Shown here piece after piece: positions 1 to 64,000 of a DNA stretch of 64,000 bases. The notes beneath the pieces are model-generated. The model saw only the letters and a list, made by a program, of their open reading frames with translations. It was not told where the DNA came from and did no database searches. Source of the stretch: an uncultured delta proteobacterium (GTDB lineage: Bacteria > Desulfobacterota > Binatia > Binatales > Binataceae); NCBI GenBank assembly GCA_963794325.1, contig CAWCDG010000004.1:352001-416000 (forward strand), read 5' to 3'. The translations under genes and the position numbers were made by a program. Position 1 is the first letter of the stretch. Each line of letters begins with the position of its first letter.

Positions 1-366
1 GTCGCCGGATGCTTCGTCATCGACAAGGGCCGCGTGCTGTTACTCCGCCGTGGAATCGGACCGGCACTCGGCAAGTGGACGTTCCCTGGCGGGTACGTCG
101 ATTTCGGCGAGAACGTCGCCGAAGCCGCGATTCGCGAGACTCGCGAGGAAGTCGGGATGCGCGTCGCACTCGGCCCGCTGCTCGGAGTTTTCAACGATTC
201 CGCAATCACCGTCATCGTCTATCTGGCCACGCCCGGCAAAGAACCACCTTCACTTTCGGACGAGGCAACCGAAGTCCGCTACTTCGCGCCCGGCGGCATT
301 CCATGGCCCGACCTTGCCTTCCCCACCACGACTGACGCTCTAACCGCGTGGGTCGCTTCGACCTAA
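1..366 (+). CDS. NUDIX hydrolase (5' truncated by window edge)
   Basis: Nudix box GGYVDFGENVAEAAIRETREEVG; frame open from base 1. Confidence 0.9.
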   Translation, partial: VAGCFVIDKGRVLLLRRGIGPALGKWTFPGGYVDFGENVAEAAIRETREEVGMRVALGPLLGVFNDSAITVIVYLATPGKEPPSLSDEATEVRYFAPGGIPWPDLAFPTTTDALTAWVAST

Positions 367-490
367 AAACCCCACCAATCGCCTTAGATTTTGCCTCATC
401 GAGCATTAGCTATACTGACGTGATTATGCTAAATAATTTATCCTGATATCCGGCACCTGCGGCCATTCCGAGACCGAGGAGGTGGCTTTT

Positions 491-709
491 ATGGAACGGG
501 TTGAAGTGGTTGGCGGCAACGTTTTCATTCTCCGGACTCGCCAGTTGAGTCCCGACTGGTGGTGCTGCGATCTTTACGAGCGGGTCGAAACCGAAGCCGG
601 CGTCGAAGCCTTCGTGCTCGAGGATTTCGGTCAATCAGAAATCGAGGCTATCGGGATGGCGCTGAGCGACGCGCACGAGCCCAACCACATCCAGCATCAT
701 CATCACTGA
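491..709 (+). CDS. Small acidic hypothetical protein with His-rich tail
   Basis: GAGGAGG 8 nt before ATG 491, AT-rich upstream region, WWCC motif, C-terminal HIQHHHH. Confidence 0.65.
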   Translation: MERVEVVGGNVFILRTRQLSPDWWCCDLYERVETEAGVEAFVLEDFGQSEIEAIGMALSDAHEPNHIQHHHH

Positions 710-735
710 TTCGCAGCGCGCTGATCGGTGAAAGA

Positions 736-2448
736 TCAAATTTTTCCCGCCGACGGCAGAATCTTCTGCCGCTCGTAATCCGCAGTCACGGTATCGATTG
801 TGTCCGCCTGCTCGACTGACTTGTCGTCCCGGATGCGCACGATGCGCGCGAATCGCAACGCCATGCCGGCGTCGTAATTCGGACTGCGCTGGATATCGTT
901 GTAAGCAACTTCGACGACGACCTCGGGGCGAACGGTCACCACGCCGTGTGACTCCGCGGTCTTGAGCGCGAGCAGTCGCTCGGTCATCGCGCGGAACTGC
1001 TCGTCGTTCAGACCCTTGAAGGTTTTGCCGAGCATCGCGAATCCGCCGCTCTTGTCGCGCGCTGCGAGATGGTAATTGGACAGCCAACCGTGACGGCGTC
1101 CGTAGCCCCACTCCGCCGCGATGATCACCAGGTCGAGTGTGCGGGTGTGCTTTATTTTCAACCATCCGCGACCGCGCGCGCCCGGCGTGTACGCGCTCGC
1201 CAGCGACTTCGCCATCACGCCCTCATATCCGGCGGCGACCGCCTCCGCGTAAAACTTTTCGGCGCGGGCAAGGTCCGGCCTGACGATTCGTTCGACAATC
1301 TCCAGCGCGGCTGACGACTGCAATTCCTCGAGCATCGAAATTCTCTCCGCCCACGGACGATCGATCGTCAGCGTGCCGTCGAGCGCGAGCACATCGAATA
1401 CGTACAGTTTCAACGGTTGATCGACTCGCGCTTTCTCGACGTCGCGCGTGCGTCCAAAGCGTCGCATCAGGTCCTGAAACGCTGCCGGCCGCCCCGCGGC
1501 GTCAACCCCGATCACCTCGCCGTCGAGAATCGCGTGACGCGCGCCGATTCGATTCACGACCTCGACGACATCGGGAATGCTTTCGGTGATCTCGTTCAGC
1601 CGGCGCGAGAAAATTCGTACTTCGCCGTCCGTCGCATGATGGATCTGCACGCGCGCGCCATCGAGCTTGTGTTCGAACGATAGCTCCGGGCCAAGCGTGG
1701 CGAACGCTTCCGCGATATCGCCAACCGGAAACGCGAGCATCGGCTTGAGCGGCTTGACGGCGTCAGAAGATTTGTCGGCAACTAACTGCTCCGCGCCGGC
1801 CGGCGATCGAATCATTCGCACCACGCGGCCGAGGTCAGCCTCCAGCATGTGAATCCGGCGAACTTCAGTGACAGGGCGCGCGCTCATTTTTGCGATCGCC
1901 TCGAGCATCAATCCCTCGCTGACGCCATGGCGCATCTCACCGATCAGAATCTTCGCGACGTACTTGCCTTCGAACGACGACGCGCGCGCGAACAGCTCGC
2001 GCAGCGCGTCGAGCTTGCGCTTGCGCGCGTGACGTCCTTCTATCGCGGCTATCTCCGCAAATTTTTGGTTGAGCTCGCGAATCGTAAGCGTGGGTTCCGG
2101 TTCGGCGGCGCGGAGCTTGAGCGTCATCTCGACCGCCTCGCCGAAGTCCTCGGCGGCGGTGAAGATATCTTCGCCCTGGTCAGCGCTGTCGGTCATCTCG
2201 GCGACGATTTTCCAGATGGCGCGGCCACTAATCTGCAGGCGCTTCTCCTCGCCCTGCTCGACCGCGCGTCCGACCATAAATCGCGCCGCGATCTCGGCTT
2301 CGTCGATATCGAGCGAGGCGAGGAACGTCCCAACCTCTTCGGCCATCTGCAGCCGGCTCTGCGTCTGGCTGAGCGATTGGCAGACGTTCGCGAAATCGTA
2401 AAACGAAGGCACGAAGCAGATTAATGCCGCCCGCGCCCCCTCGCGCAA
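736..2448 (-). CDS. ATP-dependent DNA ligase (LigB-like; start possibly GTG 2412)
   Basis: EHKLDGAR adenylation motif, EGVMAK, WLKIK, LRFARIVRIRDDK. Confidence 0.93.
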   Translation of the reverse strand: MREGARAALICFVPSFYDFANVCQSLSQTQSRLQMAEEVGTFLASLDIDEAEIAARFMVGRAVEQGEEKRLQISGRAIWKIVAEMTDSADQGEDIFTAAEDFGEAVEMTLKLRAAEPEPTLTIRELNQKFAEIAAIEGRHARKRKLDALRELFARASSFEGKYVAKILIGEMRHGVSEGLMLEAIAKMSARPVTEVRRIHMLEADLGRVVRMIRSPAGAEQLVADKSSDAVKPLKPMLAFPVGDIAEAFATLGPELSFEHKLDGARVQIHHATDGEVRIFSRRLNEITESIPDVVEVVNRIGARHAILDGEVIGVDAAGRPAAFQDLMRRFGRTRDVEKARVDQPLKLYVFDVLALDGTLTIDRPWAERISMLEELQSSAALEIVERIVRPDLARAEKFYAEAVAAGYEGVMAKSLASAYTPGARGRGWLKIKHTRTLDLVIIAAEWGYGRRHGWLSNYHLAARDKSGGFAMLGKTFKGLNDEQFRAMTERLLALKTAESHGVVTVRPEVVVEVAYNDIQRSPNYDAGMALRFARIVRIRDDKSVEQADTIDTVTADYERQKILPSAGKI

Positions 2449-2464
2449 GCGCCGCGAGATTTGC

Positions 2465-3256
2465 CTACGCTGCTATCGGGTGCGACTTAACGAACGGCAG
2501 AAATACTTTCAGAAATTCGCCGCGGGCATCTGACATGAACGCGTGGCCGACACCCGGGATGATCTGCAACTTCGCGCCGGGGATCTGCGCCGCGAGAATC
2601 TCGGAGTTCTTCGCCGGGATCAGCACGTCCTCGGCTCCCGTCACGACCAGCGTCGGCGTCTTGATTTGCGGCAGCCGCTCGAAAGTCTTCAGCGTGTAAG
2701 TCGCTTCGAGCTGGCGCTGGAACGCGAACGGCGGCGTCGGATATTTGAGCAGGCGCGGGATCGTAGCTTCGAGCACGTCGCGATGCTCCGCGATGTATTT
2801 CGCCGTATGCCCCAGCGGCCATCCGCGGCGAATTACATCCTCCGGCGCAACGCCTTCGCGTGGCGCAGTCAGAATTTTCAACGACTCGGGCGGCGGCGGC
2901 ACAGAATGCGTACCGCCCGCGGTGGTGCATCCGAGCGTGAGCGTCGCCGTTCGCTTCGGGTGCCGCAGCGCGAACTCCTGCGCGATCATCCCGCCCATCG
3001 ACACGCCAAAAATATGCGCCTGCGGAACGTCGAGCTTGTCCAGCACACTCGCCGCGTCATCGGCGAACATCTCGATCGAGTACGGCGCGTCCGGCTTGTC
3101 GCTCTGCCCGGTGCCGCGATTGTCGAACGTGATCACTCGAAGCGTCCGCCCGAGTTCGGTGATCAGCTCGGGATCCCACGCCGCCGAGCTGGCGCCGAGA
3201 CCCATGATCATCAGGAGTGGATCGCCGCTCCCGGCAACGTCGTAGTGAAGGTTCAT
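2465..3256 (-). CDS. Alpha/beta fold hydrolase
   Basis: GVSMGG nucleophile elbow, DNRGTGQSD, C-terminal GH. Confidence 0.9.
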   Translation of the reverse strand: MNLHYDVAGSGDPLLMIMGLGASSAAWDPELITELGRTLRVITFDNRGTGQSDKPDAPYSIEMFADDAASVLDKLDVPQAHIFGVSMGGMIAQEFALRHPKRTATLTLGCTTAGGTHSVPPPPESLKILTAPREGVAPEDVIRRGWPLGHTAKYIAEHRDVLEATIPRLLKYPTPPFAFQRQLEATYTLKTFERLPQIKTPTLVVTGAEDVLIPAKNSEILAAQIPGAKLQIIPGVGHAFMSDARGEFLKVFLPFVKSHPIAA

Positions 3257-3319
3257 ATCGCCTTATACCTTTTGGATTCTTTGACGGTTCCGCGAACTCG
3301 AATCGCGTCCAACTTGAGC

Positions 3320-4768
3320 TTATCTTCCCGATGCAGCGGCCTTGTCAACGACGTTGTGCTGAACCTTGCTGTGGAAGCGGCCGTAGCTGAAATAGATGAC
3401 GAGTCCGATTAGCAGCCATACGAAAAAACGAATCCACGTCACGATCGGCAGACTCGCCATCAGGTAAACGCAAAACACGACGCCCAGAATCGGCACCAGC
3501 GGCACCAGCGGCGTGCGGAACGGGCGTTTCATATCGGGCTCGACGTGGCGCAAAATCCACACGCCGAAGCATACCAGCACGAAGGCGAACAGCGTGCCGA
3601 TATTGGTCAGCTCCGCGATCTCCTGAATCGGCAGCAGCGCCGCGGTGATTCCAACTGCGAACCCAGTCAGCGTCGTCGGGATATACGGCGTGCGATACTT
3701 CGGATGTATCTTGCTGAAGGCCGGCGGCAGCAAGCCGTCGCGCGACACGGCGAAAAATACTCGCGACTGCCCGAGCATCAGCACCAGCAGCACCGAGGTC
3801 AGGCCCGCGACCGCGCCGAGCGAGATAAATCCCGACAACGCATGCATCCCGCGTAGCACGAAGGCCGACGCCAGCGGCGCGTTCACGTCGATCAGGTGCG
3901 CCGGCACCATCCCGGTCAGCACGGCGGCGACCAGGATATACAGCACCGTGCATACGAACAGCGAGCCGAGGATGCCGAGTGGCAGGTCGCGATTCGGATC
4001 GATGACTTCCTCCGCCGCCGTCGAGACCGCATCGAATCCGATGTACGCGAAGAAAATCACGGCCGCGCCTTTCATCACGCCCGACCATCCCATCGGCGCG
4101 AACGGACTCCAGTTTGCCGGCCTGACGAAAAATGCGCCGACGATGATTACCGCGGCGATCACCACAAGCTTGATTCCCACGATGAACGAATTGATCCGCG
4201 CGCTCTCCGAGATGCCGATGTACAGCACGTATGTGATCAGCATTACGATCAGCAGCGCGGGCAGGTTGATAATCGCGCCGGGCGCCGATCCGGGCGCATT
4301 GGTAATCGCGACCGGCAAATGGATTCCGAGACCGTGCAGGATGACGGTCAGATAGCCTGACCATCCGACTGCCACGGCGGCCGCGCCGACAGCGTATTCG
4401 AGCACGAGGTCCCATCCGATGATCCAGCCGACCAGCTCGCCCATCGTCGCGTACGAATACGAATACGCGCTGCCTGCGACCGGAATCATCGCGGCGAATT
4501 CGGCGTAGCACAGTGCAGCCATCGCGCATGCGAATCCCGACACGACGAACGAGAGCACGATTGCAGGCCCGGCGAATTTTGCCGCGGCGACGCCGGTCAA
4601 CACGAAAATTCCAGCGCCGACGATTGCGCCGATTCCGAGCAACGTGAGATCGAGCGCGCCCAGCGCCCTTTTGAGGCCGCCTTCGTGCAGGCCCGCCTCT
4701 GCCATCAATGCGGACGCCGGCTTGCGCCGGAACATTTGCGCCCGCAGTCCGGTTCCGTTCATCCCCAC
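3320..4768 (-). CDS. APC-family amino acid permease
   Basis: GAIVGAGIF, GSAYSYSY, FFAYIGFD motifs; many TM segments. Confidence 0.92.
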   Translation of the reverse strand: MGMNGTGLRAQMFRRKPASALMAEAGLHEGGLKRALGALDLTLLGIGAIVGAGIFVLTGVAAAKFAGPAIVLSFVVSGFACAMAALCYAEFAAMIPVAGSAYSYSYATMGELVGWIIGWDLVLEYAVGAAAVAVGWSGYLTVILHGLGIHLPVAITNAPGSAPGAIINLPALLIVMLITYVLYIGISESARINSFIVGIKLVVIAAVIIVGAFFVRPANWSPFAPMGWSGVMKGAAVIFFAYIGFDAVSTAAEEVIDPNRDLPLGILGSLFVCTVLYILVAAVLTGMVPAHLIDVNAPLASAFVLRGMHALSGFISLGAVAGLTSVLLVLMLGQSRVFFAVSRDGLLPPAFSKIHPKYRTPYIPTTLTGFAVGITAALLPIQEIAELTNIGTLFAFVLVCFGVWILRHVEPDMKRPFRTPLVPLVPILGVVFCVYLMASLPIVTWIRFFVWLLIGLVIYFSYGRFHSKVQHNVVDKAAASGR

Positions 4769-4784
4769 TCCCCCTCGCGCGCTT

Positions 4785-5567
4785 TCACCACGCCTGGTAT
4801 CCGCCGTCCACCGAAATTACCGACCCCGTAACGTAGCTTGATGCGGGACTGGCAAGGAAGATCACCGCGCCGCGAATTTCGTGCGGGAGTCCCAGACGCT
4901 TCATCGGCGTGAACGCTTCCATCCGCTCCTTGTTCGCGGGCTTCGCGATTCCGCCTTCGGTGGCTTCAGTGGGAATCCATCCCGGCGCGATCGCGTTCAC
5001 CAGAATTCCGTAGCCGGCCCATTCGACCGCGAGCTGCCGCGTGAGATTCGCGAGCGCGGCCTTGGTCGCCACGTATGCCGACAGCCGATACACCGAACTC
5101 GCGACCGACGCGTAGATCGAAGCCATGTTGATGATCCGGCCCGGCTGTTTGGTCTCGATCAGTCGGCGCGCGACGCGTTGCGACAGCATCATCGGCGCGG
5201 TCAGATTCACGGCGAGCGTCTCGTCCCACGCCTCGCGCTTGAAGGTCTCAGCGCGCCCGGTCGGCGACACTCCGGCGTTATTCACCAGGATGTCGACGTC
5301 GCCGATGGCAGCCGTCGCTTCGGCCATCACGCGATCGAGGTCGGCCTCGCGCGTCACGTCGGCGCCGATTCCGACGGCTTTGACGCCGTGCGCTTTCGCG
5401 AACTCCTCCGCAAGCTTAGCGACCCGGTCTTTGCGCCGCGCGACGAGCGCGACGTCGGCGCCTGCAATTGCGAGAGCCTTTGCGCATTCGACGCCGAGTC
5501 CCGACGAAGCGCCGGTCACCAGCGCGCGATGTCCGCGAAGAGAGAACAGAGATTCGAGTGAATCCAT
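4785..5567 (-). CDS. SDR family oxidoreductase
   Basis: TGASSGLG, NNAG, YVATK. Confidence 0.92.
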   Translation of the reverse strand: MDSLESLFSLRGHRALVTGASSGLGVECAKALAIAGADVALVARRKDRVAKLAEEFAKAHGVKAVGIGADVTREADLDRVMAEATAAIGDVDILVNNAGVSPTGRAETFKREAWDETLAVNLTAPMMLSQRVARRLIETKQPGRIINMASIYASVASSVYRLSAYVATKAALANLTRQLAVEWAGYGILVNAIAPGWIPTEATEGGIAKPANKERMEAFTPMKRLGLPHEIRGAVIFLASPASSYVTGSVISVDGGYQAW

Positions 5568-6613
5568 CAGTCGCCGAAAACTTCGCCGGCAGCTTGCGCG
5601 GCTGCGGCGACTGCCCGATCGATGTCGTCGCGCGAAATTCCATTGTGAGTCACGGCGCGGAAGGAAGTCGCCTCGCGCGGCGAGAGCAAGACGCCCCGCT
5701 CTTTCATCGCCGCCGCAAACCGCCGCGACGCTTGTGGGTCACCGTCCACGTCGAACACGACCATGTTGGTACGGTTCGCGACCGGGCGCACGTTCAGTCC
5801 CGCGACCAGCGCGAATCCCTGCGCCAGCGCGCGCGCATTCTGATGATCCTCGGCGAGCCGATCGAGCATCGTGGTCAGCGCGACGATTCCCGCCGCCGCA
5901 ATTATTCCCGCCTGCCGCATTCCGCCGCCGAGCACTTTGCGAGTGCGATGCGCGCGCGCGATAAATTCGCGGCTTCCGCATAGCAGCGAGCCCACCGGGC
6001 ATCCGAGTCCCTTCGACAGGCAGAACGAAACCGTATCCGCGTGACTCGCGATTTCCTTCGGCGTGGTCTCGAGCGCGAGCGCTGCGTTGAAGATTCGCGC
6101 GCCGTCGAGATGCAGCGGGATTTTTCTGCGACGTGTAGCCGTCGAAACTTCCGCCATGTGCGACAACTTGATCGGCGCGCCGCCGCATCGGTTGTGCGTG
6201 TTCTCGATCACGACGAGCGACGGCTGCGCAAAATGATCGTCAGCCGGTGTTCCGAGCTCGCGCGACAGCTCATGCGGGTCGAGCTCGCCGTCTTCGCTGT
6301 TGGTGACCGCGGTGAGCACGATGCCTCCCAGAGCCGACGCGCCGCCCGCTTCGTAAAGATTGGTATGCGACTGCGAACCTACGATCGCCTTGGTACCGCG
6401 CGCGCAGTGGGTAAGCATCGCGGCCAGATTACCCATCGTGCCGCTGGGGACGAGCAGCGCGGCGTCCTTGCCCATCATCGATGCCGCCATCGCTTCGAGC
6501 CGGTTCACGGTCGGGTCTTCGCCATAGACGTCGTCGCCGAGATCGGCGCGCGCGATTGCCTCGCGCATCGCGGGGGTCGGCAAGGTTACGGTGTCGCTGC
6601 GCAGATCAATCAC
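5567..6613 (-). CDS. ltaE: Low-specificity L-threonine aldolase
   Basis: IDLRSDTVT, HLDGARIFNA, CLSKGLG (PLP Lys). Confidence 0.93.
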   Translation of the reverse strand: MIDLRSDTVTLPTPAMREAIARADLGDDVYGEDPTVNRLEAMAASMMGKDAALLVPSGTMGNLAAMLTHCARGTKAIVGSQSHTNLYEAGGASALGGIVLTAVTNSEDGELDPHELSRELGTPADDHFAQPSLVVIENTHNRCGGAPIKLSHMAEVSTATRRRKIPLHLDGARIFNAALALETTPKEIASHADTVSFCLSKGLGCPVGSLLCGSREFIARAHRTRKVLGGGMRQAGIIAAAGIVALTTMLDRLAEDHQNARALAQGFALVAGLNVRPVANRTNMVVFDVDGDPQASRRFAAAMKERGVLLSPREATSFRAVTHNGISRDDIDRAVAAAAQAAGEVFGD

Positions 6614-6637
6614 GACATGGATACCTGTCGCGCGAGC

Positions 6638-7672
6638 TTATTGGCCTGGAGGATAGAGCGTCGAAACGTTTCCGCTGCTGGTATCGACAACTTCGACGGC
6701 GTTTTCGGTGGTGTCGGAGAAATAGAGTTGCTTGCCGTCGCTGGTGAGGGCGCATCCCGAGCCGATGTGGCCGTTGACCAGCGTCAGCTTGGTCACGGTT
6801 TTGGCACTGAGATCGATTTTACGAATCGAGTGATTGTCGGCGTCGAGCACGTAGAGAAACGCGCCGTCGGTGCATATCGCGCCGGGATTGTTGAACTGCG
6901 CCTGGTTGGCGGGGCCGTCCTTGTCGCCTTCCTCGCCGGTGCCGGCAAGCGTGCTGGTCTGCAGCGACGAGATGTCGATCATGCGGATTATGTCGTTGCC
7001 GGTGTCCGCGACGTAGATAGCTTTTTTATCGACGGCGACTCCGCGCGGGCCGCTGAACAGCGACTTGTCCACGCCGCCTTCGGTCTTGCCCGAGGTGCCG
7101 GCTTGTCCGCCAACGGTTTTGACTTTCATGTCGGCCAGCGTGATGCGCCGGATGGTGCTGTTGCCGCTGTCGGCGACGTACAATGTAGTGCCATCAGTCG
7201 CGATCTGGGTCGGCTGGTTGAAGTGCGCGGCCGAGCCGGTGCCGTCTTCGGTGCCCGAGATATTTGCGGTGCCCGCGATGGTCGTGACGGTTCCGCTGAC
7301 CGTAATCTGGCGAATGTCGGAATTGTTGGTGTCGCAAAGATAGAGATTCTGCCCGTTGATCGTCATGCCGTCAGGGCTGTTGAAGCGCGCCGCGGGACCG
7401 ATGCCGTCGTTGCTGCCTTGCTGGAACAGCGTGCCCGCGACGATGCGCAGCGACTTCGACGCCGCGTCGATCGCCTCGACCGTGTTGTTGCGGCTGTTCG
7501 CAACGTAAACGGCGCGGCCGTCGGTCGCCAGTCCGGCGGGGAAATCCAGCCGCGGCCCTGATTGTGCCTGCAGGCCTTGCATCTCTTGCGCGTGAGCTGG
7601 CGCCACGACGGCGAGAATCGCGAGCGTGACGCCGGAAGCCAGGATCAATTTGAAGTTTGCGGAGACTCTCAT
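6638..7672 (-). CDS. Secreted NHL-repeat beta-propeller protein
   Basis: Signal peptide (AHA); repeated DG.G.AA.FN.P...LYVAD..N..IR units. Confidence 0.85.
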   Translation of the reverse strand: MRVSANFKLILASGVTLAILAVVAPAHAQEMQGLQAQSGPRLDFPAGLATDGRAVYVANSRNNTVEAIDAASKSLRIVAGTLFQQGSNDGIGPAARFNSPDGMTINGQNLYLCDTNNSDIRQITVSGTVTTIAGTANISGTEDGTGSAAHFNQPTQIATDGTTLYVADSGNSTIRRITLADMKVKTVGGQAGTSGKTEGGVDKSLFSGPRGVAVDKKAIYVADTGNDIIRMIDISSLQTSTLAGTGEEGDKDGPANQAQFNNPGAICTDGAFLYVLDADNHSIRKIDLSAKTVTKLTLVNGHIGSGCALTSDGKQLYFSDTTENAVEVVDTSSGNVSTLYPPGQ

Positions 7673-7730
7673 ATACGCGACCTCGCTGAATTGTGGGTTA
7701 TCCGCGCCGCTTTACGAATCTTGCCGCAAC

Positions 7731-8597
7731 TTATGGAAAGATCGCTTTGACCACTTCGTCGATCGCGCGCTTGCTGTCGGCCTCGTCGGTGAGCGACCAG
7801 GTGACCGCGACCGTCGCCGCGCGGCGCGGTGCGATTCCCTGGCGGATCAGCTCGCCGGCGTAGATCAGCAGGCGGGTCGAGACGCCTTCTTCCAGACCCG
7901 ACGCCTTCAGATGACGAACCTTCTCGCCCAGTATCGCGAGCTGGTGCGCGATGTCCTGATCGACGCCCGCCTCGTGCGCGATAATCTCGACTTCCTTATC
8001 GGCCGGCGGATAGGTGAACTCGATCGTCACGAAGCGCTGGCGGGTCGAGTGCTTGAGGTTTTTCTGGATGCTCTGGTAGCCGGGATTGTAGGAAATCACC
8101 AGCAGAAATCCTTCGTGCGCCTCGATCGTCTCGCCACGCTTTTCGATCGGCAGAATCCGCCGATGATCCGACAGCGGATGGATCAGCACGGTGGTGTCCT
8201 TGCGGGCCTCGACCACTTCGTCGAGGTAGCAAATCGCGCCGCGCCGCACGGCTTGGGTCAGCGGGCCGTCAACCCATACCGTCTCGTCGGCTTGAATCAG
8301 AAAGCGGCCGACCAGATCGCTGCCGGTGAGATCCTCGTGACAGGCGACGGTGATGAGTTCATTGGGGCCGTTGGGGAGCGACGAAAGCTGATGCGCCATG
8401 TGCTCGACGAAGCGCGTCTTACCACATCCGGTGGGTCCCTTGAGCAGCAAGGGCAGGCGGGCCTTGTACGCGGCGGTGAAGATTTCGACTTCGTCGCCAA
8501 TCGGGAGGTAGAACGGGGCCGCAGACGGGTCGAGATGTTTAACCTCGGGACCCTCGGCCTGCAGCCTGGTGTCGAACTTCTTTAACTCAATCCCCAT
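7731..8597 (-). CDS. CbbQ/NirQ/NorQ family AAA+ ATPase
   Basis: [34 protein letters not shown]. Confidence 0.92.
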
Positions 8598-8637
8598 CGG
8601 TTCCTTCTGGGCATTCGATTGGATGCGTCAAGCCGCG

Positions 8638-8667
8638 ATTCTAAGAGACTTCCGCGCAAGCATTCAA
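8638..8667 (-). promoter_or_regulatory. Putative sigma70 promoter of the cbbQ-like gene
   Basis: TTGAAT-N18-TAGAAT on the minus strand. Confidence 0.4.
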
Positions 8668-8691
8668 GGCGCGCGGAAGGGGATAAAAAGA

Positions 8692-9022
8692 GTGGGAAGG
8701 GGAAATCACTTTATTTAATGTGAAACCCTGCGCGGGTTTCGCGCTTCCGCGGCAGGGGTGACCCCTGCACCCAGTGAGAATCGCAAAATGGCGAGGACGC
8801 CCTTTTGCTCGAAGGGTCGGGGGGAGGATGGGGGCCGGGAAATTACCTCGCCCATTATTTTACGGGAGAGGTAAGCGTCGGACGCCTCCTCCCTTAACCC
8901 CTTCTAACAGGGACGAAGTCCCGCATCTTCTCTTATTACTGGGTGCAGGGGTCACCCCTGCCGAAGGAAGCGTGAAACCCACCGCGGGTTTCACATTAAA
9001 TAAAGTGATTTACCCTTCCCAC
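8692..9022. mobile_element. Family A MITE/REPIN-like element, complete
   Basis: ~84 bp terminal inverted arms (8692-8775, 8938-9022), each with hairpins GTGAAACCC..GGGTTTCAC and GCAGGGG..CCCCTGC. Confidence 0.8.
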
Positions 9023-9024
9023 CG

Positions 9025-10467
9025 TCAGGGGCGGCGTTGATACGTGGCGGTGCCGTCGCGGTTGTCTTTGACGTCGTAGCCGCGGCGCTCGATTTCCTTG
9101 CGCAACTCGTCGGCGAGCGTGAAGTCTTTGGCCTTGCGCGCCGCCGTTCGATTGTCGATCAGTTGCTGCACATCCGGCTCGATCGAACTGGTGCGCGCCG
9201 CGTCGCGATGCTTTTTCAGATCGAGTCCGAGCATCGTGTCGAGCGCCAGCAGCGCCGGCCATGCGCGGAAATCCTTGCGGCGGTAGGCTTCCGCGACCAG
9301 TTCCAGAGCCATCGCAAGCGCCTGCGGGGTGTTCAGGTCGTTGTTAATCGCGTCGTGAAAGCGCTCGTAATACTCGGCCGCCCATCCCGCGGCCTCGACG
9401 CCGTCGGCCGCCGCATCTTCCGGCACGCTGCGCGCGAACTCGCGAAAATAATCGAGATTGCTCTGCGACGCGCGGATCGAATCGTCGCTGAACGCAATCT
9501 CGGATCGGTACTTCGCACCGTAACAAAAAATCCGGAACGCGAGCGGATCGATCCCGGCTGCTCCAAGATCGCTCAGCAGCGGGAACTTGCCCGCACTCTT
9601 GCTGATCTTGGCGCCCTCCTTGCCGACCAGGAACGCATTGTGGACGAAATACCGCGCGAACGGTTGGTGCGTCGCGCTTTCCGATTGCGCAATTTCATTT
9701 TCGTGATGCACCGGGATGTGATCGATGCCGCCGGTGTGAATGTCGATCGTCTCGCCGAGATATTTCATCGCCATCGCGGAGCATTCGATATGCCATCCCG
9801 GATAGCCGCGCCCCCACGGACTGTCCCATTGCATCAGGTGGCCGGGCTGGCCGAGCACCCACAGTGTGAAATCGTGCGGGCTGCGCTTATCGACGGAATG
9901 CTCGAGGCGTTGCGCGGCGTTCTGCTCGTCGAGGCTCTGGCGCGACAGCCGGCCCATCCGATTCTCGCCGCGGTACCGCTCGACGTCGAAATAAACGCCG
10001 CTGTTGGTGACGTAGGCCACGCCGGCGTCGATGATTCTTTTCGTGAGCGCGATCATATCGGCGATGTGATCGGTCGCGCGCGACCATACATGGGGCGGCT
10101 CGATATTCAGCGCGGCGCAATCGCGCTGAAACTGCGCGAGATAAAAGTTCGCGACCTCGAGTGGCGATTTGCCTTGCGCGCGAGCGGTTTTCTCGATCTT
10201 GTCCTCGCCGGCGTCCTCGTCGCTGGTCATGTGCCCGACGTCGGTCACGTTCATCACATGGCGCACCTGGTAGCCGTTGAACTCGAGCGCGCGGCGCAAG
10301 GTATCGACGAAGACGTAGGCACGCATATTCCCGAGGTGCTGCGGCAGATAGACGGTCGGGCCGCATGAGTAGAGCGTCACCTCATTTGGATTGAGCGGGT
10401 GAAATTCCTCGACGGCGCGGGTCAGCGAATTGAAAATGTAGAATGGTTTCACGAGTGCGAGCGTCAA
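9025..10467 (-). CDS. cysS: Cysteine--tRNA ligase
   Basis: CGPTVY, HLGN, PGWHIECSAM, HHENE, KISKS. Confidence 0.96.
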   Translation of the reverse strand: MTLALVKPFYIFNSLTRAVEEFHPLNPNEVTLYSCGPTVYLPQHLGNMRAYVFVDTLRRALEFNGYQVRHVMNVTDVGHMTSDEDAGEDKIEKTARAQGKSPLEVANFYLAQFQRDCAALNIEPPHVWSRATDHIADMIALTKRIIDAGVAYVTNSGVYFDVERYRGENRMGRLSRQSLDEQNAAQRLEHSVDKRSPHDFTLWVLGQPGHLMQWDSPWGRGYPGWHIECSAMAMKYLGETIDIHTGGIDHIPVHHENEIAQSESATHQPFARYFVHNAFLVGKEGAKISKSAGKFPLLSDLGAAGIDPLAFRIFCYGAKYRSEIAFSDDSIRASQSNLDYFREFARSVPEDAAADGVEAAGWAAEYYERFHDAINNDLNTPQALAMALELVAEAYRRKDFRAWPALLALDTMLGLDLKKHRDAARTSSIEPDVQQLIDNRTAARKAKDFTLADELRKEIERRGYDVKDNRDGTATYQRRP

Positions 10468-10482
10468 GCTTAGCGTGGGCTG

Positions 10483-10602
10483 GGGGAAGGGTAAATCACT
10501 TCATTGAATGTGAAACCCTCCGCGGGTTTCAAACTTCCGCGGCAGGGGTGACCCCTGCACCCGGTATTAATCGCAAAACGGCGAAGACGCCATTTTGCTC
10601 TG
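10483..10602 (+). repeat. Family A left arm
   Basis: Near-identical to 8692-8810. Confidence 0.8.
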
Positions 10603-10626
10603 TTCTTTTGGGAGTGGGCTTCTTGC

Positions 10627-10766
10627 GTCATTCAGAGCGAAAGTTACTGTAGCGAAGAATCCCGGATTTGACGACGCAAAAATGCTCGCATGCGCCATGG
10701 TTGAGGGTTGAGTCGGCCGGCATTCAGAAGAACCGGCGATCTCTTTGTCATTCGCTCAGAATGACA
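10627..10766. repeat. Family D palindromic repeat pair (GTCATTC.GAGCGAA...GCGAAGAATC)
   Basis: Inverted copy TTCGCTCAGAATGAC at the right end; similar copy near 61267. Confidence 0.6.
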
Positions 10767-10799
10767 TCAAGGAGGTAAGATTCGCTGCGCTCAATTCCT

Positions 10800-11279
10800 T
10801 CACAGACTCTCTGAAACGACACGAGGGAACCTAACCCCTAACCCCTTCCCGAGCGGGAAGGGGAACCGGATGAAAAGAGCTGGCCGCGGGCGTCGCGCTG
10901 AGTAGCGGGAGGCGGCGATCCGTTTGTATTGGCGATCCGCCATCCATGCGTAGCCAGGGATGTACCATAGATAGGCGAGGTAGCCCTTGAGGCCGTGCTG
11001 TCGGCGGAGAATCTCGTTGATGGCGCGGGCGCCGCGATAGACGCGGCCGGTTTCGTCGACTGCGTGCAATTCTTCGAGCAGGTTCTCCATTTTCAGCTCG
11101 GGGAATTTCGCGCGCACTTCTTCATCATGAAGATCGAGCGGCTCCATCTTGCCCGAGTTGTCGAATTGCCGGATTCCGTCGAGACTGGCCCGGCACATCT
11201 CGCACGAGCCGTCGTACAGAATCGCGAGCTTGCCCGGCGACGCCTTGCCGACAGTCTCCGCCTGCCCGCTATCGACCAT
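10800..11279 (-). CDS. DCC1-like thiol-disulfide oxidoreductase (DUF393)
   Basis: ILYDGSCEMC (DxxCxxC) motif; 3' end runs into a family B repeat. Confidence 0.85.
   Translation of the reverse strand: MVDSGQAETVGKASPGKLAILYDGSCEMCRASLDGIRQFDNSGKMEPLDLHDEEVRAKFPELKMENLLEELHAVDETGRVYRGARAINEILRRQHGLKGYLAYLWYIPGYAWMADRQYKRIAASRYSARRPRPALFIRFPFPLGKGLGVRFPRVVSESL
10828..10870 (+). repeat. Family B repeat (CCTAACCCCTAACCCCTTCCC-loop-GGGAAGGGGAACC)
   Basis: Matches copies at 11986, 29659, 31573, 47659. Confidence 0.85.
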
Positions 11280-11284
11280 CGCGG

Positions 11285-11800
11285 TCAGCGTTGCGACCAC
11301 TTCGGATTCACATGCATCCGGCGCAGTCGCGCTTTCTCCTGAACGATGCGCCATTCGTAACCGTCGAGGAGCGACACCCAGGCCGACTCGATGGTGTTCG
11401 AGGACTTCGCAAGGGTGGTCCAGACCAGGTCGCCGTCGGCAAATTTTTTAACGGACACGACGTCGGCCTCGGTCGAGGCGCCGGTCGCGTGCTGGTAGGT
11501 TTCGATAACTTTCACCGGCTCGAGATACGGGAAATATTTGAGCAGCGCTTTGCGCAGCGCGGTGTCGAGCGCATGGAGGACGCCGACGCCCGATGCCGCC
11601 TCGGTCTCCTCGACGTCGCCGATGCGAATGATCAGCGTCGCGTCGACGATCATCTTGCCGTCGTACACGTCGTCGATCACGCGCCTGCGCACTATTTGGA
11701 AGGGCGGGAGGTAGCCGCTCGATGCGCGCAGCTTAGCCAACTCGCGCGACGCCTGGGGCGGTTCCGCTTCGTAAAAATCTGCCTGACGTTCAGTGCTCAT
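11285..11800 (-). CDS. Stand-alone LeuA/CimA allosteric regulatory domain protein
   Basis: G.GVLHALDTALRKAL..FP.L and W.T...S.N.IESAW.SL.D..E resemble the CimA C-terminus. Confidence 0.7.
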   Translation of the reverse strand: MSTERQADFYEAEPPQASRELAKLRASSGYLPPFQIVRRRVIDDVYDGKMIVDATLIIRIGDVEETEAASGVGVLHALDTALRKALLKYFPYLEPVKVIETYQHATGASTEADVVSVKKFADGDLVWTTLAKSSNTIESAWVSLLDGYEWRIVQEKARLRRMHVNPKWSQR

Positions 11801-11898
11801 CCGGCCTACCTAAAATTTCCGGTGATTGTTCTAATTTGATTATCATGAGCCTTCCAACGGCTTTCAAGGACAAACAGAGTTGCCATAATAGTTGACTC

Positions 11899-13992
11899 GT
11901 GACAGCAGAGCGTGCGCGAGCGAGTCGCCCTGGTAACCAAAACCACAAATTGATGAATATCCTCGAACGATCCCGCCTCTCCCCGCGATTGTTCCCCTTC
12001 CCTCGAGGGAAGGGGTTAGGGGTTAGGTTGTGGATAATCGTCGCGATCTTTCTCGCGCATCCCGATCTCGCTCGCGCGTCGCAGGTTCGCATTCCGCTGA
12101 CTATCGACTACATCACGCTGCGCGAGGCGCTCAAGCGCAAGCTCTACACCGCGCCCGGAGGACGTGCGGAGCTGTGGAACGGTGTCAGCGACTGCCAATA
12201 TCTCTACGCGGAAAATCCCGAGTTCTCGCGCGCGGCCGGCGGTGGCGCTACGACCGTGCAACTGGAGACCAGCAACAGCCTCGGGCTCGGCCTGTCGGTT
12301 GGATCGCAATGCCTCAACGCGGTGCAATGGAGCGGAATCGTGCAGGCGCTGGGCGTGCCGTACATCGCGCGGGGCCTTCAGCTCAAATTTCATTTCACCG
12401 ATTTGAATCTCTTCGACTCGGCGCATCAGAAGGCGGAGCTGGTGAGCCAGGGCTTCGACCAGATCAAGGGCTACCTGATTCCACGGCTCAATGATTTTTC
12501 GTACGACCTCAATCCCTCGGTCAAGCAACTGGCCGCGATGATCACCGATTCGATTCCCGCCGATGCTGCCGACCGGGTGCGGGCGGCGATTGCGAGTCTC
12601 ACCGCCGAACCGAATATCGTCGCACTCGACGAAGGCCTGCGGGTCACGCTGGTGATGACGGTTCCTGACGTGCGGGCTGCTGGAGTAGTTCCGGGCGCGG
12701 CGTCCTCGCCCTCGCCGGCGGAACTCAAGGCGTTTCAGGACACGCTCGATCAATGGGATGCGTTTCTGGTTTTCTCGATCAAGAACCTGGGCAGCGCGGT
12801 CGGCGACCAGCAGTTCCGCGACCAGTTGCTGCAAATTCTGCTCGACAGCCGCTACCGTCTGGTGCAGGAGCTGAATAATCCGCCGACCGGAGGCGGTCCC
12901 GATCCGGTGCGGCTGCTATTTCTCGACGAATGGCGGCAGTTGCATGATGCGGTGCGCGCAGCGGCGCGGCGCGGGATGCTGGGGGCGCACGCGCTGGAAT
13001 TCATGTCGTTCATCTCGGCCGGCGATGCGCTGTTTGCGCTCGATCAGGCGGCGCCCGCGCTGGGGATGCGCATCTCGGCCGCCGATCTCCGTCGCCTCGC
13101 ACATATCATGGCGCCGAGCGCGACCGGCGACCCGCTTAAGTTCGATTACCGCGAAGATCCCGACATGAAGAAACTTTTTGCGGTCCCCGAGCCGCCGCGA
13201 AGTCGCCATCCAATCGAAGAGGAGAGTATCCCACCGTCTACGCCCAGCGCGGCACCGGCGCCGAAACCTAGCGCGCGATTGTTCCCTCGAAGCTCGGGGT
13301 TAGGGGTCAGGTTGCTGGTGGCCATCTCTCCCAACGAAGCGGACGCCGCCGAAGACGCCGGACATCTGCAGATAAACCGCCTTCAGGACGTCGCCGACCG
13401 GCTGTACCGGCTCGTCGTCAATGAAGAAAATGTCGGCGCGTATCGCCGCGACATGAGCCTGCTGCTGAATCTGAGCGCGGCCTACCGACTCGGGCAGGTC
13501 ACTGCCGGCATACATGCGCTCGACACTGACAACGGCCGAGTGTACGTCACGCTGGTGATGAGCACGGCGTGGCAGGAAAGCTGCTGGCGGCAATTCGTGA
13601 TGGCGGGCGCGCGCGTCCGATGGCTGGAATCGGCGACCGGCGATATCGGCCTGATGCAGGTGAACAAGCATGTGTGGCGCGGGTTTTACGATCTCGACCG
13701 TCTCAAGTGGGACGTGCTCTACAACGCGGGCGCGGGATGCGAGATCCTCGCGCAGATGATGCAGTATGCGGCCGTGACGCAACCGAAGTTCGACCCAGTG
13801 CTGATTTCGAGCCATCTGGCGCGATCGACGTACGCCGGCTACAACGGCGGCCCGGCGGCGTGCAATCGATGGCGCCGGCGCGAGCCGCCGGCTCTCAAGC
13901 AAATCGATTCGAGCTTCCTGGAAAAATATCGCGCGATAGAAGACGGCGCGCAGATCGACATCCTGAACTGCGCCCGCGGCTGGAGCCATTGA
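11899..13992 (+). CDS. Secreted protein with C-terminal lytic transglycosylase (SLT) domain (start possibly 11953)
   Basis: WQES (catalytic Glu), GLMQVN, YAGYNGGP. Confidence 0.8.
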   Translation: MTAERARASRPGNQNHKLMNILERSRLSPRLFPFPRGKGLGVRLWIIVAIFLAHPDLARASQVRIPLTIDYITLREALKRKLYTAPGGRAELWNGVSDCQYLYAENPEFSRAAGGGATTVQLETSNSLGLGLSVGSQCLNAVQWSGIVQALGVPYIARGLQLKFHFTDLNLFDSAHQKAELVSQGFDQIKGYLIPRLNDFSYDLNPSVKQLAAMITDSIPADAADRVRAAIASLTAEPNIVALDEGLRVTLVMTVPDVRAAGVVPGAASSPSPAELKAFQDTLDQWDAFLVFSIKNLGSAVGDQQFRDQLLQILLDSRYRLVQELNNPPTGGGPDPVRLLFLDEWRQLHDAVRAAARRGMLGAHALEFMSFISAGDALFALDQAAPALGMRISAADLRRLAHIMAPSATGDPLKFDYREDPDMKKLFAVPEPPRSRHPIEEESIPPSTPSAAPAPKPSARLFPRSSGLGVRLLVAISPNEADAAEDAGHLQINRLQDVADRLYRLVVNEENVGAYRRDMSLLLNLSAAYRLGQVTAGIHALDTDNGRVYVTLVMSTAWQESCWRQFVMAGARVRWLESATGDIGLMQVNKHVWRGFYDLDRLKWDVLYNAGAGCEILAQMMQYAAVTQPKFDPVLISSHLARSTYAGYNGGPAACNRWRRREPPALKQIDSSFLEKYRAIEDGAQIDILNCARGWSH
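11986..12029 (-). repeat. Family B repeat at the 5' end of the SLT gene
   Basis: GTTCCCCTTCCCTCGAGGGAAGGGGTTAGGGGTTAGG. Confidence 0.8.
13271..13314 (-). repeat. Degenerate family B repeat inside the SLT CDS
   Basis: GCGATTGTTCCC...GGGGTTAGGGGTCAGGTTG, read in frame. Confidence 0.6.
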
Positions 13993-14014
13993 CGAATTTT
14001 ACGGGGCGTCGATT

Positions 14015-16621
14015 CTACTGCGGACTCATCGTGACGTTGCAGCTTGACGATGCGCTGCCTGAGCCGGTTCCGCTGGGGAGCGCGTCGGAATAAGCCTCGA
14101 CGGTGATTTCGTAGCATCCTGCGGTCAGCGGCACGCTCATCGAGAACGGAACGTTTTGGCCGTTGCTTGCTTCCTCGTTGACCAGAAACATCGGCATCGG
14201 GGCGACGGTTTCCAGGCTCACAACTGCGGTCGCAGTTATATTGCCCAGATCCTGATTCGCGCTCGCTTGCACAGAACCGCTCACCGAATAGGTGGTGGAG
14301 GAAGCGATGCAGAATTGTGCGTCGAAATTCGTAAAACCCTGGTTCGATGCAGTGCACAGAGGAGACGGGCCGCACAGCGAGAGATCCGCGCTGGAGTCCG
14401 CGGATTCAGTGGCGGTAATCGTCACGCCATTGGCGGCCGAGGTCTGCGATGAAGACGCCGACCCCGATACATCCACGTTGGTGTCGCTGACGCTGATGCT
14501 GTCGGTGAATGAAGGCGTCGAGACCGCGATTGCCTGCGAAGTCGCAACCGAGTGGGGCGTGGCATTCGGGTTGCTCAATGAAACAGAGCCCATCACGTTC
14601 TCGGAAATACTCATGAGGGTATAAGTCGCGGTCGAGGTGCCGGTCGGGCTTGCGGTGGGAGTCGCGGTCGGCGTGGCGCTGCCGGATGAGGTCGGGGTCG
14701 CGGTTGGAGTGGCAGTTTTCGACGGCGTCGAGGAGTGCATCGCGACGGCTTTGCCGGCGAGCTTTATCTTATGATGGCTGGTCTTCGATTGATCGGTGAA
14801 GGTCAGACTTCCGGTGAACTTCTTGTGTGAAGACGGAGGGGCGAAGCTCACAGCTATCTGACAGGTTCCGCCCGGGGGCACTCCCGCCGCGCAGCCGTTG
14901 CTCGCCATGCTGAAGAATTGGCCGGTGACCTGCGGGTTAGTGATGAGATCGTTTCTCTTGCTCTTGTTGTGCAAGGTAACCGGCTTGGTCGGAGCGTTAC
15001 CGGTCGCGACGTTGCCGAAGTTCAGCAATTTCGGCGAGACGGTAAGTTTGATCGGCGGCGGCTTGGGCGTCGCGGTAGCGGTCGCGGTGGCTGTAGTGGT
15101 CGCGGTCTCGGTTGGGGTCGCCGTCGCGGTGGCGGTCGCGGTGTCGGTGGCCGTGATGGTCGGAGTTGCGGTAGTGGTCGCGGTTGCGGTTGCGGTAATG
15201 GTCGCGGTTGCGGTTGCGGTAATGGTCGCGGTTGCGGTTGCGGTCTTCGTCGCGGTCAACGTGGCAGTTGGAGTAACAGTCGCCGTCGGAGTCGAGGTTG
15301 CGGTGGAGGTTCCGGTCGCGGTCGGCGTGGCGGTCGGGGTTACGCCGGAGGTATCGGTCGCGGTGGCCGTCGCGGTCATCGTGTCAGTCGCGGTCATCGT
15401 GTCAGTCGCGGTGGAAGTCGCGGTCGCGGATGCGGTCGCAGTCGAGGTTGCAGTTGGCGTGGCGGTCGAGGTCGGGGTCGGCGTCGCCAGGGCGTCGATC
15501 GATTCGAAGGCGCCGATGTCGCACGCGCCGCTGTTATCGCCGGGGTCAGGGCGCGGATCGCCGCGCTGATCGGTCGCAAGGCAATTTGCAATCGCGACTG
15601 CATTAACCGCCGGGCTGGTCGCTTGCAACGCGATCGTGTCGGTCGAGCCACCATTGTTCTGGAGCCCGTTGATATCCAGCAGCGGACTGACGTTGTCGCC
15701 GATGGTATCGCCGTTGGCGCCGGTGCTGGTCCCGAGGCCGCACGAACTGTCGTCAGAGATATTGTCGCCGCCGTTTGCGATGACGCCGGAGCTCACCACG
15801 CCGCAGTTGAGCCCGGTGCTGTTGGCCAAAATCGAGTTGGTAACCTGGAGCATCGTGCCGTTGGCCAGAATCGCCGCGCCGGCGCCACCAGCGCCTGCGC
15901 TGTTGTTCGAGAACGTGCTGCTGGTCACGGTCCCGCCGTGGTCGGTGTGGATAGCCCCGCCGCCCGCCGCAGTATTGCCTGAAAAGGTGCAGTTGCTGAC
16001 GGTCATCGTACCCGTGCCGTTGTAGATGGCGCCGCCGGCTGAGGCTGCGTTCCCAATCAGGGTGGAATTGGTAACGGCAAGGGTGCCGTCGTTAAAGACG
16101 CCGCCGCCGTTTCCGGCGGTGTCGCCGTTGGCAATCGTCAGGTTGTTGAGAGTGAGGCCGCCCGAGAAATTCACGAAGATGCTATGCGCGCCGCCGCCAT
16201 CGATTGTGATCGTCTGGCCGGTTCCGTCGATTTCGACGACGTGCTGAATCGAGGGCAGTCCGCTCGCGAGCGCGATAGTCCCGCTGAGGCTGAACACGAT
16301 CGTGTCGGTGCCGGTGCCCGCTGCGCAATCGCCGTTCGAGGTATCGGCCTTGGCGTTGGCGTTGGAAATCGCCTCACGAAGACTGCATAGCTTGTCGCCG
16401 GTGGTGCTCGGATCATTGAGCGAGTTGACGGTTATCGTGTTGCCGCCGGCGGCATAGAGCGAATGGCGGAGGCCGAGAACAACGATCGGGACGATCAGGA
16501 TAGCGAGCACGGCAAGAATCGCCGGCCGCACTATCCCACGGGCAAAATACCGGGCCACCGCCGGCACACTGACTCCTCTCCCCACCTGTGCAATTCCGCT
16601 TGGCGCGCGATGCTTTGTCAA
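14015..16621 (-). CDS. CSLREA-domain surface protein with beta-helix, Thr/Ala linker and Ig-like (ASH/choice-of-anchor D-like) domain
   Basis: CSLREAI motif, N.A..GGAI repeats, DQRG..CDIGAFE, (TA)n linker; start uncertain. Confidence 0.85.
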   Translation of the reverse strand: MTKHRAPSGIAQVGRGVSVPAVARYFARGIVRPAILAVLAILIVPIVVLGLRHSLYAAGGNTITVNSLNDPSTTGDKLCSLREAISNANAKADTSNGDCAAGTGTDTIVFSLSGTIALASGLPSIQHVVEIDGTGQTITIDGGGAHSIFVNFSGGLTLNNLTIANGDTAGNGGGVFNDGTLAVTNSTLIGNAASAGGAIYNGTGTMTVSNCTFSGNTAAGGGAIHTDHGGTVTSSTFSNNSAGAGGAGAAILANGTMLQVTNSILANSTGLNCGVVSSGVIANGGDNISDDSSCGLGTSTGANGDTIGDNVSPLLDINGLQNNGGSTDTIALQATSPAVNAVAIANCLATDQRGDPRPDPGDNSGACDIGAFESIDALATPTPTSTATPTATSTATASATATSTATDTMTATDTMTATATATDTSGVTPTATPTATGTSTATSTPTATVTPTATLTATKTATATATITATATATITATATATTTATPTITATDTATATATATPTETATTTATATATATPKPPPIKLTVSPKLLNFGNVATGNAPTKPVTLHNKSKRNDLITNPQVTGQFFSMASNGCAAGVPPGGTCQIAVSFAPPSSHKKFTGSLTFTDQSKTSHHKIKLAGKAVAMHSSTPSKTATPTATPTSSGSATPTATPTASPTGTSTATYTLMSISENVMGSVSLSNPNATPHSVATSQAIAVSTPSFTDSISVSDTNVDVSGSASSSQTSAANGVTITATESADSSADLSLCGPSPLCTASNQGFTNFDAQFCIASSTTYSVSGSVQASANQDLGNITATAVVSLETVAPMPMFLVNEEASNGQNVPFSMSVPLTAGCYEITVEAYSDALPSGTGSGSASSSCNVTMSPQ

Positions 16622-16719
16622 GCGGAATCGAGCAGCCTGACGATTTCGTTGGGCGATTGTTTCAAACTAAAGATGAAGCACTCATCGGTATGCGCGGGCG
16701 CGGACGCACGCGCGTCGAC

Positions 16720-16743
16720 GGCGGGCACGGCGGCCCGCCCCAC
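16720..16743 (-). repeat. GTGG-foot REP-like singlet
   Basis: GTGG followed by hairpin GGCGGGC-CGCCGT-GCCCGCC on the minus strand. Confidence 0.45.
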
Positions 16744-16831
16744 TATAAAACCAGAATCTACTCAGGACAGCACGGATCCGCCGGAGCGATTTAATTTCGC
16801 CCCGGCGGGTTTGCATCTGGAGAGTCTCGGA

Positions 16832-19800
16832 TTACAGGCCCGCGCCGGTCAGATTCACACTGTGCGGGCTGGCCGCGTCGGGACTGTCGCCAATCGCGAC
16901 CGATGCCGACTCTGAGGCTGGCACGCTCGGTTTGAAGGTCACACCGACGTGGCATGACGCGCCGCCGGCCAGCGTCGCTCCGCACGGCGTAATCGTGGCG
17001 GTGGTTTGCGAGAAATCGCCGGCGTTGGAGCCGCTGATCGCCGGCGTCGAGAGCGCGAGCGTTGCGGTGGCGAGGTTCGTGACGGTAATTGTCAGCGCCT
17101 TCGATTTGGGCCGCGCGACAGTTCCGAATGCGAGTGTCGTCGCGGGAGCCAGCCTGACCGGGGTTACGCCGGTGCCTGACAGCGCGATGGTGTGCGGGCT
17201 GGTCGGATCCTGATCGATGCTGACAGTGAGGGTTGCGCTCTCAGGCGTCTCGGCGCTCGGCGTGAAGGTCACCGGGATCAGGCAGACGGTATTGCCTGCG
17301 CAAGTTTCGCCCGCGGCCACCCCGAAGTCTGCCGCGTTAGTACCTGCTATGCCCTGGCTGACCGTCAGCGTGAACGGCGACAGATTGGTCACCTTAAGCG
17401 TGCTGAGGGTCCTGGTTGCCGACTGCGCGACGTTGCCAAAAGCCTGGGTTGTCGGCGTGACAGTAGCGGGAATCGTCGGCCCGGTGCTGAGCGCGAGGGT
17501 ATGTGGACCGAGCGGATCGGGGCTGTCGGAGACGGTCAGCGTGGCAGCTTCCGTGCCCAGGCTGCCCGGCTTGAATGACACCGTGATCGTGCAAGTCTTC
17601 GATGCGGCCAGAGTCGCAGTGCAGGAGCCTGCAGTTACCGAGAAGTCGGCGCCGTTGGTTCCACTGAAGCTCTCGCCGAGAGACACCTGCCGCGTTTGAT
17701 GATTGGTGACGCTGAAAGTCTTGAGCCCGGTTGCACCGAACTTCACATTCCCGAACACCAGGCTGCTGGTCGAGGTTGTCAGATCGACGACGCCGCTGCC
17801 GCTGAGTGCCGAGTGCTGCGGGCTGGTGCTGGCATTGTCGGTGAGCGTCATCGTCGCGGTATGTGCGCCGAGCGCGTTCGGCGTAAACGCTACGCCAAGG
17901 GTGCAATTTGAAACCGGCGCGAGGGTAATCGGAATCGCACCGCAGGTTCCCGTGCCGCTCAGTGAATACTCGGCCGGGTCGGAGGATATCGCGCTCGAGA
18001 CGATCAGCGGATGGGTTCTGCCAGTGTTGAAGACCGTCAGATTTTTGGTAACCGTCTGACCTACCGCCACATTGCCGAACGCCAGCGATGCGGTCACCGA
18101 CATCGAGGTGGTCGGCGTTGCACTGGGCGAGGCGGTTGCGGTCGCGGTCGCGGTTACGGTCGGGGTTGCAGTCATGGTCGCAGTCGCTGTTGCGGTTGAG
18201 GTGGTGGTTGCAGTCGAGGTTGCGGTGGCAGTGAGTGTTGGCGTTGCCGTTGCTGTGGCCGTAGTAGTCGATGTCGCGGTGGCGGTATTCGTTGCGGTGG
18301 CCGTGGCCGTCGGTGTCGCCGTCGCGGTTGCGGTATTTGTCGCGGTGGCTGTGGCGGTCGCCGTGGCTGTCTGCGTCGCAGTAGCTGTCGCGGTCGGCGT
18401 CGCGGTTGCAGTCGCGGTTTTCGTTGCAGTCGCCGTTGCTGTTGCCGTAGCCGTCGCGGTGGCTGTGGCGGTCGCAGTTGCGGTGGCGGTCGCGGTTGCA
18501 GTCGCTGTTTTCGTTGCAGTCGCCGTGGCTGTTGCGGTAGCCGTCGCAGTGGCGGTGGCGGTTGCGGTCGGGGTCGGAACTGCGACCGGTTTATCGTATT
18601 CGAGCACGCGGTTGTTCAGAGAGTCGGCGATGTAGAGATTGAAGGCGCCATCGACGGCGACGCCGGTCGGCGCGCATAGGCCATCGGCGGTGCCGCTGGT
18701 CCCATCGAAGTCGCATAACGAGGATGCGAAGCTATTACCTTGGCCGAAAACCGTGTTCGCGGACGCGTCGTTAGAGAGCGGCGCATTGTACTCGAGCACC
18801 CGGTTGTCGTGTTCGTCAGCGACGTACAGATCACCGAAAGCGTCGAGTGCGAGCGCGAAGGGGCTGCACAGGCTGCTCGCGCTCACCCCGCCGCTATCAC
18901 AATTACCAGATAGAAAGTTGGACTGGCCGAGCACCAGCCCGGCGGTCCGGCTGGAAAGCGGGTTCGGGTATTCGAGCACGCGGCTGTTGTCGGTGTCCGC
19001 GACGTAGAGATGGCCGCTGGCGTCCACCGCGACCCCGTCCGGATCGCAGAGGTCGTTGGCGGTGGGATTGCCAAATGTGTCGGAATTACATCCACTGGCG
19101 GCGAAGCTGCCACCCTGCCCGAAAACCAAGTGGGCAGTGGTGCCGCTGATAAGCGGAGTGTTGTATTCGAGCACCCTGCTGTCAGCCTGATCGACGACGT
19201 AGAGGTTGCCGCCCGAGTCCGCCGCAACCCCGATGGGCAAGCATAGGCTGTCCGCGGTCACACCGCTGCCGTCGCAATCGCTGGTGGTAAAATCGCCGCC
19301 CTGCCCGAACACCAAGTTGGCAGACCCGCCGACGCACGGAAACGAACCGCATCCGGCAAATGGGGTGCTGTATTCGAGGACCCGGCTATTGAAATAGTCG
19401 GCGACATAGAGGTTGCCGTTTGCGTCCACTGCAACTCCGATCGGTTCGCAGAGGCTGGCTGCGGTTGGGATGAAGCCACCGTTATGGTTGCAAGCACCCG
19501 ACAGAAAGTCGGGCTGACCGATCACCAAATCGGCCGCGCCGCCGCTGACAAAAGTCGCGACGTTCTTATAACCGAGCACCCGGTTGTTGCCGCTGTCGGC
19601 AATGTAGAGCCGGTTCGGCGAGACGCTTGAATCGATCGCTACGGACTCGGCGAAACTGGGAAACAGAGTATTCGTTCACGGCGCCGTTCAACCCGCGCGC
19701 GTCGATCAGGTTCGCTCCATTATGGGTAAAATCGAACTGACCCAGGACCACATCGGCGGTGGCATCGGTGGTGAGTGGAGAGTTGTATTTCAGCGCGCGG

Positions 19801-21078
19801 TTGTTCCCAAAGTCAGTTACGTATAGATTGCCCGCCGCGTCGGTTGCGACTCCGCCCGCCCTGGCCGGCGACATTGGAAGACAGGCACAGGTCGTTGGCG
19901 CTGGAGACAGCAGAATTGCCCGTGTCATTGTTGCACGCCGATGACGCGAAACTTCCGCCCTGGCCAAAGACATGGTTGGCGGTGGCACTGAAATTCAACG
20001 GAGCGTTGTATTCGAGCACCCGGTTGTTGACCGAGTCCGCAATATAGAGGTCTCCGCTACTATCCACCGCAACCCCCACCGGGAAGTCCAGGCTATTCGC
20101 GCTCTCTCCTCCATTGTTCGCCGCATTGGACGCGAAGCTAAAGTTCTGGCCAAAGACGTTGTTGGCCTGGGCGCTGGTCAACGGATTGAAGTATTCGAGC
20201 ACGCGATTGTTACGGGCGTCGGCGACGTAGAGATCGTTGCTCGAGTCCACCGCGAGCGCTTCAGGGGAGTTAAGGCTAAACGCGTTCACCCCGCTTTGGT
20301 TCGCGGCGGTCGAACTGAAGCTGCCACCCTGGCCGAGGACGAAGTCGGCGATGGTGTTAGTCGTGAGCGGGGTGTTGTACTCGAGTACCCGGTTATCGCT
20401 TTGATCCGAGATGAAAACGTTGCCATTGGAATCCACCGCCACTCCGACCGGATGGCATAGGCTGCTGGCACTCACTCCGCCGCCATCGCAACTGCTGGTG
20501 GTAAAGTTGCCACCTTGCCCGAACACCGAGTTGGCTGATCCGCCAACACACGGAAACGAACCGCATCCGGCGAATGGGGTGCTGTATTCGAGGAGCCGGC
20601 TGTTGAGGGAATCCGCCACGTAAAGATTTCCGCCAGCGTCCACTGCGATTCCGACCGGACCGCATAGGGTACCCCTGGCCGGGGTCACACCGCCATTTCG
20701 GTTGCAGGCGCCCGACTGGAAGTCGGGTTGACCGATCACCAGGTCTGCCGCACCGCCGCTGACAAAGGTGGCAACGTTTTTGTATCCCAGCACGCGGCTG
20801 TTGCCGGTGTCCGAGACGTAGAGGCGATTGGGCGTGACACTTGAGTCAATCGCCACTGATTGGGGAGTCCACGTACCGGTCGCATCGATCAGGTTGAGGC
20901 CGTTGTGGACGAAGTCGGTCTGTCCAAGAACGCGGTCTGCGACGGTGTCGCCGAGCATCGCAATCGAGGGCGTTGCCAGGGCGGCGCCGATGATCAGCAT
21001 CGCAATCATCAGCTCCGGCCGGGCAAACGCTCTCGCGATGCGCGAGCACCGGGTCCGGAATATGTTCAGGTTAGTCAT
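16832..21078 (-). CDS. Large (~1400 aa) NHL-repeat surface protein with Thr/Ala linker and several Ig-like domains, split by two frameshifts
   Basis: ORFs 19813-21162, 19566-19988 and 16832-19579 join into continuous NHL repeats with shifts near 19855 and 19660; RBS before ATG 21078. Confidence 0.8.
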
Positions 21079-21420
21079 TTTTACCGGGCTCCCCTCCCGG
21101 AGAATCCTACATCGAGTACATTCGATCGGACATTTTGTAACATGCCTGATCAAACCAATCAATTATTCGAGTTTGGTTGTTGCCAGACGCGTCTATACGC
21201 GCGACTGACCGGTATGGCGCGGATTTACGCGAGTTTTCTAGGAGTCGGAGATTTTCGACCCGCCCTTAGCTCTGTCACTCCGAAGGATTTCTGAATTGTT
21301 CGGCAACCAAGTCGCGCATGTCACGGTTTTGAGCAGAGTCCGGATCGTGCATTTGCCGCTCCCGCGATTTCACCGAGGGGCTATCCGGTTTTGGCATTCG
21401 GCAGGCGCGGAGGGGCAACC

Positions 21421-21585
21421 ATGATCGCGATTGCGCTGGCATTGTCAGCGGCGCCGCGAATTGGGAAAGCGGGGGACGGCGGCGATGGTCGTGACCTCGT
21501 GCAGTTTCGACAGGAGGTCGAGACGCTCAAGGGCTCCGAAGGCGCCGAGCGACGGGTCGTTCCCGACGGGAGCGGCCTCGGCTAG
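21421..21585 (+). pseudogene. Possible truncated secreted-protein gene
   Basis: GGAGGGG RBS, signal-peptide-like start, coiled-coil-like QFRQEVETLK, stop abutting the next gene. Confidence 0.3.
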
Positions 21586-22713
21586 TTACTTTTTCTCTGG
21601 CGCCGTTTTATCCGGTTTGATTTTCTCGGCGATAGAACTGATCACCAGTAGCACCGATTCCGAGGCAAATCCTGATGCAAACGCCAGTGCCACCGAGGAA
21701 GATCGTGAAGTCGGTATCATGGCGTTGTAGGCGGTAATAGCTATGAGAGGAGCCGAGAGCACCTGCATGATTTGAAAGACCAGGAGCTCACGTACTTGAA
21801 CTGGTGAAAGAGTATTCGATTTTACATCCCGACTCTGACTCTCGTCATCCTTTGGTATAGGCGGCGCGTTGGCCGGGTCGGCAGCCGCGTCCGGAGTCTT
21901 GCCATCGTCGCTAGGGTCGGGGACGTGCACGTCGCGCTGATATTCCGGCACCCGTCGAGCCATGCTAACCGCGGCGCCCATAATGGCCAACATTATGAAG
22001 TACCACGGCACCGCCAATCCTCCGTAAACCATAACCGGATAGAACAGCGCCGAGCGAGCGGCTATCGGGACATGCTCCTCGTCCTTCAGGGCGCTGCCCC
22101 CGATTTTGAACAACCATTGGCCCGCATAGGTATCTTCAGGTTTTTCTGCCGGAGTGGCGGCTGCATGAGGGGAACTGACTTGAGCGGCGTCAGTGGGCGC
22201 GGTGATTCCCGTCGTTGGAGTCGCCTGAGCAGAAGGACTGGGACAGGAGAGTTCCCATTCCGTTTCCTTTCGCGTATGCACACAGCCTCGGACCAGTCCA
22301 ACCGGGCTATCCACCATGGCACGGTAGAAAGCGCTGGGGGTAGTGGAGTCGGTTGAGTTCTTCGAGTTTAAGTAATAGTCGATGCCCAACACGAACGGCG
22401 GCAAAAACGCGACGGACAAGGCGAACAGCACGAAGACGTAAGATATGAGCACCATCTCACGGACGGTATGGACTACGTCATCTGGCTCCATTCTCTTCAG
22501 CGGTCGAGTAAATACGTCCAGGCACCAACCCGCTATCAGCAGGAACGCTAGGAGCGCCACAATGGAAATGCCAAGCCAACTGCCCCATATCGCCGAGGCT
22601 AGCGCGAATCCGATTACTACTATGATCGAGATCGGTCCGCCCAGCTCGCGGAAGAAACCCTGTGTTCTGACAGTTAGTCCACGAAAGAACTCGCCCCATG
22701 TACTGCCAGCCAT
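21586..22713 (-). CDS. Hypothetical multi-pass membrane protein, lower GC
   Basis: 375 aa ORF with hydrophobic segments, GGGGGA RBS, atypical codon usage. Confidence 0.75.
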   Translation of the reverse strand: MAGSTWGEFFRGLTVRTQGFFRELGGPISIIVVIGFALASAIWGSWLGISIVALLAFLLIAGWCLDVFTRPLKRMEPDDVVHTVREMVLISYVFVLFALSVAFLPPFVLGIDYYLNSKNSTDSTTPSAFYRAMVDSPVGLVRGCVHTRKETEWELSCPSPSAQATPTTGITAPTDAAQVSSPHAAATPAEKPEDTYAGQWLFKIGGSALKDEEHVPIAARSALFYPVMVYGGLAVPWYFIMLAIMGAAVSMARRVPEYQRDVHVPDPSDDGKTPDAAADPANAPPIPKDDESQSRDVKSNTLSPVQVRELLVFQIMQVLSAPLIAITAYNAMIPTSRSSSVALAFASGFASESVLLVISSIAEKIKPDKTAPEKK

Positions 22714-22808
22714 AAATCTGTCCCCCCGTTATAACTGCCAGGTGTTGATGGTTGACTGACTGGTAACCCTCCCATTCGGGCGTTCATAGGTCAAGTAAGG
22801 TTCCGATT

Positions 22809-23555
22809 TCACATCGCGAGGCCGCCATCTACCTGGATTATTGCGCCGGTTATGTACGATGCGCCGTCACTCATCAGGAATGCAGCCATAGGCACTACGT
22901 CTTCGACTTTGCCGAAGCGTCCCAGCGGAATCATTGCGAGTGCTTGTGCACGATTCTCTTCGGGCAGCGAGGCTGTCATGTCGGTTTCTATAAATCCCAG
23001 CGCCAGGGCATTGACACGGACACCTAGGCGCCCTACTTCCTTCGCGACGGATTTCGTAAGACCTATCAGTCCCGCCTTAGCCGCCGAGTAGTTCGCTTGT
23101 CCGGGAAGTCCTATAAGACCACTTACCGATGTTATATTGAGGATCGAGCCGCGCTTCGCTTTCATCATCATGAAGGCGGCCGCGCGCGCGAAATTAAATG
23201 CGCCGGTCAGATTGACCCTGATGACCTCGTTCCAGTCCTCTTCCGACATCATCACGAACACTTTGTCGCGCGTCATACCCGCGTTATTGACCAGCCCGTC
23301 GATTTGCCCGAATTCCTTCTTGGTCGCATTGACCATCTCGCGCACGCTCTTGAGATCGCCGACATCGACTTTGAACGCGAGCGCCTTGACGCCGAGCTTC
23401 TCGATTTCGGCCTTCAACTCAGCCGCTGGTTGATCGCTCTTGAGGTAGTTGAACGACACATTGGCGCCGCGCCGCGCGACTTCGAGCGCGATCGCCTTGC
23501 CGATTCCACGCGTCGCGCCTGTAACAATGATTCCGCGCCCTTCGAGATCCTTCAT
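22809..23555 (-). CDS. fabG: 3-oxoacyl-ACP reductase
   Basis: TGATRGIG, NNAGMTRD, GQANYSAAKAG; AGGAG RBS before ATG 23555. Confidence 0.88.
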   Translation of the reverse strand: MKDLEGRGIIVTGATRGIGKAIALEVARRGANVSFNYLKSDQPAAELKAEIEKLGVKALAFKVDVGDLKSVREMVNATKKEFGQIDGLVNNAGMTRDKVFVMMSEEDWNEVIRVNLTGAFNFARAAAFMMMKAKRGSILNITSVSGLIGLPGQANYSAAKAGLIGLTKSVAKEVGRLGVRVNALALGFIETDMTASLPEENRAQALAMIPLGRFGKVEDVVPMAAFLMSDGASYITGAIIQVDGGLAM

Positions 23556-23571
23556 GTTGAGCTCCTGAGTC

Positions 23572-24132
23572 CTAGGCCAAGTCCGCCGCGGCCATTTGAC
23601 GTTCCAAAGCGGGACGGTACTGAGCGATGTACGATAGATAATTGTATCCGAAGGCGCGCTCGAATTCGGCGTCGTATTTCGGCGGATGGCCGCCAAGGTC
23701 CTTGGCGAGCCACGTGAGCACCATCCACTCCTCAGAGCGCGGTGCTTTGCGGAGCGCGTCGCGCCGGAGCATCACCTGCATCGGCGTGACGCCCGTTACA
23801 TTCGCCAACAGCGGAATCATCTCGCTCTCGTTGTTCTGCATCTCGTCGCGCGCGAACATATTCACTGAATAGATCAGCATCGTCGTGATACACGCGGCCA
23901 CCGTCTCAGGCGTCGCGCGATCGCCATACATATGAAGGGGGCCTTTTTGCGAGAGCGCATAAGCAAGGAAGTCCGCATTGGCATCAAGGATCGTCGAGAT
24001 AAACTGAATCGCGCGCGGCGATCCCATCTCGCGCAAGCGCGTCCGCATCGCATCGAGGCCCGGCTTCGCCAGCCTCCGCATAAAACGCCGCCGCGCCGGC
24101 GACAGCCAGTAGATCAATCCCGAGAGCATCAT
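23572..24132 (-). CDS. Hypothetical protein
   Basis: Typical codon usage; lies between the iscA terminator and fabG. Confidence 0.65.
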   Translation of the reverse strand: MMLSGLIYWLSPARRRFMRRLAKPGLDAMRTRLREMGSPRAIQFISTILDANADFLAYALSQKGPLHMYGDRATPETVAACITTMLIYSVNMFARDEMQNNESEMIPLLANVTGVTPMQVMLRRDALRKAPRSEEWMVLTWLAKDLGGHPPKYDAEFERAFGYNYLSYIAQYRPALERQMAAADLA

Positions 24133-24158
24133 CGATCCGTCTAACACGGTCGTTCCTG

Positions 24159-24192
24159 AAAAGAAAAAGGCCGCCCCTTTTTGGAGCGGCCT
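24159..24192 (-). terminator. Intrinsic terminator after the iscA-like gene
   Basis: AGGCCGC stem followed by a U tract on the minus strand. Confidence 0.7.
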
Positions 24193-24215
24193 CGCAAATC
24201 GATCAGTGAGAACTA

Positions 24216-24623
24216 CTATGCGCTGAACGACGACCCGCATCCGCAGGTGCGGCTTGCGCGCGGATTATCAAAACGGAAGCCCGCGCCATGCAGTCCCTCG
24301 ACGTAGTCGAGCGTCGTGCCGGCGATATACGGCAGTGAAATCTCGTCGACCAGTACCCGCACGCCCTCGAAATCCGTGACCCGGTCGCCGTCCTTCTGCG
24401 TGTCGAAGTTCAGGGAATATTGAAACCCGGAGCATCCGCCGCCGACCACTCCGATACGCATCCCATGCTCGGCGCTTAAAGCTTCCTTCGCGTGCATCTT
24501 GCGCACCATCTCGATCGCCTTGGGCGTCAGCTTGACGTCGGGCAGCGACGCGGTATCGACTGGCTGGGCGGGCGCCTGCTGTTCGACATGCGCATGTTCG
24601 TGCGTTCTCGTGCGCGTGCCCAT
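24216..24623 (-). CDS. HesB/IscA/ErpA Fe-S cluster carrier
   Basis: GGGCSGFQY and TCGCGSSF. Confidence 0.93.
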   Translation of the reverse strand: MGTRTRTHEHAHVEQQAPAQPVDTASLPDVKLTPKAIEMVRKMHAKEALSAEHGMRIGVVGGGCSGFQYSLNFDTQKDGDRVTDFEGVRVLVDEISLPYIAGTTLDYVEGLHGAGFRFDNPRASRTCGCGSSFSA

Positions 24624-24796
24624 GATGCTCGATATTCAGTCCTTCGTCCATTTTTTGCTCCAAACCTCCGGTAAGAAGCGCTTACAAATCGATCCAGCGC
24701 CTCATCAAGAACCTAATCATAGCAAATAGTCGAGTCAATGTATCCACAATTGTCAGCGCGAAATGCCCCGCCAAATGCTAGCGTTTTAGCATCGCG

Positions 24797-25906
24797 ATGG
24801 CTCTTTTTACTGAAACCGTGAAGGACCTCGCCAACGAACTTGGATTCGTCCTGGTTGGATTCGCGAGACTTCGTCCGCTAGGGGATCGCGAGGCTTTCTA
24901 TCGCGGATGGCTCGCCGAGGGCGGTCACGCGTCGATGACCTACCTCGCCAAAGATCCTGAACTCAGGTTCGACCCGCGCCGCCTCGACGCTCGCTACAAG
25001 TCCGTCGTCAGCCTGGGCTATCCGTACGCGGCGCGCGCGACACCGAACGTCGATTGGCGCGCGGAGATGCGCGGCAGAATCGCGGCGTACGCGCTCGGCC
25101 GCGACTATCACGAGGTGGTGAAAAAGCTGGCGCGGCAGGTCGGCGACGTGATCCGCCAGCTTCGAGCCGGATCGATAACGCGCACCTACGTCGATACCGG
25201 GCCGGTGTTCGAGCGCGAGTGGGCATCGCAATCGGGTATCGGATGGTTCGGCAAAAACACGATGATTCTGAATCGCGAGCACGGTTCGTATTTCTTTCTC
25301 GCCGAGATTTTCACCGACGTGGAATTCGACGCGCCGGTCGAGCCCTATCGCGATCATTGTGGATCGTGCCGGCGATGCCTCGATTTGTGCCCGACCGGCG
25401 CGCTTGCCGACGGTTACGTGATGCGCTCGGATCTCTGCATCTCGTATCAGACCATCGAAAATCGCGGTGCGATCCCACGCGAGCTGCGGCCCAGGCTGGG
25501 CAACTGGATCTTCGGCTGCGACATTTGCAACGACGTATGCCCATGGAACAACGACCGCGCACCCGACGACTCGATCGACGATCTACTCCCGCGTCTTCCC
25601 GAGTTGCTGGCGCTCAGCGAGGAAGAGTTCGGCTCGCGGTTCACGGTGAGCGCGGTGAAGCGCGCCAAGCGCCGCGGACTGCTGCGCAACGTCGCGGTCG
25701 CGCTCGGCAACACTCGAAATCCCGACGCGGTAGCATCGCTCGCGCGCTCGATTGAATCGGAGTCCGAGGCGTTGATTCGATCGCACGCGGCATGGGCGCT
25801 CGGGCAGATTGGCGGCAGCAGTGCGCGACGCGCACTCGAACGCGCGCTCCGCGACCGCGACACTGCGGTGCGCAGAGAGGCGGATGCGGCGCTGGGAACA
25901 AACTGA
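24797..25906 (+). CDS. queG: Epoxyqueuosine reductase
   Basis: VDTGPVFER, CGSCRRCLDLCP, GCDICNDVCPWN, C-terminal HEAT repeats. Confidence 0.95.
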   Translation: MALFTETVKDLANELGFVLVGFARLRPLGDREAFYRGWLAEGGHASMTYLAKDPELRFDPRRLDARYKSVVSLGYPYAARATPNVDWRAEMRGRIAAYALGRDYHEVVKKLARQVGDVIRQLRAGSITRTYVDTGPVFEREWASQSGIGWFGKNTMILNREHGSYFFLAEIFTDVEFDAPVEPYRDHCGSCRRCLDLCPTGALADGYVMRSDLCISYQTIENRGAIPRELRPRLGNWIFGCDICNDVCPWNNDRAPDDSIDDLLPRLPELLALSEEEFGSRFTVSAVKRAKRRGLLRNVAVALGNTRNPDAVASLARSIESESEALIRSHAAWALGQIGGSSARRALERALRDRDTAVRREADAALGTN

Positions 25907-25966
25907 TCGCAGCCGCTTGTCAAAGCATTGGCGCAAAGCAACACTGTTACGAACGGTGGTCATGCG

Positions 25967-26791
25967 ATGAACGATGCACGACGGGAATTTGCGGCGATTG
26001 CAGCCAAAGAGCCGGTGCCATTGGCGCGCGGCGCGCTGCTGATCGCGAAGGAAGAGTATCCGACCCTCGACATCGACGAGTATCTCGACAAGCTGGCGAC
26101 GCTCGCGCGCGAGGCCGAGCCGATCGTGCGCGCCGGCGAGGATACCGTCGAGCGCATCCAGTTGCTGTCGCATTTTCTGTTCGAGCTGAAGGGCTTCGAG
26201 GGCAACGCCGAGAATTACAACGACCCGCGCAATTCATTTCTGAACGACGTCATCAATCGACGCCTCGGGCTGCCGATCACGCTGTCAGTGGTCTATCTCG
26301 AAGTCGGCCGCCGCCTCGGCATCAATCTGTACGGCGTTTCGTTCCCCAATCATTTCCTGGTCAAAGCGGTCGATGAGCGCGGCGAGTTGATCATCGATCC
26401 ATTCGTCGGCGGGAAGATTCTGGCGCTCGACGAGATTCGCGCGCGCCTGACGCAAATCTACGGGCAGCCGGTCGAGCTGAATCCCGCGATGCTGAAGGCG
26501 CGCGGCGCGCGTCACATCCTGGCGCGGATACTGCGCAACCTGAAAATCATTTACATGGGCACGTCGGATTGGACGCGCGCGCTGTCGGCGCTCGACCGAA
26601 TCATCATGCTGGAGCCGCGATCGCTCGACGAGCTGGTCGAACGCGGCGGCTTGTTCGAGCGGCTGGAATGCTTCAAGCCGGCGCTCGACGACTACCAGAG
26701 TTTTCTGTCGCAGGCGCCCGAGCATCCCGCGGCCGAGGCCGCGCGCGAAGCGGTGATGCGCCTGATTCGTCAAGTTGCGCTAATAAATTGA
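25967..26791 (+). CDS. SirB1-like transglutaminase-core/TPR protein
   Basis: YNDPRNSFLNDVI.RR.GLPI, FPNHFL, ILARILRNLK. Confidence 0.88.
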   Translation: MNDARREFAAIAAKEPVPLARGALLIAKEEYPTLDIDEYLDKLATLAREAEPIVRAGEDTVERIQLLSHFLFELKGFEGNAENYNDPRNSFLNDVINRRLGLPITLSVVYLEVGRRLGINLYGVSFPNHFLVKAVDERGELIIDPFVGGKILALDEIRARLTQIYGQPVELNPAMLKARGARHILARILRNLKIIYMGTSDWTRALSALDRIIMLEPRSLDELVERGGLFERLECFKPALDDYQSFLSQAPEHPAAEAAREAVMRLIRQVALIN

Positions 26792-26806
26792 CGCGCGACC
26801 ACCTGG

Positions 26807-28225
26807 ATGGCTGAATTCCCGAAAGCCCGCGATTTCTTCGAATCGAGCACCGCCGCTGTCGGCGACCACGAGTTGCGGCGCAAGCTCGAAAGCGCCAGCG
26901 GCCGGCATCTCGATCACTTCGCGCAAGTCAAAGCGGAGTTTCCGGCGTACGACGACGAACGCGACGCGGCGCATCGAATCAAGACTGACGCGATTGCGCA
27001 TCTCGACGAATTGCTGATCGAGCTGACCTCGAAGCTTGAAGCGCGCGGATGCAAGGTGTTCTTTGCGGAGGACGCAAAGCAGGCGAGCGACTATATCGTC
27101 GCACTCGCGAAGGCCAAGGGCGCCAGTAACGTCGTCAAGGGCAAGTCGATGACGACCGAGGAGATCGATCTCAACGACGCGCTCGCAAAGGCGGGCATCG
27201 ATGCGGTCGAGACTGATCTCGGTGAATACATCGTGCAGCTTCGCGGCGAGCGTCCGTCGCACATCATCACGCCCGCGATTCATCTTTCGAAGGAAGATAT
27301 TGGCCAGCTCTTCACCGACAAGTTCGGCATCGAGTACACGGCGGAGCCTGAAAAGCTCACGGCCGAAGCGCGATCGCGGCTGCGTGCGATTTTTCTCGCG
27401 GCGGATTTCGGCGTCACCGGCGTCAATTTTGCGATCGCGGAAACCGGCACGCTGATCGTCGTCGAGAACGAAGGCAACGGGCGGTTGTCGAGCACTATGC
27501 CGGAGACGTTCGTCGCGGTGATGGGAATCGAGAAGGTCATCCCGCGGCTCGAAGACCTGAGCCATTTTCTGGAAATCCTCGCGCGCACCGCGACCGGCCA
27601 GAAACTCACGACCTACACCAGTTTCATCACGGGGCCGCGGCGCGAGGGCGAGCTCGACGGGCCCGGCGAGATGCACGTGGTGATCCTCGACAACGGACGC
27701 AGCTCGATGCTCGCGGATCCGGTTCTGCGCGAGGCGCTGAATTGCATTCGATGCGGCGCGTGCCTGAACGTATGCCCGATTTACCGGCGCATCGGTGGTC
27801 ACGCGTATCGATCGGTGTATCCGGGGCCGATCGGATCGATCGTCAGTCCAAATCTATTTGGCAGCGCCGCTGGCTACCTCCCGTTCGCGTCCACGTTGTG
27901 CGGCGCGTGCAAGGACATCTGTCCGGTAAAGATCGACATCCCGCGAATCCTGCTGCATCTGCGGTGGAAGGAGAGCATCGGCAATCATCCGCTCAAATGG
28001 CCGCGCAAGATCGAGCGAGCGCGGCGCGGCGCGCGGCGGTTTGCGAAGGCCGCGCGATTTCCGCGGACGATTCGCACGCTGGGGAAATTCGCGGCGATAG
28101 TGTTGAAGCCATTCGCGCACAATGGTTATCTGCGCCGGATGCCGGGACCGTTCGGCAACTGGACGAAGTATCGCGACTTCCCGCGGCCGCGCCCGCACAA
28201 GCGGCCCGAGCCGCCGCCAGGTTGA
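26807..28225 (+). CDS. lutB: L-lactate utilization Fe-S protein LutB/LldF
   Basis: ETDLGEYIVQL, ENEGNGR, CIRCGACLNVCP. Confidence 0.93.
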   Translation: MAEFPKARDFFESSTAAVGDHELRRKLESASGRHLDHFAQVKAEFPAYDDERDAAHRIKTDAIAHLDELLIELTSKLEARGCKVFFAEDAKQASDYIVALAKAKGASNVVKGKSMTTEEIDLNDALAKAGIDAVETDLGEYIVQLRGERPSHIITPAIHLSKEDIGQLFTDKFGIEYTAEPEKLTAEARSRLRAIFLAADFGVTGVNFAIAETGTLIVVENEGNGRLSSTMPETFVAVMGIEKVIPRLEDLSHFLEILARTATGQKLTTYTSFITGPRREGELDGPGEMHVVILDNGRSSMLADPVLREALNCIRCGACLNVCPIYRRIGGHAYRSVYPGPIGSIVSPNLFGSAAGYLPFASTLCGACKDICPVKIDIPRILLHLRWKESIGNHPLKWPRKIERARRGARRFAKAARFPRTIRTLGKFAAIVLKPFAHNGYLRRMPGPFGNWTKYRDFPRPRPHKRPEPPPG

Positions 28226-28226
28226 G

Positions 28227-28916
28227 GTGGCCGAGCTGCACAAAATAATCGCGAGCGTCAAGGACGCGCTCGCCGGAGCGCGGGACAACTCGCATCCCGC
28301 GGATGCCACCGCCGCGGTGCCGGTGTCGCCGTCGGCGCAGCGGGCGGAGCTCGCATCGTCATTCGCCCGCGAGCTCGAAGAGGTCGGCGGCAGGTTTCTT
28401 GGAATAGTCACTCCCGCCGAACTGACTAATCGAATAGTCAGTCTGGCCGGCGAGATTGCCGCGAAGACAGTCGCGCTTGGACAAACCCTCGCGTTCGACA
28501 TGGACGCGATCGGCGAGGCGCTCGAGCGCGCCGACTTCAGGATCGTTCGTACGGTACCGGTGGCGGACACCGAGCGCGCCGCGATGCGCTCGCGGGTCGC
28601 GGATGCGGATCTCGGGATCGCGGAGGCCGACTACGCAATCGCCTCGACCGGCACGCTGGCCGTGGTATCGAACGCGAGCCGGCCGGGTTCTCTCACGCTG
28701 CTGCCGCCGGCGAGCCTGGTGATCGTTCAGATCGATCGGATGATGTCGAATCTGGCGGCGGTGATGGCCGCGATGGGACCGGCGGGCGTTGCGGAGAATC
28801 GATTGACCTTGATCACCGGGCCGAGCCGGACTGCGGATATCGAAAAGCGAATCGTGCTCGGCGTGCACGGCCCGAAATCATTGCACGTGATCGTGGTGTG
28901 GCCGCGCGATGACTGA
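28227..28916 (+). CDS. lutC: Lactate utilization protein LutC (LUD domain)
   Basis: ITGPSRTADIE..LGVHGP. Confidence 0.9.
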   Translation: MAELHKIIASVKDALAGARDNSHPADATAAVPVSPSAQRAELASSFARELEEVGGRFLGIVTPAELTNRIVSLAGEIAAKTVALGQTLAFDMDAIGEALERADFRIVRTVPVADTERAAMRSRVADADLGIAEADYAIASTGTLAVVSNASRPGSLTLLPPASLVIVQIDRMMSNLAAVMAAMGPAGVAENRLTLITGPSRTADIEKRIVLGVHGPKSLHVIVVWPRDD

Positions 28917-29632
28917 AGTCCAACTATTCTCGACTTGCCTCGCCGAGGAATTTTTCCCCGAGGTCAACGACGCGGCCGCCAGCGTGCTCGAACGGCTGCG
29001 GCTGAAGGTGACGCCGATTCGCAGCGCGTTCTGCTGCGGGCAGGTGGCATTCAATGAAGGCATGCGCGACGAGGCGGTCGATCTCGCGCGTCGATTTCTG
29101 AACTCGGTCCAGCCCGGCGTTCCGATCGTCGTGCCGTCGGGCTCATGCACCAGCATGCTGAAGATTTTCTACGACGACTTGCTCGCCGATGAGTCCAACG
29201 CTCGCCGCCAAGGCGCTAGCGATTCGGCCGTGGGTGTTCGAGCTGTCGCAGTTCATCGTCAACGTGCTGAAGGTGAAGTACCTGGGCGCGCGTTACGAGC
29301 GGGCCGTCGCGTATCATCCGTCGTGTCATCTGATGCGCGAGCTGGGCGTGCGCGCCGAGCCGATGACGCTGCTGAGCGCGGTGGCGGGAATCAAGATTTG
29401 CGAATTGCGCGACCGCGAGGAGTGCTGCGGCTTCGGCGGAATGTTCTCTGTGAAGTTCCCGGATATTTCGGCCTCGATGCTCGAGGACAAGATGGCGCGC
29501 ATCAAGGAGAGCGGCGCAGAGGTGGTAGTCGCGAACGATTGCGGATGCTTGATGCAGATTGGCGGCGGGCTAAGCCGCGCGGGAGAGAAGATTGAGGTGC
29601 GGCATCTGGCGGAAGTGTTGGCGGCGAGATGA
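28909..29632 (+). CDS. lutA: LutA/LldE CCG-domain protein with one frameshift near 29194
   Basis: CCGQ and PSGSC in the first frame; YHPSCH, ECCGFGG and GCLMQI in the second. Confidence 0.85.
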
Positions 29633-29658
29633 GGCGAGCAAAGTGATCGCGCCGCGCT

Positions 29659-29706
29659 AACCTAACCCCTAACCCCTTCCCATAGTGGGAAGGGGAACCT
29701 GATTGG
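29659..29706 (+). repeat. Family B repeat (followed by a degenerate partial copy)
   Basis: Loop variant CATAGTG, shared with 31573. Confidence 0.85.
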
Positions 29707-29744
29707 AAGGCCAGGACCCTTTCAGAGAGAGGGGAAGAACCAGA

Positions 29745-31457
29745 TTAGTGGTGTTCGTGGACGTATAGGCCTGGGGCTGGTTCTCCTGCTTTGTGCAGGT
29801 CGCTGCCTAGTGTTTTTGGCGCGGGGCGTTCGTTGCCCGAGCGGGCGGCGACCCACTTGATCCAGTGATCCCACCAAGTGCCCTTGTACTCCGTTGCGCC
29901 TTTGGACCATTCGTCGGGATCTTCGGGGAGGCGCGTGCCGATGTAGTAGCGGGCTTTGAAGTTGCCCGGCGGATTCACCAGGCTCTGGATGTGGCCGCTC
30001 GAGCCGAGCACGAATTCGATTCGTCCGCCGAACATCCGGGTCGCGCGATAGCATGCCCGCCATGCGCAGATGTGATCGGTCATGCCGGCTACGAGGTACA
30101 GATCATTTTTCACCGCGTGCAGATCGATCGGAGTATCGAGCACTGCGATCTGGCCGCCGTGGGTCAGCGGATTTCTCAGGAACAGATCCAGAAAGCCTTC
30201 ATGCAGTTTGGCCGGGAGGTTGGTCGAGTCGGCATTCCAATAGAGGATGTCGAACGGCGCGGGATCGTTGCCGAGCAGATAATTATTGACCCAATAGTTC
30301 CATACCAGATCGTTGGGACGCAGCCAGGCGAAGATGCGCGCCATGTCGCCGCCGTCGAGCACGCCTTTTTCAGCAGAGCGATCGCGCGCGGCGTTGATCG
30401 CATCCTCGGTCGCGAACATCCCGGTCATCGAGGGCAGGCTGGTGTCGAGCATCGTCACCAGCAGCGTCACCGCGTTCACGCGCTTGTCGCCTGACGCCGC
30501 GAGATGACCGAGCATCAGCGACGTCGTGATGCCGCCGGCGCATACGCCGAGCACGTTGCAATCGGGACTGCCAGTGATCTCGCACGCGGCCGCGATGGCG
30601 TCCTTGCACGCGGTAACGTATTCGTCGAGGCCCCAGTCGCGGTCGCGCGGGGTCGGATTGCGCCAGCTAATCGTGAACATCGGGATGCCGTGCTTGACCG
30701 CGTACTCGACGAAGCTGCGGCCCGGCGCGAGATCCATGATGTAGAACTTGTTGATCTGCGGCGGGATGAAGAGCAGCGGGCGATCGTAAACCTTGTCGGT
30801 CGCGGGCGCGTACTGGATCACCTCGCAGAGCGGATTTCGGAACACGACGGCGCCCTTCGAGAGCGCGAGATTCTTGCCGACTTCAAACGGCCGCTTGTCC
30901 ACCGTCGAGGGCATCCCGCCGTTGTTCCACAAATCGCCGGCAAAGTTGCGCAGTCCCCACAGCACGCTCATCCCCATCGTGTCGAAGGCGCGTTTGAGCG
31001 CGGCCGGATTGAGCAGGAACGAGTTGGTGGGCGCGAGCGCCTCGGTCATCAGGGTGAGCGCGAACTTCTGCTGCTCGACGTCCTTCCACTCGACGCTTTC
31101 ATCGTCGTTGACCAGGTCATGCATCGCGGCGCGCCACGCGAGGTAGGCCTGCATCAGGCGATGGTAGGCTGGATGCTGCGTCCATGCGGGATCGCCGAAG
31201 CGCTTGTCGCCCGCTTCAGGAGCGACTGAGGAGACACCCCCGATTATCTGGCCGAGCTCGAGCGTCAACTGGAGCGCGCGCGAGGCGACGGTCATAGGTT
31301 GCGACGCGATATGGGTCAGCAGCGTCGTCAGCGTGCCGAGCACCTGCGTGGCGTCGAGGCCGACGAACGGATTGGCGCCGAGGAGCGCATTCAGCGCCGG
31401 ATGGTTTTCCTCGGGAGTCTGGATTTCAGGCTGTCGCTTGGCTGCTGATCCGTCCAT
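29745..31457 (-). CDS. phaC: Polyhydroxyalkanoate synthase (class II-like)
   Basis: PPQINKFYIMDL, lipase-like box GVCAGG, LRPNDLVWNYWV, SGHI. Confidence 0.93.
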   Translation of the reverse strand: MDGSAAKRQPEIQTPEENHPALNALLGANPFVGLDATQVLGTLTTLLTHIASQPMTVASRALQLTLELGQIIGGVSSVAPEAGDKRFGDPAWTQHPAYHRLMQAYLAWRAAMHDLVNDDESVEWKDVEQQKFALTLMTEALAPTNSFLLNPAALKRAFDTMGMSVLWGLRNFAGDLWNNGGMPSTVDKRPFEVGKNLALSKGAVVFRNPLCEVIQYAPATDKVYDRPLLFIPPQINKFYIMDLAPGRSFVEYAVKHGIPMFTISWRNPTPRDRDWGLDEYVTACKDAIAAACEITGSPDCNVLGVCAGGITTSLMLGHLAASGDKRVNAVTLLVTMLDTSLPSMTGMFATEDAINAARDRSAEKGVLDGGDMARIFAWLRPNDLVWNYWVNNYLLGNDPAPFDILYWNADSTNLPAKLHEGFLDLFLRNPLTHGGQIAVLDTPIDLHAVKNDLYLVAGMTDHICAWRACYRATRMFGGRIEFVLGSSGHIQSLVNPPGNFKARYYIGTRLPEDPDEWSKGATEYKGTWWDHWIKWVAARSGNERPAPKTLGSDLHKAGEPAPGLYVHEHH

Positions 31458-31572
31458 GTCGCCACCTCCTGACGCCGATCACTAATGGCAGACCGCGATT
31501 CCAGCACAAAGCGGGGCTGACGCCAAATGGAAGGAGGGTCGAGGAAAGGAGCATCGCGAATGATGCTCGGCG

Positions 31573-31620
31573 ACCTAACCCCTAACCCCTTCCCATAGTG
31601 GGAAGGGGAACCGGATTGGA
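31573..31620 (+). repeat. Family B repeat
   Basis: Nearly identical to 29660-29706. Confidence 0.85.
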
Positions 31621-31623
31621 ATG

Positions 31624-32631
31624 TTAGGCGAGAAGTTCGAGGCCGTGGTCGAACATTCGCGGGGCGGACAGGGCGGTCTCTTCCCAGAGCGGGTCGGGAC
31701 GCTTGCCGCGGCGATGGAGCATCAGGTTGAAGCAGGTGATCACGCCGAAGCGGTAGCCTGCGAATGCGCGGAACCATCGCACCTCGGGGATCGAGACCGG
31801 GAAGCCGGCGGCGTCGGCGTACGAATCGACGATTTCGTCGGCGTTCAGCAACGATCCTCGCACATCCGGGCCGACCCAGCTTCCAGGGTCTGAAAAAAAG
31901 CAGATCCAGCCGAGGTCGAGCAGGGTTGCGCCGACCAGCGAGATTTCCCAATCGATCAGCGCGACTACGCGTTCCTCGTTGAACAGCACGTTCGACCATT
32001 GGAAGTCGCCGTGGACGCATCCGATGCGCGCGCCCGCCGGCAGGCTCGAGCGCAGTCGCTCGCGAAGTTCGGGTGCGCGTGCGACGACGGCGGGATCAAG
32101 CGTCGGGCGATCGAGCAGATAGTCGAGGCGCTTCAGCTCCTCGCTGAGCGCGAAGGGCTCGCCCCATGCGTCGCGGCGCGGTTCCCACGGCATGTTGTGC
32201 AGCGCGGCCATCGTGGCGATTCCCTTGCGCGCCAACTGTTTCAAGTGCGCGAGAGGCAGCGGCGATTCTCCGAGCTTGAATCCCTCGACGAAGCCGCCGA
32301 CGAAGTACGGACGGTCGAAGAACTCGGGCTCGTCGCCGTACCAGATGATCGGCGGGACGGCGACCGGAGTGTCCGCCAACGACGCCATCACGCGCGCCTG
32401 CCGCATGATGTCGGCGGGGCCTGAGATTTTCACGCCGGGCGGCGCGATGCGCACGACATATTTTCCCGCAGGCGTCGCAGTCGGCTCGCTGCGATCGAGG
32501 AAAAAGCTGTAGCTGAAGCCGGCGTGGCCCGGCAGCGACTCGAGCGAATGCGCACGAGCGCCGGGGTCGCCGGTCTTCGCGCGCACCAGTGCGGTCAGTT
32601 GCGCGGTTACCTGTTCGATATCACCGGGCAT
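31624..32631 (-). CDS. APH-like phosphotransferase family protein
   Basis: HGDFQWSN and IDWE motifs. Confidence 0.88.
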   Translation of the reverse strand: MPGDIEQVTAQLTALVRAKTGDPGARAHSLESLPGHAGFSYSFFLDRSEPTATPAGKYVVRIAPPGVKISGPADIMRQARVMASLADTPVAVPPIIWYGDEPEFFDRPYFVGGFVEGFKLGESPLPLAHLKQLARKGIATMAALHNMPWEPRRDAWGEPFALSEELKRLDYLLDRPTLDPAVVARAPELRERLRSSLPAGARIGCVHGDFQWSNVLFNEERVVALIDWEISLVGATLLDLGWICFFSDPGSWVGPDVRGSLLNADEIVDSYADAAGFPVSIPEVRWFRAFAGYRFGVITCFNLMLHRRGKRPDPLWEETALSAPRMFDHGLELLA

Positions 32632-32648
32632 CGCGACGCCGTCTCGCG

Positions 32649-33299
32649 CTAACCCTTCATTCCGACTTGCGCCGACGCCGGATGCAGGCTCGCCTTAGCG
32701 CTGGGGCGCGAATCGACGCGCTTGAACCACGCGTTCACGTTCTTCAGCGACGGATCGATCGACTGTTTGACGCTCGCGCCGAAATCGAGCGCGCAATATA
32801 GAATGATGTCGGCGACGGTGAAGCGATCGCCCGCGATGTAATCCTTGCCTTCGAGCAGCTTATCGAGCCACTTGAGCTTGTCCTGCACGATCGACTTCAT
32901 CCCCGGCGCCGCCTCGGGCAGGATGCGCATCCGATCCTTGAAGAGCTGCGCGCCCTCGGAGTAGCGGAAGGCATTGTAGAGAATCTCGGTGATCTGCAGC
33001 TCGACGCGGCGCTGCCATTGGCGGGTCTCGGCGCGTTCCTCGGCGGTCGTGCCGATCAGCGCGGGCGTCGGATGTTTCTCTTCGAGATACTCCCAAATCG
33101 CGACGGTCTCGCCGATACATTTGCCGTTGTCGAGCTCGAGCGCCGGAATTTGCCCGCCAGGATTGCGATCGGTGTAAGGGGCCTTGCGATTTTCCGCTCC
33201 CAACAGATCGACCGTCTTGGTCGGGATGCTAATTCCCTTCTCCAGAAGGAACATTCGCGTCGCCCGCGGATTGGGTCCGAGTGAATCGTAGAGCTGCAT
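32649..33299 (-). CDS. Glutathione S-transferase family protein
   Basis: NPGGQIPALE, ETVAI.EYLEE, FTVADI. Confidence 0.92.
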   Translation of the reverse strand: MQLYDSLGPNPRATRMFLLEKGISIPTKTVDLLGAENRKAPYTDRNPGGQIPALELDNGKCIGETVAIWEYLEEKHPTPALIGTTAEERAETRQWQRRVELQITEILYNAFRYSEGAQLFKDRMRILPEAAPGMKSIVQDKLKWLDKLLEGKDYIAGDRFTVADIILYCALDFGASVKQSIDPSLKNVNAWFKRVDSRPSAKASLHPASAQVGMKG

Positions 33300-33417
33300 A
33301 GTGGTAACCTCGCAAAGTTAGACTTCGCGGCGAATATACAACAGGCGCCGCGCAGGCGGGAACCTGAAATCCGGGGCGTGTTGCGCTGGAACGAAGCGGT
33401 CATGTAGGAATTTGCTG

Positions 33418-34812
33418 ATGCGATTTTGTCCTCAATGCGGCGCGCCGCTTCTGGCTGGAGCGAAATTCTGCGTGGAATGCGGCCGCGCGCTCGATGCCCC
33501 GGCTTCGGGCGCGGGAGAATCGGGCAGCGCCAGGCGCAGCGTCGCCCCCGGACGCAATACGATTACGACGGGCTTCGTGTTTGTGTTCGTCGCGTTGGCG
33601 GTCTTCGGTCTGGCGGCGGCGGGATGGATTTATGTGAAGACGCCGGAAGTAGTGCGCGAACAAATCGCCAGTGCACCGCCGGCCGCCCCGGTCGGCGCTC
33701 CCGAATCGAGTCCTGGAGCCGCGCCGCCTGCACCGGATCAGAGTGTCACCGCAAATCCCGCCGCGGGAGGAACTCAGAACGGTGGTCTGCCGCCCGGGCA
33801 TCCAACGGTCGAGCTGCCGACGGAGGCTCGCAGCTTTATCGACAAGATCGAACGTGACGCGAACGCTAAGCCTAAGGATGTCGTGGCGTGGAACAAATAC
33901 GGTACGGTGGCGATGCGCGCGGCGATGTTCGATCAGACTTATTACGGCAAGGCCGAGGACGCTTACGGGCACGTGCTGAAGTTGGACCCGGATAACCTCG
34001 ATGCGCTGCGCGGTATCGGCGATATCGATTACGACAAGCAGCAATATGATCAAGCGACCGCCGCCTACGAACACTACCTGAAGAAGAAACCGGACGATCC
34101 GGAGGTCCGCACCGACCTCGGCACGATGTACCTGTACACGGGCAACGCCGACCAGGCGGTCGTGCAGTATAAAAAGGCGATCGCCGAGAAGCCGGGATTT
34201 TTCCAGGCGTACTACAATATGGGAGTCGCGCTGGCGCAGCAGAACAAGCCCGACGACGCAGCGGCCTCGCTCAAGCAGGCGCTCGCGCTCGCGCCCGACG
34301 ACAATGCGCGCACCCAGGTGAAAGAGCTGATCGCGAAACTTAGCGGCGCACCGGCCGCCAGCGCGTCGATGCAGGCGGCGTCGGGCGCGCCCCCGAAAGT
34401 GTCGAAGGGTTCTGCCCAGCCGGCCGTATCCACGGCCGCAAAGAATACTGCGGCGGCCTCGCCCGCAGCGTCGGCCGCGGTGGCAGCTAAAGAGCCGGCG
34501 TCGGCGTCATCGACGGCCGTATCGACCTCGAGCGAAGACGATTTTCATGACGCGGTCGAAACGATGATGCGAGGCCTGCCGATCGCGGGGCCGAAGGTCA
34601 CGACCGTCGAGTGGCCCGACAAGCTCAAGGCCAAAGTCTTTATGGACAGCTTCCCGATGGATCAAATGCCGCCGTTCGCGAAGGCCAAGTTCCTGACCGA
34701 CCTGAAAGCGGGAATCGACAACGCAAAGAAGGACAACAACATTTCATCGCCAGTCGAAGTCAATATCGTTGATGGCGCGAGCGGCCACGTGATGGAAACC
34801 GTTACCGAGTAG
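33418..34812 (+). CDS. Zinc-ribbon, TM and TPR-repeat protein
   Basis: CPQCG...CVECG, one TM helix, TPR repeats. Confidence 0.85.
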   Translation: MRFCPQCGAPLLAGAKFCVECGRALDAPASGAGESGSARRSVAPGRNTITTGFVFVFVALAVFGLAAAGWIYVKTPEVVREQIASAPPAAPVGAPESSPGAAPPAPDQSVTANPAAGGTQNGGLPPGHPTVELPTEARSFIDKIERDANAKPKDVVAWNKYGTVAMRAAMFDQTYYGKAEDAYGHVLKLDPDNLDALRGIGDIDYDKQQYDQATAAYEHYLKKKPDDPEVRTDLGTMYLYTGNADQAVVQYKKAIAEKPGFFQAYYNMGVALAQQNKPDDAAASLKQALALAPDDNARTQVKELIAKLSGAPAASASMQAASGAPPKVSKGSAQPAVSTAAKNTAAASPAASAAVAAKEPASASSTAVSTSSEDDFHDAVETMMRGLPIAGPKVTTVEWPDKLKAKVFMDSFPMDQMPPFAKAKFLTDLKAGIDNAKKDNNISSPVEVNIVDGASGHVMETVTE

Positions 34813-34844
34813 CCGACTCGCGAATAGCTATCGCGTCGAGGTGC

Positions 34845-35252
34845 ATGACGATGGCATCCAAATCCTTCGAACGGCTGCGCAAGGCCGGCGACCGGCAGAC
34901 GCTCAAGCTGACGCACTATGGACGCAAGAGCGGCCGCCCCTATGACGTGACTATCTGGTACCTGGTCGACAACGAGAGCGACCGGCTGTACCTGGTCTCG
35001 GCGAATGCGAATCGCAACTGGGTGCGCAACGTGAAAGCGCGACCGGCAATCTCTCTGCGAGTCGGGGAGCAGGTCTTCAACGGTGACGTGCGCGCAATCA
35101 CCGACAAACAGGAACGCGACAAGGTGAGCCGGCTGACCGAGCGCAAATACTGGTACGTCGCACCGATGCTGCGGTTCGGACAATTTTTAATGTCGATGGG
35201 AATGGTGCGCGACAACACCGCGGCGTTCGAAGTGATCCTCGCGGAGGAGTAG
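34845..35252 (+). CDS. Deazaflavin-dependent nitroreductase (DDN) family protein
   Basis: LTHYGRKSG and NWVRNVKA.P motifs. Confidence 0.75.
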   Translation: MTMASKSFERLRKAGDRQTLKLTHYGRKSGRPYDVTIWYLVDNESDRLYLVSANANRNWVRNVKARPAISLRVGEQVFNGDVRAITDKQERDKVSRLTERKYWYVAPMLRFGQFLMSMGMVRDNTAAFEVILAEE

Positions 35253-35723
35253 CTACACCGGCTCGCCGGCTTCGGCGACGCGCTTGAGGCTCTCGACCCA
35301 GTTCTGATGCCCGCGCTCGAGCATCGGACGCAAATACCACCAGGCGATTTTCGGTACGAGTCCGTTCTGACATTCTTCGGTAACTACCCGGCATCCACCA
35401 CGCCCGTCGGGTTCGATCAACCATCCGTGGTAGGCGCGCAACACGCCACGCGCGTCCCATCCAAGTTCGTGCGCCGGTTCGAAAGTAATCACGCGGCTGG
35501 TGACGGCGGTGCGAAAGGTCTTCCACTTGAATTCAGTGTCAGGCGCAAGGTCAGGTGGATTGCCGCGAAGAAAAGTTACGTTGGCGCTGTTGCTGTACCA
35601 CTCAGGCCACTTAGCCGCGCGAATAAGCCATCGCCAGACGCGCTCAGGCGGCGCGTCGATCGCAATCTCATTGCGCGCGTACACAGATGAGTTGTCAGGT
35701 TCGAATCCCGCCGGCCATTTCAT
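35253..35723 (-). CDS. SRPBCC (polyketide cyclase/START) domain protein
   Basis: IDAPPERVW..L...KWPEW. Confidence 0.85.
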   Translation of the reverse strand: MKWPAGFEPDNSSVYARNEIAIDAPPERVWRWLIRAAKWPEWYSNSANVTFLRGNPPDLAPDTEFKWKTFRTAVTSRVITFEPAHELGWDARGVLRAYHGWLIEPDGRGGCRVVTEECQNGLVPKIAWWYLRPMLERGHQNWVESLKRVAEAGEPV

Positions 35724-35801
35724 CGCGATGGTCGATCCTTCCCGGGTTGTGCGCTCGCCTGCAATGGATATCGCGTCTATCAACTGTCAAGCAATCGCGA
35801 T

Positions 35802-35905
35802 CAAAAAAGAAAGGCACGCGCTGCTTAACCGTGAGGGCATCTGGCCGCGCGTGCCTTCGGCTCTCTCGGGGGAGAAAGGAGCCGACCATCTCTGTTTAGT
35901 AACTC
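35802..35905 (-). ncRNA. Candidate small RNA with two hairpins and a terminator
   Basis: TCGGCTC/GAGCCGA stem with C/U-rich loop, then AAGGCACGCGC/GCGCGTGCCTT stem and U tract. Confidence 0.4.
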
Positions 35906-36018
35906 TGCGCGATTAACGCTACTCGCGGCACGTTACGCGAGGAACGCTTCTGAACGTTCGTTCCGTTAACCGCAATTGAGGCGCGTTGCAGGCGAAATGA
36001 ATCTTGAACCTCGCCGGA

Positions 36019-36552
36019 CTACGCCAGCGCCTCAAGGAGCGCGCCCGGTGATGCGTTGTCGCCGAAGGTCGCGCTCACATGAGCGTAGAGATCGACGTTG
36101 CCGGGACCGAAAACGAAACTGCCGCCGAGCTGAAAGGGATTCGCGCCCAAGCGATGCTGTCGATGGCCGGCGGCCGTGGCGCGCGTCCTGGCTTTCGCAT
36201 TGTCACTGCGAAGCAGGTGCAGAAGATTCGCCGCTTTGAGGCCGGCCGCACGATACGCGAGCCGCTGCGCATCTACCAGGAGCGGAAATGTGATTCCAGT
36301 CTCCTCGCGAAAGAGGCGAGCGTAACGAAGATCGCCAAGACCGATTGCGGCAAGATTGACGCCCTTGGCGCGGAATTCATTTTCATGGTCGCGCAACTGC
36401 GCAACATGCTCGCGGCAGAAGATTCAACCGTAGTGGCGGAGGAAGACGATAGCGGCGGGGCTGCGTTCCCATAAAGAGCCGAGCCGGACTTCGCGATCAT
36501 CTGTATCGGGCAGGGTAATTCCGGAGAGCGCAAGACTGAGCGAGTCGGACAT
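36019..36552 (-). CDS. Selenocysteine-containing AhpC/TSA-like (SelL/PRXL2-like) redoxin, 177 aa
   Basis: In-frame read VFLRHYG-TGA-IFCREH (UxxC); TGA at 36424-36426; C-terminal QLGGSFV. Confidence 0.88.
36385..36407 (-). promoter_or_regulatory. Bacterial SECIS-like hairpin
   Basis: AUG-UUGCGC-AGUU-GCGCGA-C-CAU, apical loop 25 nt after UGA with G at loop position 2. Confidence 0.65.
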
Positions 36553-36611
36553 CGTCGGAACCTAACACGATCAGGCGAGAATCGGCAAAAGAAGCGTCCG
36601 CGGCGTTTTGT

Positions 36612-36640
36612 TTATCCACAGATCGGCGGGTTTTTCCACA
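36612..36640 (+). promoter_or_regulatory. Two tandem DnaA boxes
   Basis: TTATCCACA (36612) and TTTTCCACA (36632) match TTWTNCACA. Confidence 0.55.
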
Positions 36641-36895
36641 ATGAGGGTCTCGCGGAACTTCACGCTCGAAGATCGCCGCACTATTATCGCCGCTCAAATG
36701 ACGAAGCGGGAAGCGAAACGACGTCTTGAAAACCTCGCGCTCGAAACCGGGCACAAGAGGAATTACTACGTCAAGCGGGCGCTGGTCGAATTTCTGGATC
36801 GCAACGAACATCTCTTCGGCCAGCGGCCGACGCGATCGGTGGGATTCTCGACGCTCGACGAGATCCCATACCGCGCGAACCGATTCTTGCTCTGA
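36641..36895 (+). CDS. Small ribbon-helix-helix-like protein
   Basis: RLENLALETGHKRNYYVKRALVEFL resembles CopG/RHH helices. Confidence 0.55.
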   Translation: MRVSRNFTLEDRRTIIAAQMTKREAKRRLENLALETGHKRNYYVKRALVEFLDRNEHLFGQRPTRSVGFSTLDEIPYRANRFLL

Positions 36896-36898
36896 TTG

Positions 36899-37532
36899 CT
36901 CTCTCGTAGCGATCTTTCTGGATCCCTCGCCCGTTACTTCACGGGAGAGGTTAGGTGAGGGTCCCGGGCGCCATCGTGATGCTCGACAAATCGCGTTGCG
37001 CTGAGCATCCGACTGATCTCTTGAGCAAGGCGGGTGACAATCAGTTCCGCAAGTGAGACTATTTGTCAATGCCGGACCTCACACCGCCGCGAGTGATCGC
37101 GAAGCAACCGCTGGCTCGCTCCCGCGCACTCCGTCGCAATTCCACTGACGCCGAGAAACGCCTGTGGGCGATCCTCCGAAACCGAAATCTCGACCGCTGG
37201 AAATTCCGTCGGCAGGTGGCAATCGATTCATTCATCGTCGATTTCTGCTGCATCGAAGCGCGGCTAATTGTTGAGCTCGATGGAGGACAGCACGCAGACA
37301 AACGCAAGCGTTACGACGATGCACGAACACGGGAGCTCAAAGCCCTCGGTTTCAGAGTGCTTAGATTTTGGAATGGAGAAGTGTTGCAGGAGACTGAAGG
37401 CGTCGTTGAAGAGATCAGTCGGATGCTCAGCGCAACGAGAAATGTCGAGCATCACGATGGCAACCGGAACCCTCACCTAACCTCTCCCGTGAAGTAACGG
37501 GCGAGGGACCAGAAAGAATCGCAACGAGAGAG
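36899..37532. mobile_element. Putative minimal element: DUF559 gene between ~124 bp inverted repeats
   Basis: 36899-37022 is the reverse complement of 37409-37532 with 9 differences by manual alignment. Confidence 0.7.
37069..37497 (+). CDS. DUF559 (Vsr-like) endonuclease domain protein
   Basis: LRRNSTDAEKRLW, KFRRQ, IVDF, IVELDGGQH, GFRVLRFWN. Confidence 0.92.
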   Translation: MPDLTPPRVIAKQPLARSRALRRNSTDAEKRLWAILRNRNLDRWKFRRQVAIDSFIVDFCCIEARLIVELDGGQHADKRKRYDDARTRELKALGFRVLRFWNGEVLQETEGVVEEISRMLSATRNVEHHDGNRNPHLTSPVK

Positions 37533-37569
37533 TAAAAAAATTCGGGGGCTGGGATTGCTCCCAGCCCCC
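37533..37569 (-). terminator. Intrinsic terminator
   Basis: GGGGGCTGGGA-GCAA-TCCCAGCCCCC followed by a U tract on the minus strand. Confidence 0.85.
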
Positions 37570-37900
37570 TGCCGTCACCACATCCGCCGCCCCACCACAT
37601 CCTGTTAAGGGCGCGAGTCTTGTCGCGCCTTTCTAGTAAGTGGGTCCCGGAGAAATCGTCATCCCCATTTTCTCCGAGAGCTGGCTGAAACTTTTTCGCC
37701 GCGCCCTCCATACCGCACCCTCTCCGCATCGGCCTCATCGCCAGTCTCTCGAAAACCTCCCTCCACAATTCCCCGGGACCCTTGAGTCTCCTTCTTCAGT
37801 TCAGTCCCGCACGCCTCTCGAAAAGTTCCGCGTCGGGACAGTTCGCGTTTCTCCAGCGTGAGAGCAAGCGCTTCGATTCCGCTGCTTCGCTTCTTCTTTA
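37533..37900 (-). ncRNA. Candidate ~350 nt structured RNA downstream of nrdJ
   Basis: Nested complementary stems, purine/GGA-rich loops, no credible ORF, own terminator. Confidence 0.5.
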
Positions 37901-38059
37901 GTCGCGAACGAAACGCTCTACGCGAAGATCAAATTGCACTGCTGAGAAAGAAACGTCGAGTCCGTCAAGATAGTTGAGCATGATACACTGAGCGATCCAG
38001 TCGCCAGTCCTTCCAGTCGATAGCATGCATGCCACAAACTCGATTTCCATCGCACCCTC

Positions 38060-40876
38060 CTATGAGCACCCGCTGGTGGTGCCGCAGTTCATGCATTTGT
38101 AGCAGGCGCCGTTGCGCACCATTATGCTGCCGCAGTCCGGGCATGGCGGCGCATCCGCCTGATTGATGAACGCCTGCCGGATGCCACCGTCCTTGCCGTC
38201 GCGCAGGCTGGCCACCGGAGCCATGGCGACCATTGCGATTGGCATGTCGGATTTTGCCGACAGCGGTTTTTCGGATTCGATAATTCCGACTTCGCGCTTG
38301 GCTTCTTCGTCCAGGAACTTCGACGCCATCCAGCGGAACAGGTAGTCGACGATCGACTTGGCGTACGGAATCTGCGGATTCTTGCTGAAGCCCGACGGCT
38401 CGAAGCGCATGTGCGAGAATTTGTCCACGAGGAATTGCAGCGGAACCCCGTACTGCAGCGCGAACGAAATCGCCGTCGCGAACGAGTCCATCAGGCCAGA
38501 GATAGTCGAGCCCTGCTTGGACATCGTGACGAAAATTTCGCCCGGCGTGCCGTCCTCGTACATGCCGACCGTGATGTAACCTTCGTGGCCGGCGATATCG
38601 AATTTGTGCGTGATCGATCGGCGCTCGTCGGGCAGCTTGCGCCGCTGCATCCGCTCGTCGGTCGCCGCGATCGCCGCCGCTGCGACCGTCTCGACCGCCT
38701 TCTCGGCCTTGCTGGTGTTGAGCGGCTGCGTGCGCTTCGATCCGTCCCGATAAATCGCGACCGCTTTCAGCCCGAGCTTCCACGCGGTGACGTAAGCCTC
38801 GGCGACTTCGTCAACGGTCGCTTCCGCGGGCATGTTGATGGTCTTGGAAATCGCGCCGGAGATGAACGGCTGGACGGCACCCATCATCTTGATGTGCCCG
38901 TTGTAGTGAATCGTGCGGGCGCCGGCGCGCGGCTTGAATGCGCAATCGAAAACCGCGAGATGCGCATCGGCCAGCTGCGGTGCGCCTTCAATCGTCTCGT
39001 TCTCGTCGAGGTACTCGACGATTTCCTGCACTTCCTTCGAATCGTAGCCGAGGCGCTTGAGCGCGCGCGGCACGGTGCCATTGACAATTTTCAGCATCCC
39101 GCCGCCGACCAGCTTTTTGTACTTGATCAGCGCGATGTCGGGCTCGATGCCGGTGGTGTCGCAATCCATCATGAATGCGATGGTGCCGGTCGGCGCGATC
39201 ACGGTCGCCTGCGAATTGCGATAGCCGGCCGCGGTACCGAGTTTCAGCGCTTCGTCCCATGAGTCGCGCGCGGCGCGCAGCAGGTCGAGCGGAACGTACG
39301 ACGGATCGAGCTTGTAGGCGTACGATTTGTGGCGGTCGATAACTTTCAGCATCGGCTCGCGATTTGGCGCGTAGCCGGCGAACGGTCCCATGTGCTCGGC
39401 GATGCGCGCCGACTGCAGATAGGCCTCGCCCGTCATCAGCGCGGTGATCGCGGCGGCGTAGCTGCGGCCCTGGTCACTGTCGTAAGGCATCCCGAGCGCC
39501 ATCAGCAGCGCGCCGAGGTTCGCGAAGCCAAGCCCGAGCTCACGGAAGGCGCTGGCGTTCTTGGCGATCTCGTCGGTGGGATAGGACGAGTTGTCGACGA
39601 TGATATCCTGCGCCGTGATCATTACATCGATCGCGTGGCGGAATGCGCGCACGTCGAACTCGCCACGATCGTCGATGAACTTCATCAGGTTGAGCGACGC
39701 GAGATTGCACGCGGAGTTGTCGAGATGCATGTACTCGCTGCACGGATTCGACGCGTTGATGCGCCCGCTGGCCGGGCAGGTGTGCCACAGGTTGATAGTG
39801 GTATCGAACTGCATCCCGGGGTCGCCGCATGCGTGGGCAGCCTCGGCGATCATGTGGAGTATCCTGCGCGCGGGGCGGGTCTCGGCAACCTCGCTCGACT
39901 TGACGAAGTGGGTCTGCCATTCGGCGTCGTCGAGCACCGACTGCATGAAGCCGTCGGTCGCGCGCACACTGTTGTTCGCGTTCTGGAAAAATACCGAGCC
40001 GTAAGCGGGGCCGTCGAGCGAGGAGTCGTAACCGGCCTCGATCAGCGCCCACGCCTTGCGCTCTTCCTCTACTTTGCACTTGATGAAATCGACGATGTCA
40101 GGATGGTCGGCGTTGAGCACGACCATCTTGGCCGCGCGGCGGGTCTTGCCGCCCGACTTGATTACCCCGGCGCTCGCGTCGGCCGCCTTCATGAACGACA
40201 ACGGTCCCGAAGCGGTGCCGCCCGCCGAAAGTTTCTCGCGCGAACCGCGCAGCGCGGAGAGGTTGACGCCGGCGCCCGATCCGCCTTTGAAGATCATGCC
40301 CTCATTGCGGTACCAGCTCAGGATCGAGTCCATGCTGTCCTCGACCTTGAGGATGAAGCATGCGGAGCACTGCGGTTTGGCCTCGATGCCGACGTTGAAA
40401 TAGACCGGGCTGTTGAACGACACCTTCTGATTGAGGAGCAGGTATTTGAGCTCGTCGTGGAAAGTCTCGCGCGCGTCGGCGTCGGCAAAATAATCCTGCT
40501 TCTCGCTCCATCCCGCGATGGTGTCGACGACGCGCGAGATCAATTGGCGGACGCTGTTCTCGCGACGCGGCGTGCCGAGCGGTCCGCGAAAATATTTCGA
40601 GACGACGACGTTGGTGGCGGTTTGCGACCAGGCTCGCGGAACTTCGACATCTTTCTGCTCGAAGACAACGCGGCCGTCCTCGCCCGAGATAACGGCGCTG
40701 CGGAGATCCCACTCGACTTGCGAATACGGATCGACGCCGGCGGTCGTGAAGAACCGCTCGAGTACGATGCCGCGACCGGGCGCCGCAGAATTGACCGCGC
40801 CGCCATTGAGGGCTGGTGCGCGGTCGGTTGTTTTTGCCTTGGAATCCATCTCGAAATCTATCGCTCCCCCACCCAT
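38060..40876 (-). CDS. nrdJ: Class II (B12-dependent) ribonucleotide reductase with TSCPD and Zn-ribbon C-terminus
   Basis: PQCSACFI, NPCSE, IAPTGT, YRDGSK, CPDCG...CMNCGTTSGCS. Confidence 0.95.
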   Translation of the reverse strand: MGGGAIDFEMDSKAKTTDRAPALNGGAVNSAAPGRGIVLERFFTTAGVDPYSQVEWDLRSAVISGEDGRVVFEQKDVEVPRAWSQTATNVVVSKYFRGPLGTPRRENSVRQLISRVVDTIAGWSEKQDYFADADARETFHDELKYLLLNQKVSFNSPVYFNVGIEAKPQCSACFILKVEDSMDSILSWYRNEGMIFKGGSGAGVNLSALRGSREKLSAGGTASGPLSFMKAADASAGVIKSGGKTRRAAKMVVLNADHPDIVDFIKCKVEEERKAWALIEAGYDSSLDGPAYGSVFFQNANNSVRATDGFMQSVLDDAEWQTHFVKSSEVAETRPARRILHMIAEAAHACGDPGMQFDTTINLWHTCPASGRINASNPCSEYMHLDNSACNLASLNLMKFIDDRGEFDVRAFRHAIDVMITAQDIIVDNSSYPTDEIAKNASAFRELGLGFANLGALLMALGMPYDSDQGRSYAAAITALMTGEAYLQSARIAEHMGPFAGYAPNREPMLKVIDRHKSYAYKLDPSYVPLDLLRAARDSWDEALKLGTAAGYRNSQATVIAPTGTIAFMMDCDTTGIEPDIALIKYKKLVGGGMLKIVNGTVPRALKRLGYDSKEVQEIVEYLDENETIEGAPQLADAHLAVFDCAFKPRAGARTIHYNGHIKMMGAVQPFISGAISKTINMPAEATVDEVAEAYVTAWKLGLKAVAIYRDGSKRTQPLNTSKAEKAVETVAAAAIAATDERMQRRKLPDERRSITHKFDIAGHEGYITVGMYEDGTPGEIFVTMSKQGSTISGLMDSFATAISFALQYGVPLQFLVDKFSHMRFEPSGFSKNPQIPYAKSIVDYLFRWMASKFLDEEAKREVGIIESEKPLSAKSDMPIAMVAMAPVASLRDGKDGGIRQAFINQADAPPCPDCGSIMVRNGACYKCMNCGTTSGCS

Positions 40877-40998
40877 CGCCACATCCTCCCCGCCTCGGTT
40901 ACACGCGCGTTAAGCCCACATCCGGATCCACCAGAACAAACGTCGCTTTTCGGCTGGCTGTGACACAATCTGGAGTCGCCAAGAGCGTGGTGGCCGTC

Positions 40999-41028
40999 AA
41001 TATGCGCGCCGCCCGTGAGGTCTGTCAA
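40999..41028 (-). promoter_or_regulatory. Putative nrdJ sigma70 promoter
   Basis: TTGACA-N18-CATATT on the minus strand. Confidence 0.45.
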
Positions 41029-41036
41029 GCCCCGAC

Positions 41037-41084
41037 CCACTACAGGTAGTGTGTAACAAGCTGTGCACAACCTATATATTAGGT
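41037..41084. promoter_or_regulatory. Tandem NrdR boxes
   Basis: CCACTACAGGTAGTGT (41037) and AACCTATATATTAGGT (41069), 32 bp apart, resemble acaCwAtATaTwGtgt. Confidence 0.7.
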
Positions 41085-41236
41085 TGTTGATAACTTTTGG
41101 TAAATATTCGCTCATATTAATAATTGTGACTGACCGACGGGGCGATATAAGTATAACTAATGAACAATCGCGCCTGATTTGTCATTGCGGCGGTCTCTGA
41201 CCATACACGCGGTATGCGTTCGAACGCGGCGGCGCT

Positions 41237-41698
41237 ATGGTGAGTCGCGCGATGCCAACTCGACGCCACAAGGCTCCCGAACAGATCGGCGCGGCGATGC
41301 AACCGCTCCTCGATCGGATCGATCGCGAAGGTCATTTCGCGATCGTGCGGCTGGCGAAAGCATGGCCGGAGATCGTCGGCGAAACGATCGCGCGCCGCAC
41401 CGAAATCGTCTCGCTGAAATTCCACACCGCGGTGGTAAAAGTTTCCGGTGCGATGTGGATACAAGAATTGAATCTGATGAAGTCGCAGATCCTCGCGCGC
41501 GTGACCGACCGAATCGGCGATGACGTAGTGCGCGAATTGCGCTTCGTGCGAGGAACGCTCAGTCGGCGCGAGCGGCCGAAATTGCGCACGGTGCCGCGCG
41601 CAACGCGAAAATCAATCGAGCTGCCGGAGCTGAAGGATCCCGAATTGCGGAAGGCATTCGAAAGTTTGATCGAGGCATGGGGTCGCGCTTCGCGCTGA
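41237..41698 (+). CDS. dciA: DciA/DUF721 family protein
   Basis: W.EIVG..IA..T....V....W.QEL..MK..IL motif. Confidence 0.8.
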   Translation: MVSRAMPTRRHKAPEQIGAAMQPLLDRIDREGHFAIVRLAKAWPEIVGETIARRTEIVSLKFHTAVVKVSGAMWIQELNLMKSQILARVTDRIGDDVVRELRFVRGTLSRRERPKLRTVPRATRKSIELPELKDPELRKAFESLIEAWGRASR

Positions 41699-41822
41699 AG
41701 GGGGAAGCCACTACATTTGATGTGAAACCCTTCGCGGGTTTCACACTTCCGCGGCAGGGGTGACCCCTGCACCCAGTGAAAAGTATTATTCGCAAAATGG
41801 CGAGGACGCCATTTTGCTCTAA
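41699..41822 (+). repeat. Family A left arm
   Basis: Matches 8692-8810. Confidence 0.8.
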
Positions 41823-41836
41823 GGTTCGTGATTTTG

Positions 41837-41911
41837 GTGGCACAGGCTTTAGCCTGTGATTTTCTGGTCCATGTATCCAAGGAAAGAAGCACAGGCTGAA
41901 GCCTGTGCCAC
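41837..41911. repeat. Family C REP doublet (GTGG-CACAGGC hairpin, inverted pair)
   Basis: GTGGCACAGGCTTTAGCCTGTG ... CACAGGCTGAAGCCTGTGCCAC. Confidence 0.8.
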
Positions 41912-41994
41912 GGTAAACGGAAACGGGCCGGGTTACGTCAAAATACTGTGAATCCGCTGGATTGCGGATTCGTACTATAGACGAGTGACCTGTC

Positions 41995-43665
41995 GTGGCT
42001 TTCGAAGTCTCCAAGCAGGATCGGATTTTACACGTTCTCAACCGGCTCGCGTTCGGGCCGCGGCCCGGCGATTTCGAGCATGTCAGCGCGATTGGGCCCG
42101 AGCGCTACGTGCAGGAACAGTTACATCCCGAATCAATTGCCATTCCGGGCGACCTGACTGACCGCGTCAACCAACTTCACACGCTGCGCATGGATCCGAT
42201 CGCGCTGTTCATCGAATATCAGCGGCCGATCAACCTGGCGCGCAAGGACGCCAAGGCTGAGGCCGGCGGCGACAAGAATGCAGTCGGCGACAAGAATGCA
42301 GTGAAGGACGCGACCAAGGATGCGCGAATCCAGCAGCGAATCGTGATGCGCGAGGCGGTCGAGGCGCGGATGATGCGCGCGATCGAAGGGCCGCGCCAGT
42401 TGCAGGAAGTGATGACCGCGTTCTGGTTCAATCACTTCAACGTTTTCGCCGGAAAGGGTCTCGACCTTATCTGGACGGGATCGTTCGAGGAGACCGCGAT
42501 TCGGCCGCATACGTTCGGCAAGTTCCGCACCCTGCTCGGCGCCACCGCGCATCATCCGGCGATGATGTTCTACCTCGACAACTGGCAGAACACCGCGCCC
42601 GGCAGCCCCGGATCGAAGGGCAAGTTCGAAGGTATCAACGAGAACTACGCGCGCGAGCTGATGGAGCTGCACACGCTCGGGGTCAACGGCGGCTACACGC
42701 AGGCCGATGTGATCGCGCTCGCGCATATTCTGACGGGATGGGGAATTCCGAAACCCGGCGGCGGCGGAGGCGGCAATCGAAGGCCTGGGCGCGACGAAAT
42801 GGCGGGGCTGTTTCCGTTGCGTCGAATGATGAAGCAGCGGCGGCAAAACTTCAGGCGCGAGGCGATCGATCCGAGCGGATTTTACTTCGACGCGGAGCGC
42901 CACGATTCTTCTGAAAAAACTTTTTTAGGACACCGCATCGAGGACGGCGGGATCGAGCAAGGCGAGCATGCGCTCGATATCCTCGCGCGCAGCCCCGCAA
43001 CGGCGAAGCATCTCAGTTTCAAGCTGGCGCAATACTTCGTCGCCGACGATCCACCGAAAGCACTCGTCGAGCGAATGGCGCAGCGATATCTCGCGACCGA
43101 CGGCGAGACTCGCGCGGTGCTCGAGACGATGTTCACCAGCGCGGAATTCTGGGACTCGCGAAACTTCGGCAGTAAGTTCAAGACGCCGTACGAGTACGTT
43201 ATCTCGTGCGCGCGCGCGACCGGCGTGCCGATCCGCAACTACCGGCCGCTGTACGGCACCATGCAGATTCTCGGCATGCCGCTGTACGCATGCCAGACGC
43301 CCAACGGCTATGGCAGCACGCAGGATGCGTGGCTGAATCCCGACGCGATGATGACGCGGCTCAGCTTCGCGACCGCACTCGGCTCCGGAAATCTGCCGCT
43401 GGAAAATCCGCCGTTCGAAGAAGACGCGGATGGCGGCGCATCGCGTCCCGAGCCGCCGGCAGTGCCGCGCAAAAGCGGCGGCAAAGTGAATATCAAGTTC
43501 GATCCCGGTCCGCACGGGCCCAAGATGACGCCGCCCGATCCCGCGCAGCTCGCGGCCACGCTCGGCGATTATTTTTCACCGGCGACCGCCAACGCCGTCG
43601 AGGCGGCGCCGACCAACCTTCGCGCGCCTCTGATACTCGGCAGTCCCGAATTCATGAAGCGCTGA
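41995..43665 (+). CDS. DUF1800 family protein
   Basis: LNRLAFGP, FWFNHFNV, NENYARELMELHTLG. Confidence 0.92.
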   Translation: MAFEVSKQDRILHVLNRLAFGPRPGDFEHVSAIGPERYVQEQLHPESIAIPGDLTDRVNQLHTLRMDPIALFIEYQRPINLARKDAKAEAGGDKNAVGDKNAVKDATKDARIQQRIVMREAVEARMMRAIEGPRQLQEVMTAFWFNHFNVFAGKGLDLIWTGSFEETAIRPHTFGKFRTLLGATAHHPAMMFYLDNWQNTAPGSPGSKGKFEGINENYARELMELHTLGVNGGYTQADVIALAHILTGWGIPKPGGGGGGNRRPGRDEMAGLFPLRRMMKQRRQNFRREAIDPSGFYFDAERHDSSEKTFLGHRIEDGGIEQGEHALDILARSPATAKHLSFKLAQYFVADDPPKALVERMAQRYLATDGETRAVLETMFTSAEFWDSRNFGSKFKTPYEYVISCARATGVPIRNYRPLYGTMQILGMPLYACQTPNGYGSTQDAWLNPDAMMTRLSFATALGSGNLPLENPPFEEDADGGASRPEPPAVPRKSGGKVNIKFDPGPHGPKMTPPDPAQLAATLGDYFSPATANAVEAAPTNLRAPLILGSPEFMKR

Positions 43666-43674
43666 GAGTTTACG

Positions 43675-44979
43675 ATGAAGATTTTCCCTTTTCAGGAAAG
43701 TGATTCGTGCATCCAGTGTGCTTCCCGCGTTGTGACCCCGCTGAGCCGGCGCGCTTTTCTGCGCCGCGCGGCGATTCTGTCGGCGTCGGGAATCGTGCTG
43801 CTGAGTCCGCATGCGTGGGCGGCGCGCTCGCTCGATAGCGATAGCAAGCGCCGCCTGATCGTGGTGTTCCTGCGCGGTGCGGTTGACGGGCTTAACGTGA
43901 TCGTGCCGCATGGCGAGCCGGCCTATTACGACGCGCGCCCGACTATCGCGATCGGACGCAGCGGCGCCAACGACGGGGTCATCGATCTCGACGGGCATTT
44001 CGGATTGCATCCGGCGCTCGCGCCGATGGAAAGCCAGTGGCGCGACGGCACGCTCGCGTTTGTGCATGCGTGCGGATCGCCCGATCCGACGCGGTCGCAT
44101 TTCGACGCGCAGGATTTCATGGAGAGCGGCACCCCGGGCGTCCGGACGACACAGGACGGATGGCTGAATCGCGCGCTGGCCGCGATTCCGGGGGCACATT
44201 CGCCAACCGAGGCGTTGAGCCTGGGGCCGACGGTGCCGCGAATTTTGAGCGGCGCGATTCCGGTCGCCAATATCGCGCTGGGGCGCGCTGCCGAGAGACC
44301 GATGCCGATGGACCGGCCGGTGATCGAAGCGGCGTTCGACAAAATGTACGTCGGCAACGATTCGATCAGCCGCGCGTATCGCGACGGACGGCAGGCACGG
44401 ATGCGGCTGGTGAGCGAACTGACGCAGGATATGACCGAGGCCAATGCCGGCGCGCCGTCGCCGCAAGGATTCTCCGACGACACCGACCGTCTCGCGCGCC
44501 TGATAGGCCGCGATCCCACGATTCGCGTCGCGTTCATGGCGCTCGGCGGCTGGGATACGCACGTCAACGAAGGCGCTGCCAACGGCCAGCTCGCGGGACA
44601 TCTGAAACCTCTGGGCGAAGGTCTCGCGAGCCTCGCCCAACAGCTCGGACCAAACTACCAGGACACCGTCATCCTGGTGATTTCGGAGTTTGGCCGCACG
44701 ATGCATGAGAACGGCAACGGCGGCACCGATCACGGTCACGGCAACGTGATGTGGGTGATGGGCGGTCCGGTGAAGGGCAAAAAAGTTTACGGCCGGTGGC
44801 CGGGCCTTTCGACCGCGAGCCTCTACCAGGAGCGCGACCTGGCGGTGACGACTGACTTCCGCGATCCGATCGCAACGGTGCTGCGATCGCACATGCAGTT
44901 CACCGACGCGCAAATCGATCGAGTATTCCCGCGACGCCCGCGCTCGAGCGGCAACGTCGATGGATTGATCAAGGTATGA
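43675..44979 (+). CDS. DUF1501 family protein, Tat-exported (start possibly ~43733)
   Basis: SRRAFL, FLRGAVDGL, RSHFDAQD, SEFGRT..ENG.GGTDHG. Confidence 0.92.
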   Translation: MKIFPFQESDSCIQCASRVVTPLSRRAFLRRAAILSASGIVLLSPHAWAARSLDSDSKRRLIVVFLRGAVDGLNVIVPHGEPAYYDARPTIAIGRSGANDGVIDLDGHFGLHPALAPMESQWRDGTLAFVHACGSPDPTRSHFDAQDFMESGTPGVRTTQDGWLNRALAAIPGAHSPTEALSLGPTVPRILSGAIPVANIALGRAAERPMPMDRPVIEAAFDKMYVGNDSISRAYRDGRQARMRLVSELTQDMTEANAGAPSPQGFSDDTDRLARLIGRDPTIRVAFMALGGWDTHVNEGAANGQLAGHLKPLGEGLASLAQQLGPNYQDTVILVISEFGRTMHENGNGGTDHGHGNVMWVMGGPVKGKKVYGRWPGLSTASLYQERDLAVTTDFRDPIATVLRSHMQFTDAQIDRVFPRRPRSSGNVDGLIKV

Positions 44980-45094
44980 ATCAGGGCATCAATTGCGGCG
45001 CGTCCTGATTGCGTGCTGTCATTGCCTTTCGATGTATTGATCTGATGGTAGAGGATTGTTTTCAGCGCCTATTGCAAGATAGCTCTGGAAAACC

Positions 45095-45820
45095 ATGAAC
45101 CTCTTCTTACGATCATTTCTTATTTTTCTTGTCGCATCACTGCCTTCAGTTCGAACCGCCGGCGCGGCCGATCGATGGCGTATTCTTGGCGTGCCTCTCG
45201 ACATGCCGGAAAGCGATGACCAGGCGCTCGACGGTCAGTACCTCGAGGGAATCTACCAGGGCGACTATGGCGAAAAGATGCTGCACGACTACGGCGGTTA
45301 TATCGGTGGCCACGTAAAAGACAGCCTGCTGCTCCAGCTGCCCTACTACCACATGAACAGCACTGCGAAGGACGGCAAGCAGCTCGAACTCTGGTTCTCC
45401 AGCAAAGATGACGGGCGCAAGACTTTCGGGGTCGAGATGCACGAATCGCTGCGCGACAACGCCGGCCGGAGCGAGGCACCGTCAAAGGCGATCGGTGAGG
45501 CCCAGGCGGCGTTCGGCAAACCTGATCGCGTGATAACTTCGCCCGACGCGCCCAGCGTGACGATTCTGATGTTCGTCGATGCTGACCTGCCCAAGGACAG
45601 GCGTGACGCGATCGTCGCGCACTTGCCGAATTCGCAGCAGATGCCGAAGGACGACGCCGCCAACTTCAACAGTATCGATCTGCGCGAGCGCGCCCGCGTT
45701 CTCGGCGCGGATTTTCGCGGAGCGATCGTGACTATCTACAGTTTCAAAGACCAGGTCACAGGAATCGACGCAGAACTGCTCGATCTGCAGCGCGCGCGCA
45801 CAGTGTTTAATCTGGACTGA
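45095..45820 (+). CDS. Secreted hypothetical protein
   Basis: Signal-peptide-like N-terminus, 241 aa ORF. Confidence 0.7.
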   Translation: MNLFLRSFLIFLVASLPSVRTAGAADRWRILGVPLDMPESDDQALDGQYLEGIYQGDYGEKMLHDYGGYIGGHVKDSLLLQLPYYHMNSTAKDGKQLELWFSSKDDGRKTFGVEMHESLRDNAGRSEAPSKAIGEAQAAFGKPDRVITSPDAPSVTILMFVDADLPKDRRDAIVAHLPNSQQMPKDDAANFNSIDLRERARVLGADFRGAIVTIYSFKDQVTGIDAELLDLQRARTVFNLD

Positions 45821-45832
45821 AATGAGGCATTG

Positions 45833-45908
45833 GTGGCACAGGCTTTAGCCTGTGATTTTCTGGTCCATGCGAATCCAGCGAAGAATCACAGGCTAAAGCC
45901 TGTGCCAC
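45833..45908. repeat. Family C REP doublet
   Basis: First ~40 bp identical to the copy at 41834. Confidence 0.8.
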
Positions 45909-45912
45909 CAAA

Positions 45913-45996
45913 TACTGGGTGAAGGGGTCACCCCTGCCGCGGAAGCGTGAAACCCACCGCGGGTTTCACATTTGATAGAGTGATTTACCCTTCCCC
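45913..45996 (-). repeat. Family A right arm
   Basis: Matches 8938-9022. Confidence 0.8.
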
Positions 45997-46035
45997 GTTT
46001 GCGCTCAGCGCTCTCACTCGCGAATAATCGCGGGC

Positions 46036-47673
46036 ATGGAATATGACGTAATTGTCCGCAATGGCGTCGTGGTCGATGGCAGCGGTGCGCCGCGCTTTCG
46101 CGCCGACGTGGCGATCAAGGATCGCAAGATTGCTGCGCTCATCGATCCCGCTGATGCCGCGAGTGCTTCCGCCGCGCGTGAGATCGATGCGACCGGGCTC
46201 GCAGTGGCGCCGGGCTTTATCGATTTGCATTCGCATTCCGACTGGGTTCTGCCGATTGCCGATCACGGGCAGATCCTGAAGCCGTTTCTGCTCCAAGGCG
46301 TGACGACCTTCGTCGGCGGCAATTGCGGATTCTCGGTGGCGCCGGTGATGCGCGAGCGGCAGCGGATGCTCGACGAGTCCGGGCGGCTGTGCTCCGAGCG
46401 GAAGTTCGACTGGCAATGGGACGACGTCGCAGGCTTCGCAGCGCATCTGAAGCGCCAGGGACTCGCGCTCAACGTCGCGCATCTGGCGGGACACGGCAGT
46501 ATTCGCCTCAGCGTGATGGGCGCGGACGCGGGCGAGCCGTCTGTCGAGCAGTTGCGCGCGATGCAAGCGATGGTCGAGCGCGCGATGGCCGACGGCGCGG
46601 TCGGGCTTTCGTGCGGGCTCGGATATTTTCCCGGGATGATCGCGAAGCCGGCAGAGCTGGCGGCGCTGGCGCGAGTGGCTACGGCGGCAAACGGCGTACT
46701 GACTTCGCATCTGCGCGCATACTCGGAGCGCTCACTATTCTTTGATAGCCGGACTCCGCACAACATCCTGGCGGTGCGCGAGATGGCGACCGTCGCGCGC
46801 GAGGCCGGCGTCCCGCTGCAAGTCTCGCATCTGATTTTCGTCGGCCGCCGCACGTGGAAGACGGTTGACGACACGATCGCCGAAGTCGAGCGTCACAAGA
46901 GCGACGGCGTCGATATCGCGTTCGACACTTTCCCCTATACCTGTGGCAACACGACGATTCGCGTGATTTTTCCAGCGTGGGCGCAGACCGGCCTCGAAGG
47001 TTTGCTCGATTCGTCAGACGGATGGGCGAAGTTGCGCGACGGATTCCAGCCGCTCAAATCGTTTATCGCCGACTCGGTGCAGCTCATGTGGGCAGTCAAA
47101 CCCGAACTCAGTCATCTCGAGGGCAAGTTCTTCGGCGAGATCGCGGACGAGCTCAAACTCGATCCGGTCGATGCGTACCTGACGATCACACGCGAGAGTG
47201 GAACCCGCGCGCGCGTGCTGAACCATCTGTATAGCGGCGACGACTTCGGCGACGAGCACGCGCTGCAGGAAGCGATGAAGCATCCGCTGAACCTGTTCGA
47301 GATGGACACGATTCTCACTTCGCACGGCCATCACAATCCCGCGAGCTTCGGCACTTACCCGCGAATCCTCGGGCATTACGTGCGCGAGATGAAACTGCTG
47401 ACGCTCGAAGACGCGGTGCATAAAGCGACAGGGATGGCGGCGAAGCGGATGCGCCTCGGCGCGCACGGCCTCGTGCGCCCGGGCTACGCGGCCGACCTCG
47501 TGATCTTCAATCCCGAAACAATCGGATGCGCCGCCGATTCGAGAACCCCGACGTTAGCGCCGATTGGAATCGAGCACGTGATGGTGAATGGAACCGCTGT
47601 GGTAGCAGGCGGTAAGTGGTGCGGTGACGGGGTGATGGCGGGGGAGTGGATTGGGAGGGAACCTAACCCCTAA
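46036..47673 (+). CDS. N-acyl-D-amino-acid deacylase family amidohydrolase
   Basis: PGFIDLHSHSD, GNCGFS, FGTYPRILG. Confidence 0.9.
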   Translation: MEYDVIVRNGVVVDGSGAPRFRADVAIKDRKIAALIDPADAASASAAREIDATGLAVAPGFIDLHSHSDWVLPIADHGQILKPFLLQGVTTFVGGNCGFSVAPVMRERQRMLDESGRLCSERKFDWQWDDVAGFAAHLKRQGLALNVAHLAGHGSIRLSVMGADAGEPSVEQLRAMQAMVERAMADGAVGLSCGLGYFPGMIAKPAELAALARVATAANGVLTSHLRAYSERSLFFDSRTPHNILAVREMATVAREAGVPLQVSHLIFVGRRTWKTVDDTIAEVERHKSDGVDIAFDTFPYTCGNTTIRVIFPAWAQTGLEGLLDSSDGWAKLRDGFQPLKSFIADSVQLMWAVKPELSHLEGKFFGEIADELKLDPVDAYLTITRESGTRARVLNHLYSGDDFGDEHALQEAMKHPLNLFEMDTILTSHGHHNPASFGTYPRILGHYVREMKLLTLEDAVHKATGMAAKRMRLGAHGLVRPGYAADLVIFNPETIGCAADSRTPTLAPIGIEHVMVNGTAVVAGGKWCGDGVMAGEWIGREPNP

Positions 47674-47740
47674 CCCCTTCCCGAGCGGGAAGGGGAACCG
47701 GAAATGTGGTGGCCCTTCCCGCGCGGGAAAGGGGGACCGG
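47659..47740 (+). repeat. Family B repeat plus partial second copy
   Basis: Matches 10828-10870; supplies the TAA of the amidohydrolase gene. Confidence 0.85.
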
Positions 47741-47758
47741 TCTTAGTAGAGAGTGCGT

Positions 47759-48553
47759 CTAGCGCTCCTGGTCCTCCATCTTTTTGTCCATCTCGCGCAG
47801 CTTGGCGAGTTTCTGATCGGTCGGCTCGATCGCTTTGGTTGAAGCTTCGGCGACCGTCTTGGTGCGCTCAGTTGGCAGCTCGCCGCTGACCTTCTCCAGC
47901 GCTTCCTTCGCCAGCCGCCGGACCATCGGGCTCTGATCCTGCGCAACCACCGCGTTCAGCAGCGGAGTCGCCTTGTCGCTGCCGATTTCGCCGAGCGCAA
48001 AGACCGCAGTGCCGCGCCCGCGCTCATCCTGATCTTCCCCAAGATACTGCATCACAGGCAGCGTGCCCTGCGCATCGCCAATCCGGCCCAGACCCGCCAC
48101 CAGATGCAGTTTGACGATGGGTTCGGTGGAACGCAGGAACAGCATCGTCGACATCGGCGTCACTGCGTCATTGGCTCCGCGCGCGCCCAGAATGTCGATG
48201 GCCTTTATCTTAACGCGCACGTCGGGATCGGACATCGAGGTGATGAGTATCTGGTTAACTTCGGGGTCCTGGAGAAAGCGGAGTTTCTCGAGTTCGGATA
48301 CCCGAACGGCAGGGTCGGCGTCCTTGAGCCCGAGCTTCACGTCTTTGATGATTTTGAACGGCGTTTCCGTGGACGCGCGGCTCGCCAGGTCATCGATACC
48401 GGCCTTCGTGTCGCTCTGATGCGACAGCGGATTGGAGCTGAGCGCGCTGCCGATTCCCTGGCCGCCATATTGCGCCTGCGCCAACGCGAGGTGCGGAACG
48501 GCCAGCGCAGCGCCGAGCGCGAAGGTTGCAAACAATTTTCGGGTGATACTCAT
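47759..48553 (-). CDS. Secreted HEAT-repeat protein
   Basis: Signal peptide, D.D..VR..A...LG repeats, GGAGG RBS. Confidence 0.85.
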   Translation of the reverse strand: MSITRKLFATFALGAALAVPHLALAQAQYGGQGIGSALSSNPLSHQSDTKAGIDDLASRASTETPFKIIKDVKLGLKDADPAVRVSELEKLRFLQDPEVNQILITSMSDPDVRVKIKAIDILGARGANDAVTPMSTMLFLRSTEPIVKLHLVAGLGRIGDAQGTLPVMQYLGEDQDERGRGTAVFALGEIGSDKATPLLNAVVAQDQSPMVRRLAKEALEKVSGELPTERTKTVAEASTKAIEPTDQKLAKLREMDKKMEDQER

Positions 48554-48592
48554 TTCCCCCACCTCCGGAATCGGCCAAAATTATTGGTGATC

Positions 48593-49573
48593 ATGCACGA
48601 CATTGCAAGGAAGCGCGGTCCACGGGCGAGGAAGGGGCACGTGCGCTGGGATGTGCTCGCGAGCGCCGCAATCGCGGCGTTCATACTCGTTATGAGCGCG
48701 GTAGCGTCACCAATGCTCGCATCGGGCGCCCCGGATTCGAGCGCGTCGCCCGAGCCCGCGCCGGCCCACAAGCACAAGCATCGACATTTGCCGACGCCCG
48801 CGCCGACTCCGATGGCGCTGCCGCCCGAGATCAAAGCGAAGGTGCCGGCGTACACGCCGGGTCGGATTCCGTTTCATGACGGCGAGCAGTTGGTCTATCA
48901 GGCGTCGTGGGTCGGTATTCCGGCCGCGCAGGCGCGTCTCGAATTTCATCAGGAGCAAAAGAACGATCGGCCGAGGTGGCTGGGCGAAATCTGGATCGAG
49001 ACCAATCCATTTGCCGATCTATTTTACAAGATGCGCGACTACATGAAAGAAAGCATGGCCGCCGACACGCTCCACACCAGCGGCGTTTACCTGGTCCAGC
49101 ACGAAAAATCGCGGCTCAACTATTATGACGTGGCGATCGATCGGCCCGCGCAGAGAGTCACGATGACCAAAAAAAACCACAAGGGCACGCAGAGCAAGGA
49201 ATACATCGCGTCGGACCCGTGGGGCCCAATCTCGGGCGCAATGATGGCGCTGACGCAGAATTTCGCGCCGGGCAAAACTTATGCGTTCGACGTGTTCAGC
49301 GGGAGCCAGCGTTACGTCTTCGCGTTCGTGGTCGATAAGCGCGAGAAGATTCATCTCGATATGGGCGACTTCGACGCGTGGAAAGTCGTGCCCGACGTCT
49401 GGTACGTCAGCGACGGGGAGCTGCGCAGCGAGGCGCGGAATACCGTGCTGTGGATCTCCGCCGACCAGCGCCATCTGCCGCTAAGAATTCAGGCGCAGGC
49501 ATACATTGGCTATGTGCGCGCGGACCTGATCCAGGTCGATGGCAAGGGCGTCGTCGAGAGTGCGCAGAAATGA
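48593..49573 (+). CDS. DUF3108 family protein (start uncertain)
   Basis: PFHDGEQLVY..SW.GI.A and LWIS.D..HLPLRI. Confidence 0.75.
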   Translation: MHDIARKRGPRARKGHVRWDVLASAAIAAFILVMSAVASPMLASGAPDSSASPEPAPAHKHKHRHLPTPAPTPMALPPEIKAKVPAYTPGRIPFHDGEQLVYQASWVGIPAAQARLEFHQEQKNDRPRWLGEIWIETNPFADLFYKMRDYMKESMAADTLHTSGVYLVQHEKSRLNYYDVAIDRPAQRVTMTKKNHKGTQSKEYIASDPWGPISGAMMALTQNFAPGKTYAFDVFSGSQRYVFAFVVDKREKIHLDMGDFDAWKVVPDVWYVSDGELRSEARNTVLWISADQRHLPLRIQAQAYIGYVRADLIQVDGKGVVESAQK

Positions 49574-49622
49574 TGTCCGGCGCGCTCGACTGAGCTACTA
49601 TACAAAACAAGGGGATCAGACG

Positions 49623-50264
49623 ATGCCGAAAAAGCTCGAATTCTTTTACGACTGCTCCAGCCCGTGGACCTACCTCGCCTTTACGAAGATCGAGGACCTC
49701 GCGCACCGCCACGATGCGGACCTGATCTGGCGGCCCATCCTGGTCGGCGGACTGTTCAACACGGTCAATCCTTCGGTGTACGAGAGCCGCGCGAAACCGG
49801 TTCCGGTCAAGGCGAAATATTACGTCAAGGATCTGCGCGACTGGGCGAAATTTTACGGCATCAAGATAGGCAACCCTACCGTGTTCCCGGTCAATTCGGT
49901 CAAGGCGATGCGTGGGGCGCTGGTCGCCGTCGAGCATCGCGTGATCTCGCGCTACTCGAAGCGGGTGTTCGAGAGCTACTGGACCGACGACAATGACATC
50001 AGCCAGGACGATGTCTTGCGCGAAATCGTGAAGGAGGTTGGCCTCGACGAGAAAGAATTTTTCACGAAGATCGCGTCGGATGAGTACAAGGCCAGGCTGC
50101 GCGCGAACGTCGAGGAGCTGATCGCGCGCGGCGGTTTCGGATCGCCGACGATGTTCGTCGAGGGCTCGATGTTTTTCGGCAACGACCGGCTGCCACTGGT
50201 CGAGCACGAACTGGCGACCGGAGTCGGCGGCGCCCTCGACCAGGGATCAGGCGGCTCAACCTAG
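49623..50264 (+). CDS. 2-hydroxychromene-2-carboxylate isomerase (DsbA/kappa-GST family)
   Basis: FFYDCSSPWTYL, GGFGSPT, FFGNDRL. Confidence 0.9.
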   Translation: MPKKLEFFYDCSSPWTYLAFTKIEDLAHRHDADLIWRPILVGGLFNTVNPSVYESRAKPVPVKAKYYVKDLRDWAKFYGIKIGNPTVFPVNSVKAMRGALVAVEHRVISRYSKRVFESYWTDDNDISQDDVLREIVKEVGLDEKEFFTKIASDEYKARLRANVEELIARGGFGSPTMFVEGSMFFGNDRLPLVEHELATGVGGALDQGSGGST

Positions 50265-50281
50265 TTTCCAATCGGGATACG

Positions 50282-50923
50282 ATGACGCATTGGACGGAAG
50301 GTCAGGCACGAACCGACCATCGCGACGACCTCGGGAATCGCGCAGCCAAAGGAGTGCGCGCATTCGTCGCAGTGCGGATGAATGATCAGGTGGAAGACTC
50401 GATCGCGAGGACGGTCGACGAGCTGAAGCATCCGGATGACGGCGTCCGATGGGTACCACGCGCGAATCTGCATATCACGCTCAAGTTCCTCGGACCGGCA
50501 GTGGACTCGCATCGATTGCAGCAGCTGACGGCCGGGCTGCGTCAGCTCGCGACGAAAACGGCGCCATTCGAGGTCGCCGCGACGGGCGTCGGTGGGTTCC
50601 CGAACCTCGAGCATCCGCGCGTGATTTGGGTGGGTCTGCACAGCGTTGAATCGGGAGCGCTCGCCGCACTTGCTTCGCGGCTGGAGACGGTTGCGGCCGA
50701 ATACGGATTCGAGCGCGAGAAGCGCCGATGGAGCGGGCATCTGACTATTGGCCGGGTCCGCGGCGACTCGATCGAGGACAAAACGCGCGAGGCGTTGGAG
50801 GCGGTGCGGCAGCGCACGTTCGGCGTCTCGAAGATCGAGTCGATGACTCTCTACCGCAGCAATCTCGGCCCCAACGGCGCCCACTACGAAGCGCTCGCTA
50901 CCTTTCTCTTTCAGTCGCGTTAA
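50282..50923 (+). CDS. thpR: RNA 2',3'-cyclic phosphodiesterase
   Basis: Two HxT motifs (HITLKFLG, HLTIGR); upstream of recA. Confidence 0.9.
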   Translation: MTHWTEGQARTDHRDDLGNRAAKGVRAFVAVRMNDQVEDSIARTVDELKHPDDGVRWVPRANLHITLKFLGPAVDSHRLQQLTAGLRQLATKTAPFEVAATGVGGFPNLEHPRVIWVGLHSVESGALAALASRLETVAAEYGFEREKRRWSGHLTIGRVRGDSIEDKTREALEAVRQRTFGVSKIESMTLYRSNLGPNGAHYEALATFLFQSR

Positions 50924-50940
50924 CATCGAGCTAGCGGCAT

Positions 50941-50955
50941 GTTGTCTTTTTGTTC
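50941..50955 (+). promoter_or_regulatory. Possible LexA box upstream of recA
   Basis: GTTG-N7-GTTC, one mismatch to the GTTC-N7-GTTC direct-repeat SOS box. Confidence 0.35.
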
Positions 50956-51083
50956 TTTTCGTAACACCAGCGTCGCTTGTCAACACCCCTGTGGACACCG
51001 ACGGCAACGTGGCTAGAGCTATCGACCTGAGTTTGTGGCAAGATTCGCAACGCGACAAACATGTTCCGCATGGGTAAAAAGCG

Positions 51084-52154
51084 ATGGCGATAGAGATCAA
51101 AAGTAAGGCGCTCGACCTGGCGCTCAGCCAAATCGAGAAACAGTTCGGCAAGGGCTCGATCATGAAGCTCGGCGAGCAGGCGATTTCCGCCGACATCGCG
51201 GTCGTGCCGACCGGATCGCTCGGACTCGACGTCGCACTCGGCGTGGGTGGATTGCCGCGCGGCCGGGTGGTCGAAATTTACGGTCCGGAATCGTCGGGAA
51301 AGACGACGCTCGCGCTCGAATGTATCGCCGAGGCCCAGAAGATGGGCGGGACGTGCGCGTTTATCGACGCCGAACACGCGCTCGACGCGGCCTACGCGCG
51401 CAAGCTCGGGGTCAAGGTCGAGGACTTGCTCATCTCGCAGCCGGACAACGGCGAGCAGGCGCTGGAAATCACCGAGACGCTGGTGCAATCGGGCGCGATC
51501 GACGTGCTGGTGATCGATTCGGTCGCGGCGCTGGTGCCGCGCGCGGAAATCGAAGGCGAGATGGGCGAGCCGCAGATGGGCCTGCAAGCGCGCCTGATGT
51601 CGCAGGCACTGCGCAAGCTGACCTCGATCATATCGCGATCGCGCACCATCGTTATTTTCATCAACCAGATCCGGATGAAGATTGGCGTGATGTTCGGGAA
51701 TCCGGAAACGACCACCGGCGGCAACGCGCTCAAGTTTTATTCGTCGGTGCGTATCGACATCCGGCGCATCGGCACGATCAAGAACGCGACCGAAGTGATC
51801 GGCTCGCGCACCAAGGTCAAAGTGGTGAAGAACAAGGTCGCGCCGCCGTTCCGCGAGGCCGAGTTCGACATCCTGTACGGCACCGGCATTTCGAAGGAAG
51901 GCGAACTGGTCGATATGGCGAGCGAGCACAATATTATCGAGAAGCTCGGCGCGTGGTACTCCTACAACGGCGAGCGAATCGGCCAGGGCCGCGAGAACGC
52001 GCGCGACCTCCTGAAGGCCAATCCGAAGCTGGCCGAAGAGATCGAGGTTAAGGTCCGCGAAAAGCTCGCCGCCAAACCCGTTGCGCTGCCACCGGAGGCG
52101 GCCGTCGAGGAGCCGGAGCAGGCACCCGCGCAGGCCCCAAAGAAAAAGGGGTAA
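51084..52154 (+). CDS. recA: Recombinase RecA
   Basis: [25 protein letters not shown]. Confidence 0.98.
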
Positions 52155-52392
52155 ACTAATCGCATGTGAAACCCTCCGCGGGTTTCACGCTTCCGCGGCA
52201 GGGGTGACCCCTGCACCCAGTATTAATCGCAAAATGGCGAGGACGCCATTTTGCTCTCAGGTTCTTTTGGAGCCTCAACCCCTTCTAACGGGGACGAAGT
52301 CCCGCATCTTTCTGGATACTAAGGTGCAGGGGTTACCCCTGCTGAAGGAAGCATGAATCCCACCGCGGGTTTCATTACGATTAGTCATCCTT
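52145..52392. mobile_element. Family A element, complete shorter variant
   Basis: Both inverted arms plus internal CTTCTAAC.GGGACGAAGTCCCGCATC as in 8692-9022. Confidence 0.8.
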
Positions 52393-53407
52393 ACATCGCG
52401 ATATGAAAATGCGCCAATATCGCGGGGCCGTTGTGCGACAGGATTCGCGATAGCGCGAATAGCAGGCCGAAGAACGCGCCGAACAGGCCGCCGTTGACGC
52501 GAATCCAGTCCAGATGCGTGCGGGTTTTCGATTCGATCTGAATTCTGATCTGGTCGTCCGACAGTCGCGCGAGATTCTCGCGCACCATCAACGTGATTTG
52601 GCCGCGGCTCGATTCGACCGTTCTGCGCACCATGTTGTCGATCAGCTTTTGCGCAAATTGATTCGCGTAGCTGTCGGGATCGTGAAGCTGAGCGCCGAAC
52701 TCATGGATCGCGCTTTCGATCGTGGCGCGCAACTCGGGATCGTTCTGTAGCTCGGGCAGCCGCTTGCGCAAATTCGCCGCGATCCGCGCGCCGATCGATT
52801 CCGCGCCGAACCGGCTCATCACCGCGTAGATTCGCGTGACCGTCTTGGGCAGCATCCGCTTGAGAACTTTCTCGAGGCGCTCGCGCTTCTCGGGTGAATC
52901 AAGATAGTCAATCGCGTTGGTGATTAACCGCTCGAGCCCGGCCTGCCCCAGCAGGTCGTTCAGATTCATTTCCTGCAGATAGCTGCCGAGACGGCCGACC
53001 AGGTTCATCTTGTGGAGCCGGTCGCCAATCATCTGCGGCGTCAGCCATTCGTTCTCGATTGTCGCGGCGATTCCGTCAATCAGCTTGACCCGATTGCGCG
53101 GCAGCACGCCGGAGTTGGGCAGGTACCATCGCCGCTCGAAGATCATCTTGAGCGCGATATAGTCGCAGAGCCCGCCGATGAGCGCCGCCTCCGCCATCGA
53201 GACCGCAATCTCCGACGACGTCTTGAAATGCGTGAACATCAGAAAGGCGAGGCTGACGAGGTAGATGAAAAACGAAAACGCCAGCGTCAGGTCGCCCTTA
53301 TGCATGAGGAAAAAGTTGGAGAGGGAGAACGGCTCGCGGGCGCGGGTAGATGCATTGATACTGATGTCCATGGGATCCAGTGTGTCCGACCCATCGCGAT
53401 GGGCCAA
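52391..53407 (-). CDS. DUF445 family membrane protein
   Basis: EAALIGGLCDYIA..M.F and L.WIRVNG.L.G. Confidence 0.85.
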   Translation of the reverse strand: MAHRDGSDTLDPMDISINASTRAREPFSLSNFFLMHKGDLTLAFSFFIYLVSLAFLMFTHFKTSSEIAVSMAEAALIGGLCDYIALKMIFERRWYLPNSGVLPRNRVKLIDGIAATIENEWLTPQMIGDRLHKMNLVGRLGSYLQEMNLNDLLGQAGLERLITNAIDYLDSPEKRERLEKVLKRMLPKTVTRIYAVMSRFGAESIGARIAANLRKRLPELQNDPELRATIESAIHEFGAQLHDPDSYANQFAQKLIDNMVRRTVESSRGQITLMVRENLARLSDDQIRIQIESKTRTHLDWIRVNGGLFGAFFGLLFALSRILSHNGPAILAHFHIAM

Positions 53408-53460
53408 CCGCTAGCCGCAGTAAGAACGCTGCTTCCAACGTCGTCCGCGACGCCCCTGAA

Positions 53461-53494
53461 TAACCTCTCCTTGTCCGATCGGAAGGGGAGGTTA
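53461..53494. repeat. Hairpin related to family B/E repeats
   Basis: TAACCTCTCCTT...AAGGGGAGGTTA. Confidence 0.45.
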
Positions 53495-53502
53495 AGATCG
53501 TA

Positions 53503-54885
53503 CTACGCGATGGCTTTTGCTTTCTCTTGTTCGGCGGCGGCGCTTCGCGCTGCGAGGCGGTCGCGCATGGCGCGGTGGCTTTCGCGGGTGATTGGGTAGC
53601 GCGAGAAGACTAGAGCGCTCATCAGATAAATCGAGGCGGGGGCGATTGCGAATAGAGCGCGCAGATGTTCGCCGGCTTCCGGCGTGATTCCGCTGCCGCC
53701 CGGTTTGTAGCCAACCCAGCTCAAGACCGGACCGACCATCAGCAGCGTTACCGCGACCGCCATCTTTATCGACATCGAGGTGATTCCGCCGTATGCGCCC
53801 TCCTGGCGCTGGCCGGTGCGCTCCTCGTCCCATTCGATCACGTCAGCGGACGCCGACATTTGCGTGACCCAGATTCCGATCGCCGAGAAGCCGGTGAACG
53901 CCATCAAGAGGTAGAGCGCGACGGTGCTTTGCCGCGTCATCAGCATGAACATCAGCGAGCCGAGCGCGTTGCAGACCATCGCGACCACGAAGGCCGGCTT
54001 CTTTTCGAAGCGCACGGTGATCCTGAACCAGAACGGATACGAAATCACTGAGCCGGCGAAGTACGCGATCAGCCATCGCGCCGCCGCGTTCTCATCGTGA
54101 TACCAGTACTTCGCGAGGAAGCGGATCAGCACGGTCGGAATATTGATGGCCATGATGGCCAGCGTCGTGGCGATCAGCAAAATGATGAACGGCCGGTTGC
54201 CGGCCATCGATTTGATCGACGCCCACAGCTTCGAGCGCTCGAGCGTCGAGAACTCCGCACGCTCGCGCAATCCGGTGTAGGCAACCATCGCGCCGCCCGC
54301 GACTACGATCGCGCAGATCGCGCCGGTCACTTTGAAATCGGTGCCGCGTGCGAACAGGTAGGTCGCCGCGAACGGCAGCAGCGCGCCGCTGATATCACCG
54401 ACGGTGCCCAGCAGCATCCGGAAGGTCGAGAGCTTGGTGCGTTCGTCGTAGTCGAGCGTGAGTTCCGGCATCAGCGCGCTGTATGCGGTCTCGTAAATCT
54501 TCCGCGACGTGAGCATCAGGAAGTAGAAGCCGAAGAACCAGACGAACAGTCCCGCCTTGAGCTGCGGCGGGGATAGCAGCAGGTAATAGCAGATCGCCAT
54601 CGGAATCGCGGCGAAGAAAAACGGCCGGCGACGGCCCGACTTGAAACGCGCGCGATCGGAAATGTTGCCGACCAGCGGATCGGTCACCGCGTCAAGCACC
54701 AGCGCGAGAAAGAAAGCAAGTCCGGCCAGCGATGGCTGGAGGCCCATCCGATCGGTATAAAAATAGAGAAGATGAAGCCCGATCAAAGTCACGCACAGGT
54801 TGAGGCCGGTCTGCGCCTGCGCGTAGATTAGCAGGGGACGAAGGCCAATCTTTTCGCTCGAATCGCGGGTTGCCACAGCTCGCAA
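53503..54885 (-). CDS. GPH/MFS sugar-cation symporter family transporter
   Basis: DAVTDPLVGNISD, GRRRPF, TG.RQEG.Y. Confidence 0.9.
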   Translation of the reverse strand: MRAVATRDSSEKIGLRPLLIYAQAQTGLNLCVTLIGLHLLYFYTDRMGLQPSLAGLAFFLALVLDAVTDPLVGNISDRARFKSGRRRPFFFAAIPMAICYYLLLSPPQLKAGLFVWFFGFYFLMLTSRKIYETAYSALMPELTLDYDERTKLSTFRMLLGTVGDISGALLPFAATYLFARGTDFKVTGAICAIVVAGGAMVAYTGLRERAEFSTLERSKLWASIKSMAGNRPFIILLIATTLAIMAINIPTVLIRFLAKYWYHDENAAARWLIAYFAGSVISYPFWFRITVRFEKKPAFVVAMVCNALGSLMFMLMTRQSTVALYLLMAFTGFSAIGIWVTQMSASADVIEWDEERTGQRQEGAYGGITSMSIKMAVAVTLLMVGPVLSWVGYKPGGSGITPEAGEHLRALFAIAPASIYLMSALVFSRYPITRESHRAMRDRLAARSAAAEQEKAKAIA

Positions 54886-54951
54886 ACACTACTCGATGGA
54901 CGTGCTGATATACAAAGCGATTGCGATACCGGGTCCGACTCAGCTATCGGG

Positions 54952-55755
54952 ATGGCGATGAGAATTTTCGAGCGAAGGCCGATCCGCGAATGCCGATTGC
55001 TGTTGTTGGCGGTCGTACTTCTTTTGTCGCTCGCCCTGACGACCTCGGGATGCGCGCAAATCAAGGCGTGGTGGAATCCCGACGACGAGTCGGCCGATCT
55101 CGACGATGCCGCGAACGCCAACGAAGGTGAGCCGCTGCCGCCTCCGGTCGCCAATGTCGCGATCAGCTACCGCCGCTCCGGCGACGCGCTCTCACGCGCG
55201 ACCGTGATCAAGTTCTTCGGCGCTGAAGTGATCGCGAACCATCAACGCGACGCGTCGCATACAGAGTCGGTAGTGCGATTCGACGGCGGCGTTCCAATCT
55301 GGGAATTCAAGGCCGATGAGGGAACGTTCGGCTCGCTGACCGGCGTCGGCGCAGCGAAGTATTCGCTCAAGAGTATCGACTACTCGAAGGTGCCGACGCA
55401 TTTCACGCAGGTGCTTCCCGAGGAAGGGCCGCCGGAACCGCTCGACCGTGGCGCGTACTACGTCTTTCAAATAGAGCGCGCATCGGGTTCGACCAGCTAC
55501 CAGGCGGTGAAGGTGCTCGCTGACGGATCGCTCCAGGCTTACAACGCGCAGCCGCGGGCGGGCAGCAGCTATCTACTTTGCTGCAACGTGACCTCTGATT
55601 TCCCCGAGCCCGTGATTCTTCCCGATGCGACTCAGGATGCGGGAACTGAGACCCCGGCGCCCGAGGAAGCCCCCGACCAATCCGGTGCTCCTCCAGAGCA
55701 AGCTGCCCCTGCTCCGGAGGAACCTCCTCCGACGCTGGATCCCCTTAATCCATAG
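54952..55755 (+). CDS. Hypothetical lipoprotein
   Basis: Hydrophobic signal ending TSGC; Pro/Glu-rich tail. Confidence 0.7.
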   Translation: MAMRIFERRPIRECRLLLLAVVLLLSLALTTSGCAQIKAWWNPDDESADLDDAANANEGEPLPPPVANVAISYRRSGDALSRATVIKFFGAEVIANHQRDASHTESVVRFDGGVPIWEFKADEGTFGSLTGVGAAKYSLKSIDYSKVPTHFTQVLPEEGPPEPLDRGAYYVFQIERASGSTSYQAVKVLADGSLQAYNAQPRAGSSYLLCCNVTSDFPEPVILPDATQDAGTETPAPEEAPDQSGAPPEQAAPAPEEPPPTLDPLNP

Positions 55756-55856
55756 CAGTAGTTGGCGCGACATTCCGGCCCTTGGCAGCCTGATCCGGCC
55801 TCGGCGGATCGGCAACATTGCTAATGAATTCAGCTTATTGGATATCTTGGACAATC

Positions 55857-55931
55857 GATTCATTTATGAATCTATATTCAATATTGAACTAAGAATCGTA
55901 ATTGACACATCATTCATTTCCCGGTAAAAAT
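55857..55931 (+). promoter_or_regulatory. tetR promoter with palindromic operator candidates
   Basis: GATTCAT-TT-ATGAATC, TTCAATATTGAA, TTGACA-N17-TAAAAAT. Confidence 0.55.
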
Positions 55932-55938
55932 CCACATC

Positions 55939-56550
55939 GTGGGTGAAGTTAGTCGACAATCCGGGGACGCGCCGAATCGGTTCGATCGTCGTCGCGAAAA
56001 AACACGCTTCGATCTGATTCAAGCGGCCGAGCGCGTCATCTCGAGCAAGGGGTACCATCAGACGCGCATCGCCGACATCGCCACCGAAGCCGACGTCGGG
56101 CTGGGTACCTTCTACCTGCACTTCAAAACCAAGAACGAAATTTTTATCGAGCTGATCGAGCATGGCGCGGCTGAGTTGCGGCGCGGTCTCGGCGAGGCGA
56201 AGTCGGGCGTACATACGCCGGCCGAGAAACTAAAGATCACGATCGACACGATTCTCGACGCGGCCGCCGAGGCGCCCGAACTTTTCCGGATCGTGTTCGG
56301 CCACAGCCCCGCATTTCTCGATCTGATGGTCCGAGTGCACGAGGTTTTTATCAGCGACCTGCGCGACGATCTCGCGCCGGCAGTCGGTGAACGCGCCGAC
56401 GCGATCGCGCATCTCACGATCGGAATGTTATCGCAGGCGATCTCGTGGCTGCTCGCGAGCCGCGATCTTTCTCACGCGGAACTGAAAAACATCACCGTAA
56501 ATTTTGCCCTGGGCGGACTCGAGCGCGCGGCACAGCTCGGCGCCCCTTGA
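55939..56550 (+). CDS. TetR/AcrR family regulator
   Basis: IADIATEADVGLGTFYLHFKTK HTH. Confidence 0.92.
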   Translation: MGEVSRQSGDAPNRFDRRREKTRFDLIQAAERVISSKGYHQTRIADIATEADVGLGTFYLHFKTKNEIFIELIEHGAAELRRGLGEAKSGVHTPAEKLKITIDTILDAAAEAPELFRIVFGHSPAFLDLMVRVHEVFISDLRDDLAPAVGERADAIAHLTIGMLSQAISWLLASRDLSHAELKNITVNFALGGLERAAQLGAP

Positions 56551-56584
56551 AGAATTGAAAAATGAATCTTGGAGGATTCTCGCA

Positions 56585-57583
56585 ATGGCTCACGACCACA
56601 CCGTAGTTAACACCGACCTCGAAAGCGTCTTCCACTGGGACTACAGCGTTAAGTTCCCGCAGATGGACCGGCTGTACGAGAACGCCAAGCGCGATCAGTG
56701 GAACGTCTCGACCACTATCAACTGGGACCGCCCGATCGAGAACGAAGTCCTGGACATGACGATGATGCCGATGTTCCAGACCGAGCTCTATCGATCGCTG
56801 AGCGAAGAGAACAAGTACCAGCTCGGGCGCAAGTTCGCGGCGTGGCGGCTCTCGCAATTCCTGCACGGCGAGCAGGGCGCGCTGATGGTCTGCGGGCAAT
56901 TGGTTGATGCGGTGCCGGACCTCGACGCCAAGATGAATGCGGCGGCGCAGGTGTTTGACGAGGCGCGTCACGTCGAGGGCTTCCGCAAGTACATCACCAA
57001 GCTCGATCGCATCTACCCGATCGATCCGACGCTCGAACGGCTGCTGACCACGGTCATGGCGCACGATCGATGGGAGCCCAAGTACGTCGGGATGCAAGTC
57101 GTGGCTGAGGGACTCGCGATCGCGGCGTTCCGCTTCATGCAGCGCGAGACCAAGGACGAGCTGCTCAAGGAACTGCTCGAGTACATCATGAAGGACGAGG
57201 CGCGCCATGTGGGCTTCGGGATGCTGGCGCTGCGCGACGCGGTGACCAAGCTCAAGGGCAAGGACAAGAAGGACCTCGAGGACTTCGCGTTCGCGGCGTG
57301 CGACATGATGGTGACGAAGGTCGTCGACGGCGTGCCCAAGGACGGCTTCTTGTCGGGCGCGTCGGTGTTCGAGGAAGTTGGAATCTCGATGAAGGACATC
57401 GAGGAAGAGATGCATCGTAATCCCGCGTGGGCGGCGGCGGAGAACGACATGGAGAAGCAGTTCAACTCGTTCCTGTTCGTCGACACGATCATCCCATGCC
57501 TGCGGCAAATCGATCTGATCAACGACCGCACCGAGTCGTGGTACCAGCAGCTAGGCGTGATGCAGTTGGCGTCGGCCGCGTAG
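56585..57583 (+). CDS. Ferritin-like diiron protein (AurF-like family)
   Basis: GEQGA, two DEARH motifs, GGAGGA RBS. Confidence 0.88.
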   Translation: MAHDHTVVNTDLESVFHWDYSVKFPQMDRLYENAKRDQWNVSTTINWDRPIENEVLDMTMMPMFQTELYRSLSEENKYQLGRKFAAWRLSQFLHGEQGALMVCGQLVDAVPDLDAKMNAAAQVFDEARHVEGFRKYITKLDRIYPIDPTLERLLTTVMAHDRWEPKYVGMQVVAEGLAIAAFRFMQRETKDELLKELLEYIMKDEARHVGFGMLALRDAVTKLKGKDKKDLEDFAFAACDMMVTKVVDGVPKDGFLSGASVFEEVGISMKDIEEEMHRNPAWAAAENDMEKQFNSFLFVDTIIPCLRQIDLINDRTESWYQQLGVMQLASAA

Positions 57584-57607
57584 TTAGCAGACACAGTCAG
57601 AATGATG

Positions 57608-57643
57608 AAGGGCCGGTCGTCGACGACCGGCCCTTTTCTTTTT
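57608..57643 (+). terminator. Intrinsic terminator
   Basis: AAGGGCCGGTCG-TCGA-CGACCGGCCCTT followed by a T tract. Confidence 0.85.
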
Positions 57644-57753
57644 CCTGACGAGGAGCGAGCAAAGCGAGCACTTCTGTGATCCTGACAAGCGAGCAACGCG
57701 AGCGTCTTGTGTCATCCTGACGAAGCGAGCAACGCGAGCGGCAGGAAGGATCT
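57643..57753 (+). repeat. Three tandem ~33 bp units (TCCTGAC..AGCGAGCAA.GCGAGC), family D-like
   Basis: Direct triplication visible. Confidence 0.65.
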
Positions 57754-57835
57754 CGGACAGCTTCGCGTCAGCGAAGCCGGTTCCGGTTTCCGAAAATCGC
57801 GCAGCGCTCCTTTTCTGCTGTCGTCGCGCGCTGCG

Positions 57836-58339
57836 CTACTTTCGGAACTTCGCGAGTGCTGCGTTCTTGAGCTTGTAGTTCGGCTCGCCGAATTCCTCAT
57901 CGACGGTACCGGTCGGACAGAACCCCAGGCTGACATACAACGCCGCCGCGTTAAGATTGGTTCGGAAGCAGGTTAGTTGCACGGCTTCGCATCGCGGATA
58001 GCGGGCGACGATCATCTCGACCACCTCGACCATTGCGGCGCGGCCGTAACCTTTGCCCTGATGCTCGGCGGCGATCATGATGTCGTCGATCCAGTAATTC
58101 TCGGCGCTGTTCGGATCGCATGCGGTGGTCGTGTAGCCAACTATCTCGTCGCCGGCGCGGATCAGATGCGGCAGATGCTCGAAGTTGTCGCCGAAGAACT
58201 TCACGTAGCATCGCGCGAGCGTCCATGGCGGCGGCGTTACGAACTTCGTCTGTTCGGGGCGAAGCTGCATGCTGAACAGCTTCATGAAATTGCTCCGATC
58301 GATTGGTTCGATCACGACTTTTAGACCGCTGGTCTTCAT
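57836..58339 (-). CDS. GNAT family N-acetyltransferase
   Basis: HQGKGYGR and N..A..LY..LGF. Confidence 0.9.
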   Translation of the reverse strand: MKTSGLKVVIEPIDRSNFMKLFSMQLRPEQTKFVTPPPWTLARCYVKFFGDNFEHLPHLIRAGDEIVGYTTTACDPNSAENYWIDDIMIAAEHQGKGYGRAAMVEVVEMIVARYPRCEAVQLTCFRTNLNAAALYVSLGFCPTGTVDEEFGEPNYKLKNAALAKFRK

Positions 58340-59946
58340 GATTGCACGTGCAGGAAAATGTCGCGGGCGTGCTCGTCGCTGATGCGCTTGACCGACGTGA
58401 TTCGATCGGCGAACTGCGCCAGTGACGACGTCTCCGCCGATCCTACGTCAACCAGCACCGCGAAGATCGAAAAATCCAGTTCGTCTTTGCGCTCGCGCAG
58501 CCGCGCCAGCCAATCGGGACTGACCTGCGATTCACCGTCGGTGATGATCACGATATCGCCGCGCTTGAGTTTCTTTTCGCCGAGCAATTCGACCGCGGCG
58601 TCGATCGGAGTTTCGAAGTCGGTGCCGCCGCCCGGGAAGTACTCGGCCATCTCGACGACCTTGTTCAAATCGGGCTGATAGCGCCGCTCGCGATTGAGGT
58701 CGAGCACTTTGAGGCTGACGTCGCCGGACGAGAACATCACCGCGCGGAACAGGCGGCGCTGGCGGCGCGCGATATCCATCAGCGTGAGCGCGACCGCCTT
58801 CGACCACATCTCCTTGTCGCCCTGCATCGAAGAGCTCACGTCGATGCAAACGACCATCGGGCCCTTGCCCTTCTGTTCGTCATCGCGCAGGCGGTACTGA
58901 AGGACCGTGCCCTCCAGCACGCGGCGATGGAAGTCGCGCTTGAGCACGGGATGATGCATCGCGAGCAGCTCGGCGGGAATCAGGCGTCCGAGCTCCGAGC
59001 CGAGCTCGATGTCGTAGGCCTCGGCGACGCCGCGCTCGAGAGTCTTGCGCTTGAGCGCGCGCGCGTCCTGCTTGAATCGCCCGACCATCCGCGCCAACTC
59101 GCCAAGCTTCTTGTTGCGCGCGAGGCGCCGTCCCAGCTCGAGGCGCGCACCCGCCGCGACGCGTCCACCCTGGCCGAACTCGCGGCTGAAGTCGTGGCTG
59201 TCCTCGGCCGCCTGATCGATTTCGGCAGCCAGCTCGCCGGTCTTGAGCTGCATCCGCTTGAGCGCGCTTTGATCCGCGCCCTTCAGTTGAGTTTCGAACT
59301 GCCGCGACTTCTGATTGAGCCGCGCTTCTGAGACTTTCGCCGCGCGCTCGGCCGCATCGGCCATCTCGGATAACTCTTTCTTAGCCGCCTGATCCTTCGG
59401 TTCTTCGGCCGGTGCGGATTCGCCTTCTTCTTTTTCCTGGATCTCGTTGACCGCTTTCACCGCCTCGGCGCGCGCTTCGAGATCCTGTTCCTGCCGCGCG
59501 AGGTCCCACAGATCGAGCATCTCGCTGCGGTTGATCAGTTTCTCGGATTTGATCATCTCGAGCGCATGTTCGCTCATTACGATCGCAGCGATCGCAGCTT
59601 TGTCTTCTTCGAGCGCGGTGCGCGAGCGAAGCGCCTGGAACGGCGCCGACGGCACGATTTGCTCGAGGATCGTGCGATTGAGTGCCGCCGCGAGGCGCAC
59701 GTCGCCGGACTTGCGGAGCACCGGATTCATTTTGAACAGCGCGAAGAAAAGATCCTGCACCAACGCGCCGAAATGCGGAACCAGCCGCTCGCCGGTTTCC
59801 GCGAGGTCGGCGAGAGACGGCGCGTCGGCGACGATTTCATTCCAGGTGCGCCGGTCGTAGCTGTCGCTCTCGAACCAGGACGCATTCGCGGGCACGACCG
59901 GAATATAGAGGCGTCGCGGCTTGACGATTTTGGCTTTGCGCGCCAT
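58336..59946 (-). CDS. VWA-domain protein (ViaA-like)
   Basis: MIDAS DVSSSM, GGGTDF, ITDGE; coiled-coil N-terminus. Confidence 0.88.
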   Translation of the reverse strand: MARKAKIVKPRRLYIPVVPANASWFESDSYDRRTWNEIVADAPSLADLAETGERLVPHFGALVQDLFFALFKMNPVLRKSGDVRLAAALNRTILEQIVPSAPFQALRSRTALEEDKAAIAAIVMSEHALEMIKSEKLINRSEMLDLWDLARQEQDLEARAEAVKAVNEIQEKEEGESAPAEEPKDQAAKKELSEMADAAERAAKVSEARLNQKSRQFETQLKGADQSALKRMQLKTGELAAEIDQAAEDSHDFSREFGQGGRVAAGARLELGRRLARNKKLGELARMVGRFKQDARALKRKTLERGVAEAYDIELGSELGRLIPAELLAMHHPVLKRDFHRRVLEGTVLQYRLRDDEQKGKGPMVVCIDVSSSMQGDKEMWSKAVALTLMDIARRQRRLFRAVMFSSGDVSLKVLDLNRERRYQPDLNKVVEMAEYFPGGGTDFETPIDAAVELLGEKKLKRGDIVIITDGESQVSPDWLARLRERKDELDFSIFAVLVDVGSAETSSLAQFADRITSVKRISDEHARDIFLHVQS

Positions 59947-60064
59947 CGGGGATCGATCCTACGTCACAGAATACCTGCTCGCCATCGCACAAATGAACGC
60001 CCTTGCGTTACGATGACGCTTGAATGTATCGCTGGATGCGTAACACAATTGTAATCAGCACCAG

Positions 60065-61108
60065 ATGACACAGGAATCTTCAGGCACCACGCTTTCGAAC
60101 CGGCAGCACGCGCTGGTGTTGGCGGCGGTGCAGGAGTTCGTCGCGACTGCCGAGCCAGTAGGTTCCGCGCAGATTGTCGCGCGGCATCAGCTGGGCGTGC
60201 GCGCCGCGATGGTCCGCAACATGATGGCCGAGCTCGAAGAAGGCGGCTACCTGCGTCAGCCGCATACATCGGCAGGGCGGGTTCCCACTGAAAAAGCGTT
60301 CCGCTACTACGTCGATCATCTCGCGGCGGCAACTCGAATCGGCTTCGAGGATCGCGCGCAAATCGAACTCCATTACTCGAGCGCCGTACGAAATCTCGGC
60401 GAAGTCCTGCGCGATACACCCAGGCTGCTCTCACTTCTGACCGGACAGGCCGCGCTGGTGATGGCGCCGCGGCTCGAGGCCTCGATTATCGAGCGCGTCA
60501 ATTTCGTCCGCCTTCGCGATAACCAGGTGCTGGCAGTTTTCGTCGCCGCGAAAGGCGCGATGCAGAATCGAATCGTCGATACCGAACGAGACCATTCGCA
60601 GGACGAGCTCGATCGGATGGCGCGGTACCTGAACGAATCGCTCGAAGGGCGATCGCTCGACGAGGCGCGCCGCTGGATCGAAGCGCAACTGCGTGAGGAA
60701 CGCGCCAACTACGATCGCTTCATGCACGACGCGCTCGCGCTCGGCGAGGCGCTAGCCGGTTACGTCGGGCGTACCGAGTTGTATGTCGAGGGCAGCCTGC
60801 AGGCGCTCGAGCAGCCGGAGTTCTCCGATCGCGGCAAGATGCGCGAATTGCTGCGCGCACTCGACGACAAAACCGCCCTGCTCGAATTGCTCGAACGCAG
60901 CCTGACTCATGCCGGCCTGACCGTGTCGATCGGTTCCGAGAACTACGACCCGCGCCTGTCGTCATTGAGCGTCGTCGCGGCATCGTACGCCAGCGGCCCG
61001 AGCGCGCTTGGCAGCCTGGCAATCGTCGGCCCAGTGCGGATGGACTACGACCGCGTCATCCCGCTGGTCGAGTACACCGCGCGCGCACTGTCGCGGCTGA
61101 TGGAATAA
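60065..61108 (+). CDS. hrcA: Heat-inducible transcriptional repressor HrcA
   Basis: EPVGS, QPHTSAGRVPT, VGPVRMDY. Confidence 0.95.
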   Translation: MTQESSGTTLSNRQHALVLAAVQEFVATAEPVGSAQIVARHQLGVRAAMVRNMMAELEEGGYLRQPHTSAGRVPTEKAFRYYVDHLAAATRIGFEDRAQIELHYSSAVRNLGEVLRDTPRLLSLLTGQAALVMAPRLEASIIERVNFVRLRDNQVLAVFVAAKGAMQNRIVDTERDHSQDELDRMARYLNESLEGRSLDEARRWIEAQLREERANYDRFMHDALALGEALAGYVGRTELYVEGSLQALEQPEFSDRGKMRELLRALDDKTALLELLERSLTHAGLTVSIGSENYDPRLSSLSVVAASYASGPSALGSLAIVGPVRMDYDRVIPLVEYTARALSRLME

Positions 61109-61119
61109 CTTAGAAAGGA

Positions 61120-61353
61120 ACTTTATTGAATGTGAAACCCTTCGCGGGTTTCACGCTTCCGCGGCAGGGGTGACCCCTGCACCCAGTAATAATAAGAACA
61201 GAGCAGGATGCGGGACGGAGTTTACTCTGTGAGTACTCGTAGGGTCCCTGTTAGAAGTTTTTTTGTGTCATTCTAGAGCGAAAGATGCTGTAGCGAAGAA
61301 TCCCGGCTCCTTCTTCCCTCTCCCTGTTAGGGAGAGGATCAAGGTGAGGGTCC
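61120..61353. repeat. Mosaic repeat cluster: family A arm, family D, family E
   Basis: A arm ~61120-61257, GTCATTCTAGAGCGAA near 61267, CCCTCTCCC..GGGAGAGG..GGTGAGGGTCC near 61316. Confidence 0.75.
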
Positions 61354-61467
61354 GATTACAGCGCGCTCTTTTGCGCGCGATTCAAGATTCTGCGCACGGG
61401 TGTGGCGATTCTCCGGCGGCCTCTCGCAGTTGATCGAGCACTTGGATAAACTCGCAGTTACGCTGCG

Positions 61468-62673
61468 ATGTACTCCGCTCGAGCACGTTTGTTGTTCGCA
61501 ATTTTTGCGTTCGCGTTGCTCTCCGGAGCTAGCGCATCCCGGCGCGCCCTACCCCAGGACGCATACATCTGGCAGCGCAAGTGGACTCCAGCCCTCCGTG
61601 TCGCGCTGAAACAATCGCCCGACCTCGTTCGTGCGTGGCGAGTGCTGGCTGCTTATTCGGATGACGGTGGCCGTCTGCAAGCGGTGGCCGTCGATTGGAA
61701 AGCGTTGAAGAGTAGCGGCCGGCCGGTAATTGCGGTCGTGCGAATCAACGGCCAGCTCGCGCGATACAACGACGATCGGCTGCTCGGCGACCTGGACGGT
61801 CTGTTATCGCGATGGCGGCAAATGAGCACGCCGATCGCCGGCCTCGAGATCGATCATGATTGTGGCAGCGCCAGACTCGCGGCGTATGCGAAGTTTCTTG
61901 CGCGTGTTCGCGCGCATCTCGACCACACGATTCCCTTGTCGATAACCGCGCTGCCGGCGTGGCTATCCTCGCCTGAGCTTGACGCCGTATTCGCGCCGAC
62001 GAGTGAGGTCGTCCTGCAGGTGCACATGGTGCAAAATCCGCGCGCAGGACTGTTCGATCCGGTGCAGGCACGCCGATGGATACAAGAAATGTCTCATCGC
62101 ACGGACAAACCGTTTCGTGTTGCGCTTCCCGCATACGGGGTGCGGGTCACGTGGCGAGGAGACGGGAGCATGCTCGCCGTCGAAAGCGAGGAGCCGCTCC
62201 TCGCCGGCGGCTATTCGGCGAGCGAAATGATCGTCTCGCCAGAAGCGGTGTCAGGCGCTGCTGCGCGACCTCGAACGCGACGCGCCGGCCTGGCTTACTG
62301 GAATCGTATGGTTCCGGCTCCCGGTCGCCGGCGATGTTCGCGCATGGAGTCCCGAGACCTGGCGCGCGGTGGTCATGGGCAAGCCATTGCGACCACGGGT
62401 CGAGGCGATCGTCGAAAAGAGCGTGATACCGGGAATGAACAATATCGTACTGATTAACCAGGGAGACGTGGACGGTAGTATTGCCGCAGACGAATCGATC
62501 TGCCAGCTTCGTGCACGATAGCCGACGGGATCAATGGCTATACCCTTGCGCATAGCCAATCGGGACTCTCGATTGAGCGCCAGCAGGATGGACTGCTGCC
62601 CGGCCATCAGCGGCGATTGGTCGGCTGGATGCGTTGCACTCCGGCTCAGGTGGCAATTCATGCGCAACATTAA
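61468..62673 (+). CDS. DUF3142 family protein with frameshifts near 62252 and 62478
   Basis: YIWQRKW, EIDHDC, SITALPAW, VLQVH; continues with WFRLP...D.RAWS in another frame. Confidence 0.75.
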
Positions 62674-64000
62674 GCTTCAGCTGATCGTCGGGCTCGTCAT
62701 TCTGTGTACGGAGACCTCGGTTGCACTCGCATGCGCGTTCGTCTTCCCGTGGCAACTGCTCGACAACCGGGAAGAGACGCTCGATAAAATGCCGGTCGAG
62801 GAACACAGTTTTGCGTGGGCCGAGGCGCACGCTTTCCCCTCGTCCAAAGACAAACTGATCGCTGTAGACGAACGAAGACTCGGACGAACCGGAGGCGGTG
62901 ACTCACGCGGAGGTCACCGGACTGTCTTCCGATCAGGCCGAGGTCGTGCGCCAAATGCGGCTGGAGACTACCGGCGATAGTGCATTCAATAGAGGCGCAA
63001 TGCTGCCCGCGTCCGTTCGGCTCTATACGGCCGGCGCTGTCGATTTTCACAAGAAATGATTCGGCCAAAGCGATCAGACGATTCAAGGCGATCCTCGACC
63101 TGCCCGCGAGCGAGCGCCGCGACCGCGAGGTTTGGGCTGCCTACATGCTCGGCCGGCTTTACGGCCGCAAGGGAGAAATTGGGGAAGCGTCCAAGTCATT
63201 CGCATTGACGCGCGAGTTGGTGAACAACGGTGCGCCCGACCCGCTGGGCCTCGGCGTTGCGAGCTTCGGAGAGGAAGCTCGGCTTCATCTCAAGCGCGCG
63301 CAAGCCTTGCAAAAGGTCGAGAAGATGTCTGCGAAGCAGCGGAGAGAAAACGACCATGAAATCATCGCTGCGGTCAGGCTCTATGCCAAACAGGCTGCCC
63401 ACGGCTCGACCATTGGCATCGACTCGCTGCGGGAGGTGATAGATGAGGTGCTCGGTTACGATTCCGATGGCGCGATTTGCGATCCGATTGTTCAGCGGTT
63501 GTTGGTGACGCGAACGCTCAATGCCGATACTTTGCCTGACAGCGATCGCACCCCATCCACTTCCCAGATCTCGGGGCTGGTCAGGTCGGTACAGAAGTGC
63601 GGCTCCAGCAATCTCATCGATGCCGACCGGTTGGCTGCCATCGCATATCGCGACGGTGACTACCAGCTCGCGCATACTCTCGCGACTCAGATGACGACCC
63701 CGCTCGCCATGTGGGTGCAGGCAAGACTGCAAATGCAAAAGGGAGACGTTGGCGAAGCCGCAAAATATTACGCGGCGGCATCAAAGGCGTTTCCGCCTTC
63801 CGGCGACGCGAGTGAAGCCGATCAACGGGCCCAGGCGCTGCTGGTCGGAGAGAATGGCGTCCTGACGCTGTCGCGCGGGGAATATGTCGACGCTCTAGAA
63901 CAGCTCTATCCTTACGCGGCCACATTCTGGGGCGATGTCGCGTACATCGCGGAACGGGTGCTCACCGTCGATGAGCTCAAGACCTTCGTCGATACTCATA
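62660..64000 (+). CDS. Secreted TPR-like protein, probable DUF3142 partner; frameshifts near 62875 and 63054; runs off window
   Basis: Signal peptide + CAFVFPWQLLDNR, then LYTAGAVDF, WAAYMLGR, DPLGLGVASFGEEAR in successive frames. Confidence 0.7.

What the first reader, a model, noticed from the sequence alone, without database searches (positions are those of the whole stretch)
36899..37532. DUF559 endonuclease enclosed by long inverted repeats: candidate new REP-mobilising element
Seen: 36899-37022 and 37409-37532 are ~124 bp inverted repeats (9 differences). The right copy includes the last ~29 codons and the stop of the nuclease, so the left copy is an antisense duplicate of the gene's own 3' end. 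Each arm holds a hairpin (CCCTCGCCCG..CGGGAGAGG) plus a TTAGGTGAGGG tail. A possible leaderless promoter (GTGACA-N17-GACTAT) lies just inside the left arm. Related hairpins occur alone at 8846, 53461 and 61316, and family B has the same layout. No target-site duplication is visible. Established analogue: RAYT transposases flanked by inverted REPs, but DUF559 is a Vsr-like fold, not HUH or DDE. Inference: a selfish or domesticated nuclease-REP system in which the enzyme cuts its hairpin and spreads non-autonomous copies, with the long arm made by fold-back copying.
Basis: partly seen in the sequence, partly recalled or inferred. Interest (0 to 1): 0.85.

Follow-up and report, generated by a model that had tools for sequence, protein, structure and literature searches.

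The report
Nuclease gene framed by triplex-type repeats
A small nuclease gene of unknown role sits between mirror-image copies of a hairpin repeat that is also scattered through the genome, which points to a possible partner enzyme for an old class of orphan bacterial repeats.

Summary
Arms 36896-37031 and 37400-37535 are a 136-nt inverted repeat around a DUF559 (Vsr-fold) gene, 37069-37497.

It is not a one-off:
- All 7 DUF559 loci of this Binatus-like genome carry inward-facing hairpin-plus-G-rich-tail motifs on both sides.
- Elsewhere, flanking inverted repeats occur at 25 of 38 and 20 of 26 loci, against 0 of 72 and 1 of 52 shifted controls.
- The motif has the three-block BoxC/PIT/TM "intrastrand triplex" build. 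It lies beside 51 of 64 DUF559 genes, against 3 of 123 controls.
- Each cassette's motif is also dispersed as solo or gene-less copies, 7 to about 300 per family.
- The genome's two RAYT genes have different REPs of their own.

The unusually long arm is particular to this genome. Six orthologous loci carry the cassette in the opposite orientation with 40-69-nt arms. Two relatives have a bare hairpin at the site and one has a remnant.

That the nuclease acts on the repeats is inference. I found no paper linking DUF559 to these repeats. This scan has noted the pairing before on other DNA: 114 notes.

The parts
36896..37031 (+). Left arm of the inverted repeat. It comprises an outer extension (36896-36924), the hairpin CCTCGCCCG-TTACTTCA-CGGGAGAGG (36925-36950), the G-rich mirror tail TTAGGTGAGGG (36951-36961), and an antisense copy of the gene's 3' end (36962-37031).
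   Evidence: public contigs with 0 differences span 36863-37111
37034..37062 (+). The block is partly conserved upstream of the orthologous genes.
   Evidence: Read; not called by the consensus scan; no expression data
37069..37497 (+). DUF559 (Vsr-fold, PD-(D/E)xK-like) nuclease gene of 142 aa from the ATG (ORF listing gives TTG 37063). The last 9 residues, NPHLTSPVK, and the stop are encoded by the repeat itself.
   Evidence: Pfam PF04480, E 2.2e-41, 140.6 bits; PDB 3hrl, E 1.4e-27; D58, E69, D71 and H75 invariant in 6 paralogues; dN/dS 0.06-0.16 against orthologues
37400..37535 (+). Right arm. It comprises the gene's last 32 codons, the tail complement CCCTCACCTAA (37470-37480), the hairpin CCTCTCCCG-TGAAGTAA-CGGGCGAGG (37481-37506), and an outer extension (37507-37535).
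36608..36895 (+). Flanking 95-codon ORF with no Pfam family. Its stop abuts the left arm. It is conserved next to the cassette in relatives.
37534..37569 (-). Terminator-like hairpin downstream of the class II ribonucleotide reductase gene (38060-40882, minus strand). It abuts the right arm and serves as the conserved right anchor of the insertion site.
8846..8871 (+). Solo family-A hairpin that keeps the same G:A stem mismatch.
61317..61350 (+). Solo BoxC-like hairpin CCTCTCCCTGTTAGGGAGAGG followed by ATCAA-GGTGAGGG.

Best explanation
The feature is one of seven "DUF559 cassettes" in this Binatus-like (Binatota) genome. Each cassette is a small Vsr-fold nuclease gene bracketed by inverted copies of a BoxC/PIT/TM-type motif. 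The motif runs pyrimidine block, loop, purine block, then a G-rich block that mirrors the purine block. The mirror tails point toward the gene.

Shown:
- The architecture recurs in several phyla.
- Each cassette's motif also exists as dispersed solo copies or gene-less two-armed miniatures.
- Whole cassettes recur at unrelated sites with edges at the arm ends.
- The gene is under purifying selection.
- The window's copy is an old resident of a variable intergenic spot beside nrdJ.

In this genome the inner segment is inverted relative to the nearest relatives. The arms have grown to 136 nt, taking in the last 32 codons of the gene, so the gene would stay whole in either orientation.

Inferred: the nuclease recognises its own folded motif (hairpin or intrastrand triplex in single-stranded or supercoiled DNA) and nicks it, and repair or replication of the nick copies, maintains or rearranges motif copies. 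On this reading it works like a RAYT with its REPs, though with a different enzyme fold. Recombination between the arms, perhaps provoked by such nicks, would explain both the inversion and the arm expansion.
For: Architecture
- 6 of 7 DUF559 loci in the genome have flanking inverted repeats of 47-128 nt by self-BLAST. The seventh shows hairpin plus tail on both sides by reading.
- Cross-phylum set: 25 of 38 loci with full pads have flanking repeats, 19 of them 30 nt or longer, against 0 of 36 and 0 of 36 shifted controls.
- Same-class relatives: 20 of 26 loci, against 1 of 52 controls.
- The three-block triplex-type motif, oriented toward the gene, lies on at least one side of 51 of 64 genes and on both sides of 33 of 64. 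Controls gave 3 of 123 and 0 of 123.

Dispersed families in this genome
- A: 31 hairpin hits. B: 27-31. C: 54. D: 218-296 (221 hairpins, 201 with tail). E: 7.
- Eight gene-less miniatures of about 245 bp share both arms with the C cassette.
- Paralogous cassettes lie at unrelated sites. For D the homology edges equal the arm ends (481 bp). For B the homology (618 bp) starts within a few nt of the left arm's edge and runs about 50 nt past the right arm.

Specificity
- The two Y1_Tnp (RAYT) genes are flanked by other REPs, with about 80 and 59 copies.
- D-motif counts in the eight genomes holding a D-type gene at 70% identity or more, G000 included, are 205, 123, 99, 95, 79 (pseudogene only), 77, 33 and 22.
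- Fifteen congeners without such a gene have a median of 5 and a range of 0-59.
- Sixteen genomes of other genera have 0.

Function
- dN/dS is 0.06-0.16 with dS 0.7-2.7.
- D58, E69, D71 and H75 are invariant.

This locus
- Six orthologous loci are syntenic but inverted.
- G013 and G006 have a bare hairpin at the site; G009 has a remnant.
- G000 nests with the normally oriented G001 and G004.

Link to BoxC
- E. coli ycjD (DUF559) is followed by CCCTCGCCCC-TCT-GGGGAGAGGG-TTA-GGGTGAGGGG.
- There are 8 exact TMECO-pattern matches in this genome.
Against: - No call tests binding or cleavage. The partnership rests on association alone.
- Association could come from co-inheritance, because arms and gene move as one unit.
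- Exceptions exist. G013 (59 motifs) and G023 (54) hold many D motifs with no D-type gene found; they are 86% and 82% complete. G003 has a B cassette but no B solos.
- At least two PIT-type families here have no DUF559 gene in this 85%-complete genome: TMECO-like, with 8 exact-pattern matches, and a CCTCTCCCTGTTAGGGAGAGG type.
- 13 of 38 and 6 of 26 loci show no flanking repeat.
- D elements also bracket two unrelated small genes.
- Hairpin energies are unremarkable.
- Orientation relative to GC skew is only weakly biased (D: 52 against 77). This gives no support to a lagging-strand ssDNA mechanism.
- The cassette has stayed at one site over dS of 0.7 or more, so this copy is not recently mobile.
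Confidence: 0.5

Rival explanations
1. Homing-type element. The nuclease cuts a bare solo hairpin (the empty site), and the cassette is copied into the break from a filled copy, with the hairpin halves as short homology. Filled sites therefore carry two chimeric hairpins.
For: The empty sites in G013 and G006 are single, nearly perfect hairpins made of the two outer half-stems, with no tail. G006 lies outside the occupied clade. The Vsr fold includes a known homing endonuclease, as listed with DUF559 in the table of PMC3424549 (passage seen).
Against: Each hairpin is palindromic, so the two arms are also direct repeats. A deletion between them gives exactly the same "empty" hairpin. G013 and the G009 remnant sit inside the occupied clade, which favours deletion. 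Most dispersed copies are hairpin plus tail, that is cassette ends, not bare targets.
Confidence: 0.15
2. Passenger cassette. The arms are ends of a MITE-like element moved in trans by an unrelated transposase, and DUF559 is only cargo.
For: Gene-less miniatures with the same arms exist. Earlier notes of this scan describe DUF559 cassettes with IS5- or IS186-type ends in other genomes (unchecked here).
Against: There is no target-site duplication. The outer 27 nt of the arm have only the two copies, so there is no IS with such ends. Five different arm families all carry the same kind of cargo. The pairing recurs across phyla. The RAYTs here match other REPs.
Confidence: 0.15
3. Programmed inversion switch. 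The arms are recombination sites that flip the gene on and off or change its C-terminus.
For: DUF559 proteins are enriched among predicted gene-altering inversion targets, with odds ratio 14.3 (PMC9881135, table passage seen). The segment is really inverted between species.
Against: No Pfam family was found for the one untested neighbour (ORF95), and the other neighbours match unrelated families, so no recombinase was found among the genes tested. Both arms encode nearly the same tail, so flipping would not change the protein. One inversion on the tree is enough to explain the data. The orthologues' arms barely enter the coding sequence. Public contigs gave no alternative junction, but they are too short to judge.
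Confidence: 0.07
4. Unrelated neighbours. The repeats are ordinary intergenic structural or regulatory elements that pile up in a hot spot, and DUF559 is a repair enzyme with no tie to them.
For: The site is a hot spot. A Gp49/HTH_37 toxin-antitoxin-like pair sits there in four relatives. Other intergenic regions swap repeats quickly.
Against: The pairing holds at 7 of 7 loci here and 51 of 64 elsewhere, against 3 of 123 controls, with fixed inward orientation.
Confidence: 0.05
5. Assembly or chimera artefact.
For: The genome is assembled from a metagenome and is 85% complete. The right arm was not bridged by an independent contig at 99% or better.
Against: The arms differ at about 10-17 positions. 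Zero-difference contigs bridge the left arm. Orthologous loci share the layout.
Confidence: 0.02

Closest known systems
REP / REPIN sequences with their RAYT (REP-associated tyrosine transposase, Y1_Tnp PF01797) genes
   Same: A single small nuclease-type gene is flanked by inverted copies of a short hairpin repeat. That repeat is dispersed in tens to hundreds of intergenic copies. The gene is vertically kept and family-specific. This genome has two such RAYT systems side by side for comparison.
   Different: The enzyme is a Vsr-fold DUF559, not an HUH Y1 transposase. The repeats carry a G-rich mirror tail instead of a 5' GTAG head. No activity is known.
BoxC / PIT elements / TMECO intrastrand-triplex motifs (Holder et al. 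2015, PMC4666352; abstract, sections 15-16 and passages read)
   Same: Both have the three-block build: C-rich stem, G-rich stem, second G-rich mirror block. The E. coli copy beside ycjD is nearly the same sequence and has the same G:A stem mismatch. There are 8 exact TMECO-pattern matches in this genome.
   Different: The window's arms have 8-nt blocks and an 8-10-nt first loop, so they miss the published pattern. The paper reports no mobility genes near TMECO sites and does not mention ycjD or an endonuclease. Here a gene is tied to the motif.
MITEs / mobile insertion cassettes with IS-type ends
   Same: Terminal inverted repeats, gene-less miniatures, and a small cargo gene.
   Different: No target-site duplication, no matching IS ends, and the cargo is always the same family.
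Free-standing or intron-borne homing endonuclease genes, including the Vsr-fold homing enzyme listed with DUF559 in PMC3424549
   Same: A small selfish nuclease gene with presence/absence at a fixed site, whose break points lie in a short specific sequence.
   Different: Hundreds of dispersed partial copies. The gene lies between two complete repeats rather than splitting one recognition site in a host gene.

Membership tests
DUF559 (Pfam PF04480; Vsr-like branch of the PD-(D/E)xK nucleases) | Match to the family profile above the curated cut-off | tested here: met
   E 2.2e-41, 140.6 bits against a cut-off of 20.6, residues 18-122, profile positions 5-108 of 109. PDB 3hrl "endonuclease-like protein", E 1.4e-27.
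DUF559 (Pfam PF04480; Vsr-like branch of the PD-(D/E)xK nucleases) | Conserved acidic and histidine core residues | tested here: met
   D58, E69, D71 and H75 are invariant in 6 paralogues that are 36-47% identical. That these residues are catalytic is recalled, not tested.
Vsr very-short-patch repair endonuclease proper | Pairing with a cytosine-5 methyltransferase gene and T:G mismatch nicking | tested here: not met
   The neighbours are SRPBCC, an AhpC-like gene, a 95-codon ORF and a class II ribonucleotide reductase; no methyltransferase is among them. Activity is not testable here.
BoxC / PIT / TMECO triplex motif | Three blocks: pyrimidine stem, purine stem, and a G-rich third block that mirrors the purine stem (G on G, A or T on A) | tested here: met
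   The window arm reads CCTCGCCC / GGGAGAGG / GGTGAGGG. All five cassette families fit on reading. The build was found at 51 of 64 other loci against 3 of 123 controls.
BoxC / PIT / TMECO triplex motif | Exact published pattern CCCTCNCCC-N3-6-GGGNGAGGG-N3-GGGNGAGGG | tested here: not met
   The window arms have 8-nt blocks and a longer first loop. Eight other sites in the genome match exactly.
BoxC / PIT / TMECO triplex motif | Actual triplex formation | not testable with these tools
   The folding tool models hairpins only.
REP-RAYT system | HUH Y1 transposase gene (PF01797) | tested here: not met
   The enclosed gene is DUF559. The genome's two Y1_Tnp genes lie elsewhere and have other REPs.
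REP-RAYT system | Gene flanked by inverted copies of a repeat that is dispersed genome-wide | tested here: met
MITE / mobile insertion cassette | Target-site duplication and ends matching an insertion sequence | tested here: not met
   No duplication at the arm ends. The outer arm sequence has only 2 copies in the genome.
Programmed (recombinase-driven) inversion | Site-specific recombinase nearby, and both orientations present in one population | tested here: inconclusive
   No recombinase was seen among the neighbours. Only short contigs were available, so the orientation mix could not be judged.

The most novel reading that the evidence does not exclude
DUF559 nucleases are the missing partner enzymes of the BoxC/PIT/TM intrastrand-triplex repeats. 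If so, this is a second, independently evolved "domesticated nuclease plus dispersed hairpin repeat" system, spread from E. coli to Binatota, Chloroflexota and Bacteroidota. In it a Vsr-fold enzyme reads a folded hairpin or triplex, and its nicks drive copying, deletion and inversion around the repeats. That would also explain the genomic instability reported at those repeats.
Probability: 0.4. Interest if true: 0.85.

Novelty: new variant of a known kind. Interest (0 to 1): 0.7.

Why it matters
BoxC/PIT/TM repeats have been known since the early 1990s. They are abundant in many bacteria and have been linked to genomic instability. The one paper I read on them (PMC4666352) reports no mobility gene near them. 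DUF559 is a very large family with no assigned role.

A tight, oriented, cross-phylum pairing of the two gives each a testable hypothesis: a structure-specific nuclease tied to its own repeat family, parallel to RAYT and REP but built on another fold.

This genome is a useful natural test bed. It holds five DUF559-motif pairs and two RAYT-REP pairs side by side. It also holds gene-less miniatures, a pseudogene cassette, and an orthologous site seen in filled, inverted, emptied and decayed states.

E. coli ycjD with its BoxC copy makes the idea testable in a standard laboratory strain.

Tried and rejected
- Rfam scan of the whole window: no family reached its gathering score.
- ssDNA folding: the hairpins fold, but no better than shuffles. 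Stability is therefore not the argument.
- Strand bias against GC skew: weak for D (52 against 77, with 91 ambiguous) and absent for A and C. I dropped it as evidence for a single-strand mechanism.
- Stem mismatch as the Vsr-like target: the G:A mismatch is kept in all family-A and TMECO-like copies here and in the E. coli copy. Only 23 of 84 motifs detected beside other DUF559 genes have it, and 37 of 84 are perfect. It cannot be a general recognition feature.
- Defining how solo D elements insert: I compared one intergenic region in five relatives. It is too rearranged to give clean filled and empty pairs.
- Public runs: only short assembled contigs were available. They show nothing about a mix of orientations, and parts without cover are not evidence.
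- The backwards-pattern control of the B-motif search is uninformative, because the motif is a mirror repeat and matches its own reverse.
- Inward-facing D pairs are not enriched overall: 9 "+-" pairs against 10, 12 and 4 for the other orientations within 1.5 kb. Two of them bracket unrelated genes.
- Supplementary tables of PMC9881135 and PMC4666352 were not seen. They may list individual DUF559 loci or TMECO neighbours.
Full report
**1. The observation**

The inverted repeat is real. The repeat finder gives arms at 36896-37031 and 37400-37535: 136 nt, 87% complementary without gaps, 368 nt apart. BLAST with one gap gives 92.2% over 128 columns. In the whole 4.45-Mb assembly the long arm has only these two copies. 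The 31 other hits of the left-arm query cover only the hairpin core.

The enclosed ORF runs from ATG 37069 to the TAA stop at 37495-37497.
- It matches DUF559 (PF04480) at E 2.2e-41.
- It matches the solved "endonuclease-like protein" 3hrl at E 1.4e-27.

The right arm begins 32 codons before the stop. The last nine residues and the stop codon are encoded by the tail and hairpin themselves, and the stop lies in the loop.

Each arm has three named parts: the hairpin CCTCGCCCG-loop-CGGGAGAGG, the tail TTAGGTGAGGG, and a 29-nt outer extension.

- The hairpins do not fold better than shuffled sequence (z -0.06 to -0.89).
- The proposed promoter was not called by the consensus scan.
- There is no target-site duplication.

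Contigs of public runs cover 36863-37111 and 36862-37013 with no differences, which bridges the left arm. They may come from the source sample, and the right arm was not bridged at that quality.

**2. The layout is systematic**

The genome has seven DUF559 loci, one of them a pseudogene split by a TGA.
- Six have flanking inverted repeats of 47-128 nt.
- The seventh shows hairpin plus tail on both sides when read.

The arms fall into five families:
- A: the window's cassette.
- B: C5 and C6.
- C: C9.
- D: C1 and the pseudogene on C4.
- E: C3.

In every family the hairpin lies outward and a G-rich tail lies inward.

Outside this genome I tested two sets of loci.

| Set | Loci with full pads | With flanking inverted repeat | Of 30 nt or more | Shifted controls |
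|---|---|---|---|---|
| Relatives of the window's protein, from Binatota, Gamma- and Alphaproteobacteria, Acidobacteriota, Chloroflexota, Bacteroidota and others | 38 (of 44 loci) | 25 | 19 | 0 of 36 and 0 of 36 |
| Same-class genomes | 26 | 20 | 15 | 1 of 52 |

In the second set I left out L101, which comes from an unpublished genome, and L111, which is truncated. At least two loci appear in both sets. L015 and L097, and L011 and L112, have identical repeat statistics, so they are very likely the same genomes. The sets are therefore not fully independent.

**3. What the arms are**

In all five families the tail is the mirror image of the purine half of the stem, with G opposite G and A or T opposite A. 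In families C and E an extra GC hairpin separates stem and tail. The same is true of the orthologues L011, L012 and L014-L016, and of the solo A copies.

This is the three-block build of the BoxC / PIT / TM "intrastrand triplex" motifs. Holder et al. give the pattern CCCTCNCCC-N3-6-GGGNGAGGG-N3-GGGNGAGGG (PMC4666352, section 16).
- The window's arms miss the exact pattern, because they have 8-nt blocks and a longer loop.
- Eight other sites in this genome match it exactly.

A rule-based search for the three-block build, oriented toward the gene, gave these counts:
- on at least one side of 51 of 64 DUF559 genes, and on both sides of 33 of 64;
- 3 of 123 (either side) and 0 of 123 (both sides) in shifted control windows from the same loci;
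- by set: 4 of 6 orthologues, 21 of 32 cross-phylum loci, and 26 of 26 class relatives on at least one side.

In MG1655 the DUF559 gene ycjD lies next to fabI. It is followed by a partial copy of its own 3' end and then by CCCTCGCCCC-TCT-GGGGAGAGGG-TTA-GGGTGAGGGG. This is almost the window's motif and has the same G:A stem mismatch.

**4. Dispersed copies and miniatures**

BLAST of each cassette end against the genome gave these hit counts:

| Family | Hits |
|---|---|
| A | 31 |
| B | 27-31 |
| C | 54 |
| D | 218-296 |
| E | 7 |

- Family D is the commonest perfect hairpin in the genome: 221 copies, 201 with the tail, 93 in one orientation and 108 in the other. Almost all are solos.
- Family C has at least eight gene-less elements of about 245 bp that share both arms with the C cassette at 74-93% identity. 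They look like miniature derivatives.
- Paralogous cassettes lie at unrelated sites. For D the shared 481 bp ends exactly at the arm ends. For B the shared 618 bp starts within a few nt of the left arm's edge and runs about 50 nt past the right arm. Whole cassettes have therefore moved or been copied as units.

The genome's two Y1_Tnp (RAYT) genes are flanked by quite different REPs, with about 80 and 59 copies. The DUF559-linked families thus have no RAYT of their own.

Not every family has a gene. The TMECO-like family and a CCTCTCCCTGTTAGGGAGAGG family have no DUF559 partner in this 85%-complete assembly.

**5. Gene and motif across relatives**

The D motif (20-mer, up to one mismatch) was found only in the window's genus: 22 of 24 congeners and 0 of 16 genomes of other genera.

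| Group | D-motif counts |
|---|---|
| Genomes with a D-type gene (70% identity or more to P0001) | G000 205, G021 123, G011 99, G009 95, G003 79 (pseudogene only), G016 77, G006 33, G022 22 |
| 15 published congeners without one | 0, 0, 1, 1, 2, 3, 4, 5, 7, 9, 14, 22, 25, 54, 59 (median 5) |

The exceptions G013 (59) and G023 (54) are 86% and 82% complete. In G011 the gene (C27:4056-4442) lies exactly between motifs at 4045 and 4466.

Family B in its exact form is almost private to G000, with 17 copies. G003 has one B cassette and no solos.

These genomes are kin, so the contrast is descriptive and not a test. The two unpublished genomes, G019 and G024, are left out of the figures.

**6. History of this locus**

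Six loci from other species (L011-L016) are syntenic with the window. They share the SRPBCC gene, the 95-codon ORF in four of the six (L011, L012, L015, L016), the conserved stretch with the nrdJ terminator, and nrdJ itself. In all six the DUF559 segment lies in the opposite orientation relative to these flanks. The same holds for handles G001, G003, G004 and G018, which appear to be among those six.

Their arms are 40-69 nt long: hairpin, sometimes a second hairpin, then the tail. They enter the coding sequence by at most 17 codons. None has the antisense copy of the gene's 3' end.

On a tree of the nrdJ 3' part, G000 sits in a well-supported clade (100/99) with G001 and G004. The inversion is therefore derived. 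The simplest reading has two steps:
- crossing-over between the arms flipped the segment;
- repair that used the other arm as template then carried the repeat 70 nt inward and 29 nt outward.

A single template-switch or fold-back event would give the same result. I cannot tell these routes apart.

The site varies among relatives.
- G013 has, between the same anchors, only CCCTCGCCCG-TTATTTCA-CGTGCGAGG. This joins the two outer half-stems, with no tail and no gene.
- G006 has a perfect palindrome.
- G009 keeps the right arm and a stump of the left arm.
- G016, G007, G021 and G012 have a Gp49 / HTH_37 pair there instead.

G013 and G009 lie inside the occupied clade, which favours loss. G006 lies outside it.

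Because each hairpin is a palindrome, the two arms are also direct repeats. Deletion between them, and insertion into the loop of a bare hairpin, predict the same empty site. The break points lie in the hairpins either way.

The gene is not decaying in most species. dN/dS is 0.06-0.16 with dS 0.7-2.7 over 122 codons. L015 has an in-frame stop and L012 ends early. The hairpin, its mismatch and much of its loop are conserved among species whose silent sites are saturated.

**7. How it most likely works**

Shown:
- a conserved nuclease-fold gene, with invariant D58, E69, D71 and H75;
- an oriented pairing with triplex-type motifs;
- motif families that track the gene family;
- miniatures and solos;
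- unit-wise copying of cassettes;
- loss, decay and inversion with break points in the arms.

Inferred: the enzyme recognises its own folded motif and nicks it, and repair of such nicks copies or rearranges the motif. This is what a RAYT is thought to do with REPs. I put about 0.5 on this.

The rivals are:
- a homing-type insertion into bare hairpins (0.15);
- a passenger in a cassette moved by another transposase (0.15);
- a recombinase-type switch (0.07);
- chance neighbours (0.05);
- an assembly artefact (0.02).

Weak strand bias and unremarkable folding energy give no support to a single-strand hairpin mechanism. The G:A mismatch is not general.

**8. What is known**

Full-text searches gave the following.
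- No paper holds both DUF559 and "repetitive extragenic palindromic".
- Three papers hold DUF559 and "inverted repeats".
- 25 papers mention DUF559 at all, and none of the 22 listed titles concerns repeats.

One of these, PMC9881135 (table passage seen), lists "DUF559 domain-containing protein" as enriched 14-fold among predicted gene-altering inversion targets. This is the same layout seen statistically, without this explanation.

Holder et al. (abstract, sections 15-16 and passages read) state that they never found transposase or integrase remnants near TMECO sites. They do not mention ycjD or an endonuclease.

Supplementary tables of both papers were not available to me.

This scan has noted the pairing before on other DNA: 114 notes in at least 108 genomes. 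Some of them name BoxC and ycjD. I re-tested those two points here.

**9. Verdict**

- The enclosure by repeats and the tie to a dispersed repeat family are solid and general.
- The repeats belong to a known class.
- The long arm is a local rearrangement.
- The enzyme's action on the repeats remains untested.

Noticed in passing
window 8692-8748, 8966-9022, 10484-10538, and hairpins at 41723, 45948, 52167, 61133: An abundant two-hairpin element (TGAAACCC-loop-GGGTTTCA next to CAGGGGTCACCCCTG). It has 121 copies in the genome and many in five relatives. No gene is tied to it and it has no Rfam match. One inverted pair encloses the solo family-A hairpin at 8846.
   Followed up: partly
G000:C4:286943-287218 and C4:486520-486717 (L009, L010): Two RAYT-like Y1_Tnp genes, each flanked by its own REP family: AGTGGCACAGGCTTCAGCCTGTGATT with about 80 copies, and a GTAGTGGGGCGGGCC-type double hairpin with about 59 copies.
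   Followed up: partly
L060:83-798 (G016); the same site in G007, G021 and G012: In four congeners a Gp49-like (PF05973) plus HTH_37 (PF13744) gene pair occupies the spot where the window has the DUF559 cassette. The intergenic site beside nrdJ collects different small selfish modules.
   Followed up: partly
L001 (G000:C3:231148-234459), open frame 1222-3306 of the oriented locus: The family-E DUF559 reading frame stays open for 694 codons, through the right-hand repeat and into the next gene. Similar long open frames (607-677 codons) appear at DUF559 hits in G031, G010 and G019. This may be read-through or fusion.
   Followed up: no
window 36019-36552, minus strand: An AhpC/TSA_2-like gene appears split into a 125-codon and a 42-codon ORF. 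It is absent from the same interval in several relatives.
   Followed up: no
window 10440-10910 compared with L114, L116-L119: One intergenic region holds a different set of repeats in each of five close relatives: a D solo, a BoxC-like motif, a TGAAACCC element, or none. Repeat turnover is very fast.
   Followed up: partly
G000:C5:71680-72460 and C6:141870-142520: Inward-facing pairs of family-D elements bracket two small genes on the minus strand that have no DUF559 similarity. A 107-nt gene-less pair lies at C5:292901-293008.
   Followed up: partly
window 36925-36950 and 37481-37506; E. coli L055 about 5205-5240 (minus strand): The same G:A mismatch at the same stem position is kept in all family-A and TMECO-like copies of this genome and in the BoxC copy beside E. 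coli ycjD. It is not kept in most other DUF559-linked motifs.
   Followed up: partly
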